56,049 nt of DNA from a virus (taxonomy: Duplodnaviria; Caudoviricetes), in the IMG/VR virus record IMGVR_UViG_3300048121_000547, positions 1-56,049 of that record; one strand, written 5' to 3'. Positions 1 to 56,049 of the stretch are shown piece after piece (position 1 is the first letter of the stretch; each line of letters opens with the position of its first letter). The notes under the pieces are model-generated. The model had not been told where the DNA came from and ran no database searches. It saw nothing but the letters and a program-made list of their open reading frames with translations. The position numbers and the translations under genes were made by a program.

Positions 1-140
1 AACGGTGGCACTACTCCTGCATTGGGTGTTCTGATGGGCGTAGAATATCAAGACGCAACGCAAAAGAAACCTGTGTTTCTAAATTACTGGCCCGGTTCCG
101 GTGCGGTTAGCGTCGATACAAACTACCCTGTAAAAGCTTT
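1..140. repeat. Terminal direct repeat (copy 1), circular assembly overlap
   Basis: 1-140 equals 55910-56049 except C at 14 versus A at 55923. Confidence 0.97.
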
Positions 141-477
141 TGTTGCAGACAATCCAAACCAGTTGTTTAAAGTTGCGTCCGACGCTTCTTTGACTGACCG
201 GGCCACGGCGCAAGCTGCGGTATTTGCTAACGCATCTTTGGGCACCTCTGCACGAACTGGTTCAACTGACACAGGTAGTTCCGACTCTGCATTGGGTGTT
301 TCAACAATTGCTGTCACCGCGACTCTTCCACTTCGCATTGTAGGCGTAATGGACGATGAAGCTAACAGTGACTTTGCTTCGGCAGGGATTCCAATGATTG
401 TTCGAATCAACGCTCACTACAATTCAAACACTAGCCGTTTTGATTCGCAGACTACCGCGACTTCAACGGGCGTATAA
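1..477 (+). CDS. 3' part of capsid cement/decoration-like protein that wraps the window ends (starts 55736, ~216 aa in total)
   Basis: In frame with the ORF from ATG 55736 across the terminal repeat; lies directly before MCP; Ala/Gly/Thr-rich beta protein. Confidence 0.75.
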   Translation, partial: NGGTTPALGVLMGVEYQDATQKKPVFLNYWPGSGAVSVDTNYPVKAFVADNPNQLFKVASDASLTDRATAQAAVFANASLGTSARTGSTDTGSSDSALGVSTIAVTATLPLRIVGVMDDEANSDFASAGIPMIVRINAHYNSNTSRFDSQTTATSTGV

Positions 478-493
478 GGAAGGGATTTAACAA

Positions 494-1408
494 ATGGCTA
501 TTTCTCGCGCACAACTGGCGAAAGAACTAGAACCCGGCCTTAACGCATTGTTTGGCTTGGAATATGACCGTTATGAAAACGAACATGCCGACATCTTCGA
601 TGAAGAAAGCTCAGACCGAGCATTCGAAGAGGAAGTTATGCTCGGAGGTTTCTCAACAGCCCCAGTTAAAGGTGAAGGTACTTCCATCACATTTGACGAC
701 GCTCAAGAGACCTACACAGCGCGTTACACACATGAAACCATCGCATTGGCCTTCTCCATCACTGAAGAAGCCATTGAGGATAACCTGTATGATCGTTTGG
801 CGTCTCGTTACACCAAAGCTCTGGCTCGCTCTATGGCGCAGACGAAGCAGATCAAATCAGCTTCTATCTTGAACAACGCGTTTTCGGCGACAGGTGGCAA
901 CGCCATCGGCGACGGTGCGGCTTTGTGTTCAAACGCTCACCCATCTTTGTCTGGTAACCAGACAAACCTACTGGCGGTTGCAGCCGACCTCAACGAGACT
1001 TCTCTTGAGCAAATGCTGATCGACATTGCTGGTTTGACAGATGAGCGTGGCCTTAAAATTGCGGTTCGTGGTATGAAACTTATCATTCCAAAAGAACTTC
1101 AGTTTATTGCCGAGCGTGTTATCAACTCAAATCTGCGTAGCGGAACAGCTGATAACGACAACAACGCAATGAAGTCTATGGGCATGTTGCCAGACGGTGC
1201 AGTGGTTAACCACTTCCTGAACGACAGCGACGCTTACTTCATTAAAACTGACGCTCCGAATGGTTTTAAATACTTTAACCGTTCACCTATCAAAACCGCT
1301 ATGGAAGGCGATTTTGATACGGGTAACATGCGGTTTAAAGCCCGCGAGCGTTATTCCTTCGGTGTATCCGATTGGCGTTCAGTGTTCGGCACTCCCGGCG
1401 CAGCATAA
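494..1408 (+). CDS. Major capsid protein
   Basis: 304 aa starting MAISRAQLAKELEPGLNALFG, an N-terminus typical of marine phage MCPs; follows scaffold/cement genes; strong RBS and downstream terminator. Confidence 0.9.
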   Translation: MAISRAQLAKELEPGLNALFGLEYDRYENEHADIFDEESSDRAFEEEVMLGGFSTAPVKGEGTSITFDDAQETYTARYTHETIALAFSITEEAIEDNLYDRLASRYTKALARSMAQTKQIKSASILNNAFSATGGNAIGDGAALCSNAHPSLSGNQTNLLAVAADLNETSLEQMLIDIAGLTDERGLKIAVRGMKLIIPKELQFIAERVINSNLRSGTADNDNNAMKSMGMLPDGAVVNHFLNDSDAYFIKTDAPNGFKYFNRSPIKTAMEGDFDTGNMRFKARERYSFGVSDWRSVFGTPGAA

Positions 1409-1435
1409 GTTAAGAAGCTTGCTTCTAATCTTATT

Positions 1436-1469
1436 GGAAGGGGTCTTGAAAGAGGCCCCTTTCTTTTTT
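1436..1469 (+). terminator. Rho-independent terminator after MCP
   Basis: GGAAGGGGTCTT-GAAA-GAGGCCCCTTTC stem followed by a T-run. Confidence 0.85.
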
Positions 1470-1494
1470 GTAAAAGTTATCGTATAGTTTTATT

Positions 1495-1575
1495 AGGGCA
1501 AACATCAGCTTTGTAGACAGGTTATCGCCCTCCTGACGTTGCATAGACTACAAAGCGAATCCTTATGCAAAGGGT
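1495..1575 (+). ncRNA. Putative structured cis-RNA (double pseudoknot) in the leader of gene 1582
   Basis: GCTTTGTAG/CTACAAAGC, CAGG/CCTG, TTGCATA/TATGCAA and AGGGC/GCCCT complementarities within 80 nt. Confidence 0.6.
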
Positions 1576-1581
1576 ACTAAA

Positions 1582-1806
1582 ATGGCTTCGACTACATTTT
1601 CAGGTCCAGTGACCTCAACCGCTGGTTTTATTGGCGACATCAAAGTTCCAACATACACCGTTGCATCTGCTCCATCCGCATCTTCTGCGGGCGCAGGTAC
1701 GCTTGTGTACGTTTCAAACGGTGCCGCAGGCGCGGCAATTCTGGCGTTCTCTGACGGTACAAATTGGAAACGGTCTGATACGGGCGCTACTATAGCCGCC
1801 GCATAA
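1582..1806 (+). CDS. Small virion structural protein (head fibre/decoration-like)
   Basis: 74 aa starting MASTTFSGPV; directly after MCP. Confidence 0.7.
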   Translation: MASTTFSGPVTSTAGFIGDIKVPTYTVASAPSASSAGAGTLVYVSNGAAGAAILAFSDGTNWKRSDTGATIAAA

Positions 1807-1817
1807 GGAGTTGGGTT

Positions 1818-2006
1818 ATGAGTAGGTTTAAAGCGCCCTCTGCCGAAGAACTCGCCCGGCGTGGGCTTAACCCTGACGGCTCTCCTATAGAGGCAACAAA
1901 AGTTCGCGCTCGAAACAAAAATGGTACACTTAAAGCAGACGACCCTTCTACGCCTCATGTAAATGAGGCTTGGAAAGCAAAACCTGCAAAGAAAAAGAAG
2001 GGCTAA
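1818..2006 (+). CDS. Small basic hypothetical protein
   Basis: 62 aa, AAGGAG RBS, RARNKNG..ADDPSTP..NEAW motif. Confidence 0.75.
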   Translation: MSRFKAPSAEELARRGLNPDGSPIEATKVRARNKNGTLKADDPSTPHVNEAWKAKPAKKKKG

Positions 2007-2009
2007 CAA

Positions 2010-2282
2010 ATGGCTGGTTCAGACATTCGAACAAAACGTTTGGCTGCGACGGGTTCTGCGGCGGTTGGTTCCGCGCGTATTCGGCAGATTCAAATAAAGA
2101 CCACTACGGGTTCCCCCCGTCTTACCGTTACTAACGGCGACGGTGGCGCAGTTGTTTTGGACATGGATTTAAACGCTTCCGACACGCATTCTGTTAACAT
2201 TCCGGATGAGGGAATTCGGGTTGCCGACATTTTTATTTCTGTGTTTACAGCGTGTACGTCTGCAACGGTTTTTTACAGCTAA
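2010..2282 (+). CDS. Small beta-rich structural protein
   Basis: 90 aa with IPDEGI motif; paralogue of the next gene. Confidence 0.7.
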   Translation: MAGSDIRTKRLAATGSAAVGSARIRQIQIKTTTGSPRLTVTNGDGGAVVLDMDLNASDTHSVNIPDEGIRVADIFISVFTACTSATVFYS

Positions 2283-2292
2283 GAGGGTTGTT

Positions 2293-2580
2293 ATGGCGGG
2301 GAATGAGGTAAAGTCGGTACACCGACACAACTCTGGGGCCTTTGCCACGGGTCGTGGTCGCTTAATGGGTTTTTTAATTAATCACTCATCTGGTTCGAGC
2401 GGTGACGTAATCATATATGACAACCCCTCGGCAGCTTCAGGAGACGAAATTCTTGAAATAGACGAAAAAGCGGCGGGTTTGTTTGGCATGGAGATTCCGG
2501 GAGACGGAATTTTGTTTTACAACGGCTTATACGCGACCTTACCTGCTGACGTTTCTTTGACTTTGTTTCTTCAGAAGTGA
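2293..2580 (+). CDS. Small beta-rich structural protein, paralogue of 2010-2282
   Basis: Start reassigned to ATG 2293 (GAGGG RBS); MAGNEV...IPGDGILF matches MAGSDI...IPDEGIRV. Confidence 0.7.
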   Translation: MAGNEVKSVHRHNSGAFATGRGRLMGFLINHSSGSSGDVIIYDNPSAASGDEILEIDEKAAGLFGMEIPGDGILFYNGLYATLPADVSLTLFLQK

Positions 2581-2587
2581 GGAATTT

Positions 2588-2872
2588 ATGGCTACTACAA
2601 AAGACGTAACTAGAACACCCTCGGGACGAATAAAATACCGTGGGGAGACTTTTCCGGGTTTTAACAAGCCTAAAAGGACTCCAAAGGCGTCTAAAAAGAG
2701 TGCGGTTTTGGCTAAAAAAGGTTCTGAAATAAAGCTTGTTCGTTTCGGCGACCAAAACATGTCTATAAAAAAGGACCAGCCCGGTCGTCGTAAGAACTTT
2801 AGAGCTCGTCACTCGTGTGACACTGCAAAAGACAAGTTCACTGCGCGATATTGGTCATGTAAGGCTTGGTAA
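2588..2872 (+). CDS. Small basic protein
   Basis: 94 aa, Lys/Arg-rich, VRFGD..M..K...RRKNFRARH.C...ARYWSCKAW motif seen in many marine phages. Confidence 0.8.
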   Translation: MATTKDVTRTPSGRIKYRGETFPGFNKPKRTPKASKKSAVLAKKGSEIKLVRFGDQNMSIKKDQPGRRKNFRARHSCDTAKDKFTARYWSCKAW

Positions 2873-2873
2873 T

Positions 2874-3068
2874 ATGGCATATTCTAGAAAATCTAAAAAA
2901 GCGTCGCCTAAAAGCAAGGGCAGCAAAATTTGCCCCGAAGGCAAGGCTTGGGCGCAACGAACTTTTGACACTTACCCGTCAGCCTATGCAAACATGGCGG
3001 CTTCTAAGTATTGTAAGGACCCTAATTACGCCAAAAAGTCTAAGGGCGGAAAAAGAAAGGGTTCGTAA
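2874..3068 (+). CDS. Small basic protein
   Basis: Start reassigned to ATG 2874; 64 aa with KICPEGKAWA..FDTYPSAYAN motif. Confidence 0.75.
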   Translation: MAYSRKSKKASPKSKGSKICPEGKAWAQRTFDTYPSAYANMAASKYCKDPNYAKKSKGGKRKGS

Positions 3069-3445
3069 TGGGCAAATTAAAGGATTGGGTCGATGAAGAT
3101 TGGGTCAGAATTGATAGCCAAGGTAATATCGCAGGCAAGTGCGGGACTTCTAAGAATAAAAAGAACCCTGACAGATGCCTTCCACGAGCTAAGGCAAATA
3201 GTCTTAGTAAGTCTGAGCGAGCTTCTACGGCTCGCAAGAAAAAGCGTGAAGGCGCTAAAGGAAAGCAAGTTGTTTCGAATACGAAAGCAGCCAAAGTAAA
3301 GCGTTTAGCTTGCGGCGGAGAAGTCACTAGAGCTAAACGTCCTTACAACGGCAGGTCTCAGTCTGGCACGGCTGTAGCAAGAGGTTGCGGGAAAGTTATG
3401 GCAAATCGTCGTAAGATTACGAAAGGTTCGGTGACGCAAGGATGA
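3068..3445 (+). CDS. Basic hypothetical protein
   Basis: 125 aa, W..EDWV...CG......CLP..KA motif; stop/start overlap with the previous gene. Confidence 0.8.
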   Translation: MGKLKDWVDEDWVRIDSQGNIAGKCGTSKNKKNPDRCLPRAKANSLSKSERASTARKKKREGAKGKQVVSNTKAAKVKRLACGGEVTRAKRPYNGRSQSGTAVARGCGKVMANRRKITKGSVTQG

Positions 3446-4026
3446 ATCTAGCCTTTTACAGTGATCCCACCGAAAAAGCTCTGGTTACTGAGATCATGGG
3501 CTGGTCTAAGGTTGCTCTAGAAAAACCCAGTAAGTTTTTTAACGGACTTCCTCCATGTCCGTTTGCAAAGACGGCGTGGTTGGAGGACAAAGTTTCAATT
3601 ATCTTTAAGAAAGAAGCGTCTTATCAGACGTTGTATTCCTGCATTTCTAGATATGATGATGCGTTTGATCTGGTAATTATTGTTGACTTAAAAAACACAA
3701 AGAACCCGGAGGATTTTCACGAATACTTGGACGATTTAAACCACCGCATTTCTGAAGGTATGTTTATCGACAAGGACATTTGGGTAATGGGATTTAACCC
3801 GGAAGATGAGCCTAGTGATTTTGTAGAAGATGTTACGTTTAAATACGAGATTGACGATGAGTACAGTATGATTTTTGTTCAGAGGCTTTCAAAATTACAG
3901 GAAGCGGCAAACAGGTTGGACAAAAAGGGATACTATGATAGCTATGACGGTGAATACAACTCTACAGAAATATACTTTAACCGTGAAAAACTGTACAGGA
4001 GACTAAAAAATGGCGATGAAACCTAA
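3442..4026 (+). CDS. DUF1415-like protein
   Basis: Acidic 194 aa protein with the PPCPFAK motif. Confidence 0.55.
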   Translation: MNLAFYSDPTEKALVTEIMGWSKVALEKPSKFFNGLPPCPFAKTAWLEDKVSIIFKKEASYQTLYSCISRYDDAFDLVIIVDLKNTKNPEDFHEYLDDLNHRISEGMFIDKDIWVMGFNPEDEPSDFVEDVTFKYEIDDEYSMIFVQRLSKLQEAANRLDKKGYYDSYDGEYNSTEIYFNREKLYRRLKNGDET

Positions 4027-4150
4027 AAAGATGCGTGGCGGCGGCATGGCAAAGAAGATGCGCGGTGGTGGCATGGTTAAGAAGCTGCGTGGCGGCGGCA
4101 TGGTTAAGAAACTTCGTAGCGGTGGAGCCGTTCGTAAATCTAAAAAGTAG
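4010..4150 (+). CDS. 46-aa basic repeat peptide, not in the ORF track
   Basis: AGGAG RBS; MAMKPKKMRGGGMAKKMRGGGMVKKLRGGGMVKKLRSGGAVRKSKK, four 27-bp tandem repeats. Confidence 0.8.
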   Translation: MAMKPKKMRGGGMAKKMRGGGMVKKLRGGGMVKKLRSGGAVRKSKK

Positions 4151-4156
4151 GCTAAA

Positions 4157-4825
4157 ATGACGTTATCTGGAACATCGGACTTTGAACTAGACGTTGCTGA
4201 GTATATTGAAGAAGCTTTTGAACGTTGTGGTTTAGAGGTCAGGACCGGGTATGATTTAAGAACGGCAAAACGGTCTTTAAATCTTATGCTTGCGGAGTGG
4301 GCAAACCGCGGTCTAAATCAGTGGACTATAAAGCAAAGAAGCTTTACCTCGACTCAGGGGGATGGCGATATTTCGATAAGTGCCGATGTTATAGACGTTT
4401 TATCGGTTGTGGTCCGTCGAGGTAACACCGATTACGCTTTGGATCGGGTTAGTCGAGACACGTTTTTATCCATTCCAAACAAAACAAGTCAGGGCCGACC
4501 GTCTCAGTTTTTCTTAGATCGTCAAACTACGCCTGTTTTGCAGATATGGCCGCGACCTGAAAACAACACGGATGTAGTTATCTATGATGCGTTAACTCGT
4601 ATGAATGATGCGGATGGTCAAACAAACACGCTTGATATGCCCTTTCGTTTTTACCCGTGTTTAGCCGCAGGGTTGGCGTATTATATTTCCATGAAAAGAG
4701 CTCCAAACCGCGTTCAACTTTTGAAAGCTGTTTATGAAGAAGAGTTCGAAAGAGCCATGACTGAGGACCGGGATAGGTCCTCTTTTAACGTTGTTCCGCA
4801 GTATCAGTACTTTAGGACTAACTAA
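4157..4825 (+). CDS. Head-tail adaptor / tail tubular protein A-like
   Basis: 222 aa; helical N- and C-termini around a beta core (GRPSQFF..LQIWPRP); structural module position. Confidence 0.65.
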   Translation: MTLSGTSDFELDVAEYIEEAFERCGLEVRTGYDLRTAKRSLNLMLAEWANRGLNQWTIKQRSFTSTQGDGDISISADVIDVLSVVVRRGNTDYALDRVSRDTFLSIPNKTSQGRPSQFFLDRQTTPVLQIWPRPENNTDVVIYDALTRMNDADGQTNTLDMPFRFYPCLAAGLAYYISMKRAPNRVQLLKAVYEEEFERAMTEDRDRSSFNVVPQYQYFRTN

Positions 4826-5595
4826 TGAGTAAGTTTGCGTCTGGAAAAAACTCTTTTGCTATCTCTGACCGATCCGGGTTCCGGTATCGGTACAAAGACA
4901 TGCGTAAAGAGTGGACCGGGGCGCTTGTTGGTAAGGATGAGTTTGAGTCTAAGCAGCCTCAACTAGGTCCTTTTCCCAAAGTTATAGACCCGCAAGCTTT
5001 AAAAGATGCGCGTCCGGATACAGGCAACCCTACGAGTGCTTTTTTGGTGGTTACGACTAACGGCATTGTTTACTTAGGCAATGGGAACTGGAGTACGTCG
5101 GGCACCGCCGAGATGCCCTCAGAAATTGCCCTTACTTCGGCGCTTGTTAGTGGAGTGGGGTCTGTGACGGTTAATGAATCCGGAGCGGGCAATGAAACTG
5201 TTACTTTGACGGGTTTAGGGGCTTCCACTTCTGTCGAGGCCGTTTCGGTTAATGCTCTAACTACTTATACAATGACGGTATCAAACCCCGGCTCTGGAAA
5301 TGTCTACTACCAAGATGGTTCACTCCCGGGCTCCGGAGGTAAAGATGTTACTGAGGGTTATACATATCGCTACGATCAGTCCAACGGCTCAAATTCAGGG
5401 CATCCGTTGCGATTTTCAACAACTTCAGATGGCACACATGGCGGCGGCTCAGAGTATACAACGGGTGTTACTTACAATGGGACGCCGGGTTCATCCGGAG
5501 CCTACACTCAGATTACGGTCGCTATTGGTGCCCCGACATTATATACTTATTGTAGCGTCCATAGTGGCATGGGTTATAAGGTGAACACGCTATGA
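4825..5595 (+). CDS. Virion protein with conserved N-terminus and C-terminal cupredoxin-like domain
   Basis: AISDRSGFRY..M.KEW N-terminus; C-terminus GHPLRF...LYTYCSVHSGMG. Confidence 0.65.
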   Translation: MSKFASGKNSFAISDRSGFRYRYKDMRKEWTGALVGKDEFESKQPQLGPFPKVIDPQALKDARPDTGNPTSAFLVVTTNGIVYLGNGNWSTSGTAEMPSEIALTSALVSGVGSVTVNESGAGNETVTLTGLGASTSVEAVSVNALTTYTMTVSNPGSGNVYYQDGSLPGSGGKDVTEGYTYRYDQSNGSNSGHPLRFSTTSDGTHGGGSEYTTGVTYNGTPGSSGAYTQITVAIGAPTLYTYCSVHSGMGYKVNTL

Positions 5596-6242
5596 GTTTT
5601 ACATATGCACAGCTAAAGCAGGCCATTAAGGACTATACAGAGTACGAAGAGACGGGTTTTGTTAACAACATTCCTTTGTTTATCCGGTTATCTGAAGAGC
5701 GCATTCTAAAAAATGTTCAGCTTAGTCTGTTTCGTAAAAACGCAACGGCTTTAACAAGCGAGTCGGGTCAGTACATTAAAGTCCCTAATGATTTTCTTGC
5801 TCCGTTTTCTTTGAGCATGACGGGAGCGGATGGGGATAAGTTTTTTGTTGAGTTCAAAGACCCCAGCTTTGTTCAGACGTACAATCCTGATCCTACCACA
5901 ACTGGAAAGCCTCAGTACTATTGCCAATTTGACGTTACTAATTTCTTGATGGCTCCGACCCCGAACCTGTCCTACACCGCAGAGCTTCATTATTTCTACC
6001 GTCCTCGTAGCATTACTTTGGATGGAGAGGATAATACTACTTGGCTTAGTGAAAACGCTGAAATGGCTCTTTTGTACGGCGCTCTTATTGAGGCGTATAT
6101 TTACATGAAGGGTGAACAAGATGTTATGGCTATGTACGCTCAGAGGTTCCAAGAAGCTATTATGGGAATTAAGATGCTGGGAGAGGCGAAAGAAACCACT
6201 GACGAATATCGTACAGGAAAAGTTATAAGGGCTAAACAATAA
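5592..6242 (+). CDS. Head-tail adaptor-like protein
   Basis: 216 aa; G.PQYY..APTPN..Y..ELHYFYRP and LLYGAL.EA motifs of podovirus adaptors. Confidence 0.65.
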   Translation: MSFTYAQLKQAIKDYTEYEETGFVNNIPLFIRLSEERILKNVQLSLFRKNATALTSESGQYIKVPNDFLAPFSLSMTGADGDKFFVEFKDPSFVQTYNPDPTTTGKPQYYCQFDVTNFLMAPTPNLSYTAELHYFYRPRSITLDGEDNTTWLSENAEMALLYGALIEAYIYMKGEQDVMAMYAQRFQEAIMGIKMLGEAKETTDEYRTGKVIRAKQ

Positions 6243-6538
6243 TGTTTAAACTAGACTTAAATGTACCTCAGTCTGAATCTTTGGTGCAAGTTAATACAAC
6301 AGATAACCGCGGGCTTACGCCCGATGAATTGTCTGAACAGTGCGTAGAGAAAATTATCGCAGTGTCAGACTCAGCGCATCCAGCGATCAGGGATCAGGCT
6401 CGTGCCTTCTCTAAGCATCTGGAGAAACTGGTGGCCTACTATATGAGGCAAGCTATTCACAGTGACCGTACTTCTGTGTATAATGCTCTCAAAGACGCAG
6501 GTCATCCTGATATGGCCGAGCTTATAAGGAGACTCTAA
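6242..6538 (+). CDS. Hypothetical protein
   Basis: 98 aa, translationally coupled ORF. Confidence 0.75.
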   Translation: MFKLDLNVPQSESLVQVNTTDNRGLTPDELSEQCVEKIIAVSDSAHPAIRDQARAFSKHLEKLVAYYMRQAIHSDRTSVYNALKDAGHPDMAELIRRL

Positions 6539-6539
6539 C

Positions 6540-6974
6540 ATGGCATTTAGCGGCAACTACATGTGTACATCATTCAAGAAAGAATTGATGACTGCTACAC
6601 ACAACTTCACTAACGGGGCTAACACCTTTAAGTTGGCCTTGTATGACAACAACGCTTCTTTCGACGCAGCTACTACAGCATATACTGCGTCCAACGAGGT
6701 TTCAAACTCAGGTACATACACCGCGGGTGGTGGTACGTTGACAAACGTAACTCCGACAACATCTGGCACAACAGCGTTGACAGACTTTGCGGACATTACG
6801 TTTACGTCAGCGACAATCACGGCGCGTGGGGCTTTGATTTACAACGACACGGCAGCGGGCGATCCATCTGTAATCGTTCTGGACTTTGGTTCAGACAAGT
6901 CATCTACTTCTGGTGACTTTCAGATTGTTTTCCCAACGGCGGATGCTTCAAACGCTATCATCCGTATTGCATAA
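6540..6974 (+). CDS. Tail structural protein
   Basis: 144 aa Thr/Ala-rich; FKKEL..HNF..FKLALY..ARGALIYN motif. Confidence 0.7.
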   Translation: MAFSGNYMCTSFKKELMTATHNFTNGANTFKLALYDNNASFDAATTAYTASNEVSNSGTYTAGGGTLTNVTPTTSGTTALTDFADITFTSATITARGALIYNDTAAGDPSVIVLDFGSDKSSTSGDFQIVFPTADASNAIIRIA

Positions 6975-6996
6975 ACACTAAGTTCGGAGCGCCGCT

Positions 6997-8256
6997 ATGG
7001 TAGTATTGGTAAATCGTGCTAAGATGACGACCTCGACTACGGGGACAGGCACAATTACACTGGGTTCAGTCGTAGACGGCTACCAGACCTTTGCCGCAGC
7101 GGGGGTTTCGAACGGAGATTCCGTTCGATACGTCATAGAGGACGGCACTTCGAACTGGGAAATCGGGAGCGGAACATACACCGCTTCCGGCACAACACTG
7201 TCTCGAACTCCTTCAGAGAGTAGCGGCGGCGGCTCGGCTATTGATTTGTCGGGGGATGCTATTGTTTTCATCTCGGCAATCGCCTCTGACATTCAGCCTG
7301 TTACTTTAGTAACCACCACTTTTACAGCCACGGCTGGGCAAACGGCGTTTACAGTATCGTATACGGCGGGGCTTGTTGAGGTTTTTCTTAACGGGGCAAA
7401 ACTCTCCGCGGCAGATTTCACGGCAACGAATGGCACTTCCGTTGTACTGGCCTCTGGAGCGAATGTGGGAGATACCGTTGATGTAGTAGCCTACGGCACT
7501 GTATCTGTAAGCAACACTTACACCCAAGCGCAGGCAAATGCTTTGTTTGTTGATGTAGCTGGCGATACTATGACGGGTGATCTAAATCTTGGCGATAGCA
7601 TCAAAGTGCAGTTTGGTGCTGACCAAGACTTACAAATTTATCACGATGGTTCTAATAGCTATTTACGCGATGGTGGAACAGGTGATCTAAAGGTTTTGGC
7701 TACTAATTTTGCTGTAAAAAACCTCGGCGATAGCATCAACTTTATCACAACAAATTCGTCTACAGGTGCAATGGATTTGTACCACAATGGAACGTCACGC
7801 TTGACGACCACCAGCACAGGTGTAGACATCACTGGGACTTTGACCAGCGATGATACATTTACTCTTGAAGGTGCGCATCCAGACATTGCTTTAGGAGAAA
7901 CTGATACAACAAACTTAAACACAGGTCTTACTAGTGCTTCTGGTGCTTTCCAAGTTTCAACAATAAACGATAGTTATAATTTTGGTTCTAGGGTCAATCG
8001 TTTAAATATAGATCATTCCACAGGCGACATCTCCTTCTACGAGGACACAGGCACCACTGCAAAGTTAGTTTGGGATGCATCTGCTGAACAATTACAACTA
8101 GATGCTGGCGTTGCCCTAGAACTCAACGGTTGGACAATCACAGAGTCTGGCGGCTCACTGTACTTCGCTACAGGCGGCACAAACAAAATGAAACTGGACG
8201 CATCAGGCAACCTTGATGTTGTAGGCAACGTCAATTCCAACGCAACAATCACCTAG
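6997..8256 (+). CDS. Tail fibre protein 1
   Basis: 419 aa Thr/Gly/Ser-rich modular fibre (FTATAGQTAF..VFLNG; DLQIYHDGSNS). Confidence 0.8.
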   Translation: MVVLVNRAKMTTSTTGTGTITLGSVVDGYQTFAAAGVSNGDSVRYVIEDGTSNWEIGSGTYTASGTTLSRTPSESSGGGSAIDLSGDAIVFISAIASDIQPVTLVTTTFTATAGQTAFTVSYTAGLVEVFLNGAKLSAADFTATNGTSVVLASGANVGDTVDVVAYGTVSVSNTYTQAQANALFVDVAGDTMTGDLNLGDSIKVQFGADQDLQIYHDGSNSYLRDGGTGDLKVLATNFAVKNLGDSINFITTNSSTGAMDLYHNGTSRLTTTSTGVDITGTLTSDDTFTLEGAHPDIALGETDTTNLNTGLTSASGAFQVSTINDSYNFGSRVNRLNIDHSTGDISFYEDTGTTAKLVWDASAEQLQLDAGVALELNGWTITESGGSLYFATGGTNKMKLDASGNLDVVGNVNSNATIT

Positions 8257-8270
8257 TAAAGGATACGAAG

Positions 8271-9815
8271 ATGGCGATTAAAGTAGGCGGCACAGAGGTT
8301 ATCAGCGATAGTCGAGGCTTGAACAACATTGCGTCTGTGGATGCGACTACAGTTGCGTCTCTCAGCGCAGCGGGCGTTGGTGCTGGTGGTGGTAGCTTAG
8401 ACGCAATTGCGTCTGGAACCATTTCCACAGGAGATACCATAATCATAAATTCTAATGGAACGGTATCGGCTGTTGGCATAGCTGGAACTTCTTTTTCATA
8501 CGGTTCAACTACAAATTACTATAACACAGAACCTGCGTTCTATGCAGTAGCTGCCTTTGATAGTGGGTCAAATAAAGTTGTCGTAGCTTACCGTAACGAT
8601 ACTCAATACCCAATGGCTGTTGTAGGTAACGTATCTGGAACATCAATTAGCTTCGGTACACCCGTCACTTTAAACTCAGTAGCTGCTAATGCTCAACGTC
8701 CTACATGCGTAGCTTATGACTCAAACAGTAACAAAGTAGTTGTGGGATACGCTGGCTACAACAACGCTTTTAAGGCTAAAGTTGGTACAGTCAGCGGAAC
8801 GTCTATATCTTTTGGGTCAGATACTAATATAAATGGTAATTACTCTGGTTATGATACCGTTGGTGTCTTTGACAGCAACAGAAACAAGGTTGTTTTTGCA
8901 AGTAGAAACATAAATAATAGTACATCCCTAGACGTTTGCATAGGTACGGTAAGTGGAACTAGCGTATCTTGGACAAGCCCTTATAGTGTAGACTCTTCAA
9001 CAGAGTCTTACTCAATGGTCTTTGATAGTAGCACTAATAAAACTGTTATCACTTTTAAGAAGTCTCAAACTGCCGCAGCCGTAGTTGGATTTGTTAATTC
9101 ATCGGGTAGTTGGACTGTGGGTAGTGTTTACACACTAAAGTCATCAGGTGCTGCTGGGGGGTTTACTGCCTCTGCATTTAATACTGCCGCAAACAAAATT
9201 GTTCATGTTTATACTGCTGGAAGTATCACTTATGCGAGGGTTGGTACAACTAATAGTTCAGATAACTCAATCAGTTTTGGAACTGAGAAGGTGATATACA
9301 ATGTAGGTACACTTTACGATTTAGCGGCGGATTATTCTGTAGAGTATGACAGGGTTATTGTTTCTGCGAGAAAAATAGTTGATGGTACGTCTTCTGTTAC
9401 ATACATACCCTTAGAGGTGTCAGGAACAGACATTATAGTTGGCTCAAGTGGAGGCTTGCCTACAGCATCAGGTAGTAATGGTGGCATAGTATACGATGCT
9501 AACGCTGAAAAAATGGTCAGCTTTTATACAAACTCTTCAACAAACAGAGGTGATGCTACGGTTATTGATGGCGGTGACGCAGCAACGAATCTTAGTTTAA
9601 CTAACTTTATAGGGTTTTCAGATAGTAACTATTCCAATTCTCAAACTGCATCAGTTCAATTAGTGAGTGCCGTTAATGAGAACCAATCTGGCCTAACCGC
9701 TACCAAAAAGTATTATGTAATGGCTGATGGTTCACTCGCTGAAACCGATCCAGATTTAAGAGATATATACGCTGGAACCGCTGTTAGCGCAACGAAAATT
9801 ATCGTAAAGGGATAA
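8271..9815 (+). CDS. Tail fibre / receptor-binding protein 2 with beta-propeller-like repeats
   Basis: 514 aa; repeated (F/Y)DSxxNKVV..GTVSGTSISFG units; visibly AT-richer than neighbours. Confidence 0.75.
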   Translation: MAIKVGGTEVISDSRGLNNIASVDATTVASLSAAGVGAGGGSLDAIASGTISTGDTIIINSNGTVSAVGIAGTSFSYGSTTNYYNTEPAFYAVAAFDSGSNKVVVAYRNDTQYPMAVVGNVSGTSISFGTPVTLNSVAANAQRPTCVAYDSNSNKVVVGYAGYNNAFKAKVGTVSGTSISFGSDTNINGNYSGYDTVGVFDSNRNKVVFASRNINNSTSLDVCIGTVSGTSVSWTSPYSVDSSTESYSMVFDSSTNKTVITFKKSQTAAAVVGFVNSSGSWTVGSVYTLKSSGAAGGFTASAFNTAANKIVHVYTAGSITYARVGTTNSSDNSISFGTEKVIYNVGTLYDLAADYSVEYDRVIVSARKIVDGTSSVTYIPLEVSGTDIIVGSSGGLPTASGSNGGIVYDANAEKMVSFYTNSSTNRGDATVIDGGDAATNLSLTNFIGFSDSNYSNSQTASVQLVSAVNENQSGLTATKKYYVMADGSLAETDPDLRDIYAGTAVSATKIIVKG

Positions 9816-9818
9816 CCC

Positions 9819-9841
9819 AATGACCAAAGCAAGAGACTTAG
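9819..9841 (+). repeat. 23-bp direct repeat, copy 1
   Basis: AATGACCAAAGCAAGAGACTTAG, also at 11972-11994. Confidence 0.9.
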
Positions 9842-11973
9842 GAGATTTTATCTCAGACGGTACGATAGCCGAGACAGTCACGGCTGACGGTCTAAATCTT
9901 GGTGACAACGAGAAAGCCATCTTCGGCGCATCGTCAGATCTCCAGATTTTCCATAATGCTACTGACAGTATAATTGCTGACACAGGTGATGGGGAGTTAA
10001 GGCTACGGACGAACGGCGCAGGTGTGCGTTTGCAAAGCACCTCTGATGAAAACCTTGCCAATTTTGCAATCAATGGTGCAGTAACACTCTACCACAACAA
10101 TGCAGCCAAACTCGCCACCACCAGCACAGGCGTAAATGTCACAGGCACAATAGCCGTGAGCGGTGATTTCAACGCGACGAGCGGTACGTTCACGGTACAG
10201 TCGAACGGCACGGACATCTTGAACGTGACGAGTACGTTGATGTCTCCGCAGACGGACGGTGCGATTTCGATTGGTTCGGCAAGCAACGCCTTTAACGACC
10301 TTCACCTTGATGGCAGTGTGTACGCAGAATTAATTCGCAATAACGATGATACGGATACTTATATTCAATGGCCCGGAAGTAACACCCTTGCGTTTAATAC
10401 TGGCGGCTCAGAACGCATGCGCATCGGCTCCTCTGGTCAGATTGGTTTAAGTGGCGCAAACTACGGTACATCTGGACAAGTTCTAACATCTAGCGGCTCT
10501 GGTGGTGCGCCTGCTTGGGCTGATGCTGGGGGAGGCGGTGGTAGCTTTGACATGACCGCAACTGGTTCTATTACAGCGGGTAAGGTAGTAGCCCTAAACT
10601 CTAATGGCACAGTCTCTACGGTAGTTAATCAGGCGGGTGACCCAGCAACTCCCTTAAGTTCGGGTGTAAATGCCGCAGTTAAAGAACTTAATCTATTTCC
10701 CAGTCATGCTGTTGATGATGCACGGCAAAGAGTTGTCAGAGTTTACCTAGATAATGATAATAGCAATTATGGGACAGCGGTATGTGGTCAAATAAACAGT
10801 GATGGCAGTATTTCTTGGGGTACTCCTTTAGTATTCTATGGAGGCTCATTAGACTGCAATCTTGTTGTTACTTATCACGTTGACAGCAATCTAGATTATT
10901 ATGTTTTTTACAAGAGGCCCGGTAGTAACGAACCTAGAATCGGTAGAATTAGAAACACATCAGGTACTACTCTCAATAATATTAGTACTATCGGTAATCC
11001 CGGCAACTATGGTGTTTGCTCCGCAGAAGGTTTTTCGTCAGTATATGATCCAGACTCCCAGAGAGTCGTGTTTGCTTGGTATAGCACACAAGATGCCAAG
11101 GGATGTGTTGCTGCCGTTGATGGGGGCAGTGTTACGGGTAGTGCTCAGTTTACGTCTAATGATTGGGCGCAGTACGCCGACATGACGTATGACACTACAA
11201 ACAATAAATGCGTTCACCTAAGGCAATACAACAATGTTAGTGATGCTAGGGCTTTAGTTATCACTGTTGGCGCAAGTTCTGTTAGCGTTGGTAGTGAAGT
11301 CAATACTGGAGCACAGGGCGGTAGTATGCCTAGATGTACATTTGATCCTGACTCAGGAAAAGTAATTCTAGTGGGAGGCTATCCCAGTCAAGCTACTAAA
11401 ACTTACTACGGTATGGGTACGGTTAGTGGTACTTCTTCTTCTTGGACAAACGGGGTTGTAAATTCTACAGGTATGACGGACGGACAAGGGGAGTACGATA
11501 TAACCTACGACACAGGTGCGGATAAACTTGTAATGAGTTATAGAAAGGATGGTACAAACGCAACGTATATGCGTTTAGGAACAGTATCAGGCAGTAGTCT
11601 TACCTTTGGCTCAGAGGTTCAAATACAAACTCAACAGCCCTCTTTTATGCGAATAGATTACCTACCTACCTCTGGCGTATCAGTTATGACTTGCAGTGGA
11701 AACTCCCCAACTAGAGTACTAGCAAGTGCTGTAGTCACAGTAGTCGCATCTACTAACCCCAATTGGTTTGGGATAGCAGACGAAAGCATATCCAGCGGTT
11801 CAGCGGGTAAGATTACACACATCGGCGGGATTAACGAAAGTGTCTCTGGCTTAACAGCGGGGACAACGTATTACGCAGATAAGGTGGGCGGGTTAAGTGC
11901 CACAGACACAGGTTACAAAGTGGGCAAGGCTCTCTCAGCAACCAAGCTCCTTATCACAGAAGGTAATGCGTAA
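9820..11973 (+). CDS. Tail fibre / receptor-binding protein 3
   Basis: 717 aa starting MTKARDL; shares a shaft segment with fibre 1 and propeller-like repeats with fibre 2. Confidence 0.78.
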   Translation: MTKARDLGDFISDGTIAETVTADGLNLGDNEKAIFGASSDLQIFHNATDSIIADTGDGELRLRTNGAGVRLQSTSDENLANFAINGAVTLYHNNAAKLATTSTGVNVTGTIAVSGDFNATSGTFTVQSNGTDILNVTSTLMSPQTDGAISIGSASNAFNDLHLDGSVYAELIRNNDDTDTYIQWPGSNTLAFNTGGSERMRIGSSGQIGLSGANYGTSGQVLTSSGSGGAPAWADAGGGGGSFDMTATGSITAGKVVALNSNGTVSTVVNQAGDPATPLSSGVNAAVKELNLFPSHAVDDARQRVVRVYLDNDNSNYGTAVCGQINSDGSISWGTPLVFYGGSLDCNLVVTYHVDSNLDYYVFYKRPGSNEPRIGRIRNTSGTTLNNISTIGNPGNYGVCSAEGFSSVYDPDSQRVVFAWYSTQDAKGCVAAVDGGSVTGSAQFTSNDWAQYADMTYDTTNNKCVHLRQYNNVSDARALVITVGASSVSVGSEVNTGAQGGSMPRCTFDPDSGKVILVGGYPSQATKTYYGMGTVSGTSSSWTNGVVNSTGMTDGQGEYDITYDTGADKLVMSYRKDGTNATYMRLGTVSGSSLTFGSEVQIQTQQPSFMRIDYLPTSGVSVMTCSGNSPTRVLASAVVTVVASTNPNWFGIADESISSGSAGKITHIGGINESVSGLTAGTTYYADKVGGLSATDTGYKVGKALSATKLLITEGNA

Positions 11974-12005
11974 TGACCAAAGCAAGAGACTTAGCTAGGA
12001 GATAA
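11973..12005 (+). pseudogene. Remnant tail-fibre gene start (MTKARDLARR*), carrying direct repeat copy 2
   Basis: Exact copy of the first 22 nt of CDS 9820, followed by an early stop. Confidence 0.65.
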
Positions 12006-12008
12006 CCC

Positions 12009-12716
12009 ATGTTTTTCGGCTCAGTTGCCATTGCTCAAGTCCCGATAGGCGATGATGCGTCAGTAACTCGCGTGGGGGTTACGGGCCTTGTTGGCACGGG
12101 GACCGTGGGCCAAGTGACGCTGGTCACAGACAATAATCTCAATCAAACAGGGCTATCTGCTACAGGCACAGTCGGTTCGGCGGCGGTTAATACTGGCGGC
12201 GGGGTTCTTGTTATCGCGGGTGGCAGTGAGGCTACTTCTGCGGTCGGAACTGTACAGGCTATCATTAACGTACAGCCTGTTATTACGGGCATAGCCGCTA
12301 CGGCCGATGTCGGCGATGTAACGGTCAAAGCAAATGCTCTGGTTAATCTCACTGGGGTGGCGGGAACAGCTTCTGTTGGAACTGTCGGTGTAATTATCAA
12401 TGTCCAGCCCGTTATTGTAGGCCTTTCTGCTAACGGTGCGCTTAATGATGTTGAGGTTATTGGCGATGCGAACGTGCCGCAAACTGGACTGTCCGCCACT
12501 ACAGCGGTGGGTATAGTTTCTCAGCGCACCACGGCGGTTATTCCAATTACATTTGACCCGCAGGCACAGGGTCAATCCGGGTCTGTAACGGTAACAGGCG
12601 GCGCGACTATAAACCTAGTAGGTGTTGAGGGTAGCGGTCGCGTCGGAACTGTGGTAGTTTGGGGTAGAATTATTCCAGACGAAGACACAATCTGGACAGA
12701 AATAGTAGCTGCGTAG
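12009..12716 (+). CDS. Val/Gly/Thr-rich virion structural protein
   Basis: 235 aa with repeated TG(L/V)xATxxVGxVxV units. Confidence 0.7.
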   Translation: MFFGSVAIAQVPIGDDASVTRVGVTGLVGTGTVGQVTLVTDNNLNQTGLSATGTVGSAAVNTGGGVLVIAGGSEATSAVGTVQAIINVQPVITGIAATADVGDVTVKANALVNLTGVAGTASVGTVGVIINVQPVIVGLSANGALNDVEVIGDANVPQTGLSATTAVGIVSQRTTAVIPITFDPQAQGQSGSVTVTGGATINLVGVEGSGRVGTVVVWGRIIPDEDTIWTEIVAA

Positions 12717-12724
12717 GGAACGAC

Positions 12725-13444
12725 ATGCCAAGTACATATGCAACGAACAGCGGTATAGAGCTTATCAGAAACGGTGAGCAGTCGGGTACTTGGGGTACAA
12801 CGACTAATAACAACTTGAACATTGTAGACCGCCTTACTAACGGAATAGGTACGATTAACCTATCTGGTTCTGGCGCGGCACACACTCTTTTGACTTCTGA
12901 TGGATCGTTATCTGACGGGCAGTACAAAACGCTGGTATTAAGTGGAGCCACCGAGGCTTGCGCAATTACAATATCTCCGAGCGACGGTCAGCACATTTAC
13001 TTTGTGGTAAACGGTTCGGGTCAAAGCTGTACTTTTACGCAGGGTTCTGGCGCGAACGTGACGATTGCTAACGGCACTAATGCCTTTATCTACTCTGACG
13101 GTGCGGGTGCGGGTGCGGCGGTAATAAACCTTACGGACGCTCTAGCAATGAGCAATGTTAAGATTACTGGCGGCTCAGTCACAGGCATTACGGACTTGGC
13201 GGTTTCTGACGGTGGTACGGGTGGCGGTACGGCCTCGGATGCTAGGACTAACCTTGGGCTTGCAATTGGCACAGATGTTTTAGCTTTTGACGCTAACTTA
13301 CAGGCGTTTGTTGCGGCTTTTACTTTACCTACTTCAGACGGCAGTTCAGGGCAGGCCGTTACAACAAATGGGTCAGGAACTCTTGGGTTTTCAGACTTCT
13401 CGTCAACAGGTAAGGCACTCGCCTTCAGCATGATATTCGGATAG
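12725..13444 (+). CDS. Tail structural / short fibre protein
   Basis: 239 aa; GEQSGTWGTTTNNNL N-terminus and GGTG..TAS.ARTNLGL fibre motif. Confidence 0.7.
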   Translation: MPSTYATNSGIELIRNGEQSGTWGTTTNNNLNIVDRLTNGIGTINLSGSGAAHTLLTSDGSLSDGQYKTLVLSGATEACAITISPSDGQHIYFVVNGSGQSCTFTQGSGANVTIANGTNAFIYSDGAGAGAAVINLTDALAMSNVKITGGSVTGITDLAVSDGGTGGGTASDARTNLGLAIGTDVLAFDANLQAFVAAFTLPTSDGSSGQAVTTNGSGTLGFSDFSSTGKALAFSMIFG

Positions 13445-13453
13445 GAGAGCGAC

Positions 13454-13828
13454 ATGGCTGCGCCCAATATAGTCAACATTACAAGCATGATTGGCAAGAC
13501 AGACACTACAAGTCTTACAACCACAAGTGCAACAAACCTTCTAAATAACGCGGCATCTTCTGGGAAAGTGCTGCGAGTTACATTAATTCGAGCGGTCAAC
13601 ACCGACGGCTCGAACGCCGCGAACATTAGCGTAGGTTTGTACAGTGCGGCATCTTTGGGCGGCGCTCAGACCGAGCTTATTCAGGCCAAGGCGGTTGCCG
13701 TTAATACTAACTTAGACGTAGTTACAAAAGACACCCCACTTTACTTGGAGGAAGATACTTCGCTTGGTGCAACGGCTTCGGCTGCTAACGACATCAAAAT
13801 GATTGTAACTTATGAAGAGATTTCGTGA
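13454..13828 (+). CDS. Small tail-associated protein
   Basis: 124 aa, MAAPNIVN...YLEE...YEEIS. Confidence 0.7.
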   Translation: MAAPNIVNITSMIGKTDTTSLTTTSATNLLNNAASSGKVLRVTLIRAVNTDGSNAANISVGLYSAASLGGAQTELIQAKAVAVNTNLDVVTKDTPLYLEEDTSLGATASAANDIKMIVTYEEIS

Positions 13829-13831
13829 TAA

Positions 13832-15751
13832 ATGCCGCTGTCAAAGCTACAATTCAAACCGGGGGTAAACCGCGAAGTAACCGCCTACACCAATGAGGGC
13901 GGTTGGTTTGATATTGATTATGTTCGTTTTCAAAAAGGCTTTCCTGAGAAGATAGGCGGATGGCAAAAGCGATCCGCTAATTCATTTCTAGGCACCTGTC
14001 GTGCCTTGCATCCTTGGGTTGCGTTGAATTTAGACCAGTATCTAGGTGTGGGAACCAATCTTAAATACTACATAGATGAAGGCGGTTATTACAACGACAT
14101 CACACCTCTTCGTGTAACTACGTCAGCGGGAAGTGTAACTTTTTCCGCCACAACAGGTTCGTCAGTAATTACGGTATCAGACACGGCTCACGGCGCTGTA
14201 GTTAACGACTTTGTAACATTCAGTGGCGCGGCTAGTCTTGGTGGCAGCATTACGGCAGATGTTTTAAATCAAGAGTACTATGTAACCGAGGTTATTGACG
14301 CTGGCAGCTACACGATTGCAGCCCGTGCCGCAGGTACAAGCATTGCAGACATTACTGTTAACGGTCAGTTGGTTCCTTCTACTGTATCTGCAACAGGGTC
14401 CGACTCGGGTAACGGCGGGTCTTCTGTCATTGGCGCGTATCAAATCAACACAGGTTTGGACATTGATATTTCTGGGGCAGGCTGGGGTGCAGGGACATGG
14501 AGCCGCGGTGCTTGGTCCTCGGCGTCTTCTGACGCGATTGTAACAAACACACTGCGTCTTTGGACGCATGACAACTTTGGCGAAGACCTGCTAATGAACG
14601 TGCGAGATGGCGGTATTTATTACTGGGACCAAACCGGGACGCTTTCTTCTCGCGCCGTAGATATAACCTCTTTAGCGGGTGGTGCGTCAGTTCCTACTGT
14701 AGCAAAACAGATTTTAGTTTCGGATCGTGACAGACACGTTTTGGCTTTTGGCTGCGATACAGAAAGCAACCCCGGCGTACAAGACCCTCTCGCTATTCGG
14801 TTCTCCTCTCAGGAGTCTTTGACCGATTGGCAGACAACTGCGACCAACACCGCGGGTGAACTGCGCCTCGGTTCTGGATCAGAGATTGTAACGGCACTAG
14901 AAACTCGTCAGCAAATCCTTGTTTTTACGGATACTACTCTGTACTCTATGCAGTTTTTAGGTCCCCCATTTACTTTTGGCGTGAACTCTCTTTCTGAAAA
15001 CATTACTATTGCTGGGCCGAACGCGGCTATTGCAGTGGATGACAACGTATTTTGGATGGGACAGTCGGAGTTCTATGTTTACAGCGGTTCGGTTCAAAGA
15101 CTACCGTGCATGGTTCGAGACTTTGTGTTCTCTGACTTGAACGACGGGCAAATGGAGAAAGTTAATGCTGCTCTAAATACCCAACATTCCGAGATATGGT
15201 GGTTCTATCCCTCTTCAAACAGTGATGAAGTAGATAAATACGTTGTGTATAACTATCAAGAACAGGTCTGGTATTACGGCACGTTTGGCCGAACAGCATG
15301 GATTGACCGAGGTATTTTTGATTTTCCGTTTGCTGCGAACGCGGACGGTTTTGTTTACGAACATGAGATTGGTTTTGATGACGGAACAACTGATCCAGTT
15401 TCCGCTATTCCTGCGTATATACAATCTAGCCCCATAGATATTGGAGACGGGGAGCAGTTTATGCTTCTTAGCCGGATGATTCCAGACGTAGATTTTAAAG
15501 CATCCACGGCTATTTTACCCGATGTAAACATCACGCTTGATGTAAAGAATGCCCCGGATGGCACATATAGGCGTTCTCAAACCGATGCGTTTGTAAAAAC
15601 GCAGGCGGCATCTGTGGATGATCGAACAGAACAACTGTACTTCAGACTTCGTGGTCGGCAAATGCGGTTCAAGATTGCTTCTGATGAGTTAGGTGTGGAT
15701 TGGAGACTAGGTTCTCCTCGCATTGATATCCGACCAGATGGGAGGAGGTAA
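13832..15751 (+). CDS. Tail nozzle / packaged-DNA stabilisation protein (tail tubular B-like)
   Basis: 639 aa propeller-like protein; VRF..GFPEKIGGW N-terminus, RLRGRQ...DGRR C-terminus. Confidence 0.7.
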   Translation: MPLSKLQFKPGVNREVTAYTNEGGWFDIDYVRFQKGFPEKIGGWQKRSANSFLGTCRALHPWVALNLDQYLGVGTNLKYYIDEGGYYNDITPLRVTTSAGSVTFSATTGSSVITVSDTAHGAVVNDFVTFSGAASLGGSITADVLNQEYYVTEVIDAGSYTIAARAAGTSIADITVNGQLVPSTVSATGSDSGNGGSSVIGAYQINTGLDIDISGAGWGAGTWSRGAWSSASSDAIVTNTLRLWTHDNFGEDLLMNVRDGGIYYWDQTGTLSSRAVDITSLAGGASVPTVAKQILVSDRDRHVLAFGCDTESNPGVQDPLAIRFSSQESLTDWQTTATNTAGELRLGSGSEIVTALETRQQILVFTDTTLYSMQFLGPPFTFGVNSLSENITIAGPNAAIAVDDNVFWMGQSEFYVYSGSVQRLPCMVRDFVFSDLNDGQMEKVNAALNTQHSEIWWFYPSSNSDEVDKYVVYNYQEQVWYYGTFGRTAWIDRGIFDFPFAANADGFVYEHEIGFDDGTTDPVSAIPAYIQSSPIDIGDGEQFMLLSRMIPDVDFKASTAILPDVNITLDVKNAPDGTYRRSQTDAFVKTQAASVDDRTEQLYFRLRGRQMRFKIASDELGVDWRLGSPRIDIRPDGRR

Positions 15752-16047
15752 TGTCTCGCCGTCTTTCTCGTCCGTACTTTCCGATTCCTCCGACTCAATA
15801 CCAACAGACATATTTTACTGAGGTCATTCGTGCCTTCTCAGTATTTTTGGAACAGGTGCAAAACCCCGGAGATGTTCGTGCTACGGAATTAACATTAACA
15901 GATTTACAGACAGATGATAGCGGTCTTGAAACAGGGGCATTGTTTCAACAGTCAGGGTTTGTTAAGATAGCATTAATCAACACGCCTCATGCTCGTGGTT
16001 CTACAGGAACAAGTGCAGTGGGCACAGTTACGGTGGTTACAACATGA
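15751..16047 (+). CDS. Hypothetical tail-associated protein
   Basis: 98 aa, GGAGG RBS, coupled to the nozzle gene. Confidence 0.7.
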   Translation: MSRRLSRPYFPIPPTQYQQTYFTEVIRAFSVFLEQVQNPGDVRATELTLTDLQTDDSGLETGALFQQSGFVKIALINTPHARGSTGTSAVGTVTVVTT

Positions 16048-16274
16048 GTGATGAACATATTATTGTACTTGGTAACGGGACGCATTGGAAACCTTCGACA
16101 AGCAGGGATTTAATTCACTGCGCATCTTGTGATAATGCGGTCGATACGCCTGAAGAGATTGCGTCTTATCCCGATGGTAACTGCCCTGATTGCGGCAATT
16201 CATGGACCGGGTCAGAAGCTACTGGGGTTAGTATATCGGTAACTGCCCCAGAAGCCATTTCAGGAGAAACATGA
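16044..16274 (+). CDS. Small zinc-ribbon protein
   Basis: 76 aa with CASC and CPDC. Confidence 0.65.
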   Translation: MSDEHIIVLGNGTHWKPSTSRDLIHCASCDNAVDTPEEIASYPDGNCPDCGNSWTGSEATGVSISVTAPEAISGET

Positions 16275-17938
16275 TGGCCGCTGCGCAACAGTACGAAACA
16301 ATTACAATGCCGGATTCTGGTATTGGCAGTTTTATTGCATCAAACATGGACGAGTTTGATGACAACGTTTTGATGTTTGGTCGCGAGTCAGGCATTAACT
16401 CTATGAAGGCTGTTGCGGATCGGATGGCCGCTCAAGGTCGAAATGGCGACAACTATATAATTCACGCCTCTGAAAAGGAGGTTATGGTTCCTCGTGAGGT
16501 AGCAGAAAATAATCCCGAGCTTATGGAGCGGGTTAATCAAGCTATATCTGCCGAGGGGGCCGATCCGGCAGCATATGTTGTTGGTTCAGAATTAAACTCA
16601 ATTAACCCTTACACGGGTCAACGGGAGTTTTTCTTAAAGAAGCTTGTTAAAAAAGTTAAGAACGTACTGAAAAAAGCGGCAAAAGTTATTTTGCCTGTTG
16701 CGATAAACTATTTTCTACCGGGCATTGGCACGATTGCGTCTGCCGCTATTGGTGCAGGTATCGGGGGCCTTGTTCAAGGCGAGAATTTTGGGGATGCGTT
16801 AAAAAGTGCGGCTTTGGGCGGAATAACCGCGGGCGTTGCATCGGGTATTTCCAGTTATTCTAGCGGCGGCACGTTTATGGAGGGCGTAAAAGGCGGTCTT
16901 CCAGCAAATTATAGCGGCTCGGGCTTAAAGGGAGCTTTGCCTAGTGGAACTGACTTTGATTTTCGCGGAACCAAAGCTCCGGGGTTCTTTGAACCCATGA
17001 AAACAGGTTTTGCCGGAACCCAAAAATATGCTGACATGGTGAGAGACAGTGCCGCTGCCGCTGCCGCTGCATCCAGTTTTGATGAGGCGGCGCGTGTGGA
17101 ACAGCTTGTAAATAGTGGTCTAACTCCCTCCACCGCGGCTGAGATCGCCAAAAAAGAAGCTGTGGCGGGCATTACCGCGGCAGGAAAATCAAGCGCCCTC
17201 GGCACGGCCGTTAAGTACGGGCTTCCAACACTCCTCGCCGCTGGAGCGGGGGGAGCTTTTGATCCGATCCCTGCCGAAGAGATTGACTTGTCCGGTTATG
17301 GTATAGACGTAGCCGACACCTCTGAGACTCGACTTGCTGAGGACCCCGGAAAATATAGCACTGGAGTTCCAACTCGGAGTCCCGGTTACATATCACCGTC
17401 TAACGCAATTTACTCTGGTCAACCTTTGACCACGGCGGCGTATCTTCCAAACCAAGGCTCATATAATCCTATCGTTCCGTCTAACACCTACGCAGCCTTA
17501 ACCGATCAAAACGCGGGAACAATGGTTCCAAGTGGCGGTGGTTCTTCAACTTATGTCCCACCTTCCCCGGTTAACATTCCCGGATACGACCCAACAGTAA
17601 CGGGTATGCGTCCTGCTCCGTTGTACGGCGTAGATCAATTTGGCAACCCGGTATATTCGCCTTACGCTGATCCGATAATGCCTGCACAATATGCTTCTAC
17701 GGCCCCAATTACTCCCGTAAACGCTGCAAGAGGTGGCGCGATGGACTTTCCGCGGCGCACGGGCCAGATAGAAGGCCCCGGCACAGAGACTTCTGACGAC
17801 ATTCCCGCGATGCTTTCTGACGGGGAGTTTGTTATGACCGCGCAGGCCGTTAGAAATGCGGGTCAAGGCGACCGTCAAAAAGGTTTCAGGAAGATGTACG
17901 ATATAATGCGGGCATATGAAGGAGGGGCGGTAGCATAA
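16271..17938 (+). CDS. Internal virion (ejection) protein
   Basis: 555 aa; glycine-zipper hydrophobic segment; C-terminal GPGTETSDDIPAMLSDGEFV motif also seen in tape-measure/pilot proteins. Confidence 0.65.
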   Translation: MMAAAQQYETITMPDSGIGSFIASNMDEFDDNVLMFGRESGINSMKAVADRMAAQGRNGDNYIIHASEKEVMVPREVAENNPELMERVNQAISAEGADPAAYVVGSELNSINPYTGQREFFLKKLVKKVKNVLKKAAKVILPVAINYFLPGIGTIASAAIGAGIGGLVQGENFGDALKSAALGGITAGVASGISSYSSGGTFMEGVKGGLPANYSGSGLKGALPSGTDFDFRGTKAPGFFEPMKTGFAGTQKYADMVRDSAAAAAAASSFDEAARVEQLVNSGLTPSTAAEIAKKEAVAGITAAGKSSALGTAVKYGLPTLLAAGAGGAFDPIPAEEIDLSGYGIDVADTSETRLAEDPGKYSTGVPTRSPGYISPSNAIYSGQPLTTAAYLPNQGSYNPIVPSNTYAALTDQNAGTMVPSGGGSSTYVPPSPVNIPGYDPTVTGMRPAPLYGVDQFGNPVYSPYADPIMPAQYASTAPITPVNAARGGAMDFPRRTGQIEGPGTETSDDIPAMLSDGEFVMTAQAVRNAGQGDRQKGFRKMYDIMRAYEGGAVA

Positions 17939-19065
17939 TGGCTGAAGAAGTTGTCCAGATAAGCAGACAGGACCCTGCTATTGAAGCCTACCGTTTAGGG
18001 CTTTTAGGTGATGTTCAAACATACATCAAAGATCAGATTGCGGCAGGAATGCCCGCGGAAACAGCGTATCAGGTTGCGGGTTTAACCGCTCCGGAGACGG
18101 CGGCTATTCAAGCGGCGGGTTCGGGCATCGGTGCTTACCAGCCTTTTTTGCAAGCGGGTGAAGCCGCTATTCAGGGTGGTCAAAACATTCTGACGGGCTC
18201 TGCAATGCCTTCTTTGCAGCAAGCTGAAACAACTACAGGCGCTTCTCAAGACATTATCAACCAAGCGGCGCAACTTGCTGGTGCGCAACGGGCTGTTCCT
18301 TACACATATCAACAGGCGGCGGCACAGACCGCGGCAGGAATAGGCGGCTTTAATCCTTTTGAAGAGCAGGTTGTTCAAAGGTCTCTTGATGATGTTGCTC
18401 GTCAGGCGGGAATACAGCAACAAGGGATTCGGGCTCAAGCCGTTGGCTCTGGAGCTTTTGGCGGTTCGCGTCAAGCGGTTGCCGAGCAAGAACTTTTCCG
18501 CAACGCTTTAGATCAAATGGGTCGAACATCGGGTCAGTTGCGTCAAGCAGGCTTTGATGCTTCTATGGCGCGTCGTCTTCAAGAAGCTCAGTTATACGGA
18601 AACCTCGGGGTTCAGTACGGTCAGCTAGGTCAGCAAGACGTTTCACAACTTGGTGATTTAGCCAAGACGCAGATGCAGCTTGGTCAGGGCCTCGGATCGT
18701 TGTCCGCGCAATACGGTCAGTTTGGTTCGGCATTGGGTCAGCTGGGCGTTCAACAGGCAGGCATTGGCGAGATCGGCCAGAACATTCGTGGGTCTCAGAT
18801 TCAAAACGCTCTTACCGCGGGCGGACTACAGCGCGGCATCGATCAGTCGGCGCTTGACGCGACTCGCCTTACAAATGTTCAGGCACAACAGTATCCGTAT
18901 CAACAGTATGGCTTCTTGTCAGACATTTATGCGGGTATACCGACTTCACAATCTACAATTACAGCATCTTCTGCACCTCAAGTCTCGCCTTTCCAAACGG
19001 CTCTGGGCTTGGGTATCTCAGGACTTAGCGCCGCGGCGGGCGCATCAAAAGCGGGGTTATTCTAA
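17938..19065 (+). CDS. Gln/Gly/Ala-rich internal virion (DNA pilot-like) protein
   Basis: 375 aa with GAFGGSRQAV motif and hydrophobic C-terminus. Confidence 0.7.
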   Translation: MAEEVVQISRQDPAIEAYRLGLLGDVQTYIKDQIAAGMPAETAYQVAGLTAPETAAIQAAGSGIGAYQPFLQAGEAAIQGGQNILTGSAMPSLQQAETTTGASQDIINQAAQLAGAQRAVPYTYQQAAAQTAAGIGGFNPFEEQVVQRSLDDVARQAGIQQQGIRAQAVGSGAFGGSRQAVAEQELFRNALDQMGRTSGQLRQAGFDASMARRLQEAQLYGNLGVQYGQLGQQDVSQLGDLAKTQMQLGQGLGSLSAQYGQFGSALGQLGVQQAGIGEIGQNIRGSQIQNALTAGGLQRGIDQSALDATRLTNVQAQQYPYQQYGFLSDIYAGIPTSQSTITASSAPQVSPFQTALGLGISGLSAAAGASKAGLF

Positions 19066-22000
19066 TGAACAAAGGCTTCAAATCATTACCTGAAAACGTT
19101 CAGCGGAAGATCGACCCTGAAATGGCTAAAAAATATATGGGCGGTGGTGCCGTTATGGACCGACCTTTATTCCGTCAGGCAGGAGGGCCCGCGGCCCGCA
19201 GTCCTGAAGAGATGGCGGCTATGGGGCAGCAATACTTGATGCAGCCCCCAGCGGCTGCGCCACAAGGCGAAGCGGATGCTATGGCAATGCTTCAACAGGG
19301 CGAAGCGGCTGGAATGCAGCAAGGTCAGCAAATAGGTGAAATGTACGGCGAAGCCACTATGGCAAGCTTAGACGCCGCTGAGGACCCGAAAAGCTTGATT
19401 GACGCAATCCGGGGAAACGCCGCTCCCCTTGAAGCGCGGTACACGGAACTTGCGGGTTTAGTTGGGGAAGAAGACGCCCAGCAAACTCCTGAAAGTGTGC
19501 TAGCTTTGGTTCAACCCACCATAATGATGACCGAAGAGGGCGCTATAGACAGCGGTATCGGGGAGCTTATGCAGGGTCTGATGGGCGAAGCGGAAATGAC
19601 CGAAGGCAGCGGCATGGATCAAGGGGTTGGCGAACTCATGGCAATGGGGGCGGGCAACACACCACCCGCAAATTTTAATCAGGGTGGGCCCGTAGAGGTC
19701 CGTAAGTTTGCTCCCGGGGGCTCTGTAATATCTGAAGCTCAAAGGATGGCCCCTGATTTTCAGAAATACTTTGAAGGCGCGTTTGACCAACAAGCGCGGG
19801 CCGCGGCACTTCAAGAGCAGCGAGAGATGTCTCAAGCGCAGATGCTGTTTGACATTGCAGGCACCGCTTTGAATTTTGCGGGTAATACGCAGGGTCGATC
19901 TATTGCGGAACGCTTGGCTAATGCGTCGGCTCAAACACAATTGACGGACAAGATCGGAACGCGGGCCGCGGGCATGTTGAGTGCTAAACAAGCGCAGGCT
20001 GCGGAAGATCGTCAGATGCGGATGGCTGGCTTGCAAGCAAGCTTGGGTCAGGCTCAGACTAACAAAGCTGCGGCGGATGCTTTAGAGTTAGCGACAGCTA
20101 AAAAGGCCGCGGGTAAGGAAGCGACCGTTAACGGCGTTCCACTTTCAATTTACAACGAGTTACCTAAAAACGAACAACGCATTATATTAGGCGTTGAAGA
20201 TAAAGCGCCCGCAACCATTAAGGGTGTGCCTTTTGAATTCTTTAACAAAATGAGTGAAGCAGACCAATCAAGGCTTATATTGGGAGACCCACAGGGCGTT
20301 AACGGCGTTCCAAGGGATATTTTTGACAAACTTGGAGGAGCGGCCCAAAAAGCCATTCTTGGAACTACAGAAGGGGATGTTAAAGGCATTCCCGCAAAAG
20401 TGTTTGAAACCTTATCTGACGAGGATAAAAAACGCGTTCTTCTTGGAGACCCTCAAGGTGTTAACGGCATTCCGATGTCCATATATGAAGGCTTGACAAA
20501 CGAGGATAAAAAAGCGGTTCTTGGTGTTGCAAAGTCCGTAAAGGGCATCCCGATGTCTGTATTTGAAGGCTTGACAAACGAGGATAAACAACGCGTTCTT
20601 CTTGGAGACCCTCAAGGTGTTAACGGCGTTCCGAGAGACATTTTTGAGACGTTGTCACAAGTTGCAAAGAACAAAGTCTTAGGAACTGGTGACGATCCTA
20701 TTAAAGGTCTTCCAAGAGACATTTTTGACACATTAAGTAAAGACGATCAGAACCGCTTTATTTTAGGAGACCCTCAAGGGGTTAAAGGCATTCCGCGGGA
20801 TATTTTTGATAAATTACCAAAAGACGCTCAAGCTCTTATCGTTGATCCGGCGGCTCAATCGGCACTCGAAGTTCAGGTTCAGAAAGATAAAGAACAACGC
20901 GCTATTGAACAAGAGGCCATTATCTACGGTAGAAATCGCGCCGACGAATTGGCCGACATTGCGGCCGCAACGGAACGGGAAATTGAAGCGGAAGAACGTC
21001 GGCAAGGGCGCACGTTGAGTCAAGAAGAACGCGATCAAATTACTTGGCAAGCTAGGTTCGACATAACCAGCAAAAACGATCGTGATAGGTTAGTCTTTGC
21101 GCAAGGTCTTCAAGATGAAAGTCAGATTTCGGAAGAAGAACGCCGCGCGATTGCGGAACAAAACAGGTTTGATCGAGACCAAGCCGCACTCAAGGCGCAA
21201 GAATTACGCGCTGTTGCTAACCGAGACACCATTGAGTTGCGTGAAATAAACGGTGAGCTTGTTCGAGTTGACACGCTCACCGGAGAGACTGAAGTTATCT
21301 TCGGCGATCCGACTGTTCCAGACCCGTCTATGGCGCAGGTTACTCTTCCAAACGCCGACGGCGTCCCTGTAACGACCGTGATCGACATTACAAGCCCGCA
21401 GGGCAAGGCTTTGATAGAGCAAGTTAACACTGCAAATGCCGCGGCTCCCGGCTCTGCCTCGTATCAAAAAGTTCCAACAGCAAGCACCACGGTCCGCGGC
21501 TTTCTTGTTCCGGGTGAGGGCGTATTTACTTCTTACGACGGCAGAACATACGTTGATGAAGATGGTAACGCTAAACCGCTTCCGGGTGGTGCATTTGAAG
21601 TGTCCAGCACGATTGCTTACGAGGTTGCTAAAAACGAGAAGATGGCGGCGGGCGCACAAGCTCAATTGGACGCTTTGGACGCAGAGCTTCTTAAAGGTAT
21701 GACCAAAATAGATGGTTCGCCCCTTTCCAGAGCGGACATGGCCGAAGTTAAAGACGCATTTGCTGCGGCTCGTAAAGGTACAGGGTTCTGGTCAAAAGTA
21801 TATGCCGGAATTGATGCTGTTGCTGGGGGCTTGGCTCCGGAAGCCTTTGGCGAACTGTTTAAGGACACTACGGATGCTCGTCAGTTTGTCAAAATGATTC
21901 GCGTTATGGGTCGTTCTGCTCTTGCTTCCTCTCCGAGATTTGCGGTTGCAGACTTACAAACAACTGAGCAGTTGTTTCCAAATGAGCAAGCTTTGTTGGC

Positions 22001-22253
22001 GAGCCCTAAAACGGAAGCTCGGAAGCTTAACGACATTGTGGGCTATCTGGCAGAAGAAAAGACTCGGATTCTAGAAATGTTTGCAGGCGGGACGCCTATG
22101 GACAGAACGATGAAGTCTACTCTTAATCAGAAGTTGTTTGAAATTGATCGCCTTGAAAGTATTCTGGGTCCAATTACACTGCTTGGTGAGGCCAGTATAA
22201 ACCAAGAAGCGATTGACGCTGCGAAAGCTTCGATGCGTAAGAAAAAAGGGTAG
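19065..22253 (+). CDS. Large internal virion protein with internal repeats
   Basis: 1062 aa; nine ~25-aa repeats and a coiled-coil region. Confidence 0.7.
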   Translation: MNKGFKSLPENVQRKIDPEMAKKYMGGGAVMDRPLFRQAGGPAARSPEEMAAMGQQYLMQPPAAAPQGEADAMAMLQQGEAAGMQQGQQIGEMYGEATMASLDAAEDPKSLIDAIRGNAAPLEARYTELAGLVGEEDAQQTPESVLALVQPTIMMTEEGAIDSGIGELMQGLMGEAEMTEGSGMDQGVGELMAMGAGNTPPANFNQGGPVEVRKFAPGGSVISEAQRMAPDFQKYFEGAFDQQARAAALQEQREMSQAQMLFDIAGTALNFAGNTQGRSIAERLANASAQTQLTDKIGTRAAGMLSAKQAQAAEDRQMRMAGLQASLGQAQTNKAAADALELATAKKAAGKEATVNGVPLSIYNELPKNEQRIILGVEDKAPATIKGVPFEFFNKMSEADQSRLILGDPQGVNGVPRDIFDKLGGAAQKAILGTTEGDVKGIPAKVFETLSDEDKKRVLLGDPQGVNGIPMSIYEGLTNEDKKAVLGVAKSVKGIPMSVFEGLTNEDKQRVLLGDPQGVNGVPRDIFETLSQVAKNKVLGTGDDPIKGLPRDIFDTLSKDDQNRFILGDPQGVKGIPRDIFDKLPKDAQALIVDPAAQSALEVQVQKDKEQRAIEQEAIIYGRNRADELADIAAATEREIEAEERRQGRTLSQEERDQITWQARFDITSKNDRDRLVFAQGLQDESQISEEERRAIAEQNRFDRDQAALKAQELRAVANRDTIELREINGELVRVDTLTGETEVIFGDPTVPDPSMAQVTLPNADGVPVTTVIDITSPQGKALIEQVNTANAAAPGSASYQKVPTASTTVRGFLVPGEGVFTSYDGRTYVDEDGNAKPLPGGAFEVSSTIAYEVAKNEKMAAGAQAQLDALDAELLKGMTKIDGSPLSRADMAEVKDAFAAARKGTGFWSKVYAGIDAVAGGLAPEAFGELFKDTTDARQFVKMIRVMGRSALASSPRFAVADLQTTEQLFPNEQALLASPKTEARKLNDIVGYLAEEKTRILEMFAGGTPMDRTMKSTLNQKLFEIDRLESILGPITLLGEASINQEAIDAAKASMRKKKG
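20128..20845 (+). repeat. Nine imperfect coding tandem repeats
   Basis: (V/I)(N/K)G(V/I/L)PxxxF/YxxLxxxxxxxxLG[DPQG]; near-identical DNA at 20421-20468 and 20580-20627. Confidence 0.85.
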
Positions 22254-22259
22254 ATTAAC

Positions 22260-25200
22260 ATGGCAGACACTTTCCCTGTTCCCGTTGTTGAACCAGCCGG
22301 TGAACCCGTTGCTCCGTCGCTTCCTTTTTTAACGTATGACAAAGATGAGTTTGAAACGGATGTAGGTCTTTTTGGCGGAAACACCTCCGCCTTTACTTCT
22401 AGCATGGTCGAGGTTTTAGCCGAGGATTTTCCAGAGCAGCCTGACTACATGACTTACAGTGGTTTAAGAGACGGGACTGCACCGATCTTAGACACCATTC
22501 CAGAGTTGGCGGGTTTATCTCCAGCCGAACGCAGGTTGTCGGACAACGATATTATTGAGTTCTTTGCAAGAGATTTAGAGGGTGAGCCCATTCAAGCGGG
22601 TACTTTTCTTGGCGGAGCAAAACGTGAGATTATTCCTGCGGCAGCGTCTGTTCCAACCTTTATGGGCGGTTTTGCTTTAGGACAAACTGCGGTTGCGGGT
22701 GTTCCTCCTGTCGGACCTGCCGCGGTCCTGAGATTTGGGCTTCCGTTTGTAACAGGAACGGTTGGCGCGGGGCTTGGCTACTTTGTCGGAGAGCAAGTAA
22801 ACGATGCGATCCAAGGTGAAGAATCTCCAATCCTGCCGGGAACGGCAGCGGCTTACGAGGCGGGAAAGACTGCGGCTGGAGCTTTTGCATGGCTTCCGAT
22901 GCCGTACATGGTTCCGAAACAAATCAACTTTGGTGTGGAGTTAGCGGAAAACCTTGTAAAAGAAGGTAAGAAAATACCTTTAAGCCTCAAAGTAGCTAGA
23001 GGGCTAGAAAACACCGTAGGCACTATGGGCGCTCAAGCTCAAGCTAACAAGCTAAGGTTTGCCGCCGCTGAAACGGTGGCCGCAGCCGGGTCAACGGGCG
23101 GCGCTTATGCTGTAGAAAGTTCAGATTTAGAGGGAAGCACCCCCGCTAGAATAACTGGAGAATTAGCTGGCGGTGTAAGCGCCCTACTTCTTGGAAACCT
23201 TATTGCTAAGAGACTTCCAACAACGTTCGGGGCTTTAAAGTCCGGGTATGGGGCCGTTAAAGAAGGTCGTGTTCAAGAAGGCGCATATAATCTCGCCGTT
23301 GCTTTTAAAGGCAAACGAGAAACACAAGTTACAAACTACATCTTAGACCTTTTAGAAGAAAGCGGCGAAGATACGGAGGCCGTGATTGCTGCACTAAGCT
23401 CTAAAGAGTTTGAATCTTTGTTGATGGACGAGTCCGGCAAGCCTATTGCGCTTACTGCGGCTCTTAAATCAGGCTCACCAACGCTTGCAGCTTTAGAAAA
23501 ATCTTTGGAGCAGATGGCTGTTGGTCTCTCCAAGGAGCGTAGCTCTGCCAATGTGCAGGCGGACCGCGCACTGCGGAACACGATTGTTGCGTTGTACGGA
23601 ACAGGGGACAAAACCGCAATTCAAGAAGGCGCACTTTTGGCTCAAGCGGTTTTCGACGCGGACTTAGAAAATAATCTTCTCGGCGCAATGAACGAGGTAT
23701 TAACCGCTTTTGATAAGGTTGCGGGCAAGCGAGGACCAGATTGGGCCGCGGAGAGACAGGCAACACTTGGTCAAAAGTTATATGCAGTTATTGATGAACG
23801 CTTTAAAGCAGGTCGCGCTCAAGAAAGAACGCTTTGGAGAAATACGGGACCAAACCTAACTCTCACTGAGTTTGTTGACGCGGATGGTAATGCCACGAAT
23901 GTCCCTAACTTCATGTCATACTGGCAAGATACATTACCGGAAACGGTTGAAGCTGCCGATGAGGTCAAAAAACCACTTAATGCAATAAACGCTTTTGTTA
24001 CTCGAAAAAGAAACGAGTTGTTTCCAGAAGAAGGCGTGGCTGCGGAGGTTGCAGCTAGTCCAAGGTTAACGCAAGCACGAGAGCGGCTTGAGGATTCCTT
24101 AGACGCCATTAGTGGAGTGACGTACAACGTTGACCGTTTTAATTCAATAAGAGACCAAGCTAGTCAGATCGCAGACATAGACGAGCGCGTTACCTTTCTA
24201 CGTCAAAGGGCTAGTATAGTTCGCAGAGAAGCGGCTGACGCAGAAGATAAGCTTATAGAAAGACGCACGGCTAAAGCAATTGATGAGCTCGCCGATGTTG
24301 AGCGTTTGACGGCACGAGATACGGCCCGAGAGGGTGCGTTGGCGGCTACTGACGAGGCTACTGACGGCGCTGTTTCTATTCGAGAGCTTACAGAGATGAG
24401 AACTACTGCTTTGAGCAAAGCTCGTATGCTTGCCGCAGCGGGAGATAGTTCGGGTGCGCGAATTGCTTACGGCTTTGCTGAAGCTTTGATGCGCGATTTA
24501 GAAAGCTTCCCACAGGGTGTTGATCCCGCCTATGATACGGCCCGAGCCTATTCTCGCGCGTTTAACGACGCATACACTCGCACATTTGCCGGAGACATTC
24601 TTGGAGTGAGCAAAACGGGCGCGCCGAAAGTTGCCCCAGAGCAAATTGCAAACGACATCTTTAATGCTGACGCAGGGTACTTGCGGTCTTTACAGTTAGA
24701 TGGAATTGGCAAGTTTGAACTTACGCAAAGCTTGACAAACCTTGCCGGAAACGCACAGGGCGAGCTAAAGCCGCTTCTTGATGATATGATGTCTACAGTC
24801 ATTAACAAAGATAATGACATGATAGATACTCAGAAACTAACTAACTGGGTTTCGGAAAATGCGGATGCTTTGGCTCAGTTTCCACAGGCCCGAGATAACG
24901 TTCTACAAGCTGTTAACACAACGACCACGGTCCGCGGGACTACGGAAGCTATTCTTAGAAACATCAGAGCGTCGGACAGGATGTTTGATGCTGAAACAGG
25001 CGTTCTTAACGTCAATTCTCTAAAAGCTTGGATGGCGAAGCCGGAAAACGTCGATGTCTTAAACGCTATGCCTGCTCTAAAAGCGGACTTAGAGAACAGC
25101 ATTACAGCAAACCTTCTTTTGAAAGAAGGAACCGCGGCAAACAAAGAAGCTCAGAAAGAGCTTAACGGTCAAATCTCGTTTATGGATTTACTTCCAAATA

Positions 25201-26291
25201 CGACAGAAAACCCTGCCACCGCCTTTGCTCGCGCGTTTAACAAAAACAACAAAAGCCCGATTAAAAGCTTAAACAATCTCTGGGAGGTTGTTCAGAAAGC
25301 TCCAGAATCTTGGACGGACGCCACAGGCGTGACCCGCACAAAAGAAGAGGCTTTGGAAGGCTTCAGAAGCTCTTTGATAGAATCCCTGTACACAAGAAAC
25401 GGTCAGACCAGTAATTCGTTTAGCCCAAAAGGGTTGTACGAGGCTATCTTTCTTCCGCACCCCAACTCTCCGAGTAAAATAACTTTGGCAGAATGGCTTG
25501 TTGAAAAAGAAGTTATGCCAAAAGTAGAAGTTGATCGGCTCAAAAAGATCACCAGTGAAATGGTTAAAATGGAATCGTTCACCATGAAAGATGGTGTCGA
25601 TCTTGGGGATTTAGCCGAAACCGTAGGTCCTATGATGGACTTTTATTTGCGCATTGTCGGTTCATCGATTGGTACTAGAGCGCAAAGCCTTATACCCGGG
25701 GATTCCGCAGGCGGCTCCCTTGTCGCGGCCAGCGCAGGTTCAAAAGCCTTTCGGACAGCATACTCAAAAGTCTTTTCAAACATACCAGAGTCCATGAAAA
25801 TGGATGTTATGACTCAAATGATGCGAGACCCGGATTTATTGTCTGTGATGCTTAAAAAGGGTCGCACAGAAAGAGAGAAAAGTGCCATTGGTGGCAGACT
25901 GACCGAACTTCTGATAGAGAAGGGCCTTATTCCCGCAGGCCAAGGCGCGGCAAACGTTGGTCGTCGCGCTGTTCCATCGGTTACGCGAGAAGGTGTATTT
26001 GAAGATACTGAAGGTCAAACACCGCCTCAGTCTACACCTTTCTTTATTCAAAATGTTTTACCCTCTAACGACCAACAAGGCGCGGTAGCTCCCGCTCCGC
26101 GGCCCCCGGTCCAGAGACCTTCGCCTGTAGGACCTCCCACCACTCAGGCGTCGGCCGTACCTAGTCCTGCTCCAGACCCCGTGCCTGTTAATACGGGCCC
26201 GGTTGATAGGACTAGGTACGCTGCCCTGTTCCCTAACGACATGGCTTCTGGTATGATTAGACAATCTCAAGGAATAGGAAGTTTGATATGA
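22260..26291 (+). CDS. Very large internal virion (ejection) protein
   Basis: 1343 aa, Ala-rich and helical, N-terminal hydrophobic segments, Pro-rich tail. Confidence 0.7.
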   Translation: MADTFPVPVVEPAGEPVAPSLPFLTYDKDEFETDVGLFGGNTSAFTSSMVEVLAEDFPEQPDYMTYSGLRDGTAPILDTIPELAGLSPAERRLSDNDIIEFFARDLEGEPIQAGTFLGGAKREIIPAAASVPTFMGGFALGQTAVAGVPPVGPAAVLRFGLPFVTGTVGAGLGYFVGEQVNDAIQGEESPILPGTAAAYEAGKTAAGAFAWLPMPYMVPKQINFGVELAENLVKEGKKIPLSLKVARGLENTVGTMGAQAQANKLRFAAAETVAAAGSTGGAYAVESSDLEGSTPARITGELAGGVSALLLGNLIAKRLPTTFGALKSGYGAVKEGRVQEGAYNLAVAFKGKRETQVTNYILDLLEESGEDTEAVIAALSSKEFESLLMDESGKPIALTAALKSGSPTLAALEKSLEQMAVGLSKERSSANVQADRALRNTIVALYGTGDKTAIQEGALLAQAVFDADLENNLLGAMNEVLTAFDKVAGKRGPDWAAERQATLGQKLYAVIDERFKAGRAQERTLWRNTGPNLTLTEFVDADGNATNVPNFMSYWQDTLPETVEAADEVKKPLNAINAFVTRKRNELFPEEGVAAEVAASPRLTQARERLEDSLDAISGVTYNVDRFNSIRDQASQIADIDERVTFLRQRASIVRREAADAEDKLIERRTAKAIDELADVERLTARDTAREGALAATDEATDGAVSIRELTEMRTTALSKARMLAAAGDSSGARIAYGFAEALMRDLESFPQGVDPAYDTARAYSRAFNDAYTRTFAGDILGVSKTGAPKVAPEQIANDIFNADAGYLRSLQLDGIGKFELTQSLTNLAGNAQGELKPLLDDMMSTVINKDNDMIDTQKLTNWVSENADALAQFPQARDNVLQAVNTTTTVRGTTEAILRNIRASDRMFDAETGVLNVNSLKAWMAKPENVDVLNAMPALKADLENSITANLLLKEGTAANKEAQKELNGQISFMDLLPNTTENPATAFARAFNKNNKSPIKSLNNLWEVVQKAPESWTDATGVTRTKEEALEGFRSSLIESLYTRNGQTSNSFSPKGLYEAIFLPHPNSPSKITLAEWLVEKEVMPKVEVDRLKKITSEMVKMESFTMKDGVDLGDLAETVGPMMDFYLRIVGSSIGTRAQSLIPGDSAGGSLVAASAGSKAFRTAYSKVFSNIPESMKMDVMTQMMRDPDLLSVMLKKGRTEREKSAIGGRLTELLIEKGLIPAGQGAANVGRRAVPSVTREGVFEDTEGQTPPQSTPFFIQNVLPSNDQQGAVAPAPRPPVQRPSPVGPPTTQASAVPSPAPDPVPVNTGPVDRTRYAALFPNDMASGMIRQSQGIGSLI

Positions 26292-28267
26292 GGAGAGATA
26301 ACATGCCCAAGCAAGTCATGGCCTACGGAAATGGCGGCGGAATCTCTTCTTTGGCTTCTGTGCCGATGGAAACGACTTTGGCGGGCCAGCCTCACCGATT
26401 AGCGTATGTAAACCCTCAAGAAGAACAGATGATGCTTGCCGCGGGCGGGGCGGGTCTCCCCGGTCCCGGCGGTATTCCGGCTTACTGGAATTTGTTTGAG
26501 CCGTCCACTTGGGGCGACGGCAACGGCTTTGAAGGTTTTACGTCTAGTTCGAGTTCTTCGACTCCATCTAATGACGGTGGCAGTAGCAATAACGACTCAA
26601 CTCCAACTTTTAAAAGTTTGTCGGAAGCGTCTAAGGCGGGTTACCACGGAAAGGCCGTCAACATTGAGGGTAAGGGCCTTCAGAAAGTAGAGTTTGCAGA
26701 CGATAGCTACAACATTCAAATGTCAAATGCTTCGGCGGCAGCTTCTTCAAGCAACGACAGCCCCGGCATAATAGACAGCATCTTGATGGGCATAGGGGCT
26801 AAAGACAAAACGCCGGGATACAATGCTGCGACTGCCGCAGGTATAGCGGCACGAAAAGCCGCAGAAGATGCTGCTAGATTAAACCCAACCGCAGGAGATG
26901 ACGACAATGTTCCGGTTGTCAGTGGCGGCGGTGGCGGCGGTGGCGGTGGCGGTGCAACACCCGTTGTGGTTGAAGAAACCGTCACTCCTTTTACAGGATT
27001 AACAGACACTCAACTAGGAGCTCAGTCTGAGTACCTAAGCAATGTTGCAACTTATCTCGGTCAGTTTGACCAAAATCAATTAAGCGATGTAGGTCAGAGA
27101 CGTTCTATATACGGTTCAAACGAATTTAAGCCAACGACAGAGGAGTTTATAGCCATAACGGGGGCCGATGAAGAGCTTGCCCAAACGCTTATTAGATCCA
27201 TACCTAAAAATGATTTGCGGGATTGGTCTAAGATCATGGCGTCTGACAATCCTTTAGAGGCTGCACAAGCCGCGACGGCGGCATATTATATGACTCCCGG
27301 TCTATATGGGGGAGGCCAAACCATTCATACGGGTCAAATGGTTGACGCAGTAGATAATCTAATCGCTGAAACAGATCAGCTATATGCTTATTCAAAAGGT
27401 TATTCCCCCTTTAGGGAGCGTTATGGCGTTGGAAATGTAAAAATCGGCATTAAAACACCTGACGGCGTGCAACTTACTGAACTAGGACCTTTGAGCTCTC
27501 CCACGTTTGGAGAAAACCTAGCTAGATATGGGTACGGGTCGGAGGACCTCGCGGAATTAATACCTGCGATACAACAATACTATACAGATAACTTTGACTT
27601 TAATCCAAGTTATTACAATAATTTAACAAAAGTTTCGGATGGTCGTTACGTCGGCAATGGTCGAAATGTTATGTTCGGTGGGGGTGATGCTCAAACGAAT
27701 GAGCTTAGTCAACTATTGGGTCAAGACGTTGTAGTGCAACAACCGAACGGAACTTATTCAGTTATGGATACATTCGGGTTAGGTCAAGGCGCAATATCGG
27801 GCGAAAATATCGACCCTTTTGGATATATTTCTAATCTTCAATCTTATGAAAACCCGTATACCACATCTGCTTTAGACGTAGGTCAGGGTTACTTGTTTCA
27901 AAACACTCCCGGGTTCTATGGTCAGTCGGCTTTGAACATTATCGATGAAGACCTTTACAACGACAACCAAGCCGCTGCGGCAGCAACTGCCGCGGCTAAA
28001 GCTCAAGCCGATGCGATAGCTCAAGCACAAGCCGCGGGTATAAGCTCCGGAACGCCCACTGTAGGCTCTCAACAAAGCACAGGTGTGCAAAGCACGGGTT
28101 TGCAAAACTACAGCGCATTAGTACCTGCCGCGGGGACATCAACTCAGGGTATCGCGGGACTGCCCATGACGCCTGCCACAAACAATCCGTATGTCTTTAC
28201 TTCGTATAACCCCGGAACCTACAACCCCGTTGTTGGTGGCGGATTAATGCTGCCGCCTCTCGCTTAA
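26288..28267 (+). CDS. Internal virion protein, low complexity
   Basis: 659 aa; GQPHRLAYVNPQE..GGAG.PGPGGIPAY N-terminal domain; poly-Ser and poly-Gly tracts. Confidence 0.65.
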   Translation: MRRDNMPKQVMAYGNGGGISSLASVPMETTLAGQPHRLAYVNPQEEQMMLAAGGAGLPGPGGIPAYWNLFEPSTWGDGNGFEGFTSSSSSSTPSNDGGSSNNDSTPTFKSLSEASKAGYHGKAVNIEGKGLQKVEFADDSYNIQMSNASAAASSSNDSPGIIDSILMGIGAKDKTPGYNAATAAGIAARKAAEDAARLNPTAGDDDNVPVVSGGGGGGGGGGATPVVVEETVTPFTGLTDTQLGAQSEYLSNVATYLGQFDQNQLSDVGQRRSIYGSNEFKPTTEEFIAITGADEELAQTLIRSIPKNDLRDWSKIMASDNPLEAAQAATAAYYMTPGLYGGGQTIHTGQMVDAVDNLIAETDQLYAYSKGYSPFRERYGVGNVKIGIKTPDGVQLTELGPLSSPTFGENLARYGYGSEDLAELIPAIQQYYTDNFDFNPSYYNNLTKVSDGRYVGNGRNVMFGGGDAQTNELSQLLGQDVVVQQPNGTYSVMDTFGLGQGAISGENIDPFGYISNLQSYENPYTTSALDVGQGYLFQNTPGFYGQSALNIIDEDLYNDNQAAAAATAAAKAQADAIAQAQAAGISSGTPTVGSQQSTGVQSTGLQNYSALVPAAGTSTQGIAGLPMTPATNNPYVFTSYNPGTYNPVVGGGLMLPPLA

Positions 28268-28280
28268 AGGAACACATTCT

Positions 28281-29561
28281 ATGCCCGGTATCGCTACTTT
28301 AAATGAGACCGCAAGGAACATGACTCGCAAGCCGCGGGGCATTGGCTTTTACCAACAGTATGCAATGGGTGGCGAGGTATCTGGACCTCCTCCAATGCGC
28401 GGCCCCGACCCGCAGGGGATTGCTCGGTACGCTCCCGGTGGTCCTGTGGAAAGTATTCGACCACAAGCTAGACCCGAGTCCGATCCGGAGTTTTCTGCAC
28501 CCTTGACCAGTTTACGTCCGCAACCGAGACCGGAGCCCTATTTAAATAATTTGCCAGAAGGAAAGTTTTTTGAAATAAACTCTATGGTCGATCAAAGAGA
28601 CGGCGTTGAAAAACCTGCTATTAACTTTAGAGACGGCGCAATCATGTTCTTAACAGATGTTGAGAACATGATTAGTAAAAATCAAAATGCGTCCGAACCT
28701 CTTGTCGGTAAATCAACCGCAACAGAAGTCTTGGAATTTTTACAAGAAAAAAACCCGACTAGCCAAGAGTTTTTAAACTACTTTAGTTCTGCGCGACTCG
28801 CGGAAGGCGGACCTGTTTATATGAATCAAGGCGGAGGGGTTGACGAAGTCTCGGCTCGACGCGCCTCAACAGAAGACTTAGATAACTTAGCTAAAATGGT
28901 ACGAGAGACTTACGGGTTTGACCCCGTTGCGGTAGCTTTGGAGCAGGGAGTTGATCCAGAGTTGGCTCTTCGGGTGATGTATGAGGAAAGCAAAGGTAAG
29001 CAAAGTGCGGGAAGCGAAAAAGGTGCTCGCGGTTTGATGCAATTAATGCCGGGAACTGCCAAAGAGTTGGGCGTGGACATAAACGACGCTTTGGATAATT
29101 ACACTGGTGGATTAAAATACCTTAAACAAATGACAACCAAGTTTGGTCTTGAAGTAGGTTTAGCAGCATATAATGCGGGTCCGGGTAATGTAGAAGAGTA
29201 TCAAGGCGTCCCACCGTTTAAAGAAACTCAAAACTATTTGAGGATTATTGCAGAACCTTTTACAGGAAACAGCGTAGAGGGGCTTATAAACACCGGAGCG
29301 GAAAACTTTATGATGAATCAGCCCGTGTTTAACGCCGAAGATGTAGCTAGAGGGCGCGGTGTTAGACCTATGTCACGGCCCCCTGAAATAGAGTTCTCTG
29401 CGCCTCTGACAAGCTTCCGGCCAGTAGCTAGGGATGAACCCGTTATTCCTCAGCAGCCCATAAACCGACCACTGGCGATGCCGGAGGGTCAGTCCATGAT
29501 CGAAAAGTATGGTCTTCCCGGTGACATGCCACAAGGCGGGATTATGACAGCCAGCCGCTAA
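28281..29561 (+). CDS. Virion-associated lytic transglycosylase (SLT domain)
   Basis: EES..SEKGARGLMQLMPGTA, LAAYNAGPG and ETQNY motifs. Confidence 0.9.
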   Translation: MPGIATLNETARNMTRKPRGIGFYQQYAMGGEVSGPPPMRGPDPQGIARYAPGGPVESIRPQARPESDPEFSAPLTSLRPQPRPEPYLNNLPEGKFFEINSMVDQRDGVEKPAINFRDGAIMFLTDVENMISKNQNASEPLVGKSTATEVLEFLQEKNPTSQEFLNYFSSARLAEGGPVYMNQGGGVDEVSARRASTEDLDNLAKMVRETYGFDPVAVALEQGVDPELALRVMYEESKGKQSAGSEKGARGLMQLMPGTAKELGVDINDALDNYTGGLKYLKQMTTKFGLEVGLAAYNAGPGNVEEYQGVPPFKETQNYLRIIAEPFTGNSVEGLINTGAENFMMNQPVFNAEDVARGRGVRPMSRPPEIEFSAPLTSFRPVARDEPVIPQQPINRPLAMPEGQSMIEKYGLPGDMPQGGIMTASR

Positions 29562-30981
29562 CATCCTCTTTGAGCACCTGTCCGGCAAGATCAATCTTGC
29601 TGCGCAGGGCGTTCAGGACTTTCTCGTCAATGGTATTAGGCGACACCAAGTCGATATAGGTCACAGCATTCTTTTGCCCGATCCGGTGAGCGCGGTCCTC
29701 AGACTGTAGCCTTATCTCAAGATCGTATGAGTTGCTGTAGTAGATTACAGTATTGGCCGCGGTCAGGGTAATTCCGTATCCACCTGTCTTAGGCTGACCA
29801 ACAAAGAACCGCAGGGGATCGTTAACGTCTTGAAAGCGATTAACAATCTCCTGCCGTTCTTCTTGAGGTGTTTCCCCGTAATATAGTGCGACCGAATCGG
29901 GCCCGAAACGGTCGCGCAGGGTCTGGCAAATCTGTTGAATGTCGTGGGTATACGACGCCCAAATGATTGCCTTCCCTGATAGCTCGTCTGTAATGCTGGT
30001 TAGTTCACTCAGACGGTTGTTCTTTAGCGGTTGTATCTTTCCAACGTCGGGCTGGAAGAAACCGCAGCAAATTTGTTGTAAGCGCATGATTTGCGTCAGA
30101 ACGCTTTCTGTAGTTGCAAGCTCCCCATCCAACTGAGCCAACGCTAACTTCTTCATCTGCATGTAAACCTTGGCCTGTTCGTCCGTCAGTTCTACGTTCC
30201 GTCGCGTGTATATTTTATCCGGAAGGTCTAAGCACTCTTCTTTGAGGATGCGGGTAGAGAAGTTAAACAAGCGTTCGTTTAGCTCATCAAGGCGTCTATA
30301 CCCGGTTATTTCCTGAAAACTGCGCGCTCCCATCATACGCTTCTGCACTATAGCGTAACGGTTTTGAAACGCAAAGAAACTATTGTATCCAAGGGCGCGT
30401 TCGTCCAGAAAATTACACTGGCTAAACAAATCCATAGGGCTTTTTGTGACAGGAGAACCCGTAAGGATGCGGCGGTATTTGCTATACTTAGTCAGGACCA
30501 TAAGGTTCTTTGTGCGCTGGGCTTTGCGGTTCTTGATAGTCGTGCTTTCGTCTACAATCACCATGTTGTCAGGGTTCTGTACCAAAAAGCGTCCCGCCAT
30601 CCGCGCACCGCGAGGCGAGGAAAAAGCTTCAACATTAATGACAAATATCTTGAGACCGTCAAAGTCTTCCATAATCATTTCTTCAAGCTCGGCGGCATAC
30701 CTCTTACTAACCGTAGGCTTCCAGCTTAAAACTTTACGGTTGACCGACTCAGATAAATGCAACGGTATCTCGCCAAGTGCCCAGTTGTCGTAAACACCCT
30801 TGGGTGCAACTATCAAAGCCGCGTTAATTTCTCCTTTGTCGTAAAGAATACCCATGTTATCAATGGCTACCTTACTCTTACCAGTTCCCATCTCCATGAA
30901 GTACGCATGAAACTTCGCGGACCACGAGCCTTCAAGAGCTTTACGCTGATGGTCGAACGGTTCTGTTTTGAACTGATACAA
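29542..30981 (-). CDS. SNF2-family (SF2) helicase
   Basis: MEMGTGKS, DES, LTGSP, GGYGITLTAA and QSEDRAHRIGQ motifs; likely TTG start at 30981 with AAGGAG RBS. Confidence 0.92.
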   Translation of the reverse strand: MYQFKTEPFDHQRKALEGSWSAKFHAYFMEMGTGKSKVAIDNMGILYDKGEINAALIVAPKGVYDNWALGEIPLHLSESVNRKVLSWKPTVSKRYAAELEEMIMEDFDGLKIFVINVEAFSSPRGARMAGRFLVQNPDNMVIVDESTTIKNRKAQRTKNLMVLTKYSKYRRILTGSPVTKSPMDLFSQCNFLDERALGYNSFFAFQNRYAIVQKRMMGARSFQEITGYRRLDELNERLFNFSTRILKEECLDLPDKIYTRRNVELTDEQAKVYMQMKKLALAQLDGELATTESVLTQIMRLQQICCGFFQPDVGKIQPLKNNRLSELTSITDELSGKAIIWASYTHDIQQICQTLRDRFGPDSVALYYGETPQEERQEIVNRFQDVNDPLRFFVGQPKTGGYGITLTAANTVIYYSNSYDLEIRLQSEDRAHRIGQKNAVTYIDLVSPNTIDEKVLNALRSKIDLAGQVLKEDVSGWLS

Positions 30982-30993
30982 AGTTTTCTCCTT

Positions 30994-31041
30994 TTGACGC
31001 TTGACTATAGGAATGTATAAGAATATAAGCGTCTTTGTCAA
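30994..31041. promoter_or_regulatory. Overlapping divergent sigma70-like promoters
   Basis: + strand TTGACT(31001)-17-TATAAG(31024); - strand TTGACA at 31036-31041; heptamer boxes TATAGGA 31006 and TATAAGA 31016. Confidence 0.7.
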
Positions 31042-31079
31042 GGCCGTAAAAGGGTCTTTAACAACGAAAGAGAGAAAAC

Positions 31080-31649
31080 ATGAACGATATACTATCAATG
31101 ATGGAATCCGACTTTGAAGATACAGTCGCTAACTCCGTCGAAAAGGGTAACCTTGGTGAGATTTCCACCCTAGCCCGAAAAATCCGACAAGCGCAACAAG
31201 AAGTCGAAGAGATTGAGAAAGACCTCAAATCTCGGAAGAAAGACTTGTTGAAGCTGACTGATGAAGAACTGCCGTCTGCTATGCAGGAGTTGGGCATGTC
31301 TTCGTTTTCATTAGATGACGGTTCTACTGTGGATGTTAAACCTACATATGGAGCCAGCATATTAGTGGCTAACCGCCCTCTTGCTTATGAATGGCTGCGT
31401 GAAAACGGTTACGACGATATTATTAAGAATGTCGTAGCTTGTGAATTTGGTCGTGGAGAAGACGATCAGGCAAGTGCCTTTAAAGCTTTTGCTGCAAAAG
31501 AAGGCTTTCCCGCCGATCAGACCGAAAGTGTTCATTCCGGAACGCTCAAGGCTTTTGTTCGGGAACGTGTCGAAGCCGGGGATGATTTCCCTATGGAATT
31601 GTTTGGGGCCTATGTAGGCCAACGCGCTATAATCAAAGGAGCAAAATAA
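31080..31649 (+). CDS. Conserved replication-module protein
   Basis: 189 aa; coiled coil plus AYEWLRENG..DIIKN and VH..TLKAFVRE motifs. Confidence 0.75.
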   Translation: MNDILSMMESDFEDTVANSVEKGNLGEISTLARKIRQAQQEVEEIEKDLKSRKKDLLKLTDEELPSAMQELGMSSFSLDDGSTVDVKPTYGASILVANRPLAYEWLRENGYDDIIKNVVACEFGRGEDDQASAFKAFAAKEGFPADQTESVHSGTLKAFVRERVEAGDDFPMELFGAYVGQRAIIKGAK

Positions 31650-32431
31650 TGGCGAATGCAGTTGCAAAAACAAAAAAGTCTGACGTAGTACAGTTTGATG
31701 GGGCTATGTTTGAACAGGATGCTGGTCAAGGTAACCAAAACATCAGCAGTGATGATCTGGCGCTGCCGTTTCTCAAGCTTCTAAGCGGCTTGGACTCTGT
31801 TCTGGACACCCATGAGACCGCCCGGAAGGGTGACATCTATAACACCGTCTCAGGAGAGGCTATAAGCGGTAAGGAGGGCCTGTTGGTCATTCCATGCGCC
31901 TATCAGCGTGTATTCATTCAGTGGCTTCCACGGGGCTCAGGATCGGGCGCACCTATGGCTATATACCAGCCTAACGATTCCACTCGCCCTAAAACTGAGC
32001 GTAGCAGCGAAGACAACAAAGAATACGTTGTTGGCGGCGACGGTGATTACATCGAAGAAACTCACCAGCACTATGTTCTGGTAGTCAAAGAAGACGGCTC
32101 AACCGAGACCGCTCTGATTGCGATGAAGTCCACGCAGTTGAAGAAGTCTCGCAAGTGGAACAGCATGATCCAATCGGTCACCATGCAGGGGAAAAACGGT
32201 CCTTTCAACCCGCCGCGCTTCTCTCACATCTACCGTATCAAATCGGTAGCAGAAGAAAACTCTAAGGGTTCTTGGCACGGCTGGGAAATGTCGCGTGAAG
32301 AACCAATCCAAGATGCGAACATTTACGCACAGGCTAAAGCTTTCTCTGAAAGCGTCTTGAGCGGCGATGTAGTGGTAAAGCATGAAAACGATAAAGCTGA
32401 GAACACAAACTCAGACGACATCCCGTTTTAA
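31649..32431 (+). CDS. ssb: Single-stranded DNA-binding protein (probable)
   Basis: 260 aa with acidic C-terminal tail NSDDIPF; precedes primase. Confidence 0.65.
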   Translation: MANAVAKTKKSDVVQFDGAMFEQDAGQGNQNISSDDLALPFLKLLSGLDSVLDTHETARKGDIYNTVSGEAISGKEGLLVIPCAYQRVFIQWLPRGSGSGAPMAIYQPNDSTRPKTERSSEDNKEYVVGGDGDYIEETHQHYVLVVKEDGSTETALIAMKSTQLKKSRKWNSMIQSVTMQGKNGPFNPPRFSHIYRIKSVAEENSKGSWHGWEMSREEPIQDANIYAQAKAFSESVLSGDVVVKHENDKAENTNSDDIPF

Positions 32432-32440
32432 GTTTTACTA

Positions 32441-32462
32441 GGGGGCTGCTACGGCAGTCCCC
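32441..32462 (+). other. Stable cUACGg hairpin between SSB and primase
   Basis: GGGGGCTGC-TACG-GCAGTCCCC with no T-run; probably an mRNA stabiliser or attenuator. Confidence 0.55.
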
Positions 32463-32479
32463 ACCGCAAGGACATCACC

Positions 32480-34018
32480 ATGACAGTTAAAAAGTTCTCG
32501 TCTATCTTTGATGGACTAAAAGAAGCTTACGGCACATATCGCGTAGAAAAAACGCAGTCCAACGGCAAGAATACAGGAAAAGCAGGGATTGTTCGTGAAC
32601 CGCGGAACGCGGGTCTATGGGAGGGCCACCTGTCCGGCAAGGGCAACTCGATTGGCATCATCCCGATTAATGCCGACAACATGTGCAAATGGGGTTGCGT
32701 TGATATCGATCAGTATCCGTTAGACCACAAGCTCCTGTTGGAAAAGATTAGAAAATTAAAGATACCTCTGGTTGTCTGCCGTTCTAAGTCCGGTGGGGCT
32801 CACTGCTTCCTCTTTTCTACAGATTGGGTTGAAGCAAAGGACATGCAGAAATCATTGAAGAGCGTGGCCGCTGCGCTGGGCTACGGTGAGAGCGAGATAT
32901 TTCCAAAGCAGATCAAACTGCACTTGGACCGCGGAGATGTAGGAAACTTTCTAAACCTACCTTATTACAACGCGGAAGAAGGTTTACGCTACGGCATCTT
33001 GGACGACGGCACATCGGCTTCTCTTGAAGAGTTTTTTGAGCTTTACGAAAAGTATGCTCAGACCCCGGAACAGATACAAAAGTTACAGATTACAGAAAGC
33101 GCCGAGGGTACGCCTGTTCGGGACGGCCCGCCGTGCTTGCAGCACCTTGTCAAAGAGAAAATCTCCGAAGGTGGGCGCAATAACGGTCTGTTTAATATCG
33201 GCGTCTATTTGCGCAAAGCGTACCCTGATAGCTGGGAAACAGAAATCCTAACGTACAACATGCAGTACTTAGAGCCGCCCTTGCCCCTGTCAGAAGTGAC
33301 AGTGGTGGCAAAGCAGCTTGATCGCAAGGATTATGCCTACAGGTGCAGCGACGCGCCAATTAACGCGCACTGTAACAAGGAACTCTGTCAAACCCGCAAG
33401 TTTGGCATTGGGAGCGCCGTACAGAACGCTACAGTAGCCAATTTGCGTAAGTATAACTCAACACCCCCGGTTTGGTTTATGGACGTTAACGGCGAGCCTC
33501 TGGAGCTAGACACCGACGCCCTAATGAGCCAGCCCATGTTCCAGAAGGCTTGCATGGAGCAACTAAACTTCATGCCGCGTAGCGTGGCAAAGCAACAGTG
33601 GGAGGGCCGGATCAGCGCCCTGCTTACAGAAATGCGCGAGAACGAAAGCGCCATCATGGAAGTAGCCGTGGACGCCAGCATCAGCGGGCAGTTCTACGAT
33701 TACCTAGAAGAGTTTTGCCGCTTCCTACAGCAAGCACAGGACAAAGAAGAAATCTTGCTTCGCCGCCCTTGGACCGACGAGGACGCAATGGTCACTTACT
33801 TCCGCCTCAAAGACTTTGAGAACTTTCTAAAGAAGAACAAATTCTTTGAGTATAAGTCTCACCGAATTGCTCAACGCCTGCGGGACATCAACGGTGACAG
33901 CACCGTGCTCAAGATCAAAGGTCGAGCCGTCCGCGTCTGGCAGATACCTGCCTACAATGTAGGGGACATGGACATATCTACACCGGACTTTGCGCCAAAA
34001 CATGGGAGCCCGTTTTGA
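32480..34018 (+). CDS. AEP-type DNA primase (prim-pol) with PriCT-like domain
   Basis: WGCVDID, RSKSGGAH, PPC and EGGRNNGLF motifs. Confidence 0.85.
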   Translation: MTVKKFSSIFDGLKEAYGTYRVEKTQSNGKNTGKAGIVREPRNAGLWEGHLSGKGNSIGIIPINADNMCKWGCVDIDQYPLDHKLLLEKIRKLKIPLVVCRSKSGGAHCFLFSTDWVEAKDMQKSLKSVAAALGYGESEIFPKQIKLHLDRGDVGNFLNLPYYNAEEGLRYGILDDGTSASLEEFFELYEKYAQTPEQIQKLQITESAEGTPVRDGPPCLQHLVKEKISEGGRNNGLFNIGVYLRKAYPDSWETEILTYNMQYLEPPLPLSEVTVVAKQLDRKDYAYRCSDAPINAHCNKELCQTRKFGIGSAVQNATVANLRKYNSTPPVWFMDVNGEPLELDTDALMSQPMFQKACMEQLNFMPRSVAKQQWEGRISALLTEMRENESAIMEVAVDASISGQFYDYLEEFCRFLQQAQDKEEILLRRPWTDEDAMVTYFRLKDFENFLKKNKFFEYKSHRIAQRLRDINGDSTVLKIKGRAVRVWQIPAYNVGDMDISTPDFAPKHGSPF

Positions 34019-34212
34019 GTAAGAACGTCTTTAAAGAAATGCGTAACGCCGAAATCGTTCACATGATCGATCAAAGGCACATGACAAAAACAGCAGTGGC
34101 TAAATGGTTCAACATTAGCAAGCAGCGCGTCTGGCAGATTTACCAAAGGGAGAAAGAGAATGTTCAGGATATTCGGCCCACCGGGGACGGGGAAGACAAC
34201 TCGACTTCTTAA
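34015..34212 (+). CDS. Small HTH DNA-binding protein
   Basis: MTKTAVAKWFNISKQRVWQI. Confidence 0.7.
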   Translation: MSKNVFKEMRNAEIVHMIDQRHMTKTAVAKWFNISKQRVWQIYQREKENVQDIRPTGDGEDNSTS

Positions 34213-35680
34213 TATGGTCGATGACGCCCTCCAGAAGGGTGTCGAACCTCGCAGCATTGCTTTCCTAGCCTTTACACGCAAAGCGGCTAATGAGGCCAAA
34301 GAACGCGCGGCTAAACGCTTTAACCTAGACCCAAAGAAAGACCTATTCTACTTTAGAACCCTGCACAGTCTGGCCCTGACCTGTTCCGACATCCGGACAG
34401 AGCAAGTCATGCAGGACGAAAACTACAGAGAACTTTCTGAAAAAATGGGTGTGGAGCTTCAAATCACCCGCTCAAACAGCTTTGACGACGATCTGCCCGA
34501 TATGACCAAAGCCACAGACCCCATCTTGGGCATGATAAACCTTGCCAGAATGCGTAAAGTGTCTCTGCGTGACCAGTACAACTCTATGGATAGCCCGATT
34601 GAGTGGAACATTATAAAGTATGTGGATGAATGCCTGCGCAGCTACAAAGAAAACCTAGAGATGTACGACTTCACAGACATGCTCGAAAGCTTTCCAGAAG
34701 AGGGCTTCCGCTCATGCCCCGCGTTTAAACTCTGCTTTGTAGATGAGGCACAAGACCTTTCCCCTATCCAGTGGGACATTGCTCATATTTTAGATGAAAA
34801 ATCTGACCGTATGTATTGCGCTGGGGACGATGACCAAGCTATCTATAGGTGGGCTGGGGCAGACGTAGATCACTTCATTAACCTCGACGGTGGGTCAGAG
34901 ACCCTGTCTCAGTCCTACCGAATTCCGCTAGAGGTACACCGCCTCGCAGAGCGGGTCGTGGGACGCATAGATAAAAGGTTCCTAAAAGATTACGAACCAA
35001 GAGTAGACAGTCTCGGATCAGTGCGCCGCATCTTTAGTATAGAAGAAATGGACATGTCAGAAGGAACGTGGCTCGTGCTTGCTCAAGCCGGATACCAACT
35101 CCAGCCCGTGGCTACCGAACTAAAGTCCAGCGGATACCTGTACGAATACCGCGGCCATCGGTCCATCTCAGAAAAACTAAGTGACGCCGTGAACGGCTGG
35201 GAGCAACTGCGCAAAGGTAAAGACATCCCCGGCGCAACCGCTAGAAAAATCTACGCATACATGTCAGTCGGGGACCGTATCACCCGAGGGTTTAAGAAAC
35301 TGCCCGGTCTGGAGGACCAAGACATCGTAAACATGCAATCTCTGACCGCGCACCACGGGCTTTTAGCCGACGACAGCATGATCTGGTCTGAGGCGATGAA
35401 CAAAATACCGGACAACGACAGGGCATATGTAACGGCGCTTCTGCGTCGAGGGGAAAGATTTAATGGTGAGCCCAGAATAACGGTCTCTACCATCCACGGG
35501 GCAAAAGGTGGGGAAGCGGACAACGTCGTATTGTTTACCGATTTATCACCCGCAGCCGAGCAACAGATGAATGTTAACTCTGATGACATGCACCGCGTAT
35601 TTTACGTCGGTGTAACTAGAACCAAAGAGAATTTATTCATCGTTGAACCACAAGACTTCACAAGGAGCTATAATCTATGA
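34160..35680 (+). CDS. UvrD/Rep-like SF1 helicase
   Basis: GPPGTGKT, DEAQD, GDDDQAIYRW, TIHGAKGGE and YVGVTR motifs. Confidence 0.92.
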   Translation: MFRIFGPPGTGKTTRLLNMVDDALQKGVEPRSIAFLAFTRKAANEAKERAAKRFNLDPKKDLFYFRTLHSLALTCSDIRTEQVMQDENYRELSEKMGVELQITRSNSFDDDLPDMTKATDPILGMINLARMRKVSLRDQYNSMDSPIEWNIIKYVDECLRSYKENLEMYDFTDMLESFPEEGFRSCPAFKLCFVDEAQDLSPIQWDIAHILDEKSDRMYCAGDDDQAIYRWAGADVDHFINLDGGSETLSQSYRIPLEVHRLAERVVGRIDKRFLKDYEPRVDSLGSVRRIFSIEEMDMSEGTWLVLAQAGYQLQPVATELKSSGYLYEYRGHRSISEKLSDAVNGWEQLRKGKDIPGATARKIYAYMSVGDRITRGFKKLPGLEDQDIVNMQSLTAHHGLLADDSMIWSEAMNKIPDNDRAYVTALLRRGERFNGEPRITVSTIHGAKGGEADNVVLFTDLSPAAEQQMNVNSDDMHRVFYVGVTRTKENLFIVEPQDFTRSYNL

Positions 35681-36006
35681 AACGCGACGAAGTATTAAAC
35701 ACAGCAAAAGAGCTTATCAACGGCCAACGCGCCAAAGATTACGGGGATGCTTACAACAATCATGCTCGAATTGCAGATGGATGGAACATTATAATAAGCG
35801 GAGCTTTAAAAAGCCACGGTTATCTGACCCCGGCCCACGTTACGTTGATGATGGATTGGGTTAAAACAAGCCGTCTGATAGAAACGATAGGCCATGAGGA
35901 TTCGTGGGTGGATAAAGCCGGATACACCGGGCTGGGAGCGGAATTTGTCGAGAGAGACGCGCTACCTGTAGACAAAATTATAAAGAGAATAAAAGATGAA
36001 GCTTAA
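35677..36006 (+). CDS. DUF6378-like protein
   Basis: LINGQRAKDYGD..N..RIA..W..DSWVDKAGY. Confidence 0.7.
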   Translation: MKRDEVLNTAKELINGQRAKDYGDAYNNHARIADGWNIIISGALKSHGYLTPAHVTLMMDWVKTSRLIETIGHEDSWVDKAGYTGLGAEFVERDALPVDKIIKRIKDEA

Positions 36007-37888
36007 AATGGCTACACCATCCCTGAATTCAGAGTGGGTTCCACCCGCAGAACTGCCCGATCTTACAGATGCAAAGACAATTGCTATCGATGTTGAGACC
36101 AGAGACCCAAATATCAAGAAAAACGGCCCCGGTTGGGCTGTGGGTGACGGTGAAGTGGTCGGATATGCCGTCGCAACAGCCGATTGGGCGGGTTATATCC
36201 CTACAAGACACCGCGGCGGAGGTAATTTAGACGAAAAAATCGTCAATAAATGGCTCAAAAAGGTTTTTGAGTGCCCCGCAGACAAAGTTATGCACAACGC
36301 TCAGTATGATGTGGGCTGGATCAAGCGCATGGGCTTCGAAATTAACGGTCGGATCATCGATACAATGGTTGTCGCGTCCCTTTTGGACGAAAATAAGTTT
36401 TCCTATGCACTAAACTCACTAGCTTTCGAGTTTCTAGGTCTTGCAAAGAACGAAAGCCTGCTCAGAGAGGCCGCAAAAGAATTTGGGTTCGATCCAAAGG
36501 CCGATATGTGGAAAATGCCCGCCATGTACGTCGGACCGTATGCCCAAACAGACGCCGAAGTGACCTTACAGCTATGGGATTATCTAAGAGTTGAGGTCGG
36601 AAAGCAAAATCTTTGGAATATTGTCAATCTAGAGTTGGATTTGCTCCCCTGCTTGGTCAATATGACATGGAGAGGCGTCCGCGTTGACATGGACAAGACA
36701 GAAAGAACACGCGACGCGATCCTCAAGCGAGAAAAGACCGTATTAAAAGAAATAAGGGGACTTGTTGGTAATGATGTGGAAATATGGGCGGCAAACTCTG
36801 TGGCGAAAGCCTTTGATAAGTTATCAATACCATATCCAAAGACAGAAAAGGGCGCTCCATCGTTTAAAAAGCAGTTTCTGGCCGAACATCCGGAAAAATT
36901 ACCGCAATTAATCGTTCAAGCCCGAAATCTTAACAAGACCAGCGGAACTTTTATAAATAACATCCTAAAATTCTGTCACGGCGACGGTCGAGTGCATTCG
37001 CACATCAATCAGATCAGAGGGGACGACGGCGGCACGGTCTCTGGCCGCTTTTCGATGAATAACCCCAACCTACAACAAATCCCGGCCCGCGATCCTGAAA
37101 TCGGGCCCCTTATTCGGTCATTGTTCTTGCCAGAAGAGGGCGAACAGTGGGCGTCAATCGATTACTCGCAACAAGAACCGCGCATCTTGGTTCATTATGC
37201 TCATGTATATGGCAAAAGCCGGGGGATCGCGCTCCGCGGGGTTGAAGAGTTTGTTGAGAGCTACAAAAACGATCCAAACATGGATTTTCACACAATGGTC
37301 GCTGAAATGGCAGACATCCCTCGAAAACAGGCCAAAACAATCAATCTGGGCATGATGTATGGCATGGGGGTCGCCAAACTGGCGGACCAGCTAGACATTG
37401 AAGCCAGCGAAGCCAAAGGTCTGGTGAAACAGTACCATGACCGTGTGCCATTCGTAAAAGCGTTGATGAACGGGGTTACAGAGCGCCTGAACAGCAAAGC
37501 CAGTGGCGGCGCAATAAGCTCTATCCTCGGACGCAAGTGCCGTTTTAATCTCTGGGAACCCGATTCGTTCGAAATGACCAAGGCGCTGCCATACCAAGAG
37601 GCTGTCTTGGAATATGGGGACACTTGCCGTCTCAAGCGGGCGTTTACCTACAAAGCTTTGAACAGGCTAATCCAAGCGTCTGCCGCGGATATGACAAAGA
37701 AAGCGATGGTCGATCTGTACAAAGAAGGTCATCTGCCGATGCTACAAGTGCATGACGAGCTTTGTATGTCTGTAAAGACAAAAGAAGAGGCTGAAGGTAT
37801 TGCAAAGATAATGATAAATGCAGTACCATTAGAAATCCCTAGCAAATGTGATGTTGAAGTGGGTCCAAACTGGGGAGAAGCTGTTTAG
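35996..37888 (+). CDS. polA: Family A DNA polymerase with 3'-5' exonuclease (Leu762 type)
   Basis: DVET, HNAQYD, SGRFS..PNLQQIP, DYSQQEPR, KTINLGMMYG and VHDE motifs. Confidence 0.95.
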   Translation: MKLKMATPSLNSEWVPPAELPDLTDAKTIAIDVETRDPNIKKNGPGWAVGDGEVVGYAVATADWAGYIPTRHRGGGNLDEKIVNKWLKKVFECPADKVMHNAQYDVGWIKRMGFEINGRIIDTMVVASLLDENKFSYALNSLAFEFLGLAKNESLLREAAKEFGFDPKADMWKMPAMYVGPYAQTDAEVTLQLWDYLRVEVGKQNLWNIVNLELDLLPCLVNMTWRGVRVDMDKTERTRDAILKREKTVLKEIRGLVGNDVEIWAANSVAKAFDKLSIPYPKTEKGAPSFKKQFLAEHPEKLPQLIVQARNLNKTSGTFINNILKFCHGDGRVHSHINQIRGDDGGTVSGRFSMNNPNLQQIPARDPEIGPLIRSLFLPEEGEQWASIDYSQQEPRILVHYAHVYGKSRGIALRGVEEFVESYKNDPNMDFHTMVAEMADIPRKQAKTINLGMMYGMGVAKLADQLDIEASEAKGLVKQYHDRVPFVKALMNGVTERLNSKASGGAISSILGRKCRFNLWEPDSFEMTKALPYQEAVLEYGDTCRLKRAFTYKALNRLIQASAADMTKKAMVDLYKEGHLPMLQVHDELCMSVKTKEEAEGIAKIMINAVPLEIPSKCDVEVGPNWGEAV

Positions 37889-37931
37889 AGGCTTGGCGTA
37901 CTGCTCGATATACGCCCACCACTTCCAACTG

Positions 37932-37963
37932 CCCTCCTGCCTTAAACGGCAAGAGGGTTTTTT
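37932..37963 (+). terminator. Terminator after polA
   Basis: CCCTCCTGCC-TTAAAC-GGCAAGAGGG-TTTTTT. Confidence 0.8.
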
Positions 37964-38036
37964 ATTTATATAAACATATTTACAGCGCAAGTTATCTGGT
38001 GTATTTGTTAAACCCTATAACCAGAAAGGAAATAAA

Positions 38037-38312
38037 ATGGGCAACTCTTTAAGAGCCGTTATCGTTATTGATTTTGAAGCAAACACCTTCGAAGATGCAA
38101 GCGCACTTGACACGGCGATACGGAAAAAAGCAAAAACCCTTTGTGATGAGCTAGTCGATCCATCCAACACTTCTAAAGATGACTTATGTATTGTAGATCA
38201 TAAAGCTGGCGTTCTTCTTTCAGAAAGACGAGGACCAACGGGTTCAATTCACAAAATTGTTTTTAGAGGCACAAGGGGTAAAAATAAACCAAAATTGCCG
38301 GATTGGTTATAG
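38037..38312 (+). CDS. Hypothetical protein
   Basis: 91 aa, AAAGGA RBS, AT-rich upstream region. Confidence 0.7.
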   Translation: MGNSLRAVIVIDFEANTFEDASALDTAIRKKAKTLCDELVDPSNTSKDDLCIVDHKAGVLLSERRGPTGSIHKIVFRGTRGKNKPKLPDWL

Positions 38313-38326
38313 TAAAAAGGTTTTTC

Positions 38327-38355
38327 TTGCAGGTTCCCATAAACTCCTATATGGT
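38327..38355 (+). promoter_or_regulatory. Promoter of the RHH gene with two heptamer boxes
   Basis: TTGCAG-17-TATGGT; TCCCATA 38335 and TCCTATA 38345. Confidence 0.6.
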
Positions 38356-38382
38356 CGGCCGTGAAGCGACGAGGATTGCCTT

Positions 38383-38559
38383 ATGGATACTACAAAATGG
38401 AAAAGTGTTCTTGTACCAATTGAGGTTTACAAGGAAATTAAACTGGATTCCGCGGCCAACGGGCGTACAATAAGTGGACAGCTTAGAGTTATGTTCGATG
38501 TATATGCTAAAAACCGCGATAAGAACGTTGACACATCCCATAAAGTCGCGTATAAATGA
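38383..38559 (+). CDS. 58-aa ribbon-helix-helix-like regulator, not in the ORF track
   Basis: GAGGA RBS; MDTTKWKSVLVPIEVYKEIKLDSAANGRTISGQLRVMF fits the beta-helix-GxT/S-helix pattern. Confidence 0.7.
   Translation: MDTTKWKSVLVPIEVYKEIKLDSAANGRTISGQLRVMFDVYAKNRDKNVDTSHKVAYK
38528..38556 (+). promoter_or_regulatory. Near-consensus sigma70 promoter of the sRNA
   Basis: TTGACA-17-TATAAA, with TCCCATA 38536 and TCGCGTA 38546. Confidence 0.8.
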
Positions 38560-38562
38560 CTT

Positions 38563-38626
38563 AGACATTCTCCAATGTTTGATAAATGTTAAAACCCTCA
38601 GTTCATGTCCTGACTGAGGGTTTTTT
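38563..38626 (+). ncRNA. Putative anti-RBS small RNA
   Basis: Own promoter; 5' hairpin with CTCC loop; terminator AAAACCCTCAGT/ACTGAGGGTTTT plus T-run; no ORF; seed complementary to early-gene RBSs. Confidence 0.75.
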
Positions 38627-38644
38627 CTTTTCTAGAAATAAAGG

Positions 38645-38673
38645 TTGACTTTATCCCATATCATTTTTATTCT
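38645..38673 (+). promoter_or_regulatory. Early promoter
   Basis: TTGACT-17-TATTCT with TCCCATA 38654. Confidence 0.75.
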
Positions 38674-38699
38674 CTAATTAGTAAAACAGGAGAATGTTA

Positions 38700-39089
38700 A
38701 TGGGACTTGATATGTTTCTAATGGGTGAGAAATTCATCCCCACGCATGACAATAAACACACGCGGCCTACCGTCGATGGATACAAAGTGTCCAGCACAAT
38801 TCTCGATTTGGGACAGTGGCGCAAGCATTGGGCTCTGCATGAGTGCATCGAACAAGATTACGTTAAGTCTGGCGGGCGCATTTTGCTAGAGCCGGAGTTC
38901 CTGCTTGAAATTGCTGACGCAGTTAAGCAAGGTAATTTGCCCGAAGCAAACTATTCACCCCAAACAGACGCCTTTCACAAAGAACCGAAAGAGGTTGCAA
39001 AGACCGTAAAGATTTTTCGCGATGCTTACGATTGGGTCAACCGAGAAGACGGCTTTTGGCGCAGCGTTTATTATGAAGGAAGCTGGTAA
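38700..39089 (+). CDS. Hypothetical early protein
   Basis: MGLDM..WRKHWALH..YYEGSW; ATG 38700 fits the GGAG RBS (alternative start 38694). Confidence 0.75.
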   Translation: MGLDMFLMGEKFIPTHDNKHTRPTVDGYKVSSTILDLGQWRKHWALHECIEQDYVKSGGRILLEPEFLLEIADAVKQGNLPEANYSPQTDAFHKEPKEVAKTVKIFRDAYDWVNREDGFWRSVYYEGSW

Positions 39090-39274
39090 TGACCCTCGTC
39101 GTAACACACTGCCCCGAATGCAAAGTAAAAATGCAAGCCGTAGATAGTAGAGAGCACACGGCCTACGGCTTTCCAACCGTGCGCCGCCGCCGTGCATGTA
39201 TGAAATGCTCTTTCAGAATAACAACAATAGAGCTGCCTATCGATTTAGGTAACTCCATTTTTGAGGAAGAATAA
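39089..39274 (+). CDS. NrdR N-terminal-like zinc-ribbon protein
   Basis: CPEC..VDSR..VRRRRACMKC..RITT.E. Confidence 0.75.
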   Translation: MTLVVTHCPECKVKMQAVDSREHTAYGFPTVRRRRACMKCSFRITTIELPIDLGNSIFEEE

Positions 39275-40362
39275 TGAGCGACATCACAAAAGTCACAGGC
39301 ATTAAAGGCGCTACCGTTGCAGAGCAAATTAACTTGCAAAACTCCATGCGGCCTCATCCTCAGATGAGCGGTCGGGGGCACGGTAGGCTTGGAAAGCGCC
39401 ACTTTCCGATCAAAGAAGGTAAAAAGATAAAGAAGCTAAAGTCCGCCCCTAAAAAAGCAGACTTTCGATACATGGTGCAGGATGTTGTCCGGCAGTGTCG
39501 AAGCGCCCCGGAAAAAGATGTCTTTGGTATCGAAAATAATACGTTGGGCACAGGTTTAAAATTCGGGTGGAGCTCATATGACTTCGCGCAGTCTTTAGTG
39601 TCTCAATATCAATACTTTGATTGCAGCCTGCTGTGTTCCTACATTCGAAGCAACTTAGACGAAATGTTTCCATTGTTTGAAACGCCGCCAACTCAGGATG
39701 TAATTTTACCATCTACAGAAGTCGGGCTGTACTTTAAAGACATCAATGACTTTGAAGCCGACGAATTCCATGTCTACAAATGGACAGAAGAATTTGACGA
39801 AAAAGAAGTAATGTTTCTGTGTAATATGATTGCTCCAGACAACCCTCGGAAATTCTATGTCGTGCTTTTAGAACGATACTCGGAGAACGCTAATTTTCTT
39901 GGAACGGTGGACAGCGAAAAAGGTGAAATCCAGTTAGCTCCACTTTGGATGGATCAAGACCATAAAATAGTAACGTATGAAACGTTTTTGAGAATTGTTT
40001 GTGCAGCGTTGGACACACTAAACCAACCGCGGCTCGTGGTTCAAAAGCCCATGCCGTTAAACTTTCTTCAAAAGCAGGGCTTTCGTAAATCGACAGGGTC
40101 TTTCGCTCCAGAAGCGTGGAACATGGTTTCTTGGAACGTAGAAGAACCCGTCGTAGCGCGGACATATGACGAGGGAAGAGGTGGGCGGCAAGCCCTTCAC
40201 TTTCGCCGAGGCCACTGGAGAAAAGCTGAAGAGCATCACAAGAACGCTCAATGGAGCGAAAAACGAAACCGTTGGGAAAAGTGGATAGCAGGCTACACCG
40301 CCGGAGACACCGCTTTCGGCGTGAAAAAGAATTACCATTTACCAAGAAAGGAAGACACATGA
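39274..40362 (+). CDS. Hypothetical protein with HFRRGHWR motif
   Basis: 362 aa; C-terminal H.RRGHWR..W...Y..G motif common in phage proteins. Confidence 0.75.
   Translation: MSDITKVTGIKGATVAEQINLQNSMRPHPQMSGRGHGRLGKRHFPIKEGKKIKKLKSAPKKADFRYMVQDVVRQCRSAPEKDVFGIENNTLGTGLKFGWSSYDFAQSLVSQYQYFDCSLLCSYIRSNLDEMFPLFETPPTQDVILPSTEVGLYFKDINDFEADEFHVYKWTEEFDEKEVMFLCNMIAPDNPRKFYVVLLERYSENANFLGTVDSEKGEIQLAPLWMDQDHKIVTYETFLRIVCAALDTLNQPRLVVQKPMPLNFLQKQGFRKSTGSFAPEAWNMVSWNVEEPVVARTYDEGRGGRQALHFRRGHWRKAEEHHKNAQWSEKRNRWEKWIAGYTAGDTAFGVKKNYHLPRKEDT
39392..39413 (+). repeat. 22-bp inverted repeat, copy 1 (partner 40828-40849)
   Basis: GAAAGCGCCACTTTCCGATCAA is the exact reverse complement of 40828-40849. Confidence 0.9.
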
Positions 40363-40565
40363 TCGATGACAGAGTGTGTATTTACTATATGATAGACCGT
40401 ATCGAAGGAATTAAATCCGACGATGGACTGATAGACCTGAGAGACGAATTGCTTCGGAACCTCGGCGTCAATGCTAGACATAAACACAAAAATCCCGACG
40501 CGCTGGTCGCGGACCTCCCGCCTATAAAACCAGCCAAAAAAGGAAGACCTCGTAAAAATGGATAA
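40359..40565 (+). CDS. Hypothetical protein with AT-hook-like tail (KKGRPRK)
   Basis: Start reassigned to ATG 40359 (AAGGAAG RBS, ATGA overlap). Confidence 0.7.
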   Translation: MIDDRVCIYYMIDRIEGIKSDDGLIDLRDELLRNLGVNARHKHKNPDALVADLPPIKPAKKGRPRKNG

Positions 40566-40653
40566 AATCGAACTGGCCGGATTAGTAGGCTTTATTGTAG
40601 GTTTAACGGTGGGAGCCGTACTCTCAGGAATAATTATAGGAGTGCTATTATGA
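40558..40653 (+). CDS. 31-aa single-TM peptide, not in the ORF track
   Basis: MDKIELAGLVGFIVGLTVGAVLSGIIIGVLL with GxxxG motifs. Confidence 0.6.
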   Translation: MDKIELAGLVGFIVGLTVGAVLSGIIIGVLL

Positions 40654-40814
40654 GTAGAGAAGACATGGATTATGCTTTAGATCAGGCCTTTAAAGCGGTG
40701 TTCGGCAAAATGCCGCCAAGCGGAACAGAACTGCGCCGCCAAGAAATAGAAAAAAGAGTGCTGGCTAAAAAAGAAATATCTTTCGAAGACATGAACTTTA
40801 TATTTGAAGGATAA
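40650..40814 (+). CDS. 54-aa hypothetical protein, not in the ORF track
   Basis: AGGAG RBS, ATGA overlap; MSREDMDYALDQAFKAVFG... Confidence 0.65.
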   Translation: MSREDMDYALDQAFKAVFGKMPPSGTELRRQEIEKRVLAKKEISFEDMNFIFEG

Positions 40815-40818
40815 AAAT

Positions 40819-40899
40819 GAGGCCAGCTTGATCGGAAAGTGGCGCTTTCTGGTAGTGCTCAACCAACAAACAACAGTGGTTAAAATTACAGCTGGCCTC
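40819..40899 (+). ncRNA. Putative three-way-junction antisense RNA
   Basis: GAGGCCAGCT/AGCTGGCCTC closing stem, two internal hairpins, 22-nt complement to 39392-39413. Confidence 0.6.
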
Positions 40900-40936
40900 T
40901 AAAATAACTTAAATCAAAAACAAAAGGTGCGCAACG

Positions 40937-41125
40937 ATGTTAGACTTAGAAAAGACCGTGAAAGACATTTTAGAAGTCTGCCCGCCAGACCTGTCCGGTC
41001 CAGACATCGCAGTCATAATAGCCAATATCGTATCCGCATATAATTCCGAAAGAATATGGCCCCTCGTGTCAGAAATGGCTGGGGCCTTTCTATATGAAGA
41101 AATCGACAAACAAAAAATGCACTGA
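40937..41125 (+). CDS. Hypothetical protein
   Basis: 62 aa, AAGGT RBS. Confidence 0.65.
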   Translation: MLDLEKTVKDILEVCPPDLSGPDIAVIIANIVSAYNSERIWPLVSEMAGAFLYEEIDKQKMH

Positions 41126-41136
41126 GGGAAAGCAAC

Positions 41137-41340
41137 ATGGATGACGATAAACTAAACTCGTTCCAACAAAACGAACTGAAATGGCTCAGACGCCAAGTCG
41201 ATAGACTGCAAGACGAAAAATATAAAACCGATAACGAGCAATATACCCGACGACTGAATATCGAACGAGAGCTATGGTCCGCTAAAGAAGAACTAAGCAC
41301 CTTCGTCAAAAATCTACGAAAAGCCGGAAAACAAATATGA
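41137..41340 (+). CDS. Hypothetical coiled-coil protein
   Basis: 67 aa, GAGGGA RBS. Confidence 0.7.
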   Translation: MDDDKLNSFQQNELKWLRRQVDRLQDEKYKTDNEQYTRRLNIERELWSAKEELSTFVKNLRKAGKQI

Positions 41341-41570
41341 TACTCGACATATCTCTACATGCCCTCGCAAAAATGACCTTCGAAGAAGCACTGAAAACCA
41401 CGCGATATGGAGACACAATAATATACCATGTCGGATCATACGCAGGCGGTAAACATAAATTCGCGGCCCTCCAAGCTGCAAGAAATGGCCTCGTCTCGCT
41501 GGTGCAAAAACGTAAAGGAAAAGGCCTGTTCGAGTACACAGCACAACGAACTAAAAAAAGGGTAAGTTGA
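41337..41570 (+). CDS. Hypothetical protein
   Basis: 77 aa, GD.IIYH.G...GLV.LVQKR..FEY.A.R. Confidence 0.7.
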   Translation: MILDISLHALAKMTFEEALKTTRYGDTIIYHVGSYAGGKHKFAALQAARNGLVSLVQKRKGKGLFEYTAQRTKKRVS

Positions 41571-41648
41571 CTTTCTCCCATATTTGTGTTAAGATGGTTT
41601 TGAGGGTTAGGACAACTCTCAAACGCTTTTTGACAATTTGGAGAATGT
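41567..41648 (+). promoter_or_regulatory. Early promoter + 5' stem-loop + TTGGAGAATGT RBS
   Basis: TTGACT-17-TAAGAT; TCCCATA 41576; hairpin 41599-41623; motif 41638-41648. Confidence 0.75.
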
Positions 41649-41651
41649 ACT

Positions 41652-41882
41652 ATGAAGTATAAAGCTATGGTAAACCCAATGGGGGGAACTTGCTGGGCAA
41701 TCGCTAAAACCAAAGGCGAAGCCATGAGGATGCTGAAAGGTGAACTCAAAAGAAGCTGGTCACACCTGTTCGATATCAAAGGATGGCTTAAATCAGGAGA
41801 AGCAACCTGCGATATATACGAGGATGCCGGAACCGATAGCCATAACGATGATAAATACATCGAAACAGTCCCGTTGATATAA
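41652..41882 (+). CDS. Hypothetical early protein
   Basis: 76 aa behind a dedicated promoter and RBS. Confidence 0.75.
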   Translation: MKYKAMVNPMGGTCWAIAKTKGEAMRMLKGELKRSWSHLFDIKGWLKSGEATCDIYEDAGTDSHNDDKYIETVPLI

Positions 41883-41977
41883 TGTACGGCCAAACACTAA
41901 GAGAATACGTTATGGCTATGCACCAGTTCGATATCGTCTGGATGCCTAAACATAAAGATCAAGAACCACCGTTCTGA
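41882..41977 (+). CDS. 31-aa peptide ending EPPF, not in the ORF track
   Basis: TAATG coupling; MYGQTLREYVMAMHQFDIVWMPKHKDQEPPF; ends just before a terminator. Confidence 0.55.
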   Translation: MYGQTLREYVMAMHQFDIVWMPKHKDQEPPF

Positions 41978-41981
41978 AAAT

Positions 41982-42016
41982 AAGGCCCTGCGCTAAATGC
42001 GTGGGGCCTTTGGTTT
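41982..42016 (+). terminator. Terminator
   Basis: AAGGCCCTGCGC/GCGTGGGGCCTT 12-bp stem. Confidence 0.7.
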
Positions 42017-42067
42017 GGGGAGCATGGATCGAAGAGCGGGGATCGCGGGCCGCGGAACTTAAATTAC

Positions 42068-42310
42068 GCGGTTATAGTATATAGGCCAGAAAAAAAAAAA
42101 AAAAAAAAAACTGTTTTCAAGCCGTAACCACCGTAACTTATGTAACTTGGCATTTAACAGTATATATATAAAGAATAAATTTGGTTACATAAGTGGTTAC
42201 ACAGAGAAAGTACAAATATGTAACCAGAAAGATCGATATTGCGTTAAGGGGGGCGGGGGAAATTTTTTATAAAAAGTTTTTTCTGGCCTATATAACTGTA
42301 GCGGTTATAT
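42068..42310. other. Putative replication origin (or genome-end site)
   Basis: 18-bp flanking inverted repeat, A21 tract, convergent GTAAC/GTTAC iterons around an AT-rich core. Confidence 0.6.
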
Positions 42311-42346
42311 AAGGGATTTATCTGATAGTTAATTAATGAGGATAGC

Positions 42347-42988
42347 ATGACCAAAGCGAAACGAGGTCGCCCTGTTAAGAAAACCAAATATGGAAGCATC
42401 CCTTCCCCACTTTTGATAAAAGAGCGCGCAGTGCCAAAACATAACAAACTGGTCGATCCTGACAGTCCCCGCAGTGACCCCCGGGGTCAGAAGAGAATGA
42501 CGGTTGATAAACGCCTGACCCGAAAGCAAGAGCTTTTTGTAAAAGAGCTTGTAAGCAATGACGGCCTGATAACTTTCAAAGAGGCTGCAATCCGCGCGGG
42601 CTATCCAGAAACATCCGCTCATACCCGAGCCTATGAATTGACCAACCCACATAAGTGTCCACATGTAGTCGCAGCTATCAAAGCTTACCGGGCCGAGCTC
42701 GACGCTAAGTTTGACATAAACTATGGCCGTCATATTAGAGACCTTCAGAAAATTCGCGATCTGGCTTTGGAAAACGGTGCTTACTCTGCCGCTGTTCAAG
42801 CTGAGTATCGGAGGGGTCAAGCCCAAGGCGACATCTATGTGAGCAAGTCAGAGATACGCCACGGCAGTATCGACAGCATGAGCAAAGAGGAAGTTCTGAA
42901 AGCGTTGAATGAATTGAAGGGCGGATATGACGAAGACGTTATCGATATTACCCCAACAGAAGATGACCAACGAAGCGGGCCTGTATAG
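42347..42988 (+). CDS. terS: Terminase small subunit
   Basis: LTRKQELFVKE...EAAIRAGY..SA...A.EL HTH motif; AAVQAE..RG. Confidence 0.85.
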   Translation: MTKAKRGRPVKKTKYGSIPSPLLIKERAVPKHNKLVDPDSPRSDPRGQKRMTVDKRLTRKQELFVKELVSNDGLITFKEAAIRAGYPETSAHTRAYELTNPHKCPHVVAAIKAYRAELDAKFDINYGRHIRDLQKIRDLALENGAYSAAVQAEYRRGQAQGDIYVSKSEIRHGSIDSMSKEEVLKALNELKGGYDEDVIDITPTEDDQRSGPV

Positions 42989-43364
42989 GCAGTTTAAGAC
43001 CGCTAACAAATCGCGTCGCAATTGGACACTGACTCGGATAGAGAACTGGGTCGGCCAAGGAATCCCGGATCTTCTGGCCTGTGATGAGAACGGTGGATTG
43101 CACTTTGTAGAGTTAAAGTTTTGTAAGGCTAACGCGGTTAATTTAAGCCCGCATCAAGTTGCGTGGCTCACAAGGCATCAAAAGAGCAGTAGTTGGGTTT
43201 TAATTAAGCAACAGGCCCGAGCAGACGTTAAGCCCACCCTGCACCTTTACAGGGCGTCTCAGGCTATATCCCTTGCAGAGGATGGTTTGAAAACTTCCGC
43301 AGCTGGTACGTTCGAACACCCTTTTGATTGGAACGCTGTTTTTCAGTTGATCTCTCCCATATAA
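42963..43364 (+). CDS. PD-(D/E)XK nuclease (VRR-NUC / Holliday-junction resolvase-like)
   Basis: RIEN..GQGIPDL...FVELK...LSPHQVAW; alternative start 42927. Confidence 0.8.
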   Translation: MTNEAGLYRQFKTANKSRRNWTLTRIENWVGQGIPDLLACDENGGLHFVELKFCKANAVNLSPHQVAWLTRHQKSSSWVLIKQQARADVKPTLHLYRASQAISLAEDGLKTSAAGTFEHPFDWNAVFQLISPI

Positions 43365-43400
43365 TCCCATATGCTTATATGGCGTAAACTAATTGGAGAA
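43347..43400 (+). promoter_or_regulatory. Early promoter with tandem TCCCATA boxes and ATTGGAGAA RBS
   Basis: TTGATC-17-TATGCT; boxes at 43355 and 43365. Confidence 0.65.
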
Positions 43401-43404
43401 GGTT

Positions 43405-43554
43405 ATGACCGATAAGAAAGAACAAACCCCTGCCCAAAAAATCCGCCACCAGTTGAGCGTGTTTCAAATGATGATGCTGGCTGGCCGTGATGAGGCGGCG
43501 ATAAAATGTTTAAAAAACCTGTATCAAATAGCCGATGATTTGGAGGCCGCGTGA
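43405..43554 (+). CDS. 49-aa hypothetical protein, not in the ORF track
   Basis: GGAG RBS; MTDKKEQTPAQKIRHQLSVFQMMMLAG... Confidence 0.65.
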   Translation: MTDKKEQTPAQKIRHQLSVFQMMMLAGRDEAAIKCLKNLYQIADDLEAA

Positions 43555-43760
43555 TGAACATAACTTGCAGCAGAAAACTAAGCTTGGATGAAATAGAAGA
43601 ACTGGCGGGCATTGCAAAATTAATGGATCGGCAAAATTTAATAAAAGATTGGACCGGGGATGGTATGCTGTACAAAACCACTGGCGGTAACTTTCATTTT
43701 ATAGATCAGGATAAATTGCACGTTAACGGGAAAGGGGGCCGCAAAAATGTTTCTGTTTAG
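43554..43760 (+). CDS. Hypothetical protein
   Basis: GGAGG RBS, coupled ORF of 68-69 aa. Confidence 0.65.
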   Translation: MNITCSRKLSLDEIEELAGIAKLMDRQNLIKDWTGDGMLYKTTGGNFHFIDQDKLHVNGKGGRKNVSV

Positions 43761-43845
43761 TTTTCTGGGGCGGCTAATCTATGGCAAGGATTATGACAAG
43801 CTAAGTCGCAGGGCCAGCAAACCCCGGCGCAAAAGGCGGCGATAA
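43747..43845 (+). CDS. 32-aa hydrophobic + Arg-rich peptide, not in the ORF track
   Basis: MFLFSFLGRLIYGKDYDKLSRRASKPRRKRRR; AAGGGG RBS. Confidence 0.55.
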   Translation: MFLFSFLGRLIYGKDYDKLSRRASKPRRKRRR

Positions 43846-43937
43846 ACTTTCTAAAGTTTTTGCTTGCAGTCTATGCGACAATATGCGAGAAAGAGGGCGG
43901 GGCTATCCTGCCCTTTTACTTTTGGAGAATGTAAAAC

Positions 43938-45068
43938 ATGACACATAATATTGAAAACAGCAAAAACACCCTGACCGCACTTATGATGAAAGTGCAGGAC
44001 CAAGCCGCAAGATCGGCGGATTATCTGGCCCCAACAAACGATTTGCAAAAAACCACCACTTTGGATGGCAAACCCCAGATTGTTATTGAGGCCAACCGGG
44101 GTGTGCCGACAAAACGTTTTGACATAAACGATACAGCCTTTGGTCAAATCGCTACACATGCCGGGATCGACACCCGTACAGCCCGCCGTTTGCAGTCTAA
44201 TTATCCCCGGGAATTCGACAATTTGACCAACGCTATCTGGCAAAAAGAACCGACCCGCCGCATGATCCGCACCCATGCCGATGATCGGTTTGATACTGAC
44301 GGCACTGCGCGGGCTTTTGTTTCTGACAAATTCAAAACTTTTGATAACGTCAATTTGCTTGAAGCCTGCCTTCCCCAGCTGATCGATAACCCGGCACAGT
44401 TTCAAGTTGTGTCCGCCGATGTTTCAGAAAAGCGGATGTACCTACGTTTAAAATCTTTGGAGCAATTGGGCACTGGTGCTAATGTCGGCGACCACATGGC
44501 AAACGGGATTGGTTTTGGCAATTCCGAAGTCGGCGCGGGATCAGTTACTGTTTATCAAATCGCTTGGACGCTGGCTTGCTTGAACGGGATGCAAACCCAA
44601 AACAAAACCCGGTCAAGCCACATCACATCCGCCCGCGATGGCGACGATTGGGGCCTTTTGTCCGATGATGCAAAAAATGCGGACAATCGGGCTTTGGAAT
44701 TGAAGCTGCGCGATTTGGTTGGGCACTATTCAAGCCGCGAAACTTTTGACGATATATGCCAGCAAATGCGCGCCGCAGCTGCGGATGTGATCGAAGGCGA
44801 GGCCACCGATGTGACCGACGTTGTCAACAATCTGGGCCGCGTCATGCAGCTGACCAAAAAAGAAAACAGCGACGTTCTAAATGGCTTGATGGCAACAATC
44901 GGTCAGGCTGGCTATGAAAACAGCCGCCCGCTTTCCCGTGCAACACTTGTGAACGCCGTGACCGCGGTATCACACCGTGCCGATATTGATGATGTTGACA
45001 CATGGCAGCAACGCGGCGGGCAGCTGCTCAATATGTCCGCCCGCGATTGGCAGCGCGTCGCCGCCTAA
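43938..45068 (+). CDS. DUF932-like protein
   Basis: 376 aa; NSEVGAGS...LACLNGM..H motif; own promoter, hairpin, RBS and terminator. Confidence 0.7.
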   Translation: MTHNIENSKNTLTALMMKVQDQAARSADYLAPTNDLQKTTTLDGKPQIVIEANRGVPTKRFDINDTAFGQIATHAGIDTRTARRLQSNYPREFDNLTNAIWQKEPTRRMIRTHADDRFDTDGTARAFVSDKFKTFDNVNLLEACLPQLIDNPAQFQVVSADVSEKRMYLRLKSLEQLGTGANVGDHMANGIGFGNSEVGAGSVTVYQIAWTLACLNGMQTQNKTRSSHITSARDGDDWGLLSDDAKNADNRALELKLRDLVGHYSSRETFDDICQQMRAAAADVIEGEATDVTDVVNNLGRVMQLTKKENSDVLNGLMATIGQAGYENSRPLSRATLVNAVTAVSHRADIDDVDTWQQRGGQLLNMSARDWQRVAA

Positions 45069-45093
45069 TCCCTGCAATATATACCGCCCAACT

Positions 45094-45120
45094 GGCCCGC
45101 CTTAGAGCGGGCCTTTTTTT
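45094..45120 (+). terminator. Terminator (GGCCCGC family)
   Basis: GGCCCGC-CTTAGA-GCGGGCC-T7. Confidence 0.9.
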
Positions 45121-45203
45121 GTTTGATCTTTATAAATTTATATGCGAGAAATCTTATATCGGGCGGCTACCGTCCGACAACTTTACATTTTGGAGAATGT
45201 ACC

Positions 45204-45632
45204 ATGACACACCCAATCGAAAATATGCCTATTACACGCGGCAACTTTGTTGATGCTTTGGTGGTTGATAAAGACCAAGCGCAGGCGGATTTGGCCGCTG
45301 CTCAAAAAGCGGCAATGGACCTTATCGCAGAACGTGATCGGTTGCAGGCTGAACTGGCCGACGCTAATCGTTTTAAAGAGGGCTTTGCTAATTTGTTTGC
45401 CGATCAAATCGACGCCGCTGTAAAATCCGCCATGGTCGATTATGAAAGCGATTTTGATATTAGCGTCTATGAAAGCGAAATTCAGGAAATGGCCCGCGAT
45501 GGTTTTGATGCCAGCGACCACAGCGACGATATAGCCGACGCGGTTGGCTTTGATATGTACGATTACAAGTCTGAGGTGGCCGACATTGTTAGCGATATTT
45601 TGCGCGACGCTACGGTTAAATTGGAGGTTTAA
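45204..45632 (+). CDS. Acidic coiled-coil early protein
   Basis: Start reassigned to ATG 45204 after TTGGAGAATGT; three FD(I/A/M)xD/xY repeats; very acidic C-terminal half. Confidence 0.75.
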   Translation: MTHPIENMPITRGNFVDALVVDKDQAQADLAAAQKAAMDLIAERDRLQAELADANRFKEGFANLFADQIDAAVKSAMVDYESDFDISVYESEIQEMARDGFDASDHSDDIADAVGFDMYDYKSEVADIVSDILRDATVKLEV

Positions 45633-45634
45633 AG

Positions 45635-45829
45635 ATGCGGCTTACTAAACCACAGGCCCAAACCTTGCACCGCAAGTGGATCGACGGCCAGCACGAGCAC
45701 GGTAGCACCCGCGACATTTCTTTTCTGGCCTTTCGTCGGACTGTTGAGCCGACATACGATGAGAGCGTCATGGTCAAATGGTGCGGAATGTATATTGGGA
45801 TTGAAGCGGACGGCTACCCCCACAGCTAA
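45635..45829 (+). CDS. Hypothetical protein
   Basis: 64 aa, W.GM.IGIE.DGY.HS motif, GGAGG RBS. Confidence 0.75.
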   Translation: MRLTKPQAQTLHRKWIDGQHEHGSTRDISFLAFRRTVEPTYDESVMVKWCGMYIGIEADGYPHS

Positions 45830-45850
45830 AAACTTCTAAAAATTAAGATT

Positions 45851-45880
45851 GGCCCGCCCTATTGATTGGCGGGCCTTTTT
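45851..45880 (+). terminator. Terminator (GGCCCGC family)
   Basis: GGCCCGCC...GGCGGGCC-T5. Confidence 0.85.
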
Positions 45881-45923
45881 CGTTTTATAATATGGGATAA
45901 ACCGCATATATTGGAGAATGCAA

Positions 45924-46640
45924 ATGTTAAAGACTGTTGAAACAAGCCGCGCCCAAAAGACCAAAGGTCTGGCCGTAACCTATCGCGCCGGGTCGCAAGA
46001 GAAATTCGGCACTTGCCCGGCCAGCTGCGAATTAAACCCGTCTGGCTGTGGCGCGTCAAAGGTCGATCTGGACTATTTAAACGCGCTTTCGGATGCCGTC
46101 CCAACTAAGGGGATCGCCTTTACCTATTCCCACTTTGCGCCGATCCATTGGTTCAAGAAAAACGGGCCGGGTAAAACTGTCATAAATTACTCGTGCAAAA
46201 CTATTGCCCAAGCCGCGATTTATGTCAGCCGCAAAACCCGCGCCCTAAATGTTCCCGTTGTGGTTACTGTCGCGCTTGATTTTTGGAGCGGCCGCAAAAC
46301 TGTTGATAGTGACGGCGCGCGGTTCGTTAGATGCCCGGCCGAATATCTGCCCAAGTTTGGTTGCGCCCAATGCGGCAATGGCGACCCACTTTGCGCCCGC
46401 TTAGACCGCGATTATGTAATTGGATTTACAGCGCACGGGATCCACAAAAAGAAAGCCGCCAATCCTGACGACCCCGGCGGATGCTATGCCAGCAGCGGCC
46501 ATGTGGTCCTGCATTGGGAAGCCACGGCCGATCAAGCGCAGGATGAGAGGGACGCGGACAAGGTGACCCGGTTTGCTAAAAGCTTAGCCCCCCGCACGAT
46601 ATTGCGCCACCATATCGCCGGGGATATTGGCGACGATTAA
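45924..46640 (+). CDS. Cys-rich gp88/DUF7227-like protein (possible Fe-S)
   Basis: TCPASC..C, FTYSH, CPA..CAQC..LC..R..IGF.AHG, CYA..HW, LRHHIAGD; alternative start 45918. Confidence 0.65.
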   Translation: MLKTVETSRAQKTKGLAVTYRAGSQEKFGTCPASCELNPSGCGASKVDLDYLNALSDAVPTKGIAFTYSHFAPIHWFKKNGPGKTVINYSCKTIAQAAIYVSRKTRALNVPVVVTVALDFWSGRKTVDSDGARFVRCPAEYLPKFGCAQCGNGDPLCARLDRDYVIGFTAHGIHKKKAANPDDPGGCYASSGHVVLHWEATADQAQDERDADKVTRFAKSLAPRTILRHHIAGDIGDD

Positions 46641-46667
46641 AACCGCGACCCCATCAATTGACGATCT

Positions 46668-46691
46668 GGCCCGCCATTGTGCGGGCTTTTT
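46668..46691 (+). terminator. Terminator (GGCCCGC family)
   Basis: GGCCCGC-CATTGT-GCGGGCT-TTTT. Confidence 0.85.
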
Positions 46692-47250
46692 CGTGCCCTC
46701 TGGCCGACCTTATCGCCCGATTACCCGATCCAATCTAACGAGATCGACCACAGCGCCGGGTATTCTCTAAAATAGTTAAACAAGGCGGGCCTCGCCCCTT
46801 GCACCCCGGCCAAACGTACGGGGCGCGCGATCCGCGGGCGGACATCGATGCGCTTCCTGTCCCTTCCAGACCCGCCACCATGGTCGTTTTCATCGGCCAG
46901 CTGGCCCCGGCGCGCAGAAAATTCGTGCAGCTGCGGCTCACTTTTGCCCGTTAATATCGACCAGCTGGCCGTAATTCTTGCCCGCTGCTGACAGAAAATC
47001 GTGCGAGATAAATAGTTATCGGTCCGCGATCCGCGGTCTATCGGCCCGGGAAAATCGCCCGGGTCCCTCGGATATCGGGTCAGAAAACCATGATTTTAAA
47101 CGATAAAACGCGATCCGCGCGACGCGGCCCGGGGTTTGCCGAGACGGGGGCTAGGGCCATGTTTCTCTCAAATATTTACATAAAATTTCGTTTGGCCTAT
47201 AACTATCCTATAAAGCAGTATATTATCCCATAAATAGCTAGGGTCCCCCG
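46692..47250. repeat. GC-rich non-coding region with short repeats; candidate packaging/terminus site
   Basis: CGCGATCCGCG x3, CCAGCTGGCC x2, CAGAAAAT(T)CGTGC x2; directly upstream of terL. Confidence 0.5.
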
Positions 47251-48714
47251 ATGAATGTTAACCTAAATCCGATCCAACAAGAGAAGGCCCTGAAGCTTCA
47301 ATTGAGGCTCGCCCAAATCGCCAAGAACGAGGGTTGTCAGGAAAACTTTTTGGACTTTGTTAGGTCCCAGTGGCCGGAGTTTATTGCTGGTAGGCATCAT
47401 AAAATAATTGCGGACAAGCTTGAGCGGGTCGCGAGCGGCGAACTAAAGCGTTTGATTATCAACATGGCTCCGCGGCACACGAAGAGTGAGTTTGCTTCGT
47501 TTTTGTTTCCTGCTTGGATGATGGGCAAGAACCCGAGTATGAAGATTATTCAGGCGACTCACACGACGGAGTTGGCTGTTAACTTTGGTCGGAAGACTAA
47601 GAACCTTTTGGACATGGACAGTTACAAGGAGGTTTTCCCTGACGTTAAGTTGGCTGCGGACAGTAAGGCGAGTGGTCGTTGGGACACGAGTGCTGGTGGT
47701 ATGTATTATGCTGTTGGTGTTGGTTCGAATTTGGCTGGTCGTGGTGGTGATTTAATTATCATTGACGACCCTCATTCTGAGCAGACGGCGATGAGTGCTC
47801 ATGGTTTTGAGGATGCTTGGGATTGGTATACTGGTGGTCCTCGGCAGCGTTTACAGCCGGGTGGTTCTATAGTTTTGGTACAGACTCGTTGGTCAGAGAA
47901 GGACATGACGGGTCAGTTATTGCGAGCGATGGCGAAGGACCCTTTATCGGATCAGTGGGAGGTTGTTGAGTTACCTGCTATTTTTGAGGATGAGACTCCT
48001 TGTTGGCCTGAGTACTGGAGTTTAGAGGATTTAACCGCGGTCCGCGCATCTATACCTCCGAGCAAGTGGAATGCTCAGTATCAGCAGAATCCTACTGGTG
48101 AGGAGAATGCGATCATTCCTCGGGAGTGGTGGCGTCGTTGGGACCGTGAGGTTGTTCCTCAGTTAGAGTATGTGATTCAGAGTTATGACACTGCGTTTAG
48201 CAAGCGTGAGACGAGTGACTTTAGTGCTATTACGACGTGGGGTGTATTTTATCCGAACGAGGGTGGTTCGGGTCCTAATTTAATATTGTTGGACAGTAAG
48301 AAGGGTCGCTGGGATTTTCCAGAATTAAAGTCTATAGCGTTTGAGGAGTATAAGTTTTGGGACCCCGACACTGTAATTATTGAGGCGAAGGCGAGTGGTT
48401 TACCTTTGACTCACGAGCTTCGCAATGTTGGTATACCTGTTGTAAATTTCACGCCTAGTCGTGGTAATGACAAGGTTAGCCGGGTACATGCCATTAGTCC
48501 TATGTTAGAGTCTGGCATGGTTTGGGCTCCTGACAAGCCTTGGGCTGATGAGTTAATTGAGGAGGTTGCGGCGTTTCCGAACGGCGAGCATGACGATTTG
48601 GTTGACAGCATGACCCAAGCTCTGATGAGGTATCGTCAGGGTAATTTTGTCCAGTTACCAACAGATGATTGGCAAAACGAAGAAGAATCTGTTAAGGTGC
48701 GGGCATATTATTGA
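47251..48714 (+). CDS. terL: Terminase large subunit
   Basis: NMAPRHTKS, GRGGDLIIIDDP, QTRW, SYDTA, IEAKASG and HDDLVDS motifs. Confidence 0.95.
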   Translation: MNVNLNPIQQEKALKLQLRLAQIAKNEGCQENFLDFVRSQWPEFIAGRHHKIIADKLERVASGELKRLIINMAPRHTKSEFASFLFPAWMMGKNPSMKIIQATHTTELAVNFGRKTKNLLDMDSYKEVFPDVKLAADSKASGRWDTSAGGMYYAVGVGSNLAGRGGDLIIIDDPHSEQTAMSAHGFEDAWDWYTGGPRQRLQPGGSIVLVQTRWSEKDMTGQLLRAMAKDPLSDQWEVVELPAIFEDETPCWPEYWSLEDLTAVRASIPPSKWNAQYQQNPTGEENAIIPREWWRRWDREVVPQLEYVIQSYDTAFSKRETSDFSAITTWGVFYPNEGGSGPNLILLDSKKGRWDFPELKSIAFEEYKFWDPDTVIIEAKASGLPLTHELRNVGIPVVNFTPSRGNDKVSRVHAISPMLESGMVWAPDKPWADELIEEVAAFPNGEHDDLVDSMTQALMRYRQGNFVQLPTDDWQNEEESVKVRAYY

Positions 48715-48725
48715 CGGAGGGCCTT

Positions 48726-51161
48726 ATGGCTATTGGCGGATTGATGGATACGACTAACGTTCCGAGTCAGTTAGACGAGGAAGATTTACGCGCAGAAGTT
48801 GAGTTAGAGGTTCCGGATTCTGGTGCTGACCCTTATTTGATGTCTTCTGACGTAGGTTCTGATGGTCTTGAGATTGAGATCATTGAGGAGGACAACGGCG
48901 ACGTTACCGTTGATTTTGACCCGAGTGCGTCTTTTGATGACATGGAGGGCGGTTTTAGCGATAACTTGGCGGAGTACTTGTCGGATTATGAGCTTTCTCG
49001 CATTTCCAGTGATTTATCTAGCGAGTTTGACAGTAACAAGGCGTCTCGTCAGGAGTGGGAAGATACTTATTCCAATGGCTTAGAGTTGTTAGGATTCAGT
49101 TATTCGGAGCGCAGTCAGCCGTTTCGTGGTGCAAGCGGCGTTACGCATCCTTTGTTAGCGGAGGCTGCGACTCAGTTTCAGGCTCAAGCGTTTAATGAGT
49201 TATTGCCTTCTTCGGGTCCCGTCCGGACGGCTATTATGGGTGAAGAGAACCGTGAAAAGGCGTCTCAAGCGCAGCGTGTTCGTCAGTTTATGAATTATTA
49301 TCTGACTAATGTTATGGAGGATTACACTCCTGACATGGATCAGATGCTGTTTTATTTACCGCTGGCGGGGAGTACGTTTAAAAAGGTTTACTTTGACGAG
49401 GCTCTGGGCCGGATTGTTAGTAAGTTTGTGCCTGCGGAGCAGTTAGTTGTTCCTTATGAGACTTCTGACTTGGACACTTGTCCTAATATCACGCAGGTTG
49501 TCCGCATGGGTTTGAACGATTTGCGCAAGATGCAGGTCGGCGGCTTTTATTTAGACATTCCTGTGACTCCGGTTCAACAAGATTTGGACTCTGTAGAGAC
49601 TGAAATGGACCGTATTAACGGCATGGAGAGCTCTCAGATCGATTATGACTGCACTTTGTTAGAGTGTCATGTTGATTTGGACTTAGAGGGTTACGAGGAC
49701 CGCGATGAAGAGGGCGAGCCTACTGGTATTAAGTTGCCTTACATTGTTACGATTTCTCAGGACAACGGTCAGGTGTTGTCTGTCCGCCGCAATTATTTAG
49801 AGGATGATGAGCAGCGTAAGAAGATACAGTATTTTGTTCATTACAAGTTTTTGCCGGGGTTTGGTTTTTACGGTCTTGGCTTGATTCATACTATTGGTGG
49901 TTTGTCGCGCACAGCTACATCTTCGCTTCGTCAATTGATTGACGCTGGTACGTTGTCGAATCTTCCTGCGGGTTTCAAGGCCCGCGGCCTGCGGATCAGG
50001 GACGACGATGAGCCTTTACAGCCGGGTGAGTTTAGGGATGTTGACGCTCCGGGCGGTGCTATTCGTGACAGTTTGATGCCGTTGCCTTTCAAGGGACCGG
50101 ATCAGACGTTGTTTCAGTTGTTGGGTTTTGTTGTTCAGGCTGGTCAGCGGTTTGCGACTATTACTGATATGAAGGTTGGCGACGGCAATCAGGGCGCGGC
50201 CGTCGGAACTACTATAGCGATGTTGGAGCAGGGTTCTCGTGTTATGAGTGCTGTTCACAAGCGGCTTCATTATGCGATGCGTCAGGAGTTCAAGATTTTG
50301 GCTCGTGTTATGAGCGAGACTTTACCTCAAGAGTATCCTTATAGCATTGAGGGTGCGGATCAGTCGGTTATGGCAACGGACTTTGATGACCGTGTGGACG
50401 TTATTCCTGTTTCGAACCCGAATGCTTTCAGTCAGTCTCAGCGTATTTTGTTGGCTCAGACGAAGTTGCAGTTAGCTACTCAGGCTCCTGAGATGCACAA
50501 CATGCACGAGGTTTTCCGTGACATGTATGAGGCTTTAGGTGTTACGGATGTGGATCGTTTAATGAAGTCGGTTCCTGACGAGGATTCGATTCCTTTGGAC
50601 CCTGCGCAGGAAAACATCAACGCTTTGGACAACATGAAGCTGGAAGCGTTTCCGGGTCAGAATCACCAAGCGCACATCATGGCTCACTTGGTATTTGGCG
50701 CGAGTCCGATGGTTGGTCAGTTACCTCCTGTTGCTTTGTCTATGCAGAAGCACATTATGGAGCACGTTAAGATTGGTGCGGAAGAGCAGGCTATGTCTCA
50801 GATGCAGCAAGCTGGACCGCTGCCCGCGGATCAGCAAGAGATGCAGTATCAGATGATGGTTGCACAGTTTGTTGCGGAGGGTATGCAACAGGTCAAGCAG
50901 CTTTCTGGACAAGTCTCTGGTCAGGGTCCCGATCCTTTGCTACAGTTGAAAGAGAAAGAGTTGGAGATAAAGGCTCAGTCCGAGCAGGCGGATTCTCAGT
51001 TAGATCAAGCGAAGTTGCAGCTTGACGCTCAGAACCAGCAGATGCGGGCCGAGCAGTTCCAGCAGCGTCTGGCAAGTCAAGAGAATCAGACGGACAAACG
51101 GATTGAGAGTGCTATGCAACGCGAGTTGTTAAAACAGAGAGGACAGAACAATGGCGGGTAA
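48726..51161 (+). CDS. Portal protein
   Basis: ~810 aa after terL; HPLLAEA..FQA, GFGFYGLG, Gln-rich coiled-coil barrel; ATG 48726 fits the GGAGG RBS. Confidence 0.9.
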   Translation: MAIGGLMDTTNVPSQLDEEDLRAEVELEVPDSGADPYLMSSDVGSDGLEIEIIEEDNGDVTVDFDPSASFDDMEGGFSDNLAEYLSDYELSRISSDLSSEFDSNKASRQEWEDTYSNGLELLGFSYSERSQPFRGASGVTHPLLAEAATQFQAQAFNELLPSSGPVRTAIMGEENREKASQAQRVRQFMNYYLTNVMEDYTPDMDQMLFYLPLAGSTFKKVYFDEALGRIVSKFVPAEQLVVPYETSDLDTCPNITQVVRMGLNDLRKMQVGGFYLDIPVTPVQQDLDSVETEMDRINGMESSQIDYDCTLLECHVDLDLEGYEDRDEEGEPTGIKLPYIVTISQDNGQVLSVRRNYLEDDEQRKKIQYFVHYKFLPGFGFYGLGLIHTIGGLSRTATSSLRQLIDAGTLSNLPAGFKARGLRIRDDDEPLQPGEFRDVDAPGGAIRDSLMPLPFKGPDQTLFQLLGFVVQAGQRFATITDMKVGDGNQGAAVGTTIAMLEQGSRVMSAVHKRLHYAMRQEFKILARVMSETLPQEYPYSIEGADQSVMATDFDDRVDVIPVSNPNAFSQSQRILLAQTKLQLATQAPEMHNMHEVFRDMYEALGVTDVDRLMKSVPDEDSIPLDPAQENINALDNMKLEAFPGQNHQAHIMAHLVFGASPMVGQLPPVALSMQKHIMEHVKIGAEEQAMSQMQQAGPLPADQQEMQYQMMVAQFVAEGMQQVKQLSGQVSGQGPDPLLQLKEKELEIKAQSEQADSQLDQAKLQLDAQNQQMRAEQFQQRLASQENQTDKRIESAMQRELLKQRGQNNGG

Positions 51162-51345
51162 TAAAGCTCCAAAGATAACGGATTTTGACACACTTGAGGC
51201 TTATGTTAATGCAACTTTGGCTGCGGACGGTCCTCCTAAAAGCATGGGTAGAGTGGGTCCGGGTATGCCGAAAAGACAGCAGAAGGGACAAAAAATGGGT
51301 CCGGGTATGCAGAAACCTCCACAGAAAGGACAGAACAATGGCTAA
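51151..51345 (+). CDS. Low-complexity hypothetical protein flanked by a direct repeat
   Basis: 64 aa with GPGM repeats; AGGACAGAACAATGGC at both ends. Confidence 0.55.
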   Translation: MAGNKAPKITDFDTLEAYVNATLAADGPPKSMGRVGPGMPKRQQKGQKMGPGMQKPPQKGQNNG

Positions 51346-51532
51346 AGTAAAGGTAAACGGTTCAGCACCGGGTCCCGCTCCGAAAGCGGTTCCTTACGCA
51401 GATATTAAGGGCCAAGGCCGCATTCCTTATGGGAAGACTGCGGATGTTAAGGTTCCTACCATGTCGGGTCGTCGCGGCGTTGCTCGTGGAATGGGAGCGG
51501 CCAAAAAGGGTGGCGGCTACATCGAGTGTTGA
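51338..51532 (+). CDS. Small basic protein
   Basis: Start reassigned to ATG 51338; ARGMGAAKKGG motif. Confidence 0.75.
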   Translation: MAKVKVNGSAPGPAPKAVPYADIKGQGRIPYGKTADVKVPTMSGRRGVARGMGAAKKGGGYIEC

Positions 51533-51535
51533 TCG

Positions 51536-51769
51536 GTGGACATGTCGGAACTTTGGAATGTCGGATTAACCGCGGCGCTAGGCTTTGTTGTTTGGTGGGC
51601 TAAGACTCAGCACGAAGAGCTTCGCCGAGTTCAGATTCTTTTAAACCGGACTCGGGAAGACATAGCAAAAGAATATGTAACAAAGTCAGATAGTTCCGAG
51701 GTCCTGTCTCAGATTATGAATAAGTTTGACAGGATAGAGGAAAAAATAGATCGCTTGATGGAGAGGTAA
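51536..51769 (+). CDS. Membrane-anchored coiled-coil protein (lysis-associated)
   Basis: N-terminal TM segment; LLNRTRE.IAKEYVTK..DRIEEKID. Confidence 0.65.
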   Translation: MDMSELWNVGLTAALGFVVWWAKTQHEELRRVQILLNRTREDIAKEYVTKSDSSEVLSQIMNKFDRIEEKIDRLMER

Positions 51770-52243
51770 ATGATTGATCCCTTAACAGCGGTCGGTCTAG
51801 CTACTAGCGCATTTAATATTCTGAAACAGGGTATAAGTGCGGGCAAGGATATTCAAGAAATGAGCGGCACCCTAGCGAAATGGGGTGCCGCTTTTTCTGA
51901 TTTTCAGTACGCTGAAGACAAAACAAAAAACCCTCCTTTTTACAAGATGATGGCGGATAACAGCTCCAGCGCCATTGAAATCTTTGCTCAGAAAAAGAAG
52001 ATGGAGGCCATGAGGAAGGAAATAAAAGACCATATATCATGGACTTACGGGCCATCTGCTTGGGAAGAGGTGCTTGCTATAGAGGGCGAAATGCGTAGAA
52101 TACGTCGAGAAGAGGCTTATAAGAAGCAGGAGATGATAGACAACGTCATTAATTTTGTTATTGGCTCAGTTGTATTCATCATTGCGGCTTTAGGGATTGT
52201 CACAGGCTTCTATTACTGGGGCCGTTATCAGGGGCGTTGGTGA
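51770..52243 (+). CDS. Hypothetical protein with C-terminal TM
   Basis: 157 aa starting MIDPLTA. Confidence 0.75.
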   Translation: MIDPLTAVGLATSAFNILKQGISAGKDIQEMSGTLAKWGAAFSDFQYAEDKTKNPPFYKMMADNSSSAIEIFAQKKKMEAMRKEIKDHISWTYGPSAWEEVLAIEGEMRRIRREEAYKKQEMIDNVINFVIGSVVFIIAALGIVTGFYYWGRYQGRW

Positions 52244-52407
52244 TGTGGTTTTTAATCTGGTTTCAAGTTATCAATAACAATATTGAACACTATCAACTCA
52301 ATCAGTTTCCCACTCAGAGCGAGTGCGAAGAAGCACTTGAAGATGCAAAAGTCTTGATAACTACGAGCCAAACTACGGTGTATTGTTTTGAGGTTATTCC
52401 GAAATAA
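52243..52407 (+). CDS. 54-aa protein with two Cys, not in the ORF track
   Basis: TGATG coupling; MWFLIWF...F.T..EC...YCF. Confidence 0.6.
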   Translation: MWFLIWFQVINNNIEHYQLNQFPTQSECEEALEDAKVLITTSQTTVYCFEVIPK

Positions 52408-52534
52408 ACGAGGGGATTACGTTGTATATGACAAATACGAAAAAGTTGTTATAATCACTCACCACAAGCACCACGCAATAGCGTATGCAAGGAGTTTAGA
52501 AGATGGCGGCAAAGAAGCTGGAAGATCAAAGTAA
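52388..52534 (+). CDS. 48-aa hypothetical protein (TTG start)
   Basis: Fills the gap; YVVYDKYEKVVIIT. Confidence 0.4.
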   Translation: MRLFRNKRGDYVVYDKYEKVVIITHHKHHAIAYARSLEDGGKEAGRSK

Positions 52535-52817
52535 GTACGATGCTTACGATATGGATGGTGATGGCGTTGTATCGGATGCCGAGATGACGAAGGCCAAAGA
52601 GATTAGAGAAACTGAGGATGCGCTGCGCAAACATTTGGCGCAGCTTCGCATGGCTCGGTGGACTTTAATCGGTATGGGTGTCTTTACGGTCACAATGTTC
52701 TTTATACCTCTGGATCGTGTTACGGCACTGAGCGACATTTCTAACTTGTTCTACATTTCAGGCGCAGGGATTGTCGGTGCTTTCATGGGCGCAACAGCGT
52801 GGATGGGTAGAAAATGA
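52503..52817 (+). CDS. Two-TM membrane protein with EF-hand-like loop (holin/antiholin candidate)
   Basis: DMDGDGVVSDAE plus two hydrophobic helices; AGGAG RBS. Confidence 0.7.
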   Translation: MAAKKLEDQSKYDAYDMDGDGVVSDAEMTKAKEIRETEDALRKHLAQLRMARWTLIGMGVFTVTMFFIPLDRVTALSDISNLFYISGAGIVGAFMGATAWMGRK

Positions 52818-53203
52818 GTATATTCACTGCCGCACTAGGACCGATAGCCAACCTCGCAGGCTCGTGGTTGCAGGGTAAAGCTGACAAGAACGCTGCCGCC
52901 GCGGAGCTAAAGCTCACAGAGGCTAAGGCGAAAGCGCAAATACTTTTGTCGAAAGAGACTAGCGTTGCCGATTGGGAACGCATCATGGCAGAAGGCGCGA
53001 AATCAAGCTGGAAAGACGAGTGGTTTGTAATTGTTCTGTCAATCCCGCTTGTTCTGGCCTTCATACCCGGTGCAGAGGGATGGGTAGATCGTGGGTTTGA
53101 GCAGCTTTCCAAAGCGCCCGACTGGTATTTTTATAGTTTAGGTATCGCAATAAGCGCCAGTTTTGGTGTTCGCGGTGCGCAGGCTTTGTTCAAGAGGAAA
53201 TGA
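52814..53203 (+). CDS. Holin-like protein
   Basis: SWKDEW..LSIPL..FIPG..P.WY..ASFG; directly before the endolysin. Confidence 0.7.
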   Translation: MSIFTAALGPIANLAGSWLQGKADKNAAAAELKLTEAKAKAQILLSKETSVADWERIMAEGAKSSWKDEWFVIVLSIPLVLAFIPGAEGWVDRGFEQLSKAPDWYFYSLGIAISASFGVRGAQALFKRK

Positions 53204-53204
53204 A

Positions 53205-53660
53205 ATGACATACAAACTGGGAAACCGTAGCAACGAGCGGCTAGAGGGCGTTGATCCCTCGTTACAGACAGTTGTCCGCAGCGCCATTGGGCGTTCCGAA
53301 CAGGATTTTAGTGTGATTTGCGGTCTTAGAACTCGCAAGGAGCAGGAAGAGTTGGTCGCCAAGGGTGCTTCACAGACTATGAAAAGTAAGCATTTGGGCG
53401 GCTATGCCGTTGATTTAATGGCTTATATTGACGGCGGCCGGTGGGAGTTGAATCTTTATGATGAGATCGCTGACGCCATGAAAGCTGCTGCCAAGGATTG
53501 CGGCGTCAAACTTCGCTGGGGCGCGGCTTGGCATATTGACGATTTTGGTGCTTATGAGGGTACGGCTGAAGAGGCTATGAACGAGTATGTAGACTTACGC
53601 CGTTCACAGGGCCGTCGTCCATTTATTGATGCGCCTCACTTTGAGTTAATGGAGGACTAA
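53205..53660 (+). CDS. Endolysin, peptidase M15 family (L-Ala-D-Glu peptidase-like)
   Basis: GLRT..Q, SKHLGGYAVD, WG.AW and DAPHFEL motifs; ATG 53205. Confidence 0.88.
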   Translation: MTYKLGNRSNERLEGVDPSLQTVVRSAIGRSEQDFSVICGLRTRKEQEELVAKGASQTMKSKHLGGYAVDLMAYIDGGRWELNLYDEIADAMKAAAKDCGVKLRWGAAWHIDDFGAYEGTAEEAMNEYVDLRRSQGRRPFIDAPHFELMED

Positions 53661-53724
53661 ATCTTCTTGCCTTTCCCTTAAATCTCGCTAATGTCTGTAT
53701 CAGATAAAGTGGGAGTTTATAGGA

Positions 53725-53922
53725 ATGGATGAGATATTCATTGCGGAAGCCGTCTTTCGCATGATAAGAGAACGAAGGCAAGCCATTGTTGACTTAATGC
53801 AGTACAACAATGTCAAGTCTATGGAGCAATATCGTGAGCTCATAGGGAACTTAGAAGCCCTGAATCATGTGGAACAGGAACTCAAGGGCCTGCTAGATAA
53901 ACAGGAGCAATCTGTTGACTAA
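53725..53922 (+). CDS. Small helical hypothetical protein
   Basis: 65 aa, precedes GroES. Confidence 0.7.
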   Translation: MDEIFIAEAVFRMIRERRQAIVDLMQYNNVKSMEQYRELIGNLEALNHVEQELKGLLDKQEQSVD

Positions 53923-54358
53923 AGTTAATTTAGAGGCCGCTCAAGAAGCGGTCGCCAGCCTCTCCGAGGCATATGCCGCACCCGAAGAAAGGGTTTTAAA
54001 CCCAGACTCCATTGGTGCTTCTCTCTTAGAAAAAATGCCCACGCCTACAGGGTGGCGTCTTTTAATTCTTCCGTATCGGGGGAAAGGAAAGACCGAGGGC
54101 GGTGTTTACTTGCCGCAAGCTGCGGTAAGTCAGCAAGAGGTTTCCACTCAAGTTGGTTACGTTTTGAAGGTAGGCGAGCTTGCTTACAAGGATACTGAAA
54201 AGTTCCCAAACGGGCCGTGGTGTGAACAAGGTGATTGGGTCATGTTTGCTCGTTATGCGGGTTCTCGCTTTGCCATTGACGGCGGTAACGTGAGTATTTT
54301 GAACGACGACGAAATATTGGCCCGAATATCGGAACCCTCAGACGTTTTGCATTATTAG
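53915..54358 (+). CDS. groES: GroES-like co-chaperonin
   Basis: PTGWRLLI..KTEGGVYL..V.KVG..GDWVMFARYAG..LNDDEILA. Confidence 0.88.
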   Translation: MTKVNLEAAQEAVASLSEAYAAPEERVLNPDSIGASLLEKMPTPTGWRLLILPYRGKGKTEGGVYLPQAAVSQQEVSTQVGYVLKVGELAYKDTEKFPNGPWCEQGDWVMFARYAGSRFAIDGGNVSILNDDEILARISEPSDVLHY

Positions 54359-54368
54359 GAGAGAATAG

Positions 54369-55220
54369 ATGGCTGAAGACCAAATTGAACTGGACCTTGC
54401 GTCCGACGAAGACACTGAGGTGGAAGTAGATTCCCCTGAAATTGAGGATTCTGGTTTAGAGGTTGCCTCTTCGGATCAGTTTGAAAAAGCGGATAACGCA
54501 ACTCAAAAACGTATTGATCGGTTGACTAAAAAGATGCGTGAGGCTGAGCGTCGTGAAAACGAAGCTATTAATTACGCTAAACAGGTTCAGCAGGAGTCTG
54601 AAACTTTAAAGCAACGCTTTTCTAATTTGGACAATAGCTACGTTGCGGAATACAGCAACCGTGTTCAAAACGAGATGTCGCAAGCTGAATCTGAGTTTGC
54701 CCGAGCAATGGAAATGGGTGATACGCAAGCTGCGGTTGAAGCTAACAAACGCATGATTGCTTTGACTTCTCAAAGCGAACGCGCGGCTCAAGCAAAGCAG
54801 GCTCAAGAGCGTCAGCAACAGACGCAGGCGCAACAGCAACAGCCTATGCAACAAGCTGCTCCACAGGTTAAACGGCCCGACCCAAAAGCTGAAGAGTGGG
54901 CTCAACGTAACGAGTGGTTTGGGCAAGATGACGCTAAGACTTTTGCGGCTTTTGGGATTCACAAAAAGCTTGTCGAAGACGAAGGATTTGACCCGACGAG
55001 CAATGACTACTATACTGAGCTTGATCGAAGGATTTCCGACACGTTTGGAGGTTCCTCGCAAGCACCCGGCAAACGGGCCGTCCAGACGGTTGCGGGTGTT
55101 TCTAGAAATAATTCTGGGCGCAGTAGTGGGAAAAAGGTTCGACTCACCCCGAGCCAAGTCGCAATTGCGAAGAAATTGGGTGTGCCGCTAGAAGCATACG
55201 CGAAATACGTTAAGGAGTAA
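54369..55220 (+). CDS. Capsid scaffolding protein (probable)
   Basis: Acidic N-terminus, long coiled coil, C-terminal LT.SQVAIAKKLGVPLE.YAK. Confidence 0.75.
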   Translation: MAEDQIELDLASDEDTEVEVDSPEIEDSGLEVASSDQFEKADNATQKRIDRLTKKMREAERRENEAINYAKQVQQESETLKQRFSNLDNSYVAEYSNRVQNEMSQAESEFARAMEMGDTQAAVEANKRMIALTSQSERAAQAKQAQERQQQTQAQQQQPMQQAAPQVKRPDPKAEEWAQRNEWFGQDDAKTFAAFGIHKKLVEDEGFDPTSNDYYTELDRRISDTFGGSSQAPGKRAVQTVAGVSRNNSGRSSGKKVRLTPSQVAIAKKLGVPLEAYAKYVKE

Positions 55221-55225
55221 GACTG

Positions 55226-55708
55226 ATGAGCGAAGATACAAATGTAAACGGTTCTATCAAGCGCACTCCTCGCGCAAACCAAACTCGGGAAAAAACGGCG
55301 CAGCGTAAGCCGTGGGCTCCCCCATCTATGTTGGATGCACCGCCTGCACCGGAAGGTTTTAAGCATCGTTGGATTCGTGCGGAAACGCGCGGATATGATG
55401 ATCGAAAAAACATCAGCGCAAAAATGCGCGAAGGTTGGGAACTTGTTCGTCAAGACGAATACCCTGACTTTGAGTCCCCGGTAGTTGAATCAGGAAAATA
55501 TGAGGGTGTGTTTGGAGTGGGTGGCTTAATGCTGGCTCGCATTCCTGTCGAAACAATTCAAGAGCGTACCGAATACTTTAAGCAGCGTAATGCTGACCAA
55601 ATGGAAGCTGTTGATTCTGACATGATGCGCGAGAACGCACATTCAACCATGACGATTCATAAACCGGATCGTCAGTCTCGTGTAACCTTTGGCGGTCCTC
55701 GAAAATAA
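55226..55708 (+). CDS. Conserved head-module protein
   Basis: 160 aa, W.PPS.LDAP..GFKHRWIR..REGWELV. Confidence 0.75.
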   Translation: MSEDTNVNGSIKRTPRANQTREKTAQRKPWAPPSMLDAPPAPEGFKHRWIRAETRGYDDRKNISAKMREGWELVRQDEYPDFESPVVESGKYEGVFGVGGLMLARIPVETIQERTEYFKQRNADQMEAVDSDMMRENAHSTMTIHKPDRQSRVTFGGPRK

Positions 55709-55735
55709 GGGCCTCCTATTTAGGAGAAAAATCTT

Positions 55736-56049
55736 ATGGCAAACCAAAACACTGCCTACGGTCTTCGTCCTATCGGTCTTGTTGGCTCGGGCGCAAACTC
55801 TACTGGTGTAACTCAGTACGAAATTGCGTCTAACAACACTAACCCAATTTTTCAATATTCGCTCTGTGTCCCTACGGCCGCAGGCGTTGTTGACCACGCA
55901 GGCGCTACCAACGGTGGCACTAATCCTGCATTGGGTGTTCTGATGGGCGTAGAATATCAAGACGCAACGCAAAAGAAACCTGTGTTTCTAAATTACTGGC
56001 CCGGTTCCGGTGCGGTTAGCGTCGATACAAACTACCCTGTAAAAGCTTT
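55736..56049 (+). CDS. 5' part of capsid cement/decoration-like protein (continues at the window start to 477)
   Basis: AGGAG RBS; MANQNTAYGLRPIG; open to the window end. Confidence 0.78.
   Translation, partial: MANQNTAYGLRPIGLVGSGANSTGVTQYEIASNNTNPIFQYSLCVPTAAGVVDHAGATNGGTNPALGVLMGVEYQDATQKKPVFLNYWPGSGAVSVDTNYPVKA
55910..56049. repeat. Terminal direct repeat (copy 2)
   Basis: Matches 1-140 with one mismatch. Confidence 0.97.

Follow-up and report, generated by a model that had tools for sequence, protein, structure and literature searches.

A conserved RNA with a predicted double-pseudoknot fold between the major capsid gene and the next structural gene of a marine podophage-like genome

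The Mu-gpT-DE motif (RF03012) comes from the study of Weinberg et al. 2017 (PMC5737381) and has no assigned function; the main text of that article does not mention it. In the literature searched, as far as its text was accessible, the motif is merely listed, and only in Rivas 2020 (PMC7657543), with nothing on function. Rfam files Mu-gpT-DE under the type 'Gene; sRNA' and describes it by a consensus of 53 nt, CCUG-A-CAGcc...ggCUG-ACAcUAGCCAcGA-CAGG, that closes with GGAGAUuaACAUG, that is, with a Shine-Dalgarno (SD) sequence and a start codon.

Two further groups of RNAs are of interest for comparison. The first comprises pseudoknot operators that are bound by proteins, such as the rpsO leader of E. 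coli bound by S15, the alpha-operon leader bound by S4 (a nested double pseudoknot) and the gene 32 leader of phage T4. The second comprises the SAM-II/V, preQ1-II/III and guanidine-III riboswitches, all of which fold as compact H-type pseudoknots, have the SD at their 3′ edge and possess a competing local hairpin.

We have examined an RNA element that lies directly behind the capsid gene of a marine podophage-like genome, in a stretch of 56,049 nt (IMG/VR record IMGVR_UViG_3300048121_000547), referred to as the window. The features of the locus are as follows.

494 to 1408, + strand: major capsid protein (MCP) gene (PHROG 371 major head protein, E 1.6e-21).
1436 to 1469, + strand: intrinsic-terminator-like hairpin and T run 3′ of the MCP gene, found by terminator scan.
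1483 to 1488, + strand: −10-like hexamer TATAGT, with a predicted start near A1495.
1495 to 1499, + strand: AGGGC, 5′ strand of pseudoknot helix PK1, pairing with 1527-1531, where the RNA is predicted to begin.
1500 to 1507, + strand: unpaired spacer AAACATCA (consensus AACAUYA in leaders of type A, defined below).
1508 to 1516 with 1548 to 1556, + strand: P1, the outer helix of 9 bp, GCTTTGTAG with CTACAAAGC, supported by covariation.
1517, + strand: bulged A at the boundary of P1 and the inner hairpin, invariant in type A.
1518 to 1535, + strand: inner hairpin, CAGG 1518-1521 with CCTG 1532-1535; its loop carries the 3′ strand of PK1, GCCCT 1527-1531.
1536 to 1547, + strand: internal loop AC-G-TTGCATA-GA, in which TTGCATA 1539-1545 is the 5′ strand of pseudoknot helix PK2.
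1557 to 1563, + strand: linker GAATCCT, with CC 1561-1562 as candidate anti-SD.
1564 to 1570, + strand: TATGCAA, 3′ strand of PK2, forming 7 bp with 1539-1545 and abutting the SD.
1571 to 1575, + strand: SD-like AGGGT, read directly.
1582 to 1806, + strand: downstream gene of 74 aa (MASTTFSGPV...), from the ORF list, with its ATG at 1582.

The MCP matched the Pfam families Phage_capsid_4 (54.7 bits) and Mu-like_gpT (24.9 bits, cut-off 20.1), and the DNA of its gene is ∼67% identical to the capsid genes of the Pelagibacter phages HTVC027P and HTVC023P. The terminator hairpin (1436-1463) has 12 pairs, 6 of them G-C, and a loop of 4 nt, and is followed by the T run TTTTTTGTAA; the element begins 87 nt past the MCP stop codon. 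Behind the element, a co-directional run of structural genes on the + strand extends from 1582 to about 29561 (∼28 kb). The 74-aa protein at its head gave no match in Pfam, PHROG or PDB and only 'hypothetical' clusters in a protein atlas. A relative in phage DSL-LC04, which has only the first 10 residues in common with the protein of the window, was labelled 'cement protein' by its depositor; the main text of the paper on that phage does not discuss this label.

The first-pass annotation of this DNA had proposed four interleaved helices between the terminator and the 74-aa gene. All four proved to be perfect Watson-Crick helices at the positions listed, interleaved as it had described: PK1 crosses the 5′ strand of P1 and PK2 crosses its 3′ strand. 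In the window, P1 reads GCUUUGUAG/CUACAAAGC and ends 15 nt ahead of the SD, and the whole internal loop reads ACGUUGCAUAGA, with GUUGCAUA held in an AC-GUUGCAUA-GA frame. The hexamer TATAGT, which the same annotation had placed at 1484, is present, and its true position is 1483-1488.

The four helices of the window sequence alone are not beyond chance. The nested minimum free energy (MFE) of positions 1485-1600 had a z-score of +0.49, with 131 of 200 shuffles folding equally well or better, a value that is uninformative here since nested MFE ignores pseudoknots. Inverted repeats of at least 9 nt within 60 nt numbered 51 in the whole window. The topology of a 9-bp helix whose 3′ strand is crossed by a 7-bp helix and whose 5′ strand is crossed by a 5-bp helix occurred once, at this site, and was expected 0.18 times per simulated 56 kb on both strands, with thresholds that were set post hoc. 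We also considered that the site might be a repeated promoter or operator, and rejected this reading, for its 18-nt core and 9-mer recurred no more often than by chance. When relatives are compared, as described in the following, the predicted structure is far beyond chance.

A protein search of IMG/VR with the MCP returned 600 candidates, of which 598 were confirmed, and the best 80 of the 598, with MCPs at least 90% identical, were used for comparison. The same order was seen at all these loci: terminator, −10-like hexamer, structured leader, SD and an ORF that opens with M-x-x-T-T-F-S-G-P; by eye, most relatives have an equivalent hairpin and T run upstream of the leader. The leaders fell into three types with the following layouts.

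Type A, that of the window: P1-A-CAGG...CCUG-AC-N8-GA-P1′.
Type B: CCUG-A-CAGnn...nnCUG-AC-N9-GA-CAGG.
Type C: AAUCUG-A-CAG-NCCCGA-CUG-AC-GAYAUGYA-GA-CAGAUU.

Among the 81 loci (the best 80 of 598 and the window), 14 carried type A, 58 type B and 7 type C, and two (L015 and L026) had no leader of these types within 320 nt. In the second of these, DNA is inserted and a type B leader is found ∼1.9 kb further on, directly before a TTFSGP-type gene; since the leader has stayed by that gene despite the insert, it travels with the downstream gene and not with the capsid gene. A core ACAG..CTGAC..GAC was found in 67 of the 81 leaders (same 80 of 598 plus window), compared with 0.13 in shuffled sequences, and the exceptions include, by eye, compensated CAA/TTG and CGG/CCG hairpin stems in relatives of Mu-gpT-DE.

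Type A is also common beyond these loci, for at least 120 IMG/VR stretches matched the pattern AGACAGG-N8-13-CCTGAC-N-TTGCA. The pattern matches listed and the MCP-selected loci together gave 102 distinct type A leaders. Among the matches and loci listed, the C-terminus of an MCP lies at most 300 nt upstream in 87 of 99 type A leaders, and the ORF 3′ of the leader opens with M-x(1-3)-T/S-T-F-x-G-P in all 99. SD variants among type A leaders were AGGGU, GGGGU and GAGGU, located 10-14 nt 5′ of the AUG. The pattern also matched 46 times in genome contigs, and two of these matches, in MAG contigs of 5.8 and 8.9 kb, were upheld by the type A covariance model described below; naming a host from these two contigs was considered and judged too weak, both being short.

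These arrangements bear on a further possibility. Rfam lists Mu-gpT-DE as 'Gene; sRNA', and its name contains 'downstream element', both of which suggest that the RNA acts in trans as an sRNA or is a 3′ element of the mRNA for the capsid protein. One contig from an RNA library does bridge the MCP gene and the leader. Against this, a terminator and a −10-like site separate the MCP gene from the element, no terminator follows the element, which runs into an SD and an AUG that both belong to the Rfam consensus, and in L026 the leader goes with the downstream gene instead of the MCP gene. Taken together, we regard this explanation as highly improbable.

The type A leaders were aligned with a covariance model that was based on PK1 and PK2 and trained on 30 sequences uniform in geometry; this model replaced MAFFT, which misaligns the 5′ strand of PK1. 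Its alignment (A4) holds 99 of the 102 leaders, three near-duplicates having been left out, and all 99 match the model at 62-114 bits; in the 56-kb window the model found a single site. Standard pairs filled 97.0% of 2201 cells (90 distinct sequences of the 99 rows) compared with 89.8% after shuffling, a value that none of 500 shuffles reached, and sliding the partner strands left 28-44% standard pairs. Changes on both sides were found in 11 of 25 pairs, that is, in 6 of 9 in P1, 4 of 5 in PK1, 1 of 7 in PK2 and 0 of 4 in the inner stem.

P1, in which 95.9% of cells are paired, was predicted independently by RNAalifold, which on the same alignment returned P1, the inner stem and a hairpin that pairs with the SD region (anti-SD hairpin). 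PK1 showed a series of compensations (AGGGC/GCCCT, TGGGC/GCCCA, CGGGTA/TACCCG, TGGGGT/ACCCCA, TGGAAC/GTTCCA and GAGC/GCTC). In PK2, pair 6 was C-G in 66 and U-A in 24 of the 90 distinct sequences, with no mismatch, and pair 7 was A-U in 75 and G-U in 13; the pattern had pre-set the inner stem and five of the seven PK2 pairs, and covariation in PK2 amounts to one pair and one G-U variant. The combined states of P1 pair 7 and PK2 pair 6 were CG/CG in 50 sequences, TA/TA in 27, TA/CG in 20 and CG/TA in 3; as the covarying states occur in mixed combinations, they do not go back to one inherited event.

All these counts are biased towards PK1 and PK2, as A4 was fitted by a model based on these helices. 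Three observations are partial remedies: 13 type A leaders picked by their MCP alone are equally invariant, RNAalifold recovers P1 and the inner stem independently, and type C builds its PK2 from other sequences. Invariance of the inner stem, which follows from the design of the pattern, likewise holds in those 13 leaders. Outside the helices, the internal-loop frame is ACN on its 5′ side in 102 of 102 type A leaders and GA on its 3′ side in 101 of 102, and several columns of the spacer 1500-1507 are nearly invariant in alignments A1 and A3. Overall, the pseudoknotted cis-RNA that the first-pass annotation had placed 3′ of the MCP terminator and ahead of the following gene is real and conserved, with covariation in three of its four helices, and the comparison of sequences identifies it as a double-pseudoknot RNA of ∼90 nt.

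Type B is Mu-gpT-DE: in cmscan, loci L004 and L013 scored 73.9 and 75 bits, the gathering score being 49. The element of the window stays below this score. At the gathering cut-off, Rfam 15 gave no match in the whole window, Mu-gpT-DE and the riboswitch and ribozyme families included, and at E ≤ 10 the region 1400-1620 gave 15 weak matches, mostly on the terminator hairpin and with a best E of 0.25, none of them to Mu-gpT-DE, a riboswitch or a ribozyme. Another type A locus (L025) gave no match to Mu-gpT-DE at E ≤ 1. The window nevertheless agrees with Mu-gpT-DE in lying downstream of a Mu-gpT-like major head gene and in its junction (outer helix, A bulge, CAG...CUG and AC...GA loop), and departs from it in lacking the CCUG/CAGG outer helix over the SD (CAGGAG) and the loop ACAcUAGCCAcGA.

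The likeness between the two extends further. Both occupy the same genomic slot in phages whose MCPs are at least 90% identical, with a −10-like hexamer upstream and the same gene family downstream. Both have an outer helix, a one-nt A bulge (invariant also in Mu-gpT-DE, at position 6, and part of the common junction), a CAG...CUG hairpin and, on its 3′ side, an internal loop that measures 12-13 nt and is bounded by AC and GA, and in both the internal loop pairs with ribosome-binding-site sequence. However, the 9-bp outer helix of the window is at a distance from the SD, whereas that of Mu-gpT-DE is the 4-bp CCUG/CAGG over the SD; the internal loop reads GUUGCAUA in the window and AcUAGCCAc in Mu-gpT-DE; and its partner is the 7 nt just 5′ of the SD in the former and apparently the UGG(C/G) of the start codon in the latter. 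In addition, the window has a 5′ extension, absent from Mu-gpT-DE, that forms the second pseudoknot with the hairpin loop, and measures ∼90 nt compared with 53. As judged from sequence and predicted fold, the element of the window is a larger structural variant of the Mu-gpT-DE family that the Rfam model misses. The first-pass annotation had made novelty depend on Rfam. The form found in the window does escape Rfam; full novelty is weakened, given that 58 of the 81 loci (the best 80 of 598 and the window) carry RF03012 in this place. We judge the newness of the form against the Rfam model and the main text of PMC5737381.

In Mu-gpT-DE, the core of the internal loop varies together with codon 2, GCC occurring with AUGGC and CCC with AUGGG. 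Pair 32-55 was G-C in 69, C-G in 22 and otherwise in 3 of 94 sequences of equal length, and its neighbours are two invariant C-G pairs and an A-U pair to the U of the AUG in 84 of the 94; the type B pattern had pre-set ATGG, and the correlation of loop and codon may in part reflect protein subtype (MA... or MG...). This covariation, together with the outer helix over the SD, suggests that Mu-gpT-DE sequesters its own ribosome binding site. A pairing of its hairpin loop with its internal loop was considered and rejected, for loops as different as CAUCCCG and UUUUUU coexist, by eye, with the same internal loop. The predicted folds differ in what they cover, type B hiding the SD and the AUG and type A leaving the SD unpaired, so that control could run in either direction.

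Type C, which is not in Rfam and was found in IMG/VR contigs such as L020 and L027, has, by eye, the junction and both pseudoknots. In its PK1, a 5′ UCGGG is the partner of the hairpin loop CCCGA (UCCGGAA/UUCCGGA in one variant), and in its PK2, AYAUGY of the internal loop pairs with RCAURU, whose 3′ end meets the SD GAGG. Its P1 is AAUCUG/CAGAUU and every helix sequence differs from that of the window; it also has a longer linker, an extra 5′ hairpin able to compete with PK1 and, unlike the window, a full promoter of the form TTGACA-17-TAnnnT. The type A model detected type C weakly, at six loci with E values of 0.001-0.045, and detected no type B locus.

The first-pass annotation had also suggested that the RNA has a transcript start of its own, and the conservation of the hexamer fits this suggestion. 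All 97 distinct upstream sequences of type A had a TAnnnT hexamer 3-13 nt 5′ of the first helix, compared with 40 after shuffling, and its usual distance was 5-6 nt (69 instances). The corresponding figures were 115 of 133 and 62 for type B, with a usual distance of 8-9 nt, and 51 of 52 and 19 for type C, with 8 nt. A hexamer at such a fixed distance means that the RNA would begin within a few nt of the first helix, and in the window transcription probably starts ∼7 nt past TATAGT, near A1495. A TG was found at most 3 nt upstream of the hexamer in 66 of 97 type A sequences in a best-match scan. The window itself has neither the TG of an extended −10 nor a −35, and a consensus scan called no full sigma-70 promoter in it. 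In metatranscriptomes, four runs from four studies contain parts of 900-2300, and one contig of 2.6 kb from a relative spans the MCP gene into the leader, which fits read-through or carry-over of DNA; as contigs from RNA libraries show neither start, end nor strand, they say nothing on where the transcript begins.

A 5′-terminal position, with the first helix ∼0-3 nt from the predicted start in all three types and at the head of the structural gene run from 1582 to about 29561, would also suit a passive leader, whose structure shields a long late mRNA from decay that depends on the 5′ end and sets a fixed rate of translation, with no regulated switch. Yet a simple hairpin would suffice for protection, and invariant unpaired nucleotides, two pseudoknots and a conserved ribosome-binding-site contact common to all types exceed what it needs, so we think this unlikely. 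The same location, directly 3′ of a promoter-like site and ahead of a ∼28-kb co-directional block, would be expected of an RNA that acts in cis on RNA polymerase to cause processive antitermination through the structural operon, in the manner of HK022 put. The put RNA has a two-stem architecture, to which the element bears no resemblance, and in each of the three types the fold reaches into or up to the SD and AUG, so that the ribosome is a more plausible target than the polymerase; antitermination is therefore very unlikely in our estimate. A self-cleaving ribozyme of an undescribed class, finally, might be suspected from a double-pseudoknot fold with invariant junction nucleotides. No Rfam ribozyme family matches even at E ≤ 10, the sequences CUGACG and CUGACA are unfit for the hammerhead core (CUGANGA), and an element at the predicted transcript start has nothing upstream to cleave, all of which makes a ribozyme extremely improbable.

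Our preferred reading, held with moderate confidence, is that positions 1495-1584 form a cis-acting translational 5′ leader on the mRNA of the first post-capsid gene, which would act by capturing the ribosome binding site. The first nucleotides of the RNA, AGGGC, would already be one strand of a helix. The leader would fold into a two-helix junction made of the 9-bp P1, the bulged A and the CAGG/CCUG hairpin, and two pseudoknots would lock this junction, PK1 between the 5′ end and the hairpin loop and PK2 between the internal loop and the heptamer adjoining the SD. In this way the junction would capture ribosome-binding-site sequence and might set how often the message of a small virion gene is translated.

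As to a switch, the first-pass annotation had proposed that the SD-like AGGGT competes with the 5′ strand of PK1 for GCCCT. In the window itself this pairing is possible (5 pairs, −6.1 kcal/mol), but it is not conserved among type A leaders: of 90 distinct sequences, only 38 have a standard outer pair and 68 a standard pair next to it, and the pairing is not restored by compensatory changes of the kind seen in the 5′ strand of PK1. A better candidate switch emerges from folding models. The linker CC at 1561-1562 lies outside all four helices and yet is (nearly) invariant, and in MFE structures of the isolated tail both C residues are joined to the SD region in 57 of 61 distinct tails. The resulting anti-SD hairpin, which is also part of the RNAalifold consensus, has an MFE of −4.1 kcal/mol compared with −2.3 for shuffled sequences. 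It is mutually exclusive with PK2, and the energies of the two in the window are almost equal (−4.6 kcal/mol for the closed PK2 helix and −4.5 for the SD hairpin). An alternation of PK2 and the hairpin between linker CC and SD could thus give type A leaders a ribosome binding site with two states, and a trans-acting factor that reads the conserved nucleotides of the junction might shift the balance between them.

A common factor probably recognises those nucleotides of the junction that are invariant, and our first guess is a phage structural protein that exerts autogenous control. We prefer a structural protein because of the analogy with protein-bound pseudoknot operators and with phage control that is coupled to assembly. 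The rpsO/S15, alpha-operon/S4 and T4 gene 32 leaders are alike in that a pseudoknot lies at or next to the regulated ribosome binding site; they have no sequence or family relation to the window, in which the geometry alone is seen. The helices and their covariation, the place of the element and its kinship with Mu-gpT-DE are shown; what we infer is where the transcript starts, that the RNA acts on translation and in which direction, and to which factor it responds.

A small molecule could take the place of a protein, with the bulged A, AC, GA and the spacer AACAUYA as the pocket of a ligand. Its binding would stabilise PK2, and the SD would be freed or blocked. In keeping with such a riboswitch, the pseudoknot is compact, contains unpaired nucleotides that do not vary and adjoins an SD; PK2 and the anti-SD hairpin are mutually exclusive, and these features resemble those of the known pseudoknot riboswitches. 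SAM-II/V, preQ1-II/III and guanidine-III differ from the window in that no Rfam match links them to it and in that its gene context is structural, not metabolic. The absence of a match extends to all Rfam riboswitch families, the regulated gene is a small gene of the phage structural module and not one of metabolism or transport, and three scaffolds with different peripheral helices have only a small core in common; no ligand can be inferred. We consider a riboswitch quite unlikely.

Returning to the translational leader, a wider reading of it, which we put forward tentatively and with a modest chance of being right, is that the junction is a sensor carried on at least three interchangeable scaffolds (Mu-gpT-DE, the form of the window and type C). 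This sensor would bind a free protein of the capsid or cement type, or else a metabolite of the host, and would capture the ribosome binding site of the first post-capsid gene, so that translation of this gene would depend on the assembly state of the capsid or on the state of the host. If true, the RNA operators or riboswitches would gain a new class, one that is widespread in abundant marine phages.

The comparison places the orphan motif Mu-gpT-DE within a broader group of 5′ leaders on the post-capsid gene, and gives this group a common core and a testable mechanism, in which an internal loop would capture the ribosome binding site. A double pseudoknot that is small and unusually well supported is also well suited to structure determination and to a search for its factor. 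If this factor is a structural protein, the leader would represent translational control coupled to assembly in uncultured marine phages.

Upstream of the type A leader, the double-pseudoknot RNA lying at 1495-1584 between the capsid gene (MCP) and a 74-aa gene, the place expected for a -35 element is taken up by the T run of the terminator. Terminator and promoter-like site are thus packed back to back (window 1464-1488), an arrangement also found in most relatives. Among genome contigs, only 2 of 46 pattern matches were genuine type A leaders (L461 and L467). The contigs that carry them are short (5.8 and 8.9 kb) and were assigned to MAGs of Thalassolituus and Sedimentisphaerales, but they probably derive from phages and so say little about the host.

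A third leader type, type C, was found at L020:3508-3594, in L027, L034, L048 and L054, and in many of the loci L323-L405. Here, different helix sequences build the same junction (outer helix, bulged A, CAG...CUG hairpin and a 3′ internal loop framed by AC...GA) and both pseudoknots, that is, PK1, joining the RNA 5′ end to the hairpin loop, and PK2, joining the internal loop to the nucleotides ending at the SD. The type C promoter is a full TTGACA-17-TAnnnT, and an additional 5′ hairpin, CGGG...CCCG, could act as a competitor of PK1. Rfam gave no match at E<=1 in L020 and L054, the two type C loci scanned.

In type B leaders (Rfam Mu-gpT-DE, RF03012), covariation suggests pairing between the internal loop and the region of the start codon: AUGGC accompanies loop GCC and AUGGG accompanies loop CCC (loci L003-L080 and L203-L322; for example, L004:3484-3548). 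Pair 32-55 was G-C in 69 of 94 sequences, C-G in 22 and another combination in 3. This pseudoknot is absent from the printed Rfam structure line of Mu-gpT-DE.

The window also carries the following features outside the leader.

4010-4150: small ORF of 46 aa between structural genes, built of near-repeats KKMRGGGM / KKLRGGGM; product strongly basic and rich in glycine
4157-4825: SU10_adaptor-family gene (Pfam PF24175, 56.5 bits)
5592-6242: SU10_adaptor-family gene (Pfam PF24175, 83.5 bits)
42136-42146 with 42184-42194: perfect inverted repeat, 11 nt
42182-42191 with 42217-42226: perfect inverted repeat, 10 nt

The two SU10_adaptor genes form a paralogous pair with a tail-fibre-like gene between them. 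Both inverted repeats belong to a cluster (42136-42226) in an apparently non-coding stretch, possibly with a role in regulation or as an origin.

Two more leader forms precede the same gene family, the first after the capsid gene, whose products start M-x-x-TTFSGP. These forms, at L202:3940-4035 (Phage DSL-LC04) and after the MCP stop in L015, match none of types A, B and C and retain the words CUGAC and AGAC. In L026 (3404-5338), an additional stretch of ∼1.9 kb, in which one ORF starts MKIAVIGKG..., separates the capsid terminator from the Mu-gpT-DE leader and its TTFSGP-type gene; the leader goes with the downstream gene.

Follow-up and report, generated by a model that had tools for sequence, protein, structure and literature searches.

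Covariation of a predicted anti-Shine-Dalgarno small RNA with private extensions of ribosome-binding sites in uncultured marine phages

The window analysed here, the whole 56,049 nucleotides of the IMG/VR virus record IMGVR_UViG_3300048121_000547, carries at positions 38563-38632 a non-coding unit whose anti-Shine-Dalgarno seed ACATTCTCCAA(T) has 9-11 nt of complementarity to the Shine-Dalgarno (SD) region of six genes located at 38.7-45.9 kb. The anatomy of the unit, its conservation, its complementarity and its covariation with these sites are established by computation. Judged from sequence comparison, the seed and the extended ribosome-binding sites (RBSs) that match it, which we refer to as tags, changed together in the evolution of this phage group, the covariation not being universal, and on this basis it is probable that the unit encodes a member of a phage-specific family of trans-acting sRNAs which most likely turns off translation of the tagged genes. 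The literature search turned up no publication that reports an sRNA from this phage group or describes this RNA; PMC9599517 contains no mention of sRNA, promoter or terminator, the available text of PMC12753301 contains none of sRNA, non-coding or small RNA, and sections 4 and 9 of a 2025 review (PMC12197685) hold no multi-target case of this kind.

Hairpin, seed, terminator and promoter all lie where the original prediction had placed them, and the unit has the anatomy first described for it. The features of the region are as follows.

38383..38559, + strand: ribbon-helix-helix (RHH, Arc/CopG-like) gene, 58 aa, unannotated, conserved (ORF and homologues)
38528..38556, + strand: sRNA promoter-like element, −35 TTGACA 38528-38533, 17-nt spacer, −10 TATAAA 38551-38556
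38563..38632, + strand: predicted sRNA, about 70 nt, non-coding, with the predicted start 7 nt past the −10 and the end in the T-run
38563..38580, + strand: 5′ hairpin AGACATT-CTCC-AATGTTT, CUCC in the loop
38565-38576, + strand: seed ACATTCTCCAAT, in the 5′ hairpin of the sRNA
38591..38632, + strand: intrinsic terminator, stem 38591-38624 (13 pairs, loop 8), then the T-run
38645..38673, + strand: promoter-like site of the gene after the sRNA, TTGACT-17-TATTCT, TCCCATA in the spacer

The whole sRNA folds with a minimum free energy (MFE) of −22.0 kcal/mol (z −4.9), and none of 200 shuffled sequences is equally stable. The CUCC of the window sRNA is unpaired with a probability of 1.0; the 5′ hairpin by itself accounts for only −2.3 kcal/mol, and the ACATT portion of the seed is base-paired within it, which counts against a free seed. 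Comparison of the sRNA with Rfam gave no family match. The promoter had been called near-consensus, and TTGACA-17-TATAAA is indeed present; its −10, however, is imperfect, lacking the T at position 6 (TATAAA in the window, TACAAA in many relatives), and the element is absent from the list produced by a consensus promoter scan of the window, by which promoter-like sites in the region are not enriched (16 against 15.5 expected). The spacer holds the boxes TCCCATA (38536-38542) and TCGCGTA (38546-38552). RNA-library contigs from four runs cover 38324-38654 and thus cross the terminator; they come without ends or strand and may contain DNA. The search for expression runs gave 10 from 4 studies, all with small shares, and the contigs are mostly 90-95% alike to the window; three of the four runs used (X2, X4, X6) are marine metatranscriptomes from a single study, while the fourth, X1, is presumed to be an RNA library.

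The promoter had further been thought to stand in DNA free of open reading frames, a point that has to be corrected, as it overlaps the last 11 codons of the RHH gene, which is real. An RHH homologue immediately follows DNAP in 71 of 80 relatives, and 21 of the 22 members of the family match PF07878 RHH_5 (best E 3.8e-8), the window copy staying under the cut-off at E 0.012. Searches with the RHH protein gave weak Arc matches in the PDB and, by tblastn against 50,697 phage records, no match.

Among 68 assessable relatives, at least 34 have the sRNA unit in the same position, after the RHH gene and downstream of DNAP, their DNAP being 60-93% identical; in about half of the RHH-bearing relatives (34/68) no unit is detectable there. 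Nor does it occur in the cultured relatives DSL-LC04 and HTVC027P, whose genes following DNAP are packed. A nucleotide search of the region against the 50,697 phage records gave no match, hence these records offer no cultured close relative, and these two phages are the nearest named ones. Distant relatives have an orthologous promoter element, TTGnnn..TCCCATA-N3-TCGC(G/T)TAT.., ahead of the unit, and the distance separating the −10 and the first hairpin does not vary among relatives. Within IMG/VR the promoter element is kept in 50 window-type loci with 17 distinct sRNA versions. In a search anchored on the terminator alone, the seed hairpin was identical in 38 of 38 genuine loci; the identical hairpin adjoins at least four unrelated terminator modules and variable spacers, and the seed appears to be under purifying selection. 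The terminator stem shows compensatory changes in close relatives and, in a 13-sequence alignment of distant relatives, double changes at 6 of 12 pairs. RNAalifold applied to alignment A1 recovered the terminator only and missed the 5′ hairpins, whose loop lengths differ.

The six RBS matches of 9-11 nt on which the original prediction was built are confirmed.

38689..38697, + strand: target RBS GGAGAATGT of gene 38700-39089 (129 aa, no family); 9 nt plus a G-U pair, −17.6 kcal/mol
41638..41648, + strand: target RBS TTGGAGAATGT of gene 41652-41882 (76 aa); 11/11, duplex −18.1 kcal/mol
43392..43400, + strand: target RBS ATTGGAGAA of gene 43405-43554 (49 aa); 9 nt, duplex −15.1 kcal/mol
43922..43932, + strand: target RBS TTGGAGAATGT of gene 43938-45068 (376 aa, phrog_1362); 11/11
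45190..45200, + strand: target RBS TTGGAGAATGT of gene 45204-45632 (142 aa); 11/11, duplex −16.7 kcal/mol
45910..45920, + strand: target RBS ATTGGAGAATG of gene 45924-46640 (238 aa, DUF7227); 11 nt

The seed-target duplexes range from −15.1 to −18.6 kcal/mol, opening of the hairpin costs 2.3, and the generic 16S tail on the same SD yields −6.4 kcal/mol. Pairing stops 2-5 nt ahead of each target start codon. The RBSs of structural and replication genes in the window include none with complementarity of 9 nt or more, in keeping with the earlier observation that the extended motif is missing there. On the + strand TTGGAGAATGT recurs exactly at 41638, 43922 and 45190; the − strand has it exactly at 38565-38575, and one-mismatch copies stand at 43393 and 45911; the 6 matches in the window compare with 1.14 expected (sd 1.04), and 6 was reached by 0 of 100 shuffles. 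Complementary sites of at least 10 nt number 4 in the window (shuffle mean 1.16, maximum 6) and those of at least 9 nt number 8 against 4.4 in shuffles, the two remaining 9-mers (16339, 44551) falling within ORFs. Since this excess is modest and not clearly above shuffles, we do not rest the case on the count within the window. When RNA duplexes were scored in steps along the whole window, a procedure too noisy for ranking, known targets came at ranks 2, 3, 7 and 12 among about 18,600 windows.

The targets lie 0.1-7.3 kb from the sRNA unit behind promoter-like or box elements of their own. Each had been described as the first gene after an early promoter; the consensus scan lists promoter-like sites ahead of only three of the six (38645, 41567 and 45862), and the other three have TCCCATA/TATGCGA boxes only. 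Their description as early or host-takeover genes has no support yet, as the products belong to DUF7227, to phrog_1362 or to no family.

The seeds of the relatives are CTCCAAT, CTCCGTAG, CTCCGTG, CTCCATG, CCTCATAAAA, CTTCGTAG and CTCCCGTAG, and the tags of each genome differ to match. The seed is invariant in all 38 close relatives, and over six or more seed classes it changes together with the RBS motif, orthologous genes included, as the original prediction had asked of relatives; within each of these classes the matching tags are repeated in the same genome.

Window class: seed ACATTCTCCAAT, tag ATTGGAGAATGT
Class L028/L046: seed TTGTTCTCCAATA, tag TATTGGAGAAC(AA), 7 and 5 sites
Class L015/L021/L022: seed CTCCGTAG, tag CTACGGAG, 4-5 sites
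Class L047: seed CTCCGTGT, tag ACACGGAGA
Class L063: seed CTCCATG, tag CATGGAG, 5 sites
Class L057: seed CCTCATAAAAA, tag TTTTTATGAGG, the SD core itself being altered

For a permutation analysis we used a core-anchored matrix of 10 class representatives, hand-picked after the data had been seen from the 42 loci with a scored unit. The diagonal, on which each sRNA meets the RBSs of its own genome, sums to 31 compared with a mean of 9.9 (sd 4.1), a value reached by 68 of 3,628,800 permutations (p ~2e-5); with L028 removed it is 24 against 7.1 (23 of 362,880). Rows L048 (0), L029 (0) and L052 (1) are weak. An 8-mer matrix without the SD-core requirement and a census of the commonest RBS 7-mers were swamped by chance matches and false start sites and were therefore replaced by the core-anchored matrix.

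Orthologous genes follow the sRNA of their own genome. Orthologue p376 pairs with its own sRNA over 11 nt in the window, 9 in L028 and 9 in L047, and in L033 it shows CTACGAAGG with CCTTCGTAG, where a double substitution falls within the SD core; orthologue p140 pairs over 13 nt in L021 and 11 nt in L057, and the DUF7227 orthologue over 11 nt both in the window and in L021, where the tag CAACTACGGAG matches that genome's own sRNA. Across 23 orthologous sites the own-sRNA match has a mean of 8.5 nt, with 9 nt or more in 13 and fewer than 7 nt in 6, compared with a mean of 5.45 nt and 2.4% at 9 nt or more for 619 cross-class pairs. This test left out L017, L034, L077, L080 and L082, which have no defined sRNA, and L073, where the 'unit' is without a promoter box, and the DUF7227 site of L046 was scored from start 7993 rather than from the automatically chosen start. 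In the short loci L003-L005 and L007 no targets were seen, and where we looked for G-U wobble cases (seeds CTCTGTAG/CTCTATAG; L029, L040, L052) there were no matching CTACGGAG tags. The comparative test is thus passed by the proposal of a trans-acting anti-SD sRNA with a tagged multi-gene regulon; the suggested command of the 'whole' regulon and the roles first proposed (temporal switch, carrier-state control, superinfection immunity) would go beyond this and are conjectural.

A stretch of this kind might alternatively work in cis, as an anti-SD element in the 3′ UTR of the replication/RHH transcript or as a 5′ leader or attenuator, with the free 70-nt RNA a by-product. In favour of this, the upstream operon too stops at the terminator, the RHH ORF extends into the promoter, RNA-library contigs cross the terminator, and the next gene in the window has its 9-nt match only about 115 nt downstream. 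Ten relatives (L014, L015, L021, L030, L031, L038, L043, L050, L059, L061) even show an attenuator-like layout, in which the terminator is followed by an RBS and gene with no second promoter. In these same relatives, however, the RBS immediately downstream is complementary over the 4-nt core alone, which suggests that the targets are elsewhere, in trans. The window itself has a separate promoter-like site past the terminator (38645), and five of the six targets are 3-7 kb off and have promoter-like or box elements and terminators of their own in front of them. By reading, the 28-nt 5′ part is without any 5-mer of the terminator 3′ arm ACTGAGGGTTTT and so forms no antiterminator, both the MFE and the centroid fold retain the terminator, and the promoter is conserved across clades. 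We therefore regard action in cis as unlikely.

The preferred reading, repression in trans by a free sRNA, would work as follows. Host RNA polymerase would transcribe the sRNA from the conserved promoter overlapping the end of the RHH gene and stop at the sRNA's own intrinsic terminator. The 5′ domain would offer the anti-SD seed, the CUCC forming the loop of a weak hairpin whose flanks open easily, and the seed would pair over 9-11 nt with the private extended tag (A)TTGGAGAATG(T), 2-5 nt before the start codon, in no fewer than six cassette genes, which lie between the replication module and the terminase. As pairing covers the SD, it would block 30S binding and lower translation of the tagged genes, and genes with an ordinary SD would not be affected. 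That the sRNA is transcribed, that it pairs in vivo, that its effect is repressive and when it acts are inferred. A real sRNA could have another outcome, stabilising or activating the tagged mRNAs, for instance through the opening of structure in the 5′ UTR, or acting mainly on host mRNA targets or through ribosome competition, in which case the phage tags would be of secondary importance. In the CTCCGTAG group conservation extends to the terminator loop, which has matches at other sites, so that the RNA may have more than one function; examined as a second seed in the window itself, this loop gave nothing convincing. Against these outcomes stand the position of the pairing, which covers the SD and ends 2-5 nt from the start codon and by established sRNA rules blocks initiation, and the fact that covariation is with the phage's own RBS tags, and we hold them to be very unlikely.

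Watson-Crick covariation by itself fits RNA pairing or one DNA motif in two orientations equally well. The tag could accordingly be a double-stranded site overlapping the RBS, for a DNA-binding protein or for cassette recombination, and the seed its opposite-orientation copy, a notion to which the occurrence of tags in repeated promoter-plus-RBS cassettes before unrelated genes and the presence of box motifs of this phage group in both orientations lend some credit. The target-sense copies, however, are all on the coding strand, 2-5 nt before starts and with the SD core included, and the single antisense copy is always in a promoter-hairpin-terminator unit at a conserved place. Moreover, different RBSs match shifted, overlapping seed stretches of 7-13 nt, a pattern typical of RNA pairing rather than of a fixed protein site, and in the CTCCGTAG group the seed forms a single-stranded link from a covarying hairpin to the terminator. 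Together these points make a DNA-level motif highly improbable. That an ordinary terminator region merely happens to be complementary to a repeated RBS cassette, a view favoured by counts at 9 and 10 nt or more in the window that are not far above shuffles, can practically be dismissed in view of the conservation, the synteny, the multi-class covariation and the absence of the observed TTGGAGAATGT count from all 100 shuffles.

Because the boxes of the sRNA promoter are the TCCCATA-type boxes of the target promoters and the RHH gene always adjoins, we read RHH and sRNA as a two-layer module, transcriptional and translational, which may limit or shut off the cassette genes. Amongst known phage systems, the c4 antisense RNA of P1/P7 (immI), in the review sections mentioned above, is a phage sRNA whose exposed stretches pair around the RBS and block translation (PMC12197685). 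Here, as with c4, related phages that differ in the RNA differ correspondingly in target specificity. The c4 RNA is cut from the same transcript as its target within one operon (ant/icd) of a temperate phage, whereas the window sRNA is a separate promoter-terminator unit with one seed and at least six dispersed tagged targets, in a phage with no sign of lysogeny genes. The Rfam C4 model gave no match at the gathering score, and the 26 matches obtained with E up to 10 do not include it. Bacterial anti-SD sRNAs with C-rich loops are RsaE/RoxS and RNAIII, both of S. aureus, and 6C of Actinobacteria. The likeness lies in a CUCC/UCCC loop or single strand that seeds SD pairing with several mRNAs and in a Rho-independent terminator, but those RNAs address the generic SD of host targets, while here 5-7 extra flanking nucleotides make up a private phage tag. 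The RsaE/RoxS model RF01820 has a gathering score of 79 and scores the sRNA at 19.2 bits (E 0.4), so that it is not a member of that family.

T4 RegA is a protein repressor that occupies the initiation regions of many non-late phage mRNAs with loose sequence recognition. The proposed repression would likewise be exerted on many mRNAs by a phage-encoded translational repressor, with the difference that an RNA with base-pair specificity would do the job. The PeSL elements of T4-type phages, mobile promoter/stem-loop cassettes before variable accessory genes, resemble the repeated regulatory cassettes seen here (promoter, 5′ structure, RBS); PeSLs are not known to have a complementary sRNA, whereas the cassette RBS here would be the address of an sRNA.

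If the preferred reading of a trans-acting repressor sRNA is true, a dedicated RNA controls translation of a phage gene block via a private SD extension, which would add a post-transcriptional layer in widespread uncultured marine phages, distant relatives of HTVC023P-type pelagiphages, and would account both for intergenic DNA that is conserved and for the odd extended RBSs of these viromes. A more far-reaching idea, which we put forward as a rather doubtful speculation, is that the seed/tag pairs are orthogonal 'address codes' diversifying among co-circulating lineages of an abundant group of lytic marine phages, and that each phage would keep translation of its accessory cassettes under a private RNA lock, which would also silence a co-infecting relative or escape silencing by it. 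This could amount to RNA-based heteroimmunity or competition between virulent phages, with RHH as the transcriptional half and, in part of the family, a second seed in the terminator loop that would bring in more targets. The at least six natural, mutually distinct sRNA/RBS pairs would provide ready compensatory controls and possibly orthogonal riboregulator parts. Natural tags other than that of the window are CTACGGAG, CATGGAG and TTTTATGAGG.

The sRNA unit lies immediately after the replication genes of a whole IMG/VR virus record (56,049 bp, completeness estimate 96%), whose + strand carries essentially all genes and which at the nucleotide level is close to none of the named phages compared. 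The stretch between the unit and the terminase is filled by genes of unknown function. Products of the six target genes (starting at 38700, 41652, 43405, 43938, 45204 and 45924) are DUF7227, phrog_1362 or proteins without a family; the original designation of these genes as early/host-takeover genes is conjectural.

35996-37888, family-A DNA polymerase (DNAP), 49-56% identical to DSL-LC04 and HTVC023P-type pelagiphages
38383-38559 (+), unannotated 58-aa ribbon-helix-helix (RHH) gene, directly after the polymerase module
38563-38632 (+), predicted sRNA of about 70 nt, with promoter-like element 38528-38556, 5' hairpin 38563-38580 and terminator 38591-38632
47251, large terminase

A 91-aa gene (38037-38312) and a 129-aa gene (38700-39089) are cassettes gained and lost, since both are absent from close relatives, whose contigs join across 37958-38321 and 38697-39087, respectively.

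Re-reading of the window bore out all coordinates and sequence letters of the original prediction. TTGGAGAATGT has exact copies at 41638, 43922 and 45190 on the + strand and a single one on the - strand (38565-38575), with one-mismatch copies at 43393 and 45911; the shorter matches claimed at 38689 and 43392 are present, and every match ends 2-5 nt before the start codon. Six matches of the TTGGAGAATGT type compare with 1.14 expected, a number that 0 of 100 shuffles attained, while sites of at least 10 nt show, within the window alone, a modest excess (four versus a shuffle mean of 1.16 and a shuffle maximum of 6). Five of the window's 52 GGAG-type RBS candidates have at least 8 nt of contiguous complementarity to the sRNA, all located at 38.6-46 kb. 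In the predicted fold of the 70-nt RNA (MFE -22.0 kcal/mol, z -4.9), a short 5' hairpin displays CUCC in its loop and a long hairpin forms the terminator. No Rfam family matches it at the gathering score, and even with E relaxed to 10 the top match stays far under threshold (RsaE, 19.2 bits versus a gathering score of 79). The promoter had been called near-consensus; the element exists as described, but its -10 TATAAA is without the usual final T, which is why the consensus scan omits it. Nor does it lie outside any ORF: it overlaps the last 11 codons of the 58-aa ORF. The promoter proposed ahead of each target was recovered in part, the consensus scan listing promoter-like sites for three of the six and none for the remaining three. 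The tag, as we call the extended RBS motif complementary to the sRNA, holds an ATG one base past GGAGA; at 43929 TAA comes next, giving a minimal start-stop (43929-43934), and the ATG at 38694 shares its reading frame with the target gene as annotated.

Judged by its conservation, the 58-aa neighbour is a real gene: of 80 related IMG/VR loci, 71 have a homologue directly 3' of the polymerase gene, 21 of 22 family members match Pfam RHH_5 (best E 3.8e-8, with the window copy under the cut-off), and comparison of the family with the PDB gave weak Arc repressor matches. Conservation of the protein is limited to the first ~45 residues. In three related loci (L028, L054, L063) its stop codon falls within the -35 TTGAC of the next promoter, and in the window clade the frame continues through the sRNA promoter to a stop at the -10. 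Together these features account for the promoter "inside" an ORF and show that nucleotide conservation in this stretch does not stem from the protein. Two further ORFs, 38347-38568 (- strand, 73 aa) and 38474-38617 (+ strand, 47 aa), which overlap both the RHH gene and the sRNA, were treated as spurious because the conserved frame there is the + frame of the RHH gene.

On strong comparative evidence the sRNA is real, conserved and a new family. The promoter and the hairpin AGACATTCTCCAA(A)TGTTT are unchanged letter for letter in six close relatives, whose DNAPs are 92-93% identical; there the RHH codons carry many silent changes, the pre-terminator spacer is variable and the terminator stem has compensatory changes. 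Scanning IMG/VR with the hairpin pattern returned 54 loci, 50 with the promoter box TCCCATAAA and four chance matches; the 50 comprise 17 distinct versions, in which the identical hairpin stands ahead of four or more terminator modules unrelated to one another. With the terminator as sole anchor, and thus no assumption about the seed (the anti-SD stretch, 38565-38576), a second scan gave 53 loci; 15 of them are unrelated coding sequences, and all others (38/38) hold the exact seed hairpin. More distant relatives, with DNAPs 60-78% identical, have a promoter sharing the TCCCATA/TCGCATA boxes 3' of the RHH gene; a non-coding stretch of 40-70 nt that includes a CTCC-type motif comes next, and then a strong terminator; by strict criteria the unit is present in at least 34 of 68 assessable loci. 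The largest distant subgroup, whose pattern occurs at 53 IMG/VR loci, combines a variable, covarying 5' hairpin, a single-stranded linker (C)TCCGTAGT and a terminator with double compensatory changes in 6 of 12 pairs. The RNA libraries that contain relatives are available as contigs; these span the region, but reveal neither transcript ends nor strand and may derive partly from DNA.

The sRNA very probably acts in trans to repress the translation of phage genes that bear the RBS tag. The duplex would cover the SD and stop 2-5 nt before the start codon, within the 30S footprint. Seed-target duplexes are predicted at -15 to -19 kcal/mol and opening of the 5' hairpin costs 2.3 kcal/mol; the generic 16S tail on the same SD is predicted at about -6 kcal/mol. 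By established rules for base-pairing sRNAs, this position and these energies predict that pairing would repress translation initiation of the tagged genes. In relatives with a gene directly after the terminator, the RBS of that gene is without the extended match, so the targets lie elsewhere, and the RNA has to work in trans or, failing that, over some distance. Action of the anti-SD stretch in cis or as a leader, supported mainly by the attenuator-like layout in some relatives, is unlikely, as it leaves unexplained the distant targets behind their own promoter-like or box elements. The tag marks a subset of genes and behaves as a portable address: in close relatives one cassette (a CCCATA box, then ATTGGAGAATGT) stands ahead of at least seven unrelated reading frames.

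The original prediction had named covariation of seed and RBS motif as a test, and every seed class (loci sharing one seed version) indeed has a matching, repeated tag in its own genome.

Seed classes and RBS tags of the same genomes
Window: seed ACATTCTCCAAT; tag (A)TTGGAGAATG(T)
L028/L046: seed TTGTTCTCCAATA; tag TATTGGAGAAC(AA)
L014/L015/L021/L018/L022: seed CTCCGTAG; tag CTACGGAG, 12-mer TACGGAGAACAT in L015
L047: seed CTCCGTGT; tag ACACGGAGA
L063: seed CTCCATG; tag CATGGAG (n=5)
L054/L057: seed CCTCATAAAAA; tag TTTTTATGAGG, the SD core itself differing
L020: seed CTCCCGTAG; tag ACGGGAG

To quantify this, RBS-positioned sites with at least 8 nt of exact complementarity, SD core included, were counted in a matrix. 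For ten class representatives, picked by hand, the own-genome diagonal was 31 versus a permutation mean of 9.9 (sd 4.1), reached by 68 of 3,628,800 permutations; without L028 it was 24 versus 7.1 (23 of 362,880). The misses are L048 (0), L029 (0) and L052 (1). Orthologous genes provide the strongest covariation evidence. The gene of a 376-aa protein (window 43938) bears TTGGAGAATGT in the window, TTGGAGAAC in L028, ACACGGAGA in L047 and CTACGAAGG in L033, each complementary to its own genome's sRNA over 9-11 nt; in L033 the SD core of the tag has changed from G to A and the sRNA, to match, from C to T. At the DUF7227 gene (window 45924) the tag reads ATTGGAGAATG in the window and CAACTACGGAG in L021, and for a 140-aa gene the tags are TTCAACTACGGAG (L021, 13 nt) and TTTTTATGAGG (L057, 11 nt). 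Across 23 orthologous sites the longest own-sRNA match averages 8.5 nt, with at least 9 nt in 13 and fewer than 7 nt in six; 619 cross-class pairs average 5.45 nt, with at least 9 nt in 2.4%. A double-stranded DNA motif present in both orientations would likewise yield Watson-Crick covariation, and a search for G-U cases gave none decisive; it is very improbable, because the tags keep strictly to one strand and position, the matches differ in length with shifts and overlaps, and the antisense copy is embedded among hairpin, linker and terminator. Chance complementarity is scarcely credible in view of the conservation and covariation.

Heptamer boxes reading TCCCATA, TCGCGTA or TCGCATA occur in or beside many promoter-like sites, the sRNA promoter included, and in some relatives form a palindrome around the -35 (GTATGCGAT..ATCGCATAC); they are a likely operator of the RHH protein.

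38536-38552, 38654, 41576, 43355 and ~45896 (inverted), heptamer boxes in the window; others in related loci L033, L040 and L052

Because the sRNA promoter and target promoters have these boxes in common and the RHH gene is the constant neighbour of the sRNA, the data suggest one module with transcriptional and translational arms. Between the RHH gene and the sRNA promoter, many relatives (L014-L016, L021, L023-L025, L027, L031, L033, L040, L043, L050, L052) contain one more small ORF, whose CPxC...C motifs suggest a zinc ribbon; the window clade is without it.

In mechanism, the seed is similar to the C-rich loops found in RsaE/RoxS, RNAIII and 6C; the sRNA is not a member of these families, and its own feature is the use of extra flanking bases as a private code. 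The T4 RegA protein is a functional parallel. The closest known system is c4 of P1/P7, which shares the RBS block and relative-specific pairing proposed here. However, c4 arises by processing of the very transcript that it targets and acts on a single operon, whereas the window sRNA is a separate unit with several targets, and the Rfam c4 model does not match it. The accessible part of a 2025 phage-sRNA review describes c4 as a phage RNA blocking an RBS with specificity varying among relatives; it also covers VpdS, PreS, 24B_1, PAK_P4 antisense RNAs, sar, OOP, aQ, IsrK, AgvB and AsxR, and none of the RNAs listed there acts against the SDs of multiple genes of a virulent phage that encodes it (PMC12197685). 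Our full-text literature searches found no description of the window sRNA, and the sole transcriptome of a distant relative is, from the accessible part of its report, that of HTVC027P, a phage without the sRNA unit (PMC12753301).

Terminators of some relatives carry further complementarity. The CTCCGTAG subgroup has a conserved terminator loop, GGTTGCCCCC or CTTGCCCGC, possibly a second seed. The reverse complement of this loop lies at the DUF7227 RBS/start (10-11 nt) or at that of a different gene, and also ~23 nt upstream of the RHH start in L014, L015 and L021.

Sites matching the CTCCGTAG-subgroup loop
L015: 15322-15332
L052: 13830-13840
L043: 14600-14609
L050: 10595-10602

For the window's own terminator loop, examined as a second seed, no comparable match was found. 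In L114/L122 the terminator stem itself is made of CCTCCAAT and ATTGGAGG, an anti-SD arm paired with a target-like arm, and in L058 (5491-5524) the terminator loop contains CTCCATGGAG and two RBSs of the locus read CATGGAG. The tag CTACGGGAG of the L020 sRNA class is found at RBSs in L012, L013, L020 and L034; it equals part of what we take to be the universal 16S rRNA site of the 341F primer, an overlap that is probably coincidence.
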